A stretch of DNA of 32,000 nucleotides, from NCBI RefSeq assembly GCF_002075285.3, contig NZ_CP021983.2, positions 3,240,001-3,272,000 of the forward strand, written 5' to 3'. Position 1 is the stretch's first letter, and each line of letters starts with the position of its first letter. The position numbers were made by a program, and so were the translations under genes. The notes below the pieces were generated by a model. The model was not told the DNA's origin and searched no databases. It saw nothing but the letters and a program-made list of their open reading frames with translations. This stretch comes from Halomicronema hongdechloris C2206 (GTDB taxonomy: Bacteria; Cyanobacteriota; Cyanobacteriia; Phormidesmidales; Phormidesmidaceae). Of the stretch, positions 1 to 32,000 are shown in pieces.

Positions 1-17
1 GCCATTGCCCAGTAACG

Positions 18-3000
18 CTATTGCCCGGTCACGGCAAAGGTAGACAAGGCGGCTTCGACGTGGCTATAGTGGGCTTCAATTTCCGTGACGATGGCTGCCC
101 CATGGGTTAAATCGCCCTCTTTGCCGATTCCCTCCAGCAAGCGGCATCGTTCTGCAAGCGACACGGCTCCTAAACTGGCACTGCTAGATTTCAACTTGTG
201 GGCTGCAAAACTCAGGGCGCTTGCATCTTGGTGAGCGATCGCCGTTTTCATGGTTTGAATCAATGCTGGGGTTTCTTCTACAAAGATGTCGAGCAGCATT
301 GTCAGGCAGTCACGGGAATTGGCTCCCATGGACGCGAGCGTGGTTTGCAGGGCACCGTAGTCAATCATGGGGACGCGGCTACCGGAGGAGTCGTCTTCAG
401 CGACGGGCTCGGGGGTGGGCAGGACAGGAGGTTGGCGATTCGTCAGGTGAGAAGACCCACGAGTTAGGGCCTGGATGAGATCGTTGAACCGAATCGGCTT
501 GCCGACATAGTCATTCATCCCCGCGTGCAAACACCGTTCCCGATCGCCTTGCATGGCATTTGCCGTCATGGCAACAATATAAGGGCGCTCTACCGCCGGA
601 TAGCACTCGCAAATCTGTCGGGTGGCCGTGAGTCCATCCATTTCAGGCATCTGCACATCCATCAAAATGACATCATAGAATTGGCGACTGATCGCATCGA
701 GCACTTCCAGTCCGTTAGCGACGATATCGGCTCGATAGCCCAGCCGTTGAAGTAGTTGGATGGCAAGCTTTTGATTCACCCCATTATCTTCTGCAACCAA
801 AATTTTAAGGGGAAGTTTCTCTGCCAATTGATGATCCAGCTCAAATTTTTGTGGTTCAGAATACTGAATCCGGATGGGCTGCTCGTGAACGATGCCAATC
901 AGCGCGTTGAATAGCTGAGACTGCTTGATGGGCTTATTGAGAAAGGCTGCGAAGTGCGCTTTAATCTGCTCCTCGTCCATCTCGTACTGACCAATCGAGG
1001 TCAGCATCACCAGCGGTAAGTGGCGATAGAACGGTTGTTGATGAATCGCTTGAGCCACCATCAGGCCATCCATGTGGGGCATCTGCATGTCAAGAATGGC
1101 TAGATCGATCTCGGGATGGCGGGTTAAAATCTCTAGTGCTTCTGTTCCCGATGCAGCCACATGGGGAATCAAACCCCATGATTGGGTTTGTCGCATCAGG
1201 ATTTTGCGGTTAGTGTCGTTGTCGTCTACGATCAGCACCGCTTTCTGTTGCAGGTCGTGAGCGCTGCTGGTATGGATCCCATGATTTTGCTCCAAGGCTT
1301 TGATGGTGATGGTGAAAAAGAAGGTGGTTCCCTCGCCGACCTCACTTTCCATCCATATCTTGCCGCCCATTAGCTCGACCAGCTGTTGGCAGATGACTAG
1401 CCCCAGCCCGGTACCGCCATATTTACGGGTGGTGGAGGAGTCGATCTGGCTAAAGGGCTGAAAGAGTCGATCCATGCGTTCAGCCGGAATGCCAATGCCC
1501 GTATCCTGGACCGAAAACTGGAGCGATCGCCAATCCTCGGTCTGAGCCTCTCTGGCCAGTCCATCTGAGGGAGAGCAGGTCGAAACCCGAGCCACAATCT
1601 CGCCCTTGGGGGTAAATTTGACCGCATTGCTGAGCAGGTTCACCAGGATTTGCCGCAGTCGTGCCACATCTCCCAGCACCAAATCAGGCACATCGTGATC
1701 AATTTGATAGGCTAGCTCGAGCTGCTTTTCGGCTGCTTTTGCAAACAGCACATCAAAGGATTCTTCCACACAGTCCCGAATCTCAAAGGGATGTTCTTCC
1801 AGCTCTAGCCTGCCCGACTCGATTTTCGAGAAGTCTAAAATGTCGTTGATAATCGTGAGCAAGGCATCACCGCTGCTGCGGATGGTTGCGGCAAAGTCTT
1901 GTTGGGTAGGGGTCAAGGGCGTGTCTAACAAGAGCCCTGTCATGCCGATCACCGCATTCATTGGCGTGCGAATTTCGTGGCTCATCATGGCTAGAAATTC
2001 ACTCTTGGCCCGGGTGGCTTCCAGGGCTTCGTCTCGTGCCTGCGCCAGGTCTTGAGCGGCCAACTGCCGCTCAATTTCGCCTCCAAGCCATTGGGCCATC
2101 AGCATCAACAGTTCTTTGTCGAGGGACTTAAATGCTTTTTCGGTGGCCAGGGTGCTGTAAAAGTGCAACGTGCCGTAGATGGCGTCATTGACGATGATGG
2201 GGGCACCGACATAGACCTCGATGCCAAAGGCGCTATAGCAGGGGTGATGGTGCCAGTCGGAGTGCTCGGCACGGTTGATAAAAATGGGCGATTGCGCCTG
2301 GATCACATTGTGACAGTAGGTCTGTTTCAGATCTAAAATCGCTCCCCGGGTGATGGTGCCAGTCGGCCCCTGGCTGAGCACAATTTCGTAGCGATCGCCC
2401 TCAATTTTGGCCAGGGCCCCCACTTCCAGGTCAAACTGTTGCCGCCCCAGCTCCAAAATGGCTTGCAGCGTACGGTCAAAGTCGAGCTGATGGGCAGAGG
2501 TGACTTCATAGAGCGATCGCAACAGGGCTTCGCTGGCTCTCAGATTCTGCTCAACCCGCATCCGTTCCCGCAGTTCACTCTGCGACTGCCGGTACAGTTC
2601 AGACTGTTGGGCCGCGATCGCCACTTGCATTCCCAACTGCCGCAGGAGATCGACTTCTGTCTCATGCCAGGCCCGTGCCCGGTCGCACTGATGGGCAATC
2701 AACAGACCCCACAGCTGGTCGGTTTGAATGATGGGAACGATCAAACTCGCCTTGACCTGCAGCGTTTCTAACAATTCGAGTTCACAGGGCTTAAATCCAG
2801 CCGTGTAGACATCACTGACGTTGCTGATACCCCCCGTCTGGTAGAGTTGGGCACAGGTTTTGCCAAAACAACACGGATCATTGATGGAGATGTCAAAGAT
2901 CGATTGCCAATCCTCCTGCACCGATTCCGCGACGATTGCACCACTCCAGTCGGCATTGAAGCGGTAGATCACGACGCGATCGCTCTGCAGAAATTCCCGG

Positions 3001-4295
3001 ACTTCGGTGACGGTGGTGTCGAGGGTTTTGTCGAGATCCAGGAATCGGTAAATTCGCTGCGTAATGCGGCCCAGTAACCGCTCTCGTTCGACCTGCTGCT
3101 CGAGTTTCGCGGCTGCGAGCTTGGACTCGGTAATATCTTCATAGGTCCCCACAATGCCGATGATGTTGCCTGCCGCATCCGCCAGGGGCACCTTGCTGGA
3201 CTTCAGCCAGCGCCGAGTCCCGTCTGCCCTGACGTAGAGTTCTTCCTGATCGAGTTTGCACTGGTTGTGCTCCATCACCTGGCAATCATCGGCATAGTGC
3301 CGTGGGGCCTGGTCTCGCCAGGGCAGCCGGGTGTCATCCAGGCCGATGATGTCGTCTGGGGTTGAGACACCGGCGTCGTGGGCAAACCTGTGGTTGCCGC
3401 CGAGATACTGCCCCTGGCGATCTTTCCAAAACACTGCCTGGGGGATGCGATCGATGATGCTTCTCAGCAGGATTTCTTGCCCTTTGATATCTTTTAGGGT
3501 TTGCTGCAGCGTCGTTGCCATGGCATTGAACGCACGCTGCAGGCTGCCAATTTCGTTATGGCGCTTGATCGTTGCTCGGCGATCGAGATTGCCCCTGGCC
3601 AGGGCGTGAGCCAGTTCATTCAGTTCATTCAGCGGGGTGAAAATCTCACGCTGAAACAACACCAGGGTTGAGGCCGTGACCAGAACACTGATGATCAGGA
3701 CGGCGATCGCCTCCGCCACGATCTTATTGACAATTTCTCGTTGAAGCTGCCGGGTCGAATAGCCGAGACAAATTTCGCCGAGGAGCTCGTCTCCCGCTTG
3801 AATCGGCACCCGAATTTCACGAATGTCGGACGATTGCTGAATGGTGGCAATAACCGATAGGGGTTCAGACGAGGGGGACGCCGCGATCGCCTTGGCGACG
3901 TAAGGATTTGCAGCATTGAGGTATTGGGTCAGGGCATCCCCCGTGGGAGACACGGCCACACTGTAGACAACAGCCCCATCCCTGTTGATCTGCTCCATCA
4001 GACGCTCAAGGGCCAGAAAGTCCATCCTGAGCAGGGCTTCAGAGCTGACTCCTTCTAAAAGTCGGACTCTGCTTTCAAGCCTTTCTTCCAGGTTCTGCAA
4101 ACGCTCTGCCGATTCCCGGCGGGTGTGAATGGCTTGAACCGAGAATTGCACCCCCATGAAAATGGCGAGGGTGGCGCCCAGATATCGCACCGCGATGCTG
4201 TTTCTAATCCCGTGTTGCCGCCGCACCATACCAGTCGTCCTCCTCGTCATTGAGTGCTCAGTGATTGTCGGGGCAGTGCCCATCCTAGTCGGCAT
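18..4295 (-). CDS. Hybrid sensor histidine kinase (TM-sensor-TM, HAMP, PAS, 2x GAF, HisKA, HATPase_c, 2x REC, HPt)
   Basis: 1425-codon ORF. H-box '[10 protein letters not shown]', ATPase boxes 'DTGIGIP' and 'GGTGLGL'. Two receiver signatures, '[20 protein letters not shown]' and '[21 protein letters not shown]'. C-terminal HPt '[12 protein letters not shown]'. The true start may be an internal Met (4250 or 4229); the annotated start overlaps the upstream gene by 11 nt. Confidence 0.9.
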
Positions 4296-5289
4296 CCCAG
4301 CTCTTTAGCTGTAAGGTTTCAATCAGCTCGTCAATGGGTCGGTAATTGACGGCATCCACAAAGCCTTCCAGGTTGGCAGCCGCCAGGGCGGGATGATCGG
4401 GCGGCATCGCCAACAATGCGGCTCCCACCGCATCGGACAGGGCCGGGTCGGTGTCGCTCAAGGCGGCGAGGGGCCATTCTGGGTAAAGGGTCGTGGTGTG
4501 GGGATAGACAAAGTCATCCCTGGCCTGGTCGAGGATTTTGATCCCATCGGCGTCAGGCAACAGTCCGTTTTTTACCATCTTTTCCAGCTGTCCCGTGCGA
4601 ATGAAGCCGGCGTCGATCGTCCTGTTGAGAACGGCCAGTACAATGCTGTCCTGGGATGGATTTTCGATGAACTCGCCAAAATCCTTGAAGGGATCAATCT
4701 CGGCCTGGCGCAGATGATGGATCTGAAACAGGCAGCCCGCAGCAGCCGTCTCAAAATCGACGCAGGCCACTCGCTGGCCCCGTAGATCCTCAAGGGACTG
4801 CAAGGCACTATCGGCTCTGGCAATGATTAACCCGCTAAATTCACTGCCTGATCTGGGACGGGAATGGGTCACTAAAAACTCTGTGTGATAAAACCGCTGC
4901 ACCTGCACGGCGGCCAGGGGGTTGGTGGCTATGAAGTCTATCTCGCCCGCTGCAACGGCTGTAAACTGGCTGTCTTGGGTCAGCGCCACCAGCTCAACGG
5001 GACGATCGAGAGTCTCTGCCAGGTAGTCAATGAGCGGCTGGTAGCGTTTGTGCATGGATAGGGCACTATCAATGGCAAGGACCCCAACCCGCACGGGGCG
5101 CTGAACAGCGACCATTCCCGGTGCCGATGCTGGGACTCGGGTCACACCATCAGAGGCAGTATCGCGACTCGGATCAGCGAAAGCCTCGGGACGCTCGGAC
5201 GACGAAGGCTGACCACAGGCACTCAACCCCAGCAGGCATATCAGGCTGATAACACCAGCAGTCGAGACGGCAGCAGGATGAATGGGCAT
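4285..5289 (-). CDS. PhnD/phosphonate-binding-like periplasmic substrate-binding lipoprotein (sensor-associated)
   Basis: ORF 4285..5358. I prefer the ATG at 5289 ('MPIHPAAV..'), which is preceded by GGAG. Lipobox 'LLGLSAC'. The PBP-like core '[23 protein letters not shown]...[13 protein letters not shown]' is typical of the phosphonate-bd family. It is co-oriented with and overlaps the kinase gene. Confidence 0.75.
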
Positions 5290-5326
5290 GAGTAAACGGG
5301 CTCCTGAAGAATGGGAGTGGGGTAAC

Positions 5327-6316
5327 TTAAGACCCGTGTCGTGGAGGATGACTGTCAAACGGGGTGATCAGCTGACCCGCACTGAAAGCGGCGATGGCAT
5401 CTCGTCCATTGCGTTTCGCCTGGTACAGGGCTTGATCGGACCCTTCGATCAGGACAGCGGCTGCGATGTCTCGGGTGGGAACCGTGCTGGCTACTCCCTG
5501 ACTGATGGTGACGTGGGAACTGACTGAGTTTGGGTGGGGAAGGGCAAGGATTTTGAGCTCTGCTCGGATGGCTTGGGCAATGCCCATGGCCCCGTCGAGC
5601 CTAGTATCCGGCAGGATAATGGCAAATTCTTCGCCACCATAGCGGGCTACGATGTCGGTCGCCCGTTTGGCAGCATGACTCAAGACCTGGGCGACTCGCT
5701 GCAGGCAGGCATCCCCGGCCTGATGCCCGTAAATATCGTTGTAAGCCTTGAAATAATCGACATCGCATAGGATGAGCGAGAGACTCGTCTGATAGCGCAG
5801 CGATCGCCTCCACTCACGCTCGAAACAGTCATCGAAGTAACGACGATTGGCTAGGTTGGTCAGCTGATCGGTAATGGCAAGCTGATGGAGTTTTTGGTTG
5901 ACTAATGCGAGTTCCCGGTAAAAATATTCCTTCTCCAGCAGGTTCCTGACACGCCGTCGCAAAATCGGCCAGTGAATGGGTTTGGTCACATAGTCCGTTG
6001 CTCCTAGGTCAAATGCCCAATCGACCGATGCCTTGTCTTCCAATCCGGTAATCATGATGATGGGGGTTTGCGCGGCACCGGGTAGGGTAAGCAGTTTTGC
6101 ACAGCAATCAAAGCCGTTCATGGTTGGCATCATGGCATCGAGCAACACTAGATTAGGTTGCTGCCGCCCGTAGACGCTCAGGCACTCTTCTCCGTCGCTG
6201 GCTTCTATGACTCGGTATCCTTCCTGGGTTAGGGCTTGACGCAGCATTGTGCGCGTCAATCGATCGTCCTCAACCAGAAGGATCAAAAACGATTCGGCTT
6301 GAAAGGGCATGGACAT
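5327..6316 (-). CDS. Response regulator with GGDEF output domain (diguanylate cyclase, PleD-like)
   Basis: N-terminal REC ('ILLVEDDRLTR..LLDAMMPTMNG..TKP'). C-terminal GGDEF domain with an intact 'RYGGEEF' active-site motif. Confidence 0.9.
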   Translation of the reverse strand: MSMPFQAESFLILLVEDDRLTRTMLRQALTQEGYRVIEASDGEECLSVYGRQQPNLVLLDAMMPTMNGFDCCAKLLTLPGAAQTPIIMITGLEDKASVDWAFDLGATDYVTKPIHWPILRRRVRNLLEKEYFYRELALVNQKLHQLAITDQLTNLANRRYFDDCFEREWRRSLRYQTSLSLILCDVDYFKAYNDIYGHQAGDACLQRVAQVLSHAAKRATDIVARYGGEEFAIILPDTRLDGAMGIAQAIRAELKILALPHPNSVSSHVTISQGVASTVPTRDIAAAVLIEGSDQALYQAKRNGRDAIAAFSAGQLITPFDSHPPRHGS

Positions 6317-6579
6317 TGGTCAACCGTCACGGCTACTCCCTTAAAATTCCCTGGTGGTCGGGGGGGATAACGGTAGCTTGTTTAATCAGGGTAGGAACAG
6401 ACCTCTGAGTAGTCTTTGTGACGTTACGCCATGCGATCGCACAGACAGACAACATCGACCCGAGGGAAAGAGATGAGTCAATTGGTCGGAAATCACTGAG
6501 CCGAGAGCAGGGCCTGTCCCAGGATCAGTACCACCAGCGGTAGAGTGACATTATCAATGTCCTTAAACGGCAGGACTTC

Positions 6580-6625
6580 TATAGCGTTGGCCAGTCAGCT
6601 TAGGACATGACTGATCGCCCAATGG
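6580..6625 (-). repeat. 46-nt intergenic repeat, copy 1 (inverted relative to copy 2 at 22928-22973)
   Basis: The reverse complement matches 22928-22973 at 40/46 positions by hand alignment, including an exact 24-mer CTAAGCTGACTGGCCAACGCTATA (6580-6603 vs 22950-22973). Confidence 0.85.
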
Positions 6626-7034
6626 CCCAATTTAGGCAGGCTGACTGGCTCGCCACCGCACAAAACATTGTGGCAGTGGCTATACCAGGGTGGCCGCCGC
6701 TGCGATCAAGGCCGTTGCGATCGCAGTTTTGCCAAGATCAAATCCCGGCTGGAAATAGCCCATGCGGTTGAACAGCAGCAACGCCCCATTCCCAAACAAA
6801 AAGCTGGCCAGGAACATGGCCTTGGGGCCCGCCCAATATCCACGGAGTCGGAGAGCGGGTGTCGCTCTATATGTCCTGACTCTCCAGGCCACTGAAGATG
6901 CCTCACTTAATTCACATTAGGCGTGAATTGGGTATTAACCCATTTAATAGAGCCGCCGCTTTTGGAATCCACTAAAGAAGCGCGATATACTCCCTTGCAG
7001 CAATATTGCAGCGATCAGTCAATAAGGGGGAGAC

Positions 7035-8402
7035 ATGGTAGCGGTTGCGATCTTAGCTGCCGGCAAAGGCACGCGGATGAAGTCCAACTTGCCTAAGGTG
7101 CTACATCTGGTGGGGGGGCAATCCATGGTAGAGCGAGTCTTGGGAAGTTTGAGTGAGATTGATCCCGACCCTCGCCTGATTGTTGTGGGCTATGGCCGTG
7201 AACACGTGAAAGCCACCCTGGCCTCTCTGCCAGGATTAACCTTTGTAGACCAACTGGAACAGCTGGGCACTGGCCATGCCGTGCAGCAAGTCATGCCTTA
7301 CCTGGGCGACTACGCCGGAGATTTGCTGGTCTTGAATGGAGATGTGCCCCTGTTACGGCCTAGCTCTTTGAAAAAGCTGGTCGACCTGCATCAACACCAT
7401 GGCAATGCCGCTACCCTACTCACAGCCCAGATCGCTGACTCCAGTGGCTATGGGCGTGTTTTCTGCAGTGAGGACAACCTCGTCACTGAAATCGTGGAGC
7501 ATCGCGATTGCAGCCCAGCCCAGCTCAAAAATCCCCGCATTAATGCCGGGGTGTACTGTTTTCACTGGCCTGCCCTGAAACAGATCCTGCCCCACCTACA
7601 GACCGATAATGACCAAAAAGAATACTATCTCACCGATGTCATCCAAGAAATGTCCCCCGTAATGGCGGTAGATGTAGACGATCCCCAAGAAATCCTCGGC
7701 ATCAATGACCGTAAGCAATTGGCGGCTGCCTATGCGATTCTGCAGCAACGGATTAAGGACCACTGGATGGCCGCTGGCGTCACCTTAATTGATCCCGACA
7801 GCATCACCATCGATACCGAGACCACCCTGGAGCCAGATGTGGTGATTGAGCCCCAGACCCACCTACGCGGCAAGACCACCATCGGTCGGGACAGTCATAT
7901 CGGCCCCAACTGTTTGATCGAGAATAGCCATATTGGCTCTAATGTCACCGCCCTGTATTCCGTCATCAGCGACAGCACGGTACAGAGTGACAGCCGCGTT
8001 GGTCCTTACACCCACCTGCGGGGCCAAGCAGCCATTGGCCAACAGTGCCGTGTCGGCAACTTTGTCGAGATTAAGAAATCCACGGTAGGAGATGGCACCA
8101 ACGTGGCCCACTTGGCTTATCTAGGCGATGCCACCCTAGGACAACAGGTGAATGTGGGGGCAGGTACCATCACCGCCAACTACGATGGCTACCAGAAGCA
8201 TGCCACCACCATTGGCGACCACACCAAGACTGGCTCCAATAGTGTTTTCGTGGCCCCCGTTGCCATTGGCCAGGGAGTCACGGTGGGGGCTGGCTCGGTG
8301 GTCACCAAAGATGTACCGGACGATTGCCTGGTGGTGGCGCGGGCACCGCAGAAGGTGATTCCGGGTTGGCAACCCAAGTCAGAGCGACAGTCCTCAGACT
8401 AA
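7035..8402 (+). CDS. glmU: Bifunctional UDP-N-acetylglucosamine pyrophosphorylase / glucosamine-1-phosphate N-acetyltransferase
   Basis: 455 aa. N-terminal '[16 protein letters not shown]' nucleotidyltransferase motif. C-terminal left-handed beta-helix hexapeptide repeats ('[35 protein letters not shown]'). Confidence 0.95.
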
Positions 8403-8422
8403 GCCCAGCCACATAGCAACTT

Positions 8423-9124
8423 TCAGGTATCGAGAGGGTCAATGCCCTGCGCTTTCATTTGAGCCCGGAGGCGCTGTAGTTCCTGCTCTGCCTGCTCTGC
8501 CCGCTGGCGTTCTTGTGCCGCTAGCTCCTCGGGGGAGGGAATTAATTCCCCATCTGGGGTAAAAAAACGTAGCTTGTTTTCATGCACTCCCAGGTAAAGT
8601 TCCAGTTGATTGCTCCAGAGCCAGCCTTGTCCAGTGGTAGGAATGGGTTCATAGCGACCATCCAACAGGTGGAAGCCTTCTAGCTCAAACGTATCGGGAT
8701 CAAACCAAAAGTAATCGGGGGTACGAAAGATGTTTTGATACAGGACTTTTTTAGGCCCCTTGTCGACCTGCTTAGTCGAGGTGGACAAAATTTCTAGGAT
8801 TACGTTGGGATATTGGCCTTGTTCATCCCATACCACCCAGCTGCGACGATCTTTTTTCTCGGTGCCTAGAACCACAAAAAAGTCCGGCCCCCTAAAATCG
8901 CGGGATTTGAGCTGCTGCTGATTGTAGTAAATCGTCAAGTTACCGGAAATGTAAACATCGTTGCGATCGCACCACCACCCGCGCAAGATTCGAATCAGTA
9001 GGTCGATTTGGTCCCGGTGAAAATCGCTTTCCAAGGGCGGTTCATCACTCCAGAGATTGCTCGGGAGCCACTGCACGTCATCGGCTGCAACCGCTTCAGT
9101 AACCGAGGCTGTGGGCTGAGACAT
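8423..9124 (-). CDS. Uma2-family (DUF820) putative endonuclease with C-terminal coiled coil
   Basis: ORF 8423..9169. The ATG at 9124 is preceded by GGGAGG. 'PDFFVV...EILS' is a PD-(D/E)xK-like core typical of cyanobacterial Uma2 proteins. The tail is charged and helical ('QERQRAEQAEQELQRLRAQ'). Confidence 0.75.
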   Translation of the reverse strand: MSQPTASVTEAVAADDVQWLPSNLWSDEPPLESDFHRDQIDLLIRILRGWWCDRNDVYISGNLTIYYNQQQLKSRDFRGPDFFVVLGTEKKDRRSWVVWDEQGQYPNVILEILSTSTKQVDKGPKKVLYQNIFRTPDYFWFDPDTFELEGFHLLDGRYEPIPTTGQGWLWSNQLELYLGVHENKLRFFTPDGELIPSPEELAAQERQRAEQAEQELQRLRAQMKAQGIDPLDT

Positions 9125-10035
9125 AGGTGAACCTCCCGCAGAATACATCCATTGTATGCAACTACCCATGTATGCAATTACCCAGGGGCCTTCAGCATGT
9201 CACTGCAGATTGGCCCCTGGCACTCGCTCTAGAGTTAGATCACATCCAGCTGATCAGCCTCAAAAAACTAATGCGGATTTGATATTGGGTAGGTGATATA
9301 GCAACCGTGCCTATGCTTAGGACGGTTGCGGTCAGGTAGCTCCCTAGGCTAGGCATGGGAGCGATTCTCAATGTCCTAAGCTACCTGACAAACGCAATAG
9401 CTATTCCCTGTGCCGGTTGGTAAAGGCTGACTACCCCGTGGCGGTGGGTGCAGCGGTAGAGGGTCAGGACACTGAAGCACCAGAGGTCGGTTAACGGCCG
9501 CAGTGCAATGCAACTAATGGTGTTTGCAGCCAGGTGTCAATAGCAGCCTGGGGAGCTGGCATGGCTGCCGCCCTTAAAGCCAGCTGGGGAAGTGGCATAG
9601 AACTGCCTTAGGTTGGCCGGTGTAGTCGTTACAACATAGATACAGCCTGAGCACATCCTAAAAGCTCATGGCTGCACCCCAACGGCATGGGTCTACCTAT
9701 GATGACGACCATATCCCCCAGCCTCAGACCTGAGACAAGCTTCCTGATGATGTAGACGTGGACTTTGGTTGGGTCCCGTTTAGATCTGACGGGTTACCTG
9801 CCGGAAGCCTCGATCTAGAGCTGGCTTGATTATAGACCTGTGGGTCGTTGTTTGACGTTTAGATCCTGCTGTTCTGCATTAGATAGACAGGCGCAGGGCC
9901 GAGCGCCTGCCGTGAACGGGCAGATTGGCAGGAAAACACCCAATACCCATTGACTAGGTTCGGTTGGTTCTACGGAATCAGGCGGGGACCGTTGGTGGCG
10001 TGCAATGTAAACACGACTTGATTTGGAGAACTACC

Positions 10036-10521
10036 ATGACTATTCGTCTCTTTGCTACCCTGTCCGCTGGTGTTGTCGCGGCTGCGATCGCAACTCTGCC
10101 GATGGCCGCCCAGGCCCAAACCGCCCCCACCGACTACGACTATGTTGGCGTCGGTGTCGGTGTCGGCAACGTGGGCGATAGCGATGTCGGCTTTGCCGTC
10201 AACAGCAAAATCACCCTGGGCGATAACGTCTCCTTGCGGCCCGGGGCCATCACCGACTTTGACTTCGACGATGGCCAAACCCACGTCCTGGTGCCCATTA
10301 CCTACGATTTCAACCCCGTTACCCCCAACGGCAAGCTATTGCCCTATGCTGGGGCCGGGCTCTCCGTAGAAACGGGTGAAAATGAGGAAGTGGGGGGCCT
10401 CCTCACCGCTGGGGCCGACTATCGCCTCACTGAGCAGTTGACGGCCAATGCCGCGGTCAATTGGTCCATTTCCGATACCAGTCCCGTCAACGGCGTCATC
10501 GGAGTGGGCTATACCTTCTAG
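10036..10521 (+). CDS. Small outer-membrane beta-barrel protein (OmpW/opacity-like)
   Basis: The ATG at 10036 is preceded by GGAGAA. Signal peptide 'MTIRLFATLSAGVVAAAIATLPMAAQA'. Alternating amphipathic strands, and a C-terminal 'GVGYTF' ending in an aromatic residue. Confidence 0.6.
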   Translation: MTIRLFATLSAGVVAAAIATLPMAAQAQTAPTDYDYVGVGVGVGNVGDSDVGFAVNSKITLGDNVSLRPGAITDFDFDDGQTHVLVPITYDFNPVTPNGKLLPYAGAGLSVETGENEEVGGLLTAGADYRLTEQLTANAAVNWSISDTSPVNGVIGVGYTF

Positions 10522-10555
10522 GCTCACCCCGATCGGATATCGATCTCCATGGGCC

Positions 10556-10581
10556 GAGGGGCGCACTGCGGTGCGCCCCTC
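10556..10581. terminator. Perfect 11-bp GC-rich hairpin between convergent genes (candidate bidirectional terminator)
   Basis: GAGGGGCGCAC-tgcg-GTGCGCCCCTC. It lies 35 nt after the OMP stop and overlaps the stop codon of the ubiA-like gene. There is no U-tract on either strand. Confidence 0.45.
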
Positions 10582-11461
10582 AGAGCATTCCCAGAATCAT
10601 GCCAGCCAGAAGCAAAAACCCCAGCCAGACATTTTGGCGAAAGATTTGGCCATAGCGCTGAGGAGGCGGGGCATATTGGCTGAGTTGAAAGGTCTGGCGA
10701 CCCCAGATTAACAGTGCGATCGCCAGGGCTAACCAGTAGGCCACTCCTAGGCCCATAACCCAGCCCAGGCCTCCTAGGCATAGGCCAGATCCGAGAAAGC
10801 ATAGCCCCACCATCACCGGGGTGCGCCGCCCGAAAAATAGTGCACTGGAGTGAATGCCTAAGCGCCGATCATACTCTCGATCGGGGATGGCGTAGACCGT
10901 ATCGAATCCCAGGGTCCATAGTAGCGTTGCTACCCAGAGTAATGCCATCGGGGCTTCCAATCGACCCGTCACCGCTGTCCAGGGAATCAACACGGCGAAT
11001 CCCCAGGCTATCGATAGCACCAACTGGGGTACTGGAAAGACTCGCTTGGCAGTCGGATACAGCACGATCACCGGCACCGCCACTACACAGAGCCAGAAAC
11101 TGAGGGGATTGAGATAGAGGGCCAACCCGTAGGCGCAGAGAAACGCGGCTAGGGCCACTACGATGCCCACTGGCACCGACAGAGTTTGTGCCGCCAAGGG
11201 CCGTTGGCGGGTGCGCTCGACCTGGGCATCAATGCGGCGATCCCAGAGATCATTGACCACACATCCGGCCGCGCTCGTCACTAAGCTGCCTACCACGATC
11301 ACCCCCACCAGGGGCCAGGGAGGCCCCCCTCGGGCTGCTAAAAAGACTGCCCATAACGCGGGCACCATCAGGATTAAACGTCCCGTGGGTTTATGCCATC
11401 GCAGTAGCCGCACAATCGCACGCCAGGTCGGTTCAGACCGCTGAATTTGGGGGCTAGTCAT
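10580..11461 (-). CDS. ubiA: UbiA-family 4-hydroxybenzoate polyprenyl(solanesyl)transferase
   Basis: 293 aa polytopic membrane protein with the prenyltransferase motif 'NDLWDRRIDAQVERTRQRPLA' and a second Asp-rich region 'YAIPDREYDRRLG'. Confidence 0.85.
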   Translation of the reverse strand: MTSPQIQRSEPTWRAIVRLLRWHKPTGRLILMVPALWAVFLAARGGPPWPLVGVIVVGSLVTSAAGCVVNDLWDRRIDAQVERTRQRPLAAQTLSVPVGIVVALAAFLCAYGLALYLNPLSFWLCVVAVPVIVLYPTAKRVFPVPQLVLSIAWGFAVLIPWTAVTGRLEAPMALLWVATLLWTLGFDTVYAIPDREYDRRLGIHSSALFFGRRTPVMVGLCFLGSGLCLGGLGWVMGLGVAYWLALAIALLIWGRQTFQLSQYAPPPQRYGQIFRQNVWLGFLLLAGMILGML

Positions 11462-11517
11462 ACCAGCTCAGAACACGCAAAGGGGCCACTCTCAGCATAG
11501 CGGTCGGGCTCAGATTC

Positions 11518-12225
11518 TCACCATAGGTGAATGGGGGTGACACTGATCTGTCCGCCGAAACACACCGCCACATCCGAATCAGGGTCATACCGCCGTTGAC
11601 TGTAGTCCCCCACGTAATGGAACTGATCGCCCTCGACCACGAAGTCAGTGGGCAAGGGCTGGGTGCATAGCGGACAAAAGACTAGCTCCGGTTCTGGGTC
11701 TGCCATGGTCAGGTGCGGCAGGTTGACATTCCAGAACTGCCCCGCCTTGGGAGGATGTGCCAACAGCCGTTCCAGCACCTTGGTGGCCAGGCGAATGGCC
11801 AAGGTCCAATCGATGGGCCGCCCTCGGTGGATGTAGTGGGACAGGGCAATGCCGGGTATCCGCAATAGGGCTGCTTCCCGTACGGCAGCGACAGTACCGG
11901 AGACATGAATATCGGCCCCCAAATTGCCGCCCGCATTAATGCCCGAGAGCAGCCATTGGGCCTGAGGGTAGAGATGGCTGAGGGCAACTCGGGTACAGTC
12001 GGCGGGAGTACCGCCGATGGCATACTCATCGCAGTGGCGAGCACCAATGGTAATCGGCCCGCCTCGATTGATTTGATGACTACAGCCGGAGAGGGGCTGC
12101 TCGGGAGCAACAATGGCGGCGGCGCGACCATTGAGGGCTTGACGCAGGGCCATAATCCCAGGTGCGTCAATGCCGTCGTCATTGGTTAATACGATGGTCA
12201 CGGAATATATACAGCCTCGAGACAT
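11518..12225 (-). CDS. surE: 5'/3'-nucleotidase SurE
   Basis: N-terminal 'IVLTNDDGIDAPGI' SurE signature, with 'GINAGGNLG' and 'SGTVAAVREAA'. A GTG at 12201 is an alternative start. Confidence 0.9.
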   Translation of the reverse strand: MSRGCIYSVTIVLTNDDGIDAPGIMALRQALNGRAAAIVAPEQPLSGCSHQINRGGPITIGARHCDEYAIGGTPADCTRVALSHLYPQAQWLLSGINAGGNLGADIHVSGTVAAVREAALLRIPGIALSHYIHRGRPIDWTLAIRLATKVLERLLAHPPKAGQFWNVNLPHLTMADPEPELVFCPLCTQPLPTDFVVEGDQFHYVGDYSQRRYDPDSDVAVCFGGQISVTPIHLW

Positions 12226-12243
12226 GACTGGCAGTGTAACGCC

Positions 12244-13098
12244 TTAGGCCTCTACTTGCCCCTGGAAGACCCGTTCAGCCGGCCCAGTCATGTAGATACG
12301 GTTGTTGGCTGACCATTCAATCTGCAAAGGGCCGCCAGGGAGCTCAACGGTAGCGGTGCGATCGCATCGGCCGGTGAGCGCTGCAGCCACTAGGGCAGCA
12401 CAGGCCCCAGTACCACAGGCCAGGGTAGCTCCTGCCCCCCGCTCCCAAACCCGCATTTTCAGATGCTTAGGGCCGATGATCTGAATAAATTCCGTATTCA
12501 CCCGCTGGGGAAAGGCCGGATGATATTCAAATTGTGGCCCTAGAGTCACTAGGGGTAATTCAGCCACATCCTCTACAAAGGTGACACAGTGGGGATTGCC
12601 TATGTTGACGCCAGTCACTTCCCAGGTTTGACCCGCCACCCGCAACATCTGATCGATGACTTTTTGCTCACGGGCGACCAGGGTAGTGGGAATGTCCTGA
12701 GCCAGCAGCTTGGGAACTCCCATATCCACCTTGACCTGGCCATCGGGCTGTAATTCTGGAGTAATGGTGCCCCCCAGGGTGTGGATGCGGTAAGCATGGG
12801 GCAGCGTCGGTGGATGGCCTTCAGCACTCTCCAGGGCATCCAGAAACCTAGCCAGACAACGAATACCATTGCCGCACATCTCTGGCTCTGAACCATCGGC
12901 ATTGAAGATACGCATGGTGTAGTCTGTATCCCTTTGGGCCGGCAAGGCGAAAATCACCCCGTCAGCCCCGATGCCCCGGTTGCGATCGCACCACCGCATC
13001 GCCTGCTCGGGTTGCCACACCGGCTCCGGCTGATGACGATTGTCAATCAAAATGAAATCGTTGCCCAACCCGTGATACTTCACAAATTCAACGGCCAT
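12244..13098 (-). CDS. dapF: Diaminopimelate epimerase
   Basis: '[13 protein letters not shown]', the first catalytic Cys in 'EMCGNGIRC' and the second in '[10 protein letters not shown]'. The ATG at 13098 (MAVEF..) is preferred over the 13125 start. Confidence 0.9.
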
Positions 13099-13472
13099 GC
13101 CATGCTCCACTCGCCATAGGCTCATTCTAAGCTGACAGCCCCACCAGGCCGAAAGCCTTTTCCCAGCAGGTTTACCTGGACCATTTCTGACTAGATGCTA
13201 ATGGCGCTTTTCTGAGCTAACAGACCAAATTCTGCTCCTCTGCTCCCTGGCGACTAACAGTTGGTTTTTAGATGGCTTTCTCTACGAAAACGGGTATGAG
13301 AACTGCTGCGCTACTCGCTTGGCGATGGGCTATCTCCGAATATTCACTAGAGCTTTACAGGCATTGTCCACAACTTCAGAGCATATCCAGACAAGTTCAG
13401 TAAACTTACAGAAGCTCGGCGGGTTGTGACATTGCAGAAGTTGACAGTTCTGATTATCTCGGAGGTAATTCG

Positions 13473-13731
13473 GTGGTTACACGTACCCTACTGGCTACCA
13501 GCGCCACTCTGCTGACGGTCGGGGCTACTGCCATGCTCCCTGCCGAGGCTGGAACCCTGACCCTGGGCGTATCTGGCAGTGGATCGGCCAATATTGGCAT
13601 CAATTCCTTACTGGCTGGACAAACCTTTGGGGACTACACCACCAGAACCGGGGGTACTACTAGGTCTTTTGGGAATAGGCACGCTAGCGGTTAGGTCGCT
13701 GGCGCAAACCCAGAAAACTCATACCGTTTAG
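13473..13731 (+). pseudogene. Mini secreted protein with PEP-CTERM-type anchor, reading frame interrupted (+1)
   Basis: A GTG start follows GGAGG. The signal peptide 'MVTRTLLATSATLLTVGATAMLPAEA' and a Gly/Ser/Thr stretch sit in one frame and stop at 13692-13694. The +1 frame (open from 13561) reads 'PPEPGVLLGLLGIGTLAVRSLAQ..' and ends with TAG at 13729-13731. Confidence 0.5.
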
Positions 13732-13923
13732 CTCGCCATTGCCCGGAACTCAGATCGATCACTGAGCCGTCTCTTACTTATATCGGGGCTCAGGACATTC
13801 CATCACCCAGCCATACTGCAGACCTTAGTTGATTCCTCCAGTCATTGGAACGGGAACGCAGGAATCGATTAAAATCGACTCACTCGTGCCGTCTCGATCC
13901 TTTCCCATGGCTTTCTGAAGTAG

Positions 13924-14125
13924 ATGTCAACCTCCCCCCATGTTCGGCAGTTGCAGGCCTTCATTCGCGACCAACAGAGCTTGGAAATCAAACTAGTTTA
14001 CCGGTGAACTCTTAACCGGTAGACTGCGCTGGCAAGATCCAGAATGTCTCTGTATCGACGACGGGAGTAACCAACCGACCCTGCTTTGGCGCCGTGCCAT
14101 TGCCTATGTCCAACCTCAAGCATGA
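13924..14125 (+). pseudogene. hfq: Hfq RNA chaperone (cyanobacterial type), frame broken by one extra T, or an assembly error
   Basis: Frame A (13924-14007) gives 'MSTSPHVRQLQAFIRDQQSLEIKLV' then YR*. Frame B (14000-14125) gives 'TGELLTGRLRWQDPECLCIDDGSNQPTLLWRRAIAYVQPQA*'. Deleting one T of TTT 13997-13999 yields a 66-aa protein. It matches the 'EIKLVTGD..G...WQD....C......IAY.QP' core recalled for Anabaena and Synechocystis Hfq. Confidence 0.8.
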
Positions 14126-14236
14126 CAAATCCCGCCGGCTTCCCGCCAACTTAGTCGCCGCCACTTACTCTGGGCCATCCTCGGCGGCGCCACAACCGTC
14201 AGCCTGGGACGTCCTCGGGCAGCCCTAGGTTATGCC

Positions 14237-15016
14237 GTGGACATTCGCCCTAGTGCTCCGGAATTGGGCGATACCATTGCCGTTATCGTACAGTCCAATC
14301 AGGGGGGGACTGCTCAGCCGACAGTGCAGCTAAACGGTCAAGCATTTCCGGTATTTCCCCTAGAAGCAGGGCGGTTTCGCGCCCTCTTGCCTACCAGCCC
14401 CTTAAATTCCCCCGGGCGCTATCTAGTCCAAGTGATAGGGGATGAGCCCACCCGTAACCTGGCCGTTTGGCTCAAGAACCGGCATTTTTCAGTCCAGCGC
14501 ATCACTCTACCGCCGGATCGAGCCAGCATTGAAGGCACTCCCCACGAGTTTGAGCGCGTCGCTACTTTCAAGCAACTCGTTACCCCTGAGCGCCATTGGC
14601 AGGTGCCCTTTCTCAGACCCAGTCAGGGGCGGGTGAGTACTCCCTATGGGGTGCGTCGTTACTACAACGGCGTCTTTGCTCGAGACTACTATCACCGTGG
14701 CGTCGACTATGCTGCCGCCACTGGATCTGCCGTCATCGCCCCAGCCGCCGGTCGCATAGTCCTGGTCGGACGGGTCAGGGATGGATTTCGCCTCCATGGC
14801 AACACCATCGGCATTGACCATGGCCAGGGAGTGGCCAGCATTTTTATTCACCTCAGCCGCATTGATGTCACGGCAGGAGAAGTAGTACAGGCTGGCCAGC
14901 AAATTGGGGGGGTAGGCTCCACAGGGGTATCGACGGGTCCCCACTTACACTGGGGGCTATACGTTCATGGCGTTGCCGTAGATCCAGTGCCGTGGCGCTA
15001 TGGGGGGATTGGGTGA
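14237..15016 (+). CDS. M23 (LytM-type) metallopeptidase; the true N-terminus probably lies upstream of the listed GTG
   Basis: 'HRGVDYAA' (HxxxD) and 'GPHLHWG' (HxH) zinc motifs. The frame is open back to 14126 and encodes a signal-like 'SRRHLLWAILGGATTVSLG..ALGYA' with no ATG/GTG/TTG. Confidence 0.85.
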   Translation: MDIRPSAPELGDTIAVIVQSNQGGTAQPTVQLNGQAFPVFPLEAGRFRALLPTSPLNSPGRYLVQVIGDEPTRNLAVWLKNRHFSVQRITLPPDRASIEGTPHEFERVATFKQLVTPERHWQVPFLRPSQGRVSTPYGVRRYYNGVFARDYYHRGVDYAAATGSAVIAPAAGRIVLVGRVRDGFRLHGNTIGIDHGQGVASIFIHLSRIDVTAGEVVQAGQQIGGVGSTGVSTGPHLHWGLYVHGVAVDPVPWRYGGIG

Positions 15017-15242
15017 CACGATCAGTCCCTGTCCAGGTTCCGCCCAAAGAGATCGCGTTAATCCGATCTGGTTCTATGTCGGTAATCTGTAAGCCATCAG
15101 TAAATTCCTACTGAAAACCTGTGGGTTCCGCGGCAAGCAGGGGCACACTAACACCAGTACACCATATCCAACCAGAGGGGACATCATACCCGTTGCCGCC
15201 TATTGGCCTGGTCTAAGTAATCTCATAGGAGTGTTTAGGCAA

Positions 15243-15791
15243 ATGAGTAGTATTGAGAAAATCGTTGAGCAGGCGTTGCAAGATGGCTATCTAACGCCGG
15301 CCATGGAAGCGGAAGTCGGTCGTATTTGTGATACTGCTTCAGAGCTCTCCATCGAAGAGTATATGGCCCTTGATCGACTGATGGGGGCGTTATTAACCGG
15401 GGAAGTAGTGGCTGTACCCCGCAAGCAATTTATCAATGTCATGGAAGAGTTGGTCCTCACTGAGGCCATCGCCCGGGTGGCCGAGATTGAAGCTAGTAGC
15501 GACCAAACCCTCGATTTGGGTGACATTGCCGCCTATGCCCTTAACCGCTTACCCCCCCTCTATGCCACCACGGAAGAGGGGGCGAATTTCCAGCGCAATA
15601 AAGCTCGGGCAGAGCTGGCTGGCCTGATCTCTGACGAAGTTGAGGAAGCCATCACCCGCAACCTCAACAAGCCTGAGTTCTACCCCGAACGCCAAAGCCT
15701 GAAGCGCAAGCCCACCGGGGACGATGTGCTAGGTCAGGTCAGCTCTCTGCTGAAAGACTATGCGCCCAAGTACGAAGAAGTTCCCAAGTAA
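15243..15791 (+). CDS. ComFB-domain protein (candidate cyclic-di-nucleotide receptor family)
   Basis: The ATG at 15243 is 11 nt after AGGAG. 'INVMEELV...DIAAYALNRLPPLYATTEEG' matches the ComFB family core as recalled. Confidence 0.65.
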   Translation: MSSIEKIVEQALQDGYLTPAMEAEVGRICDTASELSIEEYMALDRLMGALLTGEVVAVPRKQFINVMEELVLTEAIARVAEIEASSDQTLDLGDIAAYALNRLPPLYATTEEGANFQRNKARAELAGLISDEVEEAITRNLNKPEFYPERQSLKRKPTGDDVLGQVSSLLKDYAPKYEEVPK

Positions 15792-15893
15792 TGCCAACCA
15801 GTAGCCCATGGCATACGTTTAACGGTTGTGGTAAGGGGCAGGAAGCTAGGGAGTTGAGGCACAAAATGGTGGGTCAACTTCTGCCAGGGCGTA

Positions 15894-16472
15894 CTAGGGA
15901 GTCACCGTGATTGGGGTTCCTAGGGTAATGCGATCATAGAGGTCAATAATATCGACATTACGTAGCCGGATACAGCCATGGGAGATGGCTCGACCAATAC
16001 TGTCCTCCTGGTTAGTACCGTGCAGGCCAATTTGATAAGTCCCATCCTGCCAAAAGCCAATCCAACGGGCTCCCAGAGGATTTTCGGGGCCAGGTGCAAT
16101 GGGCTCGCCTGTGATCGGGTGCTGCCACACGGGATGACGCCGCATGGTTTGGACTGTAAAGGTGCCAACCGGCGTCTGCCAATCCTCTTGGCCAACGGCC
16201 ACTGGATAACTCACAATAGGCTCACCCTGCTGTTGTAACTCTAAGCGCCGCTGCCCCAGAGACACCACTAGGTGATACTGATGGGCCCGCACCATGGTTG
16301 GCACCTGTTCCATCAGAGGAGCCAAAGCCCCCAATGTAAGGGGTTGCAAGAATTCTGGTTGGGGTGATGGGGATCTCGGGACTGGCGAATACCGCTGCCC
16401 CATGACCAAGATACCTGCTGCTGCGAAGCACAACAGCATAAAGCAGCGGGTGATGGGTAGGTAGCTTAGCAT
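15894..16472 (-). CDS. L,D-transpeptidase (YkuD domain)
   Basis: Catalytic motif 'LHGTNQEDSIGRAISHGCIRLRN'. N-terminal membrane anchor 'MLSYLPITRCFMLLCFAAAGILV'. The ATG at 16472 is preferred over the TTG at 16496. Confidence 0.85.
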   Translation of the reverse strand: MLSYLPITRCFMLLCFAAAGILVMGQRYSPVPRSPSPQPEFLQPLTLGALAPLMEQVPTMVRAHQYHLVVSLGQRRLELQQQGEPIVSYPVAVGQEDWQTPVGTFTVQTMRRHPVWQHPITGEPIAPGPENPLGARWIGFWQDGTYQIGLHGTNQEDSIGRAISHGCIRLRNVDIIDLYDRITLGTPITVTP

Positions 16473-16573
16473 AGTCAGAGACTCAGCATCTCCCAACTTA
16501 TTTACCTAGGATAGAGCGAACCAGAGCGTTTGGCTCTTGTTAAGATGAGGCTGAATCGACCTAGGGTAAGCGT

Positions 16574-17443
16574 GTGGCGGTTAAACCAGATTGGTTACGG
16601 GTAAAGGCCCCCCAGTGGCAGCGAATTGGCAATGTTAAAGCCGTGCTACAGGATTTGGGGTTAAATACGGTGTGCGAAGAAGCCTCTTGCCCCAACATTG
16701 GGGAATGCTTTCATGCTGGCACCGCCACCTTCTTGATTATGGGGCCTGCCTGCACCCGGGCTTGCCCCTACTGTGACATTGATTTCGAGAAGACACCTAA
16801 GGCCTTGGACACCACTGAACCCCTACGCCTGGCCGAGGCAGTGAAGCGCATGGGGCTGAATCATGTGGTGATTACATCTGTGAACCGGGACGATTTACCC
16901 GATGGTGGGGCCAGGCAATTTGTCCACTGCATCAATCAAATTCGCCAGGAATCACCAACTACCACTATTGAAGTCTTGATTCCAGATCTGTGTGGCAACT
17001 GGGAGGCGCTAGCTGCCATCCTTGCCGCCAAACCCGATGTCTTAAATCACAACACCGAAACGGTGCCTCGACTATATCGTCGAGTGCGTCCCCAGGGAAA
17101 CTACCGCCGCACTTTAGACTTGCTGGAGCGTACCCGTGGGCTCTCTCCCAAGACTTACAGGAAGTCGGGGCTGATGGTGGGGATGGGAGAAACCGATGAT
17201 GAGGTGCGGCAGGTCATGGCGGACCTGCGCACCGTAGACTGTGATATCCTTACCATCGGCCAGTACTTGCAGCCAAGCGCCAAGCATCTGGCTGTCCAAA
17301 CTTTTGTTCCCCCTGAGCAGTTTCATGCCTGGCGCCAGGCGGGGGAAGCCATGGGATTTCTGCAGGTGATCTCGTCTCCGTTAACCCGTAGTTCTTACCA
17401 TGCCGAGCAAGTGCAGGCGTTAATGCAGCGTTATCCCCGTTAA
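16574..17443 (+). CDS. lipA: Lipoyl synthase (radical SAM)
   Basis: '[12 protein letters not shown]' auxiliary cluster motif and 'CTRACPYCD' radical-SAM CxxxCxxC. GTG start. Confidence 0.95.
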
Positions 17444-17485
17444 CTCTTCTCGTCTCTAGCAAGGAATATAGATAGGGATCCAGGA

Positions 17486-18376
17486 TTAGCGAATCGGGGA
17501 AACCTGATCGAAGCAATTGAAGTTGATGGCCCGCCGCTTATCCCTCGTCCAGCCAAGGATATCGGCAAAGCGATAGTTCCAGAGAATCTCATCGGCGATG
17601 AAGGAATGGCGAGCATGGATAGTTTGTGACATGGTTTCATCGATGCCGGTGAGAATGACGATGATTTCGGCGTTGGCGGCTGCCAAAGAATCAGGGGTTT
17701 CGCCGTAGAGGGGACTGCTTGGGGTGATCGGATGCATGGCGGTCCAACTCAGGGCAAATAGGGGGGTATGGGAGCGAGTCAGGGCCAGATCGTAAAATCG
17801 GCGAAAAAATTCGCCTTCGGTGGTATATTCATCCCGCACTAGGGTCAGCCAGATTTGGGCTTCTAAGATACGGTTGCGCCGCTTGTTGGCGGCTCGGAAC
17901 ATCAGGGTGGGAATGCTGTTGTGAGGAGCGACGACGGCGTAGTGGCTAAATAAGATGCGGGCGGTGGGTGAGGCAAAGCGGGTAAAACTCAGCCCTGTAA
18001 CCATGGCGATAAACAGTAAGCCGACGAAGGCTTCTATGACGACGAGCCAGTTGGCATAGAGGGTTTGAGGATACATGGCTCCGTAGCCAATGGAGGCCAT
18101 GGTCTGAACGCTGAAGAAGAAAGTGTCGAAGAAGGAACCGTTAGTAGCGTTGGCGATATGGTTACCACCGATTAGATAGGCGATGGCAAAGGCAGCATTG
18201 ACGGCCAAATAAATTAGGCCCATCAGGGGGATGAAGCCAATCCAGGGGATCGTGATTAATAGGTGGTAGAGATCTCGCCAAGGGGAATGGGGATCTCCCA
18301 GTCGGACGACATCAGGGAATTCTCCATCCCGCACGACTAGGCGCTGGGATGGCCGTAGAGGTTGCTTGAGTACCAT
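17486..18376 (-). CDS. Prokaryotic inward-rectifier-type potassium channel (KirBac-like)
   Basis: Two TM helices flank a pore helix and selectivity filter 'TMASIGYG'. The cytoplasmic beta-rich C-terminal domain is typical of the IRK family. Confidence 0.85.
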   Translation of the reverse strand: MVLKQPLRPSQRLVVRDGEFPDVVRLGDPHSPWRDLYHLLITIPWIGFIPLMGLIYLAVNAAFAIAYLIGGNHIANATNGSFFDTFFFSVQTMASIGYGAMYPQTLYANWLVVIEAFVGLLFIAMVTGLSFTRFASPTARILFSHYAVVAPHNSIPTLMFRAANKRRNRILEAQIWLTLVRDEYTTEGEFFRRFYDLALTRSHTPLFALSWTAMHPITPSSPLYGETPDSLAAANAEIIVILTGIDETMSQTIHARHSFIADEILWNYRFADILGWTRDKRRAINFNCFDQVSPIR

Positions 18377-18627
18377 GAGCTATTTCTCCTAATGTCTTTG
18401 GTTAGGGGTTACAGGGGAGCACGATGGCTATGGGAGTTGACGAACCGTTAGGCAGGGAGTGACCTCTGTAAGGCTGGCACTGGCAATGCACACTTTTTTA
18501 AGATGGCTGAAATTACTATTTTTTGCTGCTCACGATGTTGTCGACAGGGGGGAGTAAACCCAGAGGCTTGGGAATTTGCCCTGCCTAAGGTTTAATGCTG
18601 TCAGCGTTTGAGGAGTAAGTTCACCCC

Positions 18628-19485
18628 GTGCTTGATCTGCTACAGCTGGTGATCTATGGCCTAGTGCTGGGAAGCATTTTGTCGCTGGGGGCCATTGGTG
18701 TGTCGTTGACGTTTGGCATTCTGCGGTTTGCAAATTTTGCCCACGGCGATTTCATGGCCATGGGAGCCTATTTCGCCTTCACGTTTATAGTGCTCTTGCA
18801 GTGGCCATTCTGGCCCAGTTTGGGGCTGGCGTGTGGATTGACGGTATTGGCAGTCTTAGCCGCGGATTGGCTAGTATTTCGTCATCTGCGCCAACGTTCC
18901 CCAGTGATTCTGCTGATTTCTTCCTTTGGCATTGCCCTGATTTTTCGCAGCCTGATTCAGTTGGGGTGGGGGGCGGATCAACGGGTGTACCGTCAGGGCA
19001 TTCAGTCGCCGCTGCAGTGGGCAGGGCTAACCATTAAGCCCGATCAGATTACCATCGTCGTGGGAGCCCTGGGGTTGATGGTGGCACTCCATTTATTTTT
19101 GCGCTATACCCGCACGGGTAAAGCGATGCGAGCCATGGCGGATAATGTCGACCTGGCCCGGGTATCAGGCATTAACACTGAGCGGGTGGCCATGTGGACT
19201 TGGGTGATTGGGGCGGTGTTGGCCTGTGCTGCTGGGGTATTTCTCGGCTTGGATACCCAGTTGAATCCCACCATGGGCTGGCGGTTGCTGCTGCCGATTT
19301 TTGCCTCGGCTATTTTGGGGGGGATTGGCAGCCCCTATGGCGCTATTGTTGGCGGGCTGATTATTGGTTTGGCCTCGGAGTTATCGACGTTAGTGCTGTC
19401 CCCAGCTTACAAATCAGCGGTGGCGTTTGCCATTTTGGTGCTGATGCTAATTGTGCGACCGACGGGTTTGTTTGGAGGACGCTGA
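18628..19485 (+). CDS. livH: Branched-chain/neutral amino-acid ABC transporter permease (LivH/NatD type)
   Basis: 285-aa polytopic protein. 'LRFANFAHGDFMAMGAY' and 'GKAMRAMADN..LARVSGIN' are typical of LivH-family permeases. Confidence 0.9.
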   Translation: MLDLLQLVIYGLVLGSILSLGAIGVSLTFGILRFANFAHGDFMAMGAYFAFTFIVLLQWPFWPSLGLACGLTVLAVLAADWLVFRHLRQRSPVILLISSFGIALIFRSLIQLGWGADQRVYRQGIQSPLQWAGLTIKPDQITIVVGALGLMVALHLFLRYTRTGKAMRAMADNVDLARVSGINTERVAMWTWVIGAVLACAAGVFLGLDTQLNPTMGWRLLLPIFASAILGGIGSPYGAIVGGLIIGLASELSTLVLSPAYKSAVAFAILVLMLIVRPTGLFGGR

Positions 19486-20456
19486 TGGATTTAGGTGGTC
19501 TGCTGGCTTTTGGGATCTTTTTTGCGACATTGGCTAGTATCTATGCCATTTTGACCCTGGGGCTGAATATCCAATGGGGCTATGCTGGCATGCTCAATAT
19601 TGGGGTTGGTGCCTTCTTTGCCGTGGGAGCTTACACCAGTGCGATCGCAACGACGCCCCAGAGCGACAACTACATCGGCGGCTTCGAGCTACCGATGGTG
19701 GTGGGCTTACTGCTGGCCATGGCGGTGGCTGGCATCTTGGCCGGGTTGATTGGCATCATCACCCTGGGGCTGCGCTCGGACTACCTTGCGATCGCAACCA
19801 TCGGCATCGCTGAAATCGTGCGCCTGGTGCTAAAGAATGAAGCCTGGCTCACCAATGGAGTTCGCGGCATTGCCGGAATCGCTAACCCCTTCACAGGACT
19901 CTTACCAGGCGCCAATGGCCTCCTTTATCTGGCAGGAGTGCTTGTGATCTTGGGGTTAGTGTTCTGGGCCAGCGATCGGGCTTACCGTTCTCCCTGGGGT
20001 CGAGTGTTGCGGGCCCTACGAGAAGACGAACCAGCCAGCCAGGCTGCCGGCAAAAACGTCCTCGTGTTTCGTTTACAGGCCTTCATCCTAGGAGCTATGT
20101 TCATGGGCCTGGCAGGCGCTCTCTATGCCCACTTCGTCGCCTTTATCAGCCCAGAGGCCTTTCAACCAGAATTTGCTACCTTCATCGTCTGGGTCATGTT
20201 GATTGCCGGCGGCAGTGGTAACACTCGCGGTGCCGTCCTGGGAGCAATTGCCATTTGGGCACTATGGTCAGGAACCGAACTCATTACCAATTTAGTGCCA
20301 GTGGCCTGGGTCACTCGAGCCAGTGCCCTACGTCTCTTGTTGATTGGAGGATTACTGCAGGTGATTCTATTGGCCCGGCCAGAAGGTATTTGGCCAGAGC
20401 ATCCTCCCCAACCCATTGACTCTGAACCCAAGCGTAGATGGCGTTTACGCCGCTGA
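19485..20456 (+). CDS. livM: Branched-chain/neutral amino-acid ABC transporter permease (LivM/NatC type)
   Basis: The ATG at 19485 overlaps the livH stop (TGATG). 'LTLGLNIQWGYAGMLNIGVGAFFAVGAY' and 'WGRVLRALREDE.AS.AAGKNV' are LivM signatures. The longer tracked ORF start (19194) lies inside livH. Confidence 0.9.
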   Translation: MDLGGLLAFGIFFATLASIYAILTLGLNIQWGYAGMLNIGVGAFFAVGAYTSAIATTPQSDNYIGGFELPMVVGLLLAMAVAGILAGLIGIITLGLRSDYLAIATIGIAEIVRLVLKNEAWLTNGVRGIAGIANPFTGLLPGANGLLYLAGVLVILGLVFWASDRAYRSPWGRVLRALREDEPASQAAGKNVLVFRLQAFILGAMFMGLAGALYAHFVAFISPEAFQPEFATFIVWVMLIAGGSGNTRGAVLGAIAIWALWSGTELITNLVPVAWVTRASALRLLLIGGLLQVILLARPEGIWPEHPPQPIDSEPKRRWRLRR

Positions 20457-20830
20457 TTAGCCAGCATTATCGTTCCCCGATGCAATGCAGCAGTTCCTTG
20501 CTGGGTGAGGTACAACCTACCTTCTGATATCAAAGGTTTCAGGTCATCTACATACCTCACTAGCTGCAAAAGCGCTGTATTTAGATTCGCTAGGGAATTT
20601 TCGTTCTGTTAATCAATACGGAGAAAACCGGTATTGATACACATAATTAAGAGTGATTGACGGCAATTCCCAGGTGTGACACATCCCCCCCTAAAGCATT
20701 GTCGTCGCGCTAGATGTAGATGGATTTGATGGAGTCTCCTGCATCAGCCTAGGCTAACGTGCCCCCTAAATGACAGAATGCTAGCCCCTGTGTCCCCACC
20801 ACTCTGACGCCTTAATATTTGGAGATTGTG

Positions 20831-21295
20831 ATGGATGGTCATCAATTACTCACTCAATACGATAAGGGAAATCGTGCATTTCTCTCAGCCAACCTTAGAG
20901 ACGCCGACTTGAAACAAGCCTATCTAATCGGTATCAACCTAAGTCGCTCAGACTTACGCCGAGCTGATTTGAGGGGGGCGGATCTCAGTCGGGCCAATCT
21001 GAGCCACGCCAATTTAGCTGACGCAAATTTACAAGACGCCAATTTATATGGGGCCAACCTAACGGGCAGTAACTTGTCTCGGGCTAACATCCGCCACGCC
21101 AACCTGAGTAAGACGAACTTACAAGGGGCCCAACTCACCGATGCCGAATTGAGTGGGGCCAATTTCCATGAGGCCAATTTAGCCGGAGCTCATATGCATG
21201 GTGTTGATCTCACCGGCATCGACATGGTTAGTGACAACCCAGACTATCTCCGGGTGTGCCGAGCCCGCCTCACCACCGGTATTCCCCGTTCTTAG
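20831..21295 (+). CDS. Pentapeptide-repeat protein
   Basis: More than 20 tandem A(D/N)LxX pentapeptides ('ANLSHANLADANLQDANLYGANLTGSNLSRANIRHANLSKTNL'). Confidence 0.9.
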   Translation: MDGHQLLTQYDKGNRAFLSANLRDADLKQAYLIGINLSRSDLRRADLRGADLSRANLSHANLADANLQDANLYGANLTGSNLSRANIRHANLSKTNLQGAQLTDAELSGANFHEANLAGAHMHGVDLTGIDMVSDNPDYLRVCRARLTTGIPRS

Positions 21296-21435
21296 TTGTC
21301 ATGCCAATAGTGACTGTCAGGAGCGTCAGGCTTGAGAATTAACTACTAACCGAAATCAAAAGCTGGGGTCAGCCCCTTAGGATAGCTGCAGAGTATTGGT
21401 TCTACAGCTACCCGTTTGTCAGCTCCGAGTGAGAT

Positions 21436-22716
21436 TCAGCTTTTGGGTTCAAACACCTCAACGGTGACAATCTCCCCATCTTGAATAACCCAATGGGCAA
21501 AGGTGCCGCCAACATCGCCATTGTCGTCGAACTCAAGGGCTCCTGAGGCTCCTTCATAGTCGATGTCTTCCCCATCGGCCAAGGCGTCAACAGCAACGGC
21601 CCAATCCCCAGGCCCCACCTTGGTGCCAGGAGCATTGGCGACCTCCCGCAAGGCATCCCGGATGGCGGCACCATCCGTATTCCCCGCCTTCTGAATGGCT
21701 AGGGCCAGTAGCATAGTGGCATCGTAAGCGGTATCGATATAGGGTTTAGGCGGTAGTTCGCCGTAGGCGGCTTCGTAGGCACTGACAAAGGTCTGATAGG
21801 CATCACTGTCCGTCAGTGCTTGGGGGGCTGTACCAAAGGCCCCTTCTAGGGTCTCTGCACCAATGGCATCAATGACTTCTGGAGCTTTCATGCCATCGGT
21901 GAAGACGAAGCTATCGAAGAAACCTTCTTCCAGAGCCTGCTTTAAGATGGTGATCCCATTTTCGGGATAGCCAATCAATGTCAAGGCCGTCGCATCTCCC
22001 TGGGCTAATTGCTGTAGTTCTCCTCGATAGGACGCCTGGGCCTGCTCGTAGGGAACCATGCCAGTGATCGTTCCCCCTTGAGCTTCGAAGGCTGCCTTGA
22101 AGCTTTCGGCTAGTCCCTGGCCGTAGTCGTTGTTGATATAAATGACAGCCAGTTGCTCTAGTTCTTGTTCTCGGGCTATCTGAGCCAAGGCTACTCCTTG
22201 AAAGGCATCAGAAGGAACCGTACGGAACAAGAAATCGTTGTCATTGAGTCCAGTGATCACTGGGGAGGTGGAGGCGCTGGAGATTTGGGGGATGGTGTTC
22301 TTGCTGGTAATGCTTTCAGCCACCGGAATGGTATTACCGCTGGAGAGGGCACCAATTATGGCCACGACACCTTCTAGGGAAATCAATTTCTGGGCGGCAT
22401 CGATACTAGGCTGGGCCGCTGTTTGAGTATCCCCCACATTGACCGCCAAGGTCTTGCCCAGCACTCCGCCGTCGGCGTTAATGTCGTCGACGGCCATGTT
22501 GATACCATTCAGGGAGGTCTCGCCAAAGGCTTGCAGATCTCCCGTCATGGGTAATAGGGCCCCCAAGTCGACAGTTTCTCTAGAGGCAGATTCAGTCGTT
22601 GCCTCGGTATCTTCAGTGGTCTGCTGGGTGCCACCACAGGCAGCCACCAGGACTGTCATGGCGACGGTCGCCCCGAATTGACGCCAGCGATAATGCCAAG
22701 AATGAGTCGCAACCAT
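21436..22716 (-). CDS. Periplasmic amino-acid-binding lipoprotein (LivJ/NatB-like, PBP type 1)
   Basis: Lipobox 'LVAACGG', followed by 'LGALLPMTGDLQAFG...INADGGVLGK...VAIIGALSSG', typical of Leu/Ile/Val-binding family proteins. Confidence 0.85.
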   Translation of the reverse strand: MVATHSWHYRWRQFGATVAMTVLVAACGGTQQTTEDTEATTESASRETVDLGALLPMTGDLQAFGETSLNGINMAVDDINADGGVLGKTLAVNVGDTQTAAQPSIDAAQKLISLEGVVAIIGALSSGNTIPVAESITSKNTIPQISSASTSPVITGLNDNDFLFRTVPSDAFQGVALAQIAREQELEQLAVIYINNDYGQGLAESFKAAFEAQGGTITGMVPYEQAQASYRGELQQLAQGDATALTLIGYPENGITILKQALEEGFFDSFVFTDGMKAPEVIDAIGAETLEGAFGTAPQALTDSDAYQTFVSAYEAAYGELPPKPYIDTAYDATMLLALAIQKAGNTDGAAIRDALREVANAPGTKVGPGDWAVAVDALADGEDIDYEGASGALEFDDNGDVGGTFAHWVIQDGEIVTVEVFEPKS

Positions 22717-22927
22717 AGTGTCGTCCTCCGTAACGGGTCAGCTGCAGGCAGGTGTTCTCCATCTTCTACAGCACATCTTGAGACGCTCATGGGCAAAGTC
22801 TCCTGAGGAGCCTGCTGAGCCGGGTCTACCAGGAATCTAGACAATCTTTTATGAGAGTTTACCGTGTCTCGAAAGCTTTATAGCCACCGCCACCATGCTG
22901 GGTGCGGTGGCGACTCCCTAGACTGGG

Positions 22928-22973
22928 CCATCGAGCGATCAGCTCTGTGCTAAGCTGACTGGCCAACGCTATA
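22928..22973 (+). repeat. 46-nt intergenic repeat, copy 2
   Basis: See copy 1 (6580-6625). It sits in the divergent promoter region between the binding-protein gene and livG. Confidence 0.85.
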
Positions 22974-23391
22974 CTGTGATGGATTTCTCTCCAGGATATG
23001 GCCCGTTGTAGATGGTTGACCGCCAGGCTAGGATTTCGCGGAGACGTTTGATGTCGGCATTAGCTCATCAATGCCTCACAGCTGAAACTCATCTCATCAC
23101 GGGCAATCAGGATTGCTTGGAACTCAAGCCATTCAGAAGTGGGGGTATGCAATACCTCTTACGGTCTTTGGCTGAACTGATGGCCTGAAGGCTGGTAGTG
23201 CGCCATAGATAAAGAGCACGGCAAACCAGGTTTTGGCTTGCCGGCATTTCTACCGTTAAGATTATTGAAAGCGTGGCTCAACGGCAGCTGAGTTGCCTGG
23301 CTCCCTGAATTTGCTCTAGATGGGCTATCGAGCAGAGGGTGGGGCGAGGCAGTGGGGTATTGTTTGATGTTTACTGAGTTCTTGTTGACGA

Positions 23392-24171
23392 TTGCTACAC
23401 CTTGAAGGAGTGTCGAAGACGTTTGCTGGATTTCGAGCGGTAGACAACTGCTCGTTCCAGATTGAGGCCGGTAAAATCACGGGGTTGATCGGCCCAAATG
23501 GGGCTGGCAAGACAACGCTGTTTAATATGGTGGCGGGGGTCTTAAAACCCAGTCAGGGACATATTGTGTTGGATGGTCGGAACGTGACCGGGATGGCTCC
23601 CCATCAGCTGTTTCGCTTGGGGTTAGTGAGAACGTTTCAAATTCCCCGGGAATTCGGCCGGATGACGGTCTTAGAGAACTTAATGGTGGTACCCCCCTGC
23701 CAGTTGGGTGAAAACCTCTGGATGTCTTGGTTTCGCTGGCAACGGGTGTTAAGACAGGAGCGGCAGATCCGGCATAAGGCCGAAGAAGTGCTGGGTTGGG
23801 TCAATCTGCTGCATGTGCGCGATGAATTGGCTCAAAATCTGTCGGGAGGCCAGAAGAAACTGCTGGAGTTGGGACGGACGTTGATGATCGAGCCCAAGGT
23901 AATCTTGCTGGATGAGCCTGGGGCTGGCGTCAATCGCACGCTACTGCGACAGCTGACTGACATTATCGTGCGGTTGAATCAGGAGTGGGGCTGTACGATT
24001 TGCCTGATCGATCACGACTTGGAGTTAGTGGATCACCTCTGCCATCATGTGGTCGTGATGGCCCAGGGAACGGTAATGGCGGCGGGAACGATGGCGGAGA
24101 TGCGGCAAAATCCTCAAGTCCAAGACGCCTATTTGGGAAATGTGCATCCGGCGAGGACGCTGTCGTCATGA
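23392..24171 (+). CDS. livG: ABC transporter ATP-binding protein (LivG/NatA type)
   Basis: Walker A 'GPNGAGKTT', signature 'LSGGQKKLLELGR', Walker B 'ILLDEPGAG'. TTG start. Confidence 0.85.
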   Translation: MLHLEGVSKTFAGFRAVDNCSFQIEAGKITGLIGPNGAGKTTLFNMVAGVLKPSQGHIVLDGRNVTGMAPHQLFRLGLVRTFQIPREFGRMTVLENLMVVPPCQLGENLWMSWFRWQRVLRQERQIRHKAEEVLGWVNLLHVRDELAQNLSGGQKKLLELGRTLMIEPKVILLDEPGAGVNRTLLRQLTDIIVRLNQEWGCTICLIDHDLELVDHLCHHVVVMAQGTVMAAGTMAEMRQNPQVQDAYLGNVHPARTLSS

Positions 24172-24869
24172 GTCTGGTTTTGAACAACGTGCACAGTGGC
24201 TATGGTGGGGTCGATATCCTCAAGGGAGTGAACTTGAGGGTGGCGCCGGGAGAAATAGTGGTCATCATTGGCCCTAACGGGGCTGGCAAGTCGACAGTGT
24301 TGAAGTCATTGTTCGGCTTGGCGACTGTGCGGCAGGGCAAAATTTTCTTCCAGGGCCAAGAGATTACCCGACTGCGATGCGATCGCATGGTGCGACGCGG
24401 CATCTGTTATGTTCCCCAAACCAACAACGTGTTTGCCTCCCTCTCCGTACAAGAAAACCTAGAGATGGGTGCCTTCGTCCGTGACGATGACTATCGTCCC
24501 CAATTAGAGCAGGTTTACGAGCTATTTCCCCCCCTGCGAAAAAAGCATCAGCAACCAGCCGGAACCCTATCTGGGGGCCAACGGCAAATGGTAGCCATGG
24601 GGCGTGCCCTCATGGTGCAGCCCCAGCTACTGCTACTCGATGAGCCCACCGCCGGACTGTCTCCCCTATTTGTCCAGCAAATCTTCGACATCATCGGCAC
24701 CATCAACCAACTGGGCGTCAGTCTGCTGATAGTCGAGCAAAATGCCAAGCAAGCGCTACAGATGGCAGATCGCGGCTACGTCCTCACCATGGGCCAAAAC
24801 CGCTACGAAGATACCGGCCAAAACCTGCTGAATAACCCTCAAATTGCCGATATGTTTCTGGGCGGATAA
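24168..24869 (+). CDS. livF: ABC transporter ATP-binding protein (LivF/NatE type)
   Basis: The ATG at 24168 overlaps the livG stop (ATGA). Walker A 'GPNGAGKST', signature 'LSGGQRQMVAMGR', Walker B 'LLLDEPTAG'. Confidence 0.9.
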   Translation: MSLVLNNVHSGYGGVDILKGVNLRVAPGEIVVIIGPNGAGKSTVLKSLFGLATVRQGKIFFQGQEITRLRCDRMVRRGICYVPQTNNVFASLSVQENLEMGAFVRDDDYRPQLEQVYELFPPLRKKHQQPAGTLSGGQRQMVAMGRALMVQPQLLLLDEPTAGLSPLFVQQIFDIIGTINQLGVSLLIVEQNAKQALQMADRGYVLTMGQNRYEDTGQNLLNNPQIADMFLGG

Positions 24870-25000
24870 CGGTGAAAGCCAGCGGCTAGGGTAAAGGAAT
24901 GGTTCAGTAACATTAGCAAGATCTATCTGTTGTCTGCGAGTTTCCTCATTTGCAGTGCCTCACTAACCCTGCATTGTTAGTTCACCATCCCCTTCCCATC

Positions 25001-25034
25001 TCACCGGACATTCGGTTTTCCCGAGTCCGGCGAT
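25001..25034 (-). ncRNA. Group II intron domain V
   Basis: The 34-nt AUCGCCGGACUCGGGAAAACCGAAUGUCCGGUGA folds into a 9-bp lower helix with a G.U wobble in the triad position (CGC), a 2-nt bulge (AU), a 4-bp upper helix and a purine-rich GAAAA loop. Confidence 0.6.
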
Positions 25035-25044
25035 CCGACAGTCT

Positions 25045-25973
25045 TCATCGCAGAGCATTCACAGTCCGATTTTCGTACTTGATGAGTCCACTAGCAATGT
25101 AGATCATTCCCATTGCATAGAGTTTCCAGTCTGGATAGCGGTCCCATCCAAAGCCTCGACGTTTGCTTCGGTAACTCAAGTATCGACGAAACCGGGTATT
25201 GATAAAGTGTTGCAATCGACGAAACGCCTGACTTGCACTGGTGTGTCGGTAATAATTGACCCATCCTCGTACCATCAGGCTAATCCGCTGCAACCACTCG
25301 TTTGGCGAAATCGGTGCTCGTCGGCTGGTAATCTGCCGAATTTTCTGCCGAATTCGCTGTTGAGCCGTTTGGCTGGGCTGAATATAGATCGTTGGCTTGC
25401 CGCTGCGCCCACTGCGTCGCTTCACAAAATGGAACCCGATGAAATCAAACCCATCGGCTAATCTTGTAATCCGGGTTTTCTCCCGGTTCAAGCTCAGTTC
25501 CATCCGTTGGGCAATCGCCTCGAACGCTTGTAACGCTTGTTGTGCGTTCCCTCGGCAAACCAGAATCACATCATCGGCATACCGGTGCATCGTCGCGCCT
25601 AACTGCTGAGGATACCCTCGCGATTGCCAGACCCGATCCAGCAAATTCAGGTAGATGTTGCTGTAGAGGGGGGCAATTGGCGAACCTTGTGGCACACCTA
25701 CCCTCGTTGGCTCAATCTTACCTGCATATGCCACACCCACTTTCAGGCTTTGCTTGATCAGCTTCAGCATACTCCCATCCACCACTCGCTCCTGGATTAA
25801 CACCAGCAGCTTGTCGTGTGGAATGCTTGTAAAGTACCTTTTCAAGTCGATTTCCACCACGCCCCATGCTCCCCGATACAGGTCGTCTCGGATGGCAAGC
25901 GATGCCATCTTCGCATCCCGTTTCGGGCGATACCCATAGGAACACTCCTGAAAATCTGCCTCAAAGATTGGCT
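25045..25973 (-). pseudogene. Group II intron reverse transcriptase/maturase, C-terminal fragment
   Basis: 'PIFEADFQECSYGYRPKRDAK-MASLAIRDDL..', RT motif 'RYADDVILVC', and maturase X domain 'RGWVNYYRHT'. It is truncated at its 5' side by the IS. Confidence 0.85.
25966..25973. repeat. Target-site duplication GATTGGCT (left copy)
   Basis: An identical 8-mer directly flanks both ends of the IS. Removing the IS and one copy restores '..KLVLEPIFEADFQ..' in the intron ORF. Confidence 0.85.
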
Positions 25974-26000
25974 GGCTCTGCAGGAATGAGTATGCTGGTG
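25974..26000 (+). repeat. IS left terminal inverted repeat
   Basis: 19/27 matches to the reverse complement of 27229-27255. It starts with GGCTCT, as recalled for ISL3-family ends. Confidence 0.75.
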
Positions 26001-26006
26001 TAGTAG

Positions 26007-27239
26007 ATGCTATACCGTATCGCTATGGTACCTCTCTTGAGTGAACTCTTGGGGTTGTCTGGCATTGATGTGGAGTCATACCAGGAGAGCGAGGATGGCT
26101 TGATTCTGGAGGTAGAAGCGCACAGGGACACAGCAATCTGTCCTCGCTGCGGGACTTTGAGCCACCACCTCCATCAGAATCATGGCTACCTGGTGCGTGA
26201 CCTACCCATCAGCCATTACCGGAAGACCTGGTTACGGGTGAATCGCCGCCAGTTTAAGTGTTCGACCTGCGGTAAACCCTTCAGCGAGGAGCTGGAGTTT
26301 GTCGGCGCGCGTCGGGTGTACACGGACCGGTATGCCGAGGTGGTGGTGAGTGAGGTGATTCATAGTAATACGGCTAATGTGGCGCGACAGCACGGGTTGA
26401 GCGAAGATATCGTCTGGTCCATGGTGGAGTATGTCAGCGAAAAAAAGTCTGTATTGACTTGAGTGGATTGCGGCGGTTGGGCATCGACGAAATCGCGCTA
26501 CGTAAAGGTCACAAGGACTTTGCTGTGGTCTTGAGTGACCTCGATACTCACAGGCTGATTGGGATGGCTCCAGCGCGGACTCATGCGGCGATTGAAGCCG
26601 TGCTCAACACCTGGGGTGCCGAAGTGCTCTCAAACATTGAAGAAGTCAGCATGGATCTCTCCGGCAATTACCGGGGCTTAGTGCATCGCCTGATGCCTCA
26701 AGCCGAGATTGTGGCCGACCGTTTCCATGTCATGAGTCTGGTCAATCAGGAATTGAATCAAGCCCGTAACGCCCTCCGGCGGACACCCGAGGCTTTAGCC
26801 GAGGGCGTCACTCCTGAGGCGGCTAAAGCAGCGCTCAAATCCAGTAAGTATGCCCTCCTCAAGCCAGAAGCCCATCTCACCAAGACCCAGCAGGACAAGC
26901 TCGTTGAGGTCAAAGCTGTTTCGCCGAAACTCGCCTTGATGCATCAGACCAAAGAAGCCTTTAGGACTCGATTTGAGGCTCAGTCTTGGGCTCAAGCCCT
27001 GCCGGGTTTCCTGGGCTGGATGGGAACCGCGCAATCCCTCTACCCCGAGGCTGTGGCAACGATGAAGCGATGGTTTGGCGAAATCCTCCAGTACTTTGAA
27101 CACCGCACCACAAGCGGTGTCGTCGAAGGCATCAATACTCGCCTAAAGTTGATCAAGCGCTCTGGACGGGTTCACCAACTTTGAGCGATTTCGGCTCCGC
27201 TGCCTCATCTGCTGGCATTTTTCTCCTGCTGCTGCATAA
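26007..27239 (+). pseudogene. ISL3-family transposase split into three frame segments
   Basis: Segment 1 (26007-26447) has zinc-finger CxxC pairs 'CPRCG..CSTCG'. Segment 2 (-1 frame, to about 27167) has 'LGIDEIALRKGHKDF...ADRFHV' of the DDE domain. Segment 3 (+1 frame, 27168-27239) reads 'GFTNFERFRLRCL', the conserved ISL3 C-terminus. Confidence 0.8.
26441..26447 (+). other. A AAA AAG heptamer in the zero frame at the ORF1/ORF2 junction of the transposase
   Basis: The zero-frame codons are gaA AAA AAG. A -1 slip gives '..SEKK-VCIDLSGLRRLGIDEIALRKGH', a continuous, sensible ISL3 sequence. Confidence 0.5.
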
Positions 27240-27255
27240 TTATCCCAGGAGAGCC
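27229..27255 (-). repeat. IS right terminal inverted repeat
   Basis: See the left IR. Confidence 0.75.
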
Positions 27256-27263
27256 GATTGGCT
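27256..27263. repeat. Target-site duplication GATTGGCT (right copy)
   Basis: See the left copy. Confidence 0.85.
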
Positions 27264-27645
27264 CTAATACCAACTTCATTGCTGTCTGCACAATCCGGTC
27301 TTTTACCGTCGCAATCCCTAAGGGACGCGTGCCTCCTTGCGGCTTCGGGATGTCCACCCGTCGTACCGCATCAAAGTGATAGGTTTGTTTCCGTAATTGC
27401 GCTTGCAATTGTTGGATCAATGTCACCGCCTGTCCATTCTCTTCAATCTCGCGAATCGAAACGCCATCGATCCCAGGTGCGCCCTGATTTAGCCTGACTT
27501 GTCGCCACGCTTCCCACAGCACATCTTCTCGACAGAGCTTGTCATATAGACTGTAGAATTTTGTTTGCGGCTCCTGCTTAGCTTTGCGATATAAGCTCCT
27601 CTGGAGTTGTCGAACTTTTTCTGTTTCGTTGGTAGCCATTGGCAA
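27256..27645 (-). pseudogene. Group II intron reverse transcriptase/maturase, N-terminal fragment (130 codons)
   Basis: 'MATNETEKVRQLQRSLYRKAKQEP..LWEAWRQVRLNQGAPGIDGVSI..RRVDIPKPQGGTRPLGIATVKDRIVQTAMKLVLEPI' covers RT domains 0-2. The authentic sequence stops exactly at the IS junction. The likely start is the ATG at 27639. Confidence 0.85.
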
Positions 27646-28259
27646 TCAAAACATCCTCAACTCGTTTGGATACTGTTAACTGAAGTCAGGTTCCTTCCCT
27701 CCGATGGGGTTATGTTGTCCCACATCCTCAAGCAGTACTACGAACCTGGCGGACTTCTCCATCTACCAGCTCTGATTTCGGAGTTCCCTTATACAGACCT
27801 GTTGTTCGTCGCGACCGAACATAGATAGAGATCTCCCGACCTGGAACGACCAACTTTTCCAACGTGCCACCTCCACTACCCCGATGGGGGAAGGTTGGTC
27901 AAATGTTCGTTGAATCCCTTCCTTCTTGCAGCATTCCCGGTCTGCCGACCCGGTCTGCTCCCACAACTTTAGGTTTGACGAGGCTGATTTGAGTTCACTT
28001 TCGTTGCGGCCCGTTGGTTTGCCGCTGCTCACTTAAGCCCAGGAATCACTCCCTCAACTCGTTCGCGAAGCGTGCCGGAGGCATACATTGGCTAGACCCT
28101 TGAACGAACAATTAGGGTCAGGGGACTTTCACCCCATTAGTGTGTCGCCTGTATCGGCATGCCGGCAGATAACTTTGGTATCCTACCGATAACCTTTGTT
28201 CCGTCCGCACCAACGAGTTGTTATGCTGCGCTGACCTACCTGACGACATGGCTTTAAGA

Positions 28260-30650
28260 CTAAAGAAAAGCGCTAGGGATATGGAGTACTAGAGGGAGAT
28301 GCAGAAAATTGTCATATTGTGGAGCAATCCGCTGTAGATACTGAAGATAACCTAGCCAATGAAGAGTTTTATCATTAGGTTGTAGGAGTGGATTTGCCTC
28401 AACCAATGTAATTTTCTTGGCAGTGGTTTTCGTTTTAGGCTGAATAACCTTGCCGGATCTATGCTCGTACGGTCGCAGCATTGACTCTTGAGAGTTGCTT
28501 TGATCAGTACTAGCTTTAGGGCGAATTAGGAGATATGAATTATCACCAAATTGAGCAATCGCTCTACCTCGTGCAGGCTGATTTTTATCGTTATTCCAAA
28601 GTGTCGCCTGTGGCAGTTCTCCACCATCACGACATCGGATCACTCGACAATTATTTGGTAGTTTAAACAGCTCTAACTCGCCATTTTGGTTAAGTAAAGA
28701 AATTGTGCCGTCCGCCCCAAATTTAGAATCATACAATCCATTGAGAGCCTGTCTCGTATTATTTGAGTAGGGTAGAATTAATGTCGAGATGGTTGAATCT
28801 GCAAGCTCCCTAAAAAAACTGGAGGTAAGATTTTTCAGCTTTAATCCTTTGCAACCTTCAATGGTAGTTGCAGCTTGAACGTAAGGAATAAATTCACGTA
28901 AAGGTTGCCAAGTGCTGATCGCAGTGCGACCTGTTAATATTCCTTTCGCGTCCAACTTTACAGCAACAGGCAAGTAATTTCCATTAGAGAGCTTGTGCAA
29001 GTGAATGCCGATTGTTTGCAAGTCTAGAGGAAGTTCGTAGGCTTTGAGGGCTTCAGGGATTAACCCATCATGATAGCCCAAGCGGCATTTCATGGTGAGC
29101 AAGGTTGCTTTACACTTGTGCGATATTTCCTCAACTTCATCTTCACCTGTCGGGACTGTCAATCTCTTTATAAGCAAGTTACGATCTGGCAAAAACTCCT
29201 CAAGTGAATTATATGGATCCTCTTGCGGTCTTTGTTTGAAATAATTCTCAGGATAAATCGGAAGAATGAGTACTTTTGTCTCGTTGCAACGCTCAGGGAG
29301 TGCTTTAACTCGTTCTGCTATTACCTGGTCACGATCCTGGTTACGTTGCTGCCAATTATCTTCAGGTGTTACAGGTATTGGATTACACATTTCAACCAGC
29401 CCTGGATCGGTTTCCTTAATGAGGTTGAATTTAAGCTTTTTAGCTTCATGTTCAAGTGCTTTGCCTATATCCTGAAAATCAACATAATGGATTAAATCAG
29501 GACAGGAAGAGGGTCGGAGTTTTGAAAATTTAGAATTGCCTTTGTCAATAATCTTAGGTTCAAAGTATTCAAAGCCAGGTTGTAATATTGGTGCGATTGT
29601 GTCGAATAAGTGAGCTAAATCGTTAGGTGTAACCCCCGCTGTAACATCCTGAAATTTTTCACGCCCCTCACGATTGACAACCAAAAAACGCAGCTTTAAA
29701 TCAGGATTAGACCAACCAAGTGGATTACTTAAAAGCTCATCTGCACTAGGAACAGAATCATAGTCAAATTTACTAAGAAGTTCAGCTAAGTTGTTTTCCC
29801 AGCATCGAACTTCATTGATTTTTGCAGTACAAACTCCATTAGGAGTATAAATCATCACGCTAAAAGATTCAGGCAGTTTTTTGCGGGTGTAAGGCTTAGA
29901 AAGATAACGACGCACCCCAAAGTCGAGGGGTAAATATATTTGAGGTTGCCCCGGAATCTGAAGCAATCGTGGATGAATCATGAAGGAGTAAGGGTTACCT
30001 TTTTTGGAATAAAAAACATCCGTAATACAAAATTGAGGTTTTTGAAATAAGGAGCTTGCGATTTCTAAAGCAGGAAGAAATTTAATTGATTGGAATTGAG
30101 AACTAAACTCAGGAAAACTGAGATTACTTTTTACGATTTGTGAAACTACAATACTCGGAATTATTTCAAATAAGCAAGAATCTCGTGGTTGCGCAGTACT
30201 ATTGACGGAAAGCTCCCAGTCTTCTGGTGAAAGCTGATGTTCCTGCCATCTAAATGAAGCCTGTTCGATAGCCGCCAATGATGCTGTAATATCTTGCTCG
30301 ACTGCTGATTTTTGTCCGCGTTTCTTAGGAAGTGTAAAGGTCTCTCTCACCCAATGCTTAAGCAATCGCTTAACTCGTTCTTCAGGGACATGTTCAAGGC
30401 AGAAAAGGAAAGGCTTGTCAGTAGGCAAGCGACCATCGGCACAAACAACTTGAGGGATTGAGGCATTAACTAGAGCTTTGAATTGATATCCTGGCAAGCT
30501 GATTGGATGATTGCCTCGCTGTGAGCGATCTCGTGAGTAGTCAACAAGTAAGATCTGCTTGAGGTCAGCAGGAAAAGTCAAACTGTAGTAACTATCACGC
30601 AATTGGTTGGGGTTAAGCTGCAAGGCCGCAGCTTTGAGTGAGATTTTCAT
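28260..30650 (-). CDS. 796-aa Argonaute-like protein with a MID-PIWI-like C-terminal half (catalytic tetrad not evident) and an N-terminal ~450 aa of unknown fold
   Basis: An uninterrupted 796-codon ORF in AT-rich DNA, so the CDS itself is near certain. The function is inferred by eye. MID-like strings are 'KVLILPIYPE..DPYNSLEEFL..LLIKRLTV..KATLLTMKCRLGYHDGLIP'. PIWI-like strings are 'LQTIGIHLHKL', 'NSYLLIRPKAS..SMLRPYEH' and the C-terminal 'LHWLGYLQYLQR...HLPLVLHIPSAFL'. Confidence 0.55.
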   Translation of the reverse strand: MKISLKAAALQLNPNQLRDSYYSLTFPADLKQILLVDYSRDRSQRGNHPISLPGYQFKALVNASIPQVVCADGRLPTDKPFLFCLEHVPEERVKRLLKHWVRETFTLPKKRGQKSAVEQDITASLAAIEQASFRWQEHQLSPEDWELSVNSTAQPRDSCLFEIIPSIVVSQIVKSNLSFPEFSSQFQSIKFLPALEIASSLFQKPQFCITDVFYSKKGNPYSFMIHPRLLQIPGQPQIYLPLDFGVRRYLSKPYTRKKLPESFSVMIYTPNGVCTAKINEVRCWENNLAELLSKFDYDSVPSADELLSNPLGWSNPDLKLRFLVVNREGREKFQDVTAGVTPNDLAHLFDTIAPILQPGFEYFEPKIIDKGNSKFSKLRPSSCPDLIHYVDFQDIGKALEHEAKKLKFNLIKETDPGLVEMCNPIPVTPEDNWQQRNQDRDQVIAERVKALPERCNETKVLILPIYPENYFKQRPQEDPYNSLEEFLPDRNLLIKRLTVPTGEDEVEEISHKCKATLLTMKCRLGYHDGLIPEALKAYELPLDLQTIGIHLHKLSNGNYLPVAVKLDAKGILTGRTAISTWQPLREFIPYVQAATTIEGCKGLKLKNLTSSFFRELADSTISTLILPYSNNTRQALNGLYDSKFGADGTISLLNQNGELELFKLPNNCRVIRCRDGGELPQATLWNNDKNQPARGRAIAQFGDNSYLLIRPKASTDQSNSQESMLRPYEHRSGKVIQPKTKTTAKKITLVEANPLLQPNDKTLHWLGYLQYLQRIAPQYDNFLHLPLVLHIPSAFL

Positions 30651-30652
30651 GA

Positions 30653-32000
30653 TCAGAAACCCTTAACATTGAGAAGTGCTTGAATGCCCTGTGACCAAAG
30701 GAATACTGCTTTAGGATCTTTTTGCAATTGTTTTGCTCGGTCAATCGCATCGCCAAGATAAGAAGAATAAGCTGCATCACACAGCCGTACTGTTGCATCA
30801 ACCTGCCCTCTCATGATGCGAGGCCATAGTTGCCCAATATCCTCAACCCACCACCGATTTAAGAGAATATTATTCATAAAGCTCTTGGAAGCTTGGGGAA
30901 GATAACGTATCTGACGTTTGAAAGCTTGATCAATTAGCCGATCTGCGATTCGTGCATAATATCGGCATTGATCAAGTAGATTAAATCGTTGAGGTGGATC
31001 TTTTTCGGCTAAAAGCTTAGCTCGACGAGCCAAGATGTCAGGTAACCGTTGATCAGTTTCAAAAAGTGAAACCAAAAACAGCTCAATAGAAATTTGTAGG
31101 TCAGTTGGATGAGCGTGTGGTCTAACCAACGAGTAAAGGGCACAAAACGCAGCCTCGCGACTACCGGGCGGAACAATATTAATATCACGACTCACACCCT
31201 GAAAATAAGCAATCAGGACATCAACACCGGGAATAGTGGCAAAGCGCTCAGCGTGACGACGACGAAGACAAGCGGCTCTCTTCCGGGGATCAAAGCTGTC
31301 TAAGTTATCATTATCTCCAACTAGAACTTTACAGCGATCACCCTGTCCCAGAAATTCAAGTGCTTCCCATACGGCCCAGCATTGAGTTTTTGAGTTAGTC
31401 GTCAGAAGTGCCCGCCGTCGGGCTTCAGGATATTGTTGTAAGTCTTGCTCAACGATCGAGGCAGATCCCCCCTCAAAGAGTCGCTTAGTAATTTCAGAGA
31501 TTGCTGCAAGCTTGTCTTCAGTTTCAAGTCCACTCACAAAGATTGGGTTACCGTCAGACTTATAAAACGGATGATAGTGCAGACTAATTTGCCCATGTTG
31601 TCGGTCTTGCCGCTGTAAGAGATAACCATCTGTGCGTAAGTGATAAATCGAGCGGCCATCAGGTAACCATCCCGTTGCTGTTGCGAGGACAAAGTGGCAT
31701 CCCGCGTAGTCGTCAAGTTCATACAGCTTACTCAAGTTAGCGACCAGGTCAGGCCCACTAAACAATAGTGAGAAATACAAGAGGTTAAGATCATCATGAT
31801 TAATGCCACGATCTAAAACCAGTCCGGCAGCTCGCCCTGTGATTAAACGAGGAAAAATATTTTCCAAATATTTTGGGTTACTGCTAAGAGCAGGTTGGGG
31901 AGCATCTCTCTTAATTGAGATTGCCATTTCGCTAGCGGTCAACCCGCGATCAGCATCATGCAGCAAAACTAAGAGCGCATTGACGGCTAAAATAATCAGA
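30653..32000 (-). CDS. Partial CDS (N-terminus beyond the window): SF2 / DinG-XPD-like helicase-related protein, upstream partner of the PIWI-like gene
   Basis: The frame stays open past the tracked TTG (31966) to the window edge ('..LIILAVNALLV-LLHDADRG..'). Motif-like strings are 'LLVLLHDADRG' (Walker B/DEAD-like), 'HFVLATATG' (motif III SAT-like) and 'VLIAYFQGVSRDINIVPPG' (resembles the DinG/XPD motif V region). Its TGA lies 2 nt before the downstream ATG. Confidence 0.45.
   Translation of the reverse strand, partial: LIILAVNALLVLLHDADRGLTASEMAISIKRDAPQPALSSNPKYLENIFPRLITGRAAGLVLDRGINHDDLNLLYFSLLFSGPDLVANLSKLYELDDYAGCHFVLATATGWLPDGRSIYHLRTDGYLLQRQDRQHGQISLHYHPFYKSDGNPIFVSGLETEDKLAAISEITKRLFEGGSASIVEQDLQQYPEARRRALLTTNSKTQCWAVWEALEFLGQGDRCKVLVGDNDNLDSFDPRKRAACLRRRHAERFATIPGVDVLIAYFQGVSRDINIVPPGSREAAFCALYSLVRPHAHPTDLQISIELFLVSLFETDQRLPDILARRAKLLAEKDPPQRFNLLDQCRYYARIADRLIDQAFKRQIRYLPQASKSFMNNILLNRWWVEDIGQLWPRIMRGQVDATVRLCDAAYSSYLGDAIDRAKQLQKDPKAVFLWSQGIQALLNVKGF

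Follow-up and report, generated by a model that had tools for sequence, protein, structure and literature searches.

A divergent cyanobacterial PIWI-RE island at the edge of a Halomicronema hongdechloris C2206 sequence, represented by its last two genes

PIWI-RE islands were defined computationally as an Argonaute-like system with a predicted role in DNA defence (Burroughs, Iyer & Aravind 2013, Biol Direct 8:13), with the restriction endonuclease (REase) gene first and the PIWI-RE gene last; cyanobacteria are already among the hosts listed for this triad (Burroughs et al. 2013), and most PIWI-RE proteins lack the catalytic tetrad (Burroughs et al.; Huang et al.). The island is covered by dedicated profiles in Pfam (PF13111, PF18157, PF13032 and PF18154-6) and PADLOC (PprRE, PprDinG and PprPIWI). 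The Pseudomonas stutzeri protein, PsPIWI-RE, has been shown in vitro to bind guides and to cut targets of the DNA/RNA hybrid type (Huang et al. 2022, PMC10991935), and its knockout results in ciprofloxacin sensitivity and cell-division defects (PMC10991935), a phenotype that points to replication or repair. The searchable literature yielded no other in vivo PIWI-RE phenotype and no in vivo defence phenotype of any complete island; in the literature searched, PIWI-RE islands are the one prokaryotic Argonaute branch without a demonstrated in vivo function or a solved structure. In the DdmDE system of Vibrio cholerae, an inactive prokaryotic Argonaute (pAgo) of the long-C type, DdmE, recruits the DinG-like helicase-nuclease DdmD.

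The window analysed here is a stretch of 32 000 nt whose proteins are exact matches to entries of Halomicronema hongdechloris C2206, which confirms the cyanobacterial host assumed in an earlier reading of the DNA (the original prediction). Its pPIWI-RE gene (28260..30650, minus strand) encodes 796 aa followed by a TAG stop (ASC72144.1 / WP_080810188.1), the product being identical to ASC72144.1, which carries the label ‘DUF3962 domain-containing protein’. Upstream lies the 3' part of a DinG-type SF2 helicase gene (30653..32000 and past the window edge, minus strand), with 449 stop-free codons at 30653..31999 running off the edge. The 2-nt gap noted in the original prediction can be read directly at the junction (30651..30664, minus strand) as ...GGT TTC TGA tc ATG AAA..., with TGA at 30655..30653 and ATG at 30650, and a Shine-Dalgarno-like AAGGG (30664..30660, minus strand) lies ahead of the PIWI-RE ATG. 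The predicted AT-rich, foreign composition is likewise evident, with a GC content of 0.41–0.46 in the 28–32 kb region versus 0.51–0.60 in the remaining 1-kb bins of the window, as are the adjacent mobile elements: a group II intron reverse transcriptase/maturase near the island is interrupted by an ISL3 transposase, and an intron RNA domain match is present at 27869–28129 (minus strand). Rfam gave no match at gathering thresholds across the whole window, no tandem repeats or arrays were seen beside the island, a promoter and terminator scan of the window did not rise above shuffled expectation, and IS terminal inverted repeats were not found at the settings used.

Profile searches assign the 796-aa protein to the PIWI-RE family. 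Pfam pPIWI_RE_X (PF13111, DUF3962) matches aa 11–369 (29544..30620, minus strand; E 7.4e-31, 108 bits), an N-terminal region that stands in place of the N/PAZ lobe, while RNaseH_pPIWI_RE (PF13032, DUF3893) matches aa 560–791 (E 4.4e-7, 30.4 bits versus a cut-off of 25). The corresponding PADLOC RNaseH_pPIWI_RE model matches at E 4.3e-8, and PprPIWI covers aa 3–790 at E 2e-54. An AlphaFold (AF2) model of good quality (pLDDT 85.2, pTM 0.85) returned only full-length Argonaute/PIWI structures among its best 50 Foldseek matches (E 5.8e-14 to 5.7e-10, probability 1.00), with alignments extending across the whole protein. The MID-PIWI reading of the C-terminal half, first threaded by eye, is supported by PF13032, by PprPIWI and by fold comparison. 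NCBIfam gave no matches, PDB sequence searches with this protein, the helicase fragment and the full-length orthologous helicase gave chance-level matches only, and a PDB search with a profile of 44 PIWI-RE family members found nothing.

Homologues are sparse, with 59 representatives at E<=1e-3 among 1.84 billion proteins. The clade of the window protein comprises six members (Halomicronema, Lyngbya and four metagenomic sequences) in a single 50%-identity cluster, and identity to every other 50%-cluster representative is at most 27%. A word-index homologue search with the 44-sequence alignment recovered only the five close orthologues, of which the Lyngbya protein is named ‘pPIWI_RE module domain-containing protein’ in RefSeq. 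That alignment, which includes the window protein, has 12 invariant columns, R672, E678, E751 and D760 among them, and the window protein keeps every one. The family Arg/Glu pair corresponds to R672 and E751, located in strands 668–675 and 747–755 of the model.

The upstream product was originally described as SF2/DinG-like, and this holds: PADLOC PprDinG matches the window fragment at E 6.2e-35 over profile positions 566–901 of 930. The fragment represents the C-terminal 448 aa, equivalent to residues 435–882 of an 882-aa orthologue, and is 95 and 91% identical to the helicases of orthologous loci L002 and L001, respectively. Alignment with six canonical PIWI-RE helicases shows that motifs III–VI are kept, including Q390, R394 and R397; motif VI is followed by a short tail with no nuclease domain. 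In the orthologues the remaining helicase features are a Walker A motif (GPAGTGKS), IDEAD and four conserved cysteines of the Fe-S type. The PADLOC model for type IV CRISPR DinG also matches the orthologous helicase (E 2.6e-5), and when the helicase profile was compared directly with E. coli DinG by hhalign, the match was weak (probability 5.9%), although it fell on the stretch from the Fe-S cysteines to the DEAD/DEGH region. A single-sequence structure model of the fragment was unusable (pLDDT 36.5), and a word-index homologue search with it gave one irrelevant weak match. With both proteins strongly matched by dedicated pPIWI_RE and PADLOC Ppr profiles, the proposed helicase and PIWI-like pair of PIWI-RE island type is upheld, and the accompanying view that neither protein was recognisable has to be abandoned.

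Three orthologous loci, 91% (L012, L002) and 79% (L001) identical to the window at the DNA level, contain four-gene operons whose genes overlap or lie 2–3 nt apart, with 2 nt between the helicase and PIWI-RE genes in two of them (L002, L012) and 3 nt in the third (L001). Each operon opens with the Y-ZnR-REase gene, continues with Z and then the gene for the 882-aa Fe-S DinG-like helicase, and closes with PIWI-RE. In all three the REase products retain an intact four-cysteine ribbon and the D...D-x-K of a PD-(D/E)xK nuclease. Z is a separate 180-aa ORF with a 4-nt overlap with the helicase gene, whereas in L005, L006 and L008–L011 it is fused to the helicase N-terminus; the split alters gene boundaries only, and domain content is the same as in the fused loci. 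Because the orthologous loci carry the full operon, a nuclease gene is expected beyond position 32000, as originally suggested; it is seen in every orthologous locus, and for H. hongdechloris itself we infer the REase, Z and helicase N-terminus from the 91%-identical loci. The two genes of the window are the last two of a PIWI-RE island, which is a diverged cyanobacterial version of a predicted system that is already known. The earlier description of an uncharacterised variant goes too far: the family is catalogued, with cyanobacteria listed (Burroughs 2013), and this is not a new kind of module. The clade adds a variant with split Z, short PIWI-RE and altered MID.

The MID-like domain (approximately aa 383–540; 29031..29504, minus strand), with alternating strands and helices in the model, contains an invariant D478-P479 and a conserved R447 in the 44-sequence alignment. 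Pfam MID_pPIWI_RE (PF18157) has no match to the window protein at E<=1, and matches the Lyngbya orthologue (aa 439–522) at E 0.0029, below the Pfam cut-off. Column counts show that the near-invariant family residues K480, R484, R492, Q495 and F496 are replaced by Y, E, L, K and R in all six clade members. Predicted guide binding is not assured, because the pocket departs from the family consensus. The rebuilt pocket (Y480/R490/K495/R496 for K/R/R/Q/F, all four clade-specific) could select another kind of guide, differing for instance in 5' end chemistry or in DNA versus RNA, and the free Z protein could serve as adaptor or regulator between PIWI-RE and helicase. We offer only tentatively, as something that may well prove wrong, the suggestion that the cyanobacterial clade is a functionally distinct PIWI-RE subtype, with a rebuilt MID pocket and a free-standing Z as dissociable adaptor/regulator. 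If true, it would provide a tractable four-component model of PIWI-RE guide acquisition and target hand-over to helicase and nuclease.

The PIWI/RNase H-fold domain (aa 545–796; 28263..29018, minus strand), assigned from PF13032, secondary structure and hhalign against TtAgo, begins with strands 545–553, 559–566 and 572–576 in the model. The family-typical extra α-helix after this three-stranded meander is present (helix 584–592), before helix 602–617. Alignment with TtAgo by hhalign, at a probability of only 7% and colinear with the predicted strands but ambiguous in its gap, maps D478 to H550, D546 to D641, D660 to S793, and E512 to approximately Y590 with E586 nearby. The sequence probably specifies a PIWI domain without a full DEDX tetrad, although three acidic residues, D641, E586 and the invariant D760, might make up a non-canonical catalytic site. 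The best-surviving alternative builds on these residues and takes PIWI-RE itself to be an active guide-directed slicer, with the helicase and REase serving guide generation or processive clean-up. D641 is kept in all six clade members, at the position of TtAgo D546 and of the expected PsPIWI-RE D610, and E586 and D760 are likewise acidic. The position matched to TtAgo D478, however, holds His or Tyr in clade members (Trp in 37 of the 38 other family representatives), the one matched to D660 holds Ser, and the lack of the tetrad in most PIWI-RE proteins also speaks against slicing, which we consider unlikely.

We favour a sensor role for PIWI-RE, and place at roughly 80% the joint reading in which H. 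hongdechloris C2206 gained a PIWI-RE island (PADLOC ‘Argonaute type III’) by horizontal transfer, the region being its 3' end, and in which the system acts as follows. The full operon would encode a Y-domain/zinc-ribbon/PD-(D/E)xK nuclease, a small Z protein, an Fe-S DinG/XPD-type SF2 helicase and pPIWI-RE, made in a translationally coupled manner. First, pPIWI-RE would hold a short nucleic-acid guide whose 5' end is anchored by the MID pocket, as the fold and the family literature suggest, and the guide would base-pair with nucleic acid of an invading plasmid or phage, perhaps where R-loops or DNA-RNA hybrids form. Second, PIWI-RE may be mainly a sensor rather than a slicer, because acidic residues are probably missing from two of the four canonical positions in its RNase H site, a low-confidence step drawn from the alignment. 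Lastly, target-bound PIWI-RE would recruit the DinG-like helicase (5'-3') through Z as an adaptor, and the helicase would unwind or translocate on the target and present the DNA to the REase for cutting; here we follow the Burroughs 2013 model and the analogy with DdmDE, a system that has been solved by experiment. By that analogy, a guide-directed sensor recruiting helicase and REase is the likely mode of action.

A second alternative is that PIWI-RE and the DinG-like helicase form a replication or repair accessory that acts on the chromosome of the host, resolving R-loops or damage linked to topoisomerases. DinG helicases do act on R-loops (Burroughs et al.), but the distribution of the family is patchy, as the few homologues and the single 50%-identity cluster of the clade attest, and the island has a foreign composition. 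Moreover, the flanks differ at every locus, with toxin-antitoxin modules, an intron, IS and recombinases as neighbours; distant relatives are located on Nostoc plasmids; and a restriction-fold nuclease is linked in every canonical locus looked at. Patchiness, foreign GC, absent synteny, plasmid-borne relatives and a linked nuclease are what one expects of an accessory defence island rather than of genes for core repair, and we regard the repair reading as quite improbable. The differing flanks also rule out a conserved syntenic housekeeping locus.

It is less probable still that the island is a decaying relic that no longer functions. The adjoining intron is itself broken by an IS, but neither ORF contains a frameshift or stop as far as the window reaches, the family-invariant residues are all kept, and dN/dS values of 0.05–0.14 for the helicase and PIWI-RE genes against three orthologues indicate purifying selection. 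From these values both are therefore real genes, and a chance ORF or pseudogene is ruled out. An intact, well-delimited copy under purifying selection, with full-operon orthologues, is a usable starting point for functional tests; the locus leaves existing knowledge unchanged and confirms the PIWI-RE family in cyanobacteria.

Among known systems, the long pAgos (TtAgo, CbAgo and CtAgo) share the bilobed fold and the MID and PIWI order (Foldseek E 1e-11 to 1e-13, TM 0.4–0.5). The window protein differs from them in that sequence identity is 8–11%, no Pfam Piwi or PAZ model matches it, the first three RNase H strands are followed by an additional helix, two tetrad positions align with H550 and S793, and its gene has an obligate linkage to those for a helicase and an REase. 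PsPIWI-RE belongs to the same family and has the same Arg/Glu spacing of 79 residues (R639/E718); D641 falls where its D610 is expected, approximately 29–31 residues before the family Arg, a correspondence mapped by spacing only. Its second catalytic Asp, D525, is not placeable in the window protein, where the strand-1 site (TtAgo D478 equivalent) is His.

DdmDE resembles the island in functional logic, as each groups genes for an Argonaute-fold protein without a DEDX tetrad (probably so in the window protein), an SF2 helicase of the DinG/XPD type and a nuclease of the PD-(D/E)xK class, and the DdmD/DdmE pairing invoked in the original prediction holds only as an analogy. Membership in that system is nevertheless ruled out, its chance being negligible, since only Ppr/pPIWI_RE models match at E<=1 in PADLOC (the release used presumably includes DdmDE models), the nuclease has its own gene at the head of the operon rather than being fused to the helicase, the helicase orthologues retain the four Fe-S-type cysteines whereas DdmD has no Fe-S cluster, the N-lobe is an X domain, an extra Z protein is present, and no DdmE structure is within the best 50 Foldseek matches.

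The closest likeness is to the PIWI-RE three-gene islands. The locus, its first genes seen through orthologues, shares with them the X, RNaseH_pPIWI_RE, Y, REase, Z and DinG-like helicase domains, tightly coupled genes, the family Arg and Glu, the Fe-S cysteines and helical insert of the helicase, and a patchy, island-like distribution. It departs from the canonical form in having a 180-aa Z gene and an 882-aa helicase in place of the 1080–1139-aa Z-helicase fusion of six canonical loci, and a PIWI-RE protein of 796 aa versus approximately 840–930 aa.

Two minus-strand open reading frames occupy the right-hand end of the window: a 796-aa ORF at 28260..30650 and, directly upstream of it, a helicase frame at 30653..31999 in which 449 codons up to the window edge contain no stop. 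At their junction, TGA-tc-ATG, an AAGGG motif precedes the ATG by 10 nt, and the last four 1-kb bins have a GC content of 0.41–0.46 versus 0.51–0.60 in the rest of the window; the original prediction of two minus-strand ORFs with a 2-nt gap in an AT-rich stretch was therefore accurate. A scan of the window found no tandem repeats or arrays near the island. The 796-aa protein matches a database entry exactly (ASC72144.1 / WP_080810188.1, annotated ‘uncharacterized protein’ or ‘DUF3962 domain-containing protein’), as other window proteins match Halomicronema hongdechloris C2206 entries.

This 796-aa product belongs to the PIWI-RE family. Two Pfam models exceed their curated cut-offs, pPIWI_RE_X (E 7.4e-31, aa 11–369) and RNaseH_pPIWI_RE (E 4.4e-7, aa 560–791), and the PADLOC model PprPIWI matches across aa 3–790 (2e-54). 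The PADLOC class ‘pAgo type III’ corresponds to PIWI-RE systems (PMC11333966), and the Ppr* models, to judge by their names alone, would be its components. Searches of the PDB by sequence alone, or with the family profile, returned no match, and thus we found no solved structure for the family. From an alignment of 44 family sequences AlphaFold2 gave a confident model (mean pLDDT 85.2, pTM 0.85), and this model's best 50 Foldseek matches in the PDB consist entirely of full-length Argonaute/PIWI proteins, including MILI, MIWI, CpAgo, KpAgo, TtAgo, human AGO1-4 and CtAgo (E 5.8e-14 to 5.7e-10, probability 1.00, TM 0.36–0.50). Profiles and fold together bear out the MID-PIWI reading first made by eye. 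The defining feature of the family is an Arg and a Glu, both absolutely conserved, in a beta-sheet extension (Burroughs et al. 2013, Biol Direct 8:13), which are R639 and E718 in PsPIWI-RE of Pseudomonas stutzeri (Huang et al. 2022, PMC10991935). R672 and E751 of the window protein are invariant in the family alignment and show the same 79-residue spacing, and a further family mark, the extra helix following the first three RNase H strands, is present in the model (helix 584–592).

A HMMER search through all 1.84 billion cluster representatives gave only 59 hits at E<=1e-3. The protein's own clade, which comprises six members (Halomicronema, Lyngbya and four metagenomic sequences), accounts for one of these hits as a single cluster; the remaining matches have at most 27% identity, E-values of 1.6e-19 or weaker and mostly 840–930 aa. 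The clade has an altered MID pocket (aa 478–496; window 29160–29220, minus strand). By column counts, the near-invariant family residues K480, R484, R492, Q495 and F496 are kept in 31–38 of 38 non-clade representatives, while the clade replaces K480 with Tyr (6/6), R484 with Glu or Lys, R492 with Leu or Phe, Q495 with Lys (6/6) and F496 with Arg (5/6). In the window protein the pocket reads Y480/E484/L492/K495/R496, plus a clade-specific conserved R490, and the Pfam MID_pPIWI_RE model has no match in this protein.

We aligned the family profile with TtAgo (sequence from plasmid pTT27) in hhalign, taking the TtAgo catalytic tetrad to be D478, E512, D546 and D660. The alignment has a probability of only 7%, although it is colinear across 254 columns and agrees with the predicted strands. 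In this low-probability mapping D478 falls on H550, a column that is Trp in 37/38 other representatives; E512 on about Y590, with E586 close by; D546 on D641, where the family has Asn or Asp and gap placement is ambiguous; and D660 on S793. On this mapping, two tetrad positions out of four therefore hold non-acidic residues, and most PIWI-RE proteins are without the tetrad (Burroughs et al. 2013; Huang et al., PMC10991935). We tentatively suggest that the window protein may be a binder or sensor rather than a slicer. By contrast with the PIWI site, the helicase and the REase encoded in orthologous loci keep motifs that look intact.

The 448-aa helicase fragment has no match in Pfam or NCBIfam, and PADLOC PprDinG matches it at 6.2e-35 in the C-terminal half of the profile (positions 566–901 of 930). 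Two orthologous loci encode 882-aa proteins whose last 448 residues share 95% and 91% identity with it. In these full-length orthologues four conserved cysteines lie between a Walker A motif (GPAGTGKS) and an IDEAD box, and the proteins match PprDinG (4e-59), Pfam DEAD (1e-7) and a type IV CRISPR DinG model (2.6e-5). In an alignment to six canonical PIWI-RE helicases, the fragment retains motif III (ATATGW vs SGTSW in the canonical proteins), motif IV (LLTTNS vs LLLVNSY) and motif V (GVSRDINIV vs AVERGHNIV), and motif VI (Q390-x3-R394-x2-R397-G398) is invariant. The upstream product is thus SF2/DinG-like, as had been proposed. An hhalign comparison with E. coli DinG was weak (probability 5.9%), its aligned part being exactly the stretch from Fe-S cysteine to DEAD/DEGH, and a structure model built from the fragment's sequence alone was uninformative (pLDDT 36.5).

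The same operon is found in three further loci, two metagenomic (L012 and L002, both 91% identical to the window in DNA) and one from Lyngbya sp. CCY1209 (L001, 79%). Each encodes, in genes that overlap or sit 2–3 nt apart, a 357/358-aa protein combining pPIWI_RE_Y and pPIWI_RE_REase domains, a 180-aa pPIWI_RE_Z protein, the 882-aa helicase and a PIWI-RE protein of 796–800 aa. The REase orthologues retain a four-Cys zinc ribbon and the D...D-x-K motif. A nuclease gene, predicted to lie just past position 32000, is therefore present in every orthologous locus (3/3), and by orthology the source genome probably has its own copy.

Across its left 25 kb the window holds ordinary chromosomal genes (hybrid histidine kinase, GlmU, DAP epimerase, liv-type ABC transporter components). 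Among them, at 8423–9169 on the minus strand, a 248-aa ORF of the Uma2 ‘putative restriction endonuclease’ family (E 9e-23) is apparently unrelated to the island. The operon strand also carries a group II intron (about 24900–28210), its 5′ GTGCG (28210..28206) only 49 nt past the PIWI-RE stop codon; Rfam group-II-D1D4-6 scores 45.7 bits (E 5e-11) at 27869–28129, just below the gathering score of 49. The intron's RT/maturase ORF falls into two parts (27205–27645 and 25045–25908), with an ISL3-family insertion sequence on the plus strand at 26007–27184 inside the gene. The ISL3 transposase is itself divided between two ORFs that overlap by 4 nt, one of 151 aa (HTH/Zn-ribbon) and one of 241 aa (DDE); the H. 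hongdechloris annotation includes many near-identical copies, and no terminal inverted repeats were found at the search settings used. Window 28198–28259, from the PIWI-RE stop codon into the intron 5′ end, is matched in three independent metagenome contigs with a 91%-identical orthologue (L002:7938–8000, L003:2702–2764, L004:2690–2752), all ending ~25 nt inside the intron, as expected of a multi-copy repeat. L012 and L001 have no intron at this site, so the junction is common to part of the clade.

The surroundings of the island differ between loci. Homology between the window and L012 ends exactly at the PIWI-RE stop codon, directly downstream of which L012 has a ParE-toxin/Unstab_antitox pair (7402–7919) and L001 has XisH/XisI; upstream neighbours likewise differ, and the Lyngbya island too has a GC content below its flanks. 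Distant relatives (~24% identity), annotated only ‘DUF3962 domain-containing protein’, are found on two Nostoc plasmids (NZ_CP040301.1 36710–39634, NZ_CP054694.1 91154–92275), one of them predicted conjugative; none was found among 50,697 phage records. Other, canonical PIWI-RE loci adjoin TA modules, an OLD-family ATPase-TOPRIM nuclease gene, recombinases and transposases, which is typical defence-island company.

Such an island-like distribution disfavours the main rival explanation, a role in replication or repair, to which the P. stutzeri knockout phenotype lends weight as the only in vivo data for any PIWI-RE protein in the searchable literature. Membership of the DdmDE system, to whose architecture the original prediction also pointed, is rejected, since there is no DdmD/DdmE profile match in PADLOC at E<=1, the orthologous loci have a separate, unfused nuclease and keep the Fe-S cysteines, the N-lobe is of the X-domain type and no DdmE appears among the best 50 fold matches. 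A housekeeping locus is rejected by the differing flanks, low GC and plasmid-borne relatives, and a relic by pairwise dN/dS against orthologues (0.12–0.14 for PIWI-RE, 0.05–0.10 for the helicase fragment). From these sequence comparisons the island is a mobile accessory element with apparently functional genes.

For such an island the best-supported model is the proposal of Burroughs et al. (2013), sharpened by the experimentally solved DdmDE system. A guide-loaded PIWI-RE protein would recognise invader nucleic acid, possibly DNA–RNA hybrids or R-loops, and once target-bound would recruit the Fe-S DinG-type helicase; the PD-(D/E)xK REase would then degrade the DNA exposed by the helicase. The present analysis directly supports family membership, operon architecture, motif integrity, purifying selection and mobility, whereas the use of guides, helicase recruitment, the kind of target and a defence phenotype are inferences. 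Within the searchable literature, defence against plasmids or phages has been demonstrated for no complete PIWI-RE island; in general the class is still worth testing.

The original prediction recognised neither protein as a close copy of known ones, which does not hold: dedicated PIWI-RE profiles in Pfam and PADLOC match, and the Lyngbya orthologue already carries the name ‘pPIWI_RE module domain-containing protein’. As the family, its operon and its cyanobacterial occurrence were also described previously (Burroughs et al. 2013), the window system is a divergent member of a catalogued family. Judged on gene layout and alignment, its divergent traits are a split Z gene, a short PIWI-RE protein and the altered MID pocket. 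The free-standing Z gene (L001:6810–7352, L002:2357–2899, L012:1530–2072) shares 14 nt with the end of the REase gene and 4 nt with the start of the helicase gene, whereas six canonical PIWI-RE loci, among them one in the 9.67-Mb NCBI genome record CP017599.1, have three genes with a Z-helicase fusion of 1080–1139 aa. The clade has the same domains as the canonical loci, split over four genes.

What the first reader, a model, noticed from the sequence alone, without database searches (positions are those of the whole stretch)
28263..29288. PIWI-like domain appears catalytically dead
I compared the protein with the eukaryotic/prokaryotic Ago layout, recalled from memory rather than computed. 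'LQTIGIHLHKL' sits where 'GxDVxH' (first catalytic Asp) is expected, with His in place of Asp. 'STLILPYSNNTRQAL' sits where '..RDGVSEGQ' (Glu finger) is expected. 'RGRAIAQFGDNSYLLIRPKAS..SMLRPYEH' parallels 'GTVVD....FYLxSH...GTxRPxHY' without the second Asp. 'LHLPLVLHIPSAFL' parallels the 'PxPxYYAHLxA' C-terminus. This suggests a binder rather than a slicer that relies on a partner enzyme, as in other inactive pAgo systems. The N-terminal 450 aa show no motif I recognise, and there is no obvious PAZ.
Basis: inference. Interest (0 to 1): 0.7.

Follow-up and report, generated by a model that had tools for sequence, protein, structure and literature searches.

The report
Inactive PIWI-RE Argonaute-like defence protein
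The gene encodes a member of the already described bacterial PIWI-RE branch of Argonaute-like proteins. Its cutting site has lost the acidic residues needed for cleavage, as in almost all its relatives, so it most likely recognises nucleic acid and leaves cutting to the helicase and nuclease encoded beside it; this is a correct but ordinary finding.

Summary
The ORF at window 28260-30650 (-), 796 aa, is a genuine PIWI protein of the known pPIWI-RE family. It matches Pfam PF13111 and PF13032 and the PADLOC PprPIWI model (E 2e-54). The AF2 model (pLDDT 86.5) hits only Argonautes in the PDB, with E down to 1.6e-13.

The core claim holds. By profile alignment to TtAgo and to the mutagenised PsPIWI-RE, the positions of the catalytic residues carry His550 or His552, Tyr628/Ser629 and Ser793. 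No Asp or Glu lies within those strands.

'RDG' is the second catalytic Asp, not the Glu finger. The 'GTVVD...RPxHY' segment holds no catalytic Asp.

Loss of the first Asp is the norm here: 57 of 59 family representatives lack an acid there. The domain is under purifying selection (dN/dS about 0.12).

A DinG-like helicase gene ends 2 nt upstream. In loci of 75-91% identical orthologues the operon is REase - Z - DinG - PIWI-RE. The most likely role is a guide-loaded sensor that recruits the helicase and the nuclease, working like DdmDE; this is inferred, not shown.

It is a new member of a known kind, in a rare and divergent cyanobacterial clade (Halomicronema hongdechloris).

The parts
28260..30650 (-). 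Complete pPIWI-RE gene (796 codons plus TAG). The product is identical to NCBI ASC72144.1 / WP_080810188.1 of Halomicronema hongdechloris C2206, annotated as 'DUF3962 domain-containing protein'.
29544..30620 (-). N-terminal domain X of the pPIWI-RE module (aa 11-369). It is beta-rich and has only weak structural resemblance to Argonaute N-terminal lobes and APAZ subunits. No PAZ was detected.
   Evidence: Pfam PF13111, E 7.4e-31. AF2 model of aa 1-455, pLDDT 82.8. Foldseek best E 3.9e-4, TM 0.15-0.28, with all hits Ago/APAZ.
29031..29504 (-). MID-like region (about aa 383-540). It holds the family-invariant D478-P479 and G525, and the clade-specific pocket residues Y480, K495, R496, K521 and R523.
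   Evidence: hhalign to the TtAgo MID domain; column counts; secondary structure
28263..29030 (-). PIWI / RNase H-fold domain (aa 541-796). Model elements: b1 545-553, b2 559-566, b3 572-576, helices 584-592 and 602-617, b4 623-628, b5 749-755, helices 762-774 and 787-795.
   Evidence: Pfam PF13032; AF2; Foldseek
28995..29003 (-). Position of the first catalytic Asp: H550-L551-H552. Either His may be the counterpart, so there is a two-residue ambiguity.
   Evidence: hhalign puts H550 on TtAgo D478. The HMM alignment puts H552 on PsPIWI-RE D525. Column 550 is W in 52 of 53 other representatives and H/Y in the clade.
28764..28769 (-). Position of the second catalytic Asp: Y628-S629, at the C-terminal end of beta-4.
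   Evidence: PsPIWI-RE D610 aligns with S629. By motif, TtAgo LLLRDG corresponds to LILPYS. The S629 column is Ala in 46 of 53 other representatives.
28272..28274 (-). Position of the fourth tetrad residue: S793. The protein ends 3 aa later.
   Evidence: TtAgo LPAPLHLAD aligns with LPLVLHIPS. PsPIWI-RE has K at this position.
28635..28637 (-). R672, the family-defining Arg of 'PIWI-RE'. It is invariant in 59 of 59 sequences and corresponds to PsPIWI-RE R639.
28398..28400 (-). E751, the family-defining Glu. It is present in 57 of 59 sequences and corresponds to PsPIWI-RE E718.
30653..32000 (-). C-terminal 448 codons of a DinG-type SF2 helicase gene, which runs off the window. Its TGA stop lies 2 nt before the PIWI-RE ATG. 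It contains motif VI, QAFKRQIR.
   Evidence: PADLOC PprDinG, E 6.7e-35. 95% identical to aa 435-882 of the L002 helicase. Junction sequence. Motifs.

Best explanation
The ORF encodes a pPIWI-RE family protein, a divergent Argonaute-like protein built as domain X, then MID, then PIWI. Its RNase H active site lacks the metal-binding carboxylates, so it cannot slice by the canonical mechanism.

It is the last gene of a horizontally acquired, low-GC operon. In close orthologues that operon reads REase (Y - Zn ribbon - PD-(D/E)xK), Z, DinG-type helicase, PIWI-RE.

Inferred mechanism: the protein anchors the 5' end of a short nucleic-acid guide in its MID pocket and pairs it with invading, or transcribed and replicating, foreign nucleic acid. 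It then hands the displaced strand to the DinG helicase, and the REase degrades it. This is the same division of labour as in DdmDE, but with the helicase and the nuclease as separate proteins.

Shown here: family membership, the fold, the absence of acidic residues at D1, D2 and D4, purifying selection, and the adjacent helicase.

Inferred: guide binding, recruitment of the partners, and a defence role.
For: Family membership:
- PF13111 (E 7e-31) and PF13032 (30.4 bits, above the cut-off of 25).
- PADLOC PprPIWI, E 2e-54.
- The family-defining R672 and E751 are present and align to PsPIWI-RE R639 and E718.
- Two helices lie between beta-3 and beta-4, where Burroughs 2013 (PMC3702460) describes an extra helix as a family feature.

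Fold: the 50 best PDB matches are all Argonaute/PIWI, E 1.6e-13 to 1e-9, TM up to 0.54.

Dead site:
- D1 is H550 or H552, D2 is S629 or Y628, D4 is S793.
- There is no Asp or Glu in aa 544-566, 619-640 or 781-796.
- 57 of 59 relatives lack an acid within 2 residues of D1, 47 of 59 at D2 and 53 of 59 at D4.

The protein is still functional: dN/dS is 0.12-0.14 over the PIWI domain against two orthologues.

Partners:
- The upstream ORF matches PprDinG, E 7e-35, and its stop is 2 nt from the ATG.
- Orthologous loci L001 and L002 carry REase, Z and DinG genes.
- In L002 the helicase has Walker A GTGKS, DEAD, a Cys cluster and motif VI, and the REase has a D...DxK-like motif.

Horizontal acquisition: GC is 0.41-0.46 over the operon against 0.51-0.60 elsewhere in the window.

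Functional precedent: DdmE is an inactive pAgo that recruits the DinG-like helicase-nuclease DdmD.
Against: - There is no biochemical evidence for this protein, nor for any triad-type inactive PIWI-RE. I found only two papers on PIWI-RE proteins themselves (PMC3702460 and PMC10991935); other papers mention them only in passing.
- The one characterised member, PsPIWI-RE, is an active nuclease. Its knockout phenotype is ciprofloxacin sensitivity, not loss of defence.
- The residue mapping rests on weak profile alignments (hhalign E 0.0056, probability 6.5%) and on a model whose coordinates I could not inspect.
- The D1 assignment is ambiguous by two residues.
- E586 sits in a column that is often E, Q or D, so a Glu-finger equivalent may survive.
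- The REase and Z genes, and the N-terminal half of the helicase, lie outside the window.
Confidence: 0.72

Rival explanations
1. The protein is still a nuclease. It uses a non-canonical active site built from the clade-specific residues H550, H552, Y628 and H790, or from residues elsewhere.
For: Two His residues occupy the same face of beta-1, where the Asp should be. H552 is invariant in the six clade members, and Y/H occupies position 628. E586 lies in the column that may correspond to the Glu finger.
Against: H550 alternates with Tyr, and Y628 with His, among proteins 74-91% identical. That fits pocket-filling aromatic residues rather than a catalytic set. The rest of the family has W and I/V at the two candidate D1 columns and Ala at the D2 column. 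RNase H-fold nucleases need carboxylates to bind two metals (established knowledge). Dedicated nuclease and helicase genes accompany this gene.
Confidence: 0.05
2. It is a housekeeping factor that helps replication termination or chromosome decatenation, as proposed for PsPIWI-RE and some pAgos, rather than an anti-invader system.
For: The PsPIWI-RE knockout is ciprofloxacin-sensitive and its genes sit with DinG and a nuclease. Several pAgos raise ciprofloxacin resistance.
Against: The operon lies in a low-GC segment next to an IS-disrupted group II intron. The clade is extremely sparse: one 50%-identity cluster among 1.84 billion representatives, and one hit among 185,579 species genomes. That is typical of mobile defence genes, not of core functions. 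PADLOC models it as a pAgo type III defence system.
Confidence: 0.12
3. It is a DdmE-type ('long-C') or long-B inactive pAgo, not a PIWI-RE.
For: It has an inactive PIWI domain, no PAZ, and a DinG-like helicase partner, as in DdmDE.
Against: At E <= 1 the PADLOC scan returned only Ppr/pPIWI_RE models for the PIWI protein and only PprDinG for the helicase. The Pfam scan returned only PF13111 and PF13032, so no Piwi (PF02171) match. A family profile finds no PDB chain at E <= 10 that is an Argonaute or DdmE. In orthologous loci the nuclease is a separate REase gene, not fused to the helicase.
Confidence: 0.03
4. The resemblance is chance, or the gene is a decaying pseudogene.
For: Sequence-only searches of the PDB find nothing.
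Against: The domain matches are significant. The model is confident, with Argonaute-only structural matches. The ORF is intact and dN/dS is about 0.12.
Confidence: 0.01

Closest known systems
pPIWI-RE family and its REase-DinG-pPIWI-RE gene triad (Burroughs, Iyer & Aravind 2013, PMC3702460; Pfam PF13111/PF13032; PADLOC 'pAgo type III' Ppr models)
   Same: Domain X, MID and PIWI architecture. Conserved Arg (R672) and Glu (E751). Extra helix after the beta-meander. A DinG-type helicase gene directly upstream, with closely spaced ends. A REase (Y + Zn ribbon + REase) is the first gene in orthologous loci. Catalytic residues are lost, which that paper already reports for most members.
   Different: The nearest relative outside the clade is only about 25% identical (E 1.6e-19). 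The protein is about 70 aa shorter than the family median of 870. H/Y replaces the near-invariant Trp at the column that hhalign pairs with the first catalytic Asp. The MID pocket reads DPY / K495-R496 / K521-R523 instead of DPK / QF / L..Q. The acidic C-terminal tail is missing. In orthologous loci the Z domain is a separate 180-aa gene, which makes a four-gene operon.
PsPIWI-RE of Pseudomonas stutzeri DSM 4166 (Huang et al. 2022, PMC10991935)
   Same: Same family: the A1 profile matches it with E 1e-17 over MID and PIWI. The R and E are shared. It is also encoded next to a DinG helicase and a nuclease.
   Different: PsPIWI-RE keeps D525 and D610, and mutating either one abolishes guide-dependent ssDNA cleavage. 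The window protein has H552 (or H550) and S629 at those columns.
DdmDE of Vibrio cholerae: DdmE is an inactive 'long-C' pAgo and DdmD is a DinG-like SF2 helicase fused to a PD-(D/E)xK nuclease
   Same: The same three activities are combined: a PIWI protein without the DEDX tetrad and without a canonical PAZ, a DinG-like 5'-3' helicase, and a PD-(D/E)xK nuclease. This is the best mechanistic precedent for a guide-bound sensor that recruits a helicase-nuclease.
   Different: No sequence-level relationship is detectable. Here the helicase and the nuclease are separate proteins. The helicase of the L002 orthologue keeps a Cys cluster, whereas the DdmD insert domain has no Fe-S cluster. Guide type, target and phenotype are unknown here.
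Classical long pAgos such as TtAgo (long-A, active) and RsAgo (long-B, inactive)
   Same: The overall fold is shared (Foldseek E 1e-11, TM up to 0.53 to TtAgo entries). [quoted passage not shown]
   Different: No Pfam Piwi or PAZ match. DEDD is replaced by H / ? / S / S. The N-terminal lobe is only marginally similar. The C-terminal tail after the fourth tetrad position is missing: 3 aa here against 25 aa in TtAgo.

Membership tests
pPIWI-RE | Match to the RNaseH_pPIWI_RE model (PF13032) above its curated cut-off | tested here: met
   30.4 bits against a cut-off of 25, E 4.4e-7, aa 560-791. PADLOC PprPIWI, E 2e-54, aa 3-790.
pPIWI-RE | N-terminal domain X (PF13111 / former DUF3962) in place of N-PAZ | tested here: met
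   108 bits, E 7.4e-31, aa 11-369. NCBI names the protein 'DUF3962 domain-containing'.
pPIWI-RE | The conserved Arg and Glu that give the family its name | tested here: met
   R672 is invariant in 59 of 59 sequences and E751 is present in 57 of 59. They align to R639 and E718 of PsPIWI-RE.
pPIWI-RE | An additional alpha-helical element after the first three-stranded beta-meander of the RNase H fold | tested here: met
   The AF2 model has helices 584-592 and 602-617 between b3 (572-576) and b4 (623-628). The feature is described in PMC3702460.
pPIWI-RE | Gene order REase - DinG helicase - pPIWI-RE with closely spaced gene ends | tested here: inconclusive
   A DinG-type helicase is directly upstream, with a 2-nt gap. 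The window ends inside that gene. The REase and Z genes are seen only in orthologous loci L001 and L002 (75% and 91% identical proteins).
Catalytically active Argonaute (slicer) | DEDX tetrad: Asp on beta-1, Glu finger, Asp at the end of beta-4, Asp/His/Asn/Lys in the C-terminal motif | tested here: not met
   The positions carry H550 or H552, then P589 (with E586 three residues earlier), then S629 or Y628, then S793. The reference residues were verified in TtAgo and PsPIWI-RE.
Classical Argonaute/PIWI (Pfam Piwi PF02171, PAZ PF02170) | Sequence match to the Piwi and PAZ models | tested here: not met
   At E <= 1 the Pfam scan returned only PF13111 and PF13032. phmmer and profile searches of the PDB find no Argonaute.
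Classical Argonaute/PIWI | Argonaute fold (MID + PIWI, bilobed) | tested here: met
   All 50 best Foldseek PDB matches are Argonaute/PIWI, E 1.6e-13 to 1e-9, with 855-998 aligned columns. The N-terminal half searched alone gives only marginal matches, best E 3.9e-4 and TM <= 0.28.
DdmDE | DdmE-type pAgo and DdmD helicase-nuclease fusion | tested here: not met
   The PADLOC scan returned only Ppr/pPIWI_RE models for the PIWI protein and PprDinG for the helicase at E <= 1. The REase is a separate gene in orthologous loci.
DdmDE | Guide-dependent target binding by the inactive Ago, followed by recruitment of the helicase-nuclease | not testable with these tools
   This needs biochemistry or in vivo interference assays.

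The most novel reading that the evidence does not exclude
The Halomicronema/Lyngbya clade may be a distinct, compact sub-type of PIWI-RE system. It has a rewired 5'-end pocket (Tyr480, Lys495, Arg496, Lys521 and Arg523 in place of Lys, Gln, Phe, Leu and Gln). It lacks the acidic C-terminal tail found in other members. Its Z domain is split from the helicase, giving a four-gene operon. Together these could mean a different guide-end chemistry (for example metal-independent 5'-phosphate binding, or 5'-OH binding) or a different mode of autoinhibition and partner recruitment from other PIWI-RE systems.
Probability: 0.2. Interest if true: 0.5.

Novelty: new member of a known kind. Interest (0 to 1): 0.28.

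Why it matters
PIWI-RE systems are listed as a class of prokaryotic Argonaute immunity, but the only one studied biochemically is an atypical active member. How the common, catalytically dead versions work with their DinG helicase and restriction-fold nuclease is untested.

This locus adds nothing new in kind. It does supply a compact (796 aa), confidently modelled and clearly inactive member from a rare cyanobacterial clade, which could serve as a test case for the 'sensor recruits helicase plus nuclease' model that DdmDE made plausible.

For genome annotation, the product 'uncharacterized / DUF3962 protein' can be renamed as an inactive pPIWI-RE Argonaute-like protein of a PIWI-RE defence operon.

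Tried and rejected
1. Sequence searches of the PDB found no Argonaute, either with the single protein or with the 59-sequence profile. The best hits were chance (Gemin5; E 0.05-2). The relationship to solved Agos is visible only by fold.

2. The word-indexed protein search returned only five close homologues. The exhaustive HMMER search was what reached the family.

With the single protein it found only Lyngbya sp. CCY1209.

4. An exact look-up of the window protein in the contig index failed, but the cluster look-up identified the source genome.

5. hhalign of the family against TtAgo alone is weak (E 0.059). Against 13 Thermus-type Agos it is still weak (E 0.0056, probability 6.5%). It is collinear, but unreliable around beta-4. 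I therefore anchored D2 on PsPIWI-RE D610 instead.

6. hhalign of PsPIWI-RE against the TtAgo family aligned only the C-terminal motif. This leaves the two-residue ambiguity at D1 (H550 or H552) unresolved.

7. Model coordinates are not exposed by the tools, so I could make no residue-level superposition.

8. I first guessed that H790 matched hAgo2 H807 and that Y628 was D2. I corrected both after checking the TtAgo numbering and the PsPIWI-RE alignment.

9. The Rfam scan of 24500-32000, the tRNA scan, the promoter/terminator scan of 27600-28400 and the repeat search gave nothing relevant.

10. The literature searches turned up only two papers on PIWI-RE proteins themselves, PMC3702460 and PMC10991935; other hits mention the family only in passing or are 'Piwi-re...' word matches.
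Full report
WHAT IS THERE

The finding lies in the C-terminal 342 codons of a single intact ORF, window 28260-30650 on the minus strand (796 aa, ATG start, TAG stop). The exact protein is in NCBI as ASC72144.1 / WP_080810188.1 of the filamentous cyanobacterium Halomicronema hongdechloris C2206. It is annotated only as 'uncharacterized' or 'DUF3962 domain-containing protein'. The neighbouring GlmU and ABC-transporter proteins of the window are from the same 5.58-Mb chromosome.

IS IT A PIWI DOMAIN?

Yes, and more specifically it is the known pPIWI-RE family.
- Pfam gives pPIWI_RE_X (PF13111) over aa 11-369 with E 7.4e-31. It gives RNaseH_pPIWI_RE (PF13032) over aa 560-791 with 30.4 bits against a curated cut-off of 25.
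- PADLOC's PprPIWI model covers aa 3-790 with E 2e-54. PADLOC's 'pAgo type III' corresponds to PIWI-RE systems (PMC11333966).
- An AlphaFold2 model built on a 59-sequence alignment is confident (mean pLDDT 86.5, pTM 0.87).
- Its 50 best Foldseek matches in the PDB are all Argonaute or PIWI proteins from eukaryotes, bacteria and archaea. E-values run from 1.6e-13 to 1e-9, with 855-998 aligned columns and TM up to 0.54.
- Sequence-only searches of the PDB find nothing, even with the family profile. The link to solved Argonautes is therefore visible only at the level of fold.
- The two residues that name the family are present. R672 is invariant in 59 of 59 sequences and E751 is present in 57 of 59. 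They align with R639 and E718 of the characterised PsPIWI-RE.
- The family-specific extra helix after the first beta-meander (PMC3702460) appears in the model as helices 584-592 and 602-617.

IS THE ACTIVE SITE DEAD?

I used two references.

The first is TtAgo, read from plasmid pTT27. I confirmed its tetrad in the sequence: D478 (AVGFDAGG), E512, D546 (LLLRDGR) and D660 (LPAPLHLAD).

The second is PsPIWI-RE. Its sequence is in the supplement of PMC10991935. D525A and D610A each abolish its cleavage activity.

Profile-profile alignment of the family against 13 TtAgo-type proteins is weak but collinear over MID and PIWI (E 0.0056).
- It pairs G548-I549-H550 with G476-F477-D478.
- It pairs LPLVLHIP-S793 with LPAPLHLA-D660.

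The family HMM aligns PsPIWI-RE with E 1e-17.
- It places D525 on H552.
- It places D610 on S629.

The resulting assignments are:
- First Asp: His. It is either H550 or H552, which are two residues apart on the same face of strand b1 (aa 545-553).
- Second Asp: S629, immediately after strand b4 (aa 623-628). It would be Y628 if the register is shifted by one.
- Fourth position: S793.
- Glu finger: hhalign puts TtAgo E512 on P589. E586, three residues earlier, sits in a column that is E, Q or D in most relatives, so a finger-like Glu may persist.

There is no Asp or Glu anywhere in aa 544-566, 619-640 or 781-796. The conclusion therefore survives small alignment shifts.

H550 alternates with Tyr, and Y628 with His, among clade members that are 74-91% identical. 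That argues for pocket-filling residues rather than an alternative catalytic set.

The domain is nevertheless maintained. dN/dS is 0.12-0.14 over the PIWI domain against two orthologues.

- 'RDGVSEGQ' holds the second catalytic Asp, not the Glu finger.
- The 'GTVVD...FYLxSH...GTxRPxHY' stretch contains no catalytic Asp in canonical Agos, so 'without the second Asp' is a mis-recollection.
- The pairing of 'SMLRPYEH' with 'GTxRPxHY' is not supported. The corresponding strand is nearer aa 747-755.
- The 'unrecognised' N-terminal 450 aa is the family's domain X.

Modelled on its own (pLDDT 82.8), that N-terminal half gives only marginal structural matches: best E 3.9e-4 and TM 0.15-0.28. All of them are to Argonaute N-terminal lobes or to APAZ subunits of short-pAgo systems. 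'No obvious PAZ' therefore stands, and the lobe is at most remotely Ago-like.

HOW ORDINARY IS THIS?

Burroughs et al. already stated that the catalytic residues survive only in a subset of pPIWI-RE proteins.

An exhaustive HMMER search of 1.84 billion cluster representatives gave 59 hits; 58 sequences drawn from that search and from the close homologues were aligned with the window protein.
- 57 of the 59 aligned sequences lack any acid within two residues of the D1 column.
- 47 of 59 lack one at D2.
- 53 of 59 lack one at D4.
- Outside the clade, the column of H550 is Trp in 52 of 53 sequences, and the D2 column is Ala in 46 of 53.

A dead PIWI domain is thus the family default.

What is unusual is the lineage. 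Apart from one 50%-identity cluster (Halomicronema, Lyngbya sp. CCY1209 and a few metagenomic contigs), the nearest relative is about 25% identical with E 1.6e-19. Only Lyngbya turned up among 185,579 species genomes.

The clade also differs in three other ways.
- In the MID pocket it reads DPY480, K495-R496 and K521-C-R523-L-G, where the family reads DPK, QF and L-R-Q-L-G. By hhalign, Y480, K495 and R523 correspond to TtAgo K422, Q433 and K457.
- It ends 3 aa after the fourth tetrad position. In the other family members the tail after that position is 0-62 aa long (median 18), and the tails examined are strongly acidic.
- In orthologous loci the Z domain is a separate 180-aa gene.

CONTEXT AND LIKELY MECHANISM

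The ORF directly upstream (30653 to beyond 32000, minus strand) is the C-terminal half of a DinG-type helicase.
- It matches PADLOC PprDinG with E 6.7e-35.
- It is 95% identical to aa 435-882 of the helicase in locus L002.
- Its TGA stop is 2 nt from the PIWI-RE ATG.

Loci of the 91% and 75% identical orthologues show the full operon: REase (pPIWI_RE_Y + Zn ribbon + pPIWI_RE_REase), then Z, then an 882-aa helicase, then PIWI-RE. In L002 the helicase has Walker A GTGKS, a DEAD motif, a Cys cluster and motif VI, and the REase has an FDCK-type (D/E)xK motif.

The operon occupies a low-GC segment (0.41-0.46 against 0.51-0.60 elsewhere). It sits beside an IS-disrupted group II intron ORF, consistent with horizontal acquisition.

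The best-supported model is the one Burroughs et al. proposed, which DdmDE has since made concrete. The inactive PIWI protein binds a short guide by its 5' end and recognises complementary foreign nucleic acid. It then recruits the 5'-3' DinG-type helicase, and the PD-(D/E)xK nuclease degrades the DNA.

DdmD is itself a DinG-like helicase fused to such a nuclease, and DdmE is a DEDX-less pAgo without a PAZ domain. The window protein works like DdmE on this reading, but it is not a member of that family. PADLOC returned only Ppr/pPIWI_RE models for it, the family profile finds no PDB chain that is an Argonaute or DdmE, and the nuclease is a separate gene.

Guide binding, recruitment and a defence phenotype are all inferred. 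The only biochemistry in the family concerns PsPIWI-RE, an active enzyme whose knockout phenotype is ciprofloxacin sensitivity. A role in chromosome maintenance therefore remains a minor rival.

VERDICT

The object is a new, divergent member of a family described in 2013, in which inactivity is the rule. Interest is low to moderate. The clade-specific pocket, the missing acidic tail and the four-gene layout are the only features that might repay follow-up.

Noticed in passing
window 25045-25908 (-), 26007-27184 (+), 27205-27645 (-): The two minus-strand ORFs look like the halves of one group II intron reverse transcriptase/maturase gene, split by an ISL3-family insertion. The 25045-25908 ORF carries RVT_1 and GIIM. 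The 146-aa N-terminal piece has no Pfam hit and is judged RT-like by eye only. The ISL3 transposase is itself in two ORFs that overlap at 26459-26462, so it is probably frameshifted. Rfam finds no intron RNA at gathering score.
   Followed up: partly
window 28000-32000: G+C drops to 0.41-0.46 over the PIWI-RE/helicase genes, against 0.51-0.60 in the other 28 kb. This suggests the operon is a horizontally acquired island whose right-hand edge lies near 28.0-28.2 kb.
   Followed up: partly
window 28263-30650 compared with L002 5547-7934: Synonymous divergence from the 91%-identical orthologue is very uneven. dS is 0.67 in the N-terminal half but 0.06-0.10 in the MID/PIWI half, which suggests recent recombination between clade members.
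   Followed up: no
window 28263-28271 (aa 794-796): The protein ends 3 aa after the fourth tetrad position. In the 53 other family representatives the tail after that position is 0-62 aa long (median 18), and in those examined it is strongly acidic (..EY.LP..DEEE). TtAgo has 25 aa there. The acidic tail might mimic nucleic acid or act as an autoinhibitory element that this clade lacks.
   Followed up: partly
window 29211-29219, 29163-29168, 29082-29090 (aa 478-480, 495-496, 521-523): The predicted 5'-end-binding pocket of the MID domain shows correlated clade-specific changes. It reads DPY, K-R and K-C-R where the family reads DPK, Q-F and L-R-Q. The pocket is therefore more basic and gains a Tyr, as in eukaryotic Agos.
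   Followed up: partly
L001 6810-7352; L002 2357-2899: In the orthologous loci the pPIWI_RE_Z domain is a separate 180-aa gene overlapping its neighbours, whereas it is normally the N-terminus of the DinG helicase. This gives a four-gene rather than a three-gene operon. The matching region of the source genome lies beyond the window end.
   Followed up: partly
L001 12581-13323: In Lyngbya sp. CCY1209 the PIWI-RE operon is followed by XisI/XisH genes (cyanobacterial excision-associated proteins). In the window it is followed instead by the disrupted group II intron. The flanks differ between genomes, as expected for a mobile island.
   Followed up: no
window 8423-9169 (-): A 248-aa Uma2-family putative restriction endonuclease (PF05685, E 9e-23) sits among housekeeping genes (GlmU, UbiA, SurE, DapF). 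This family is common in cyanobacteria, and it has no apparent link to the PIWI-RE operon.
   Followed up: no
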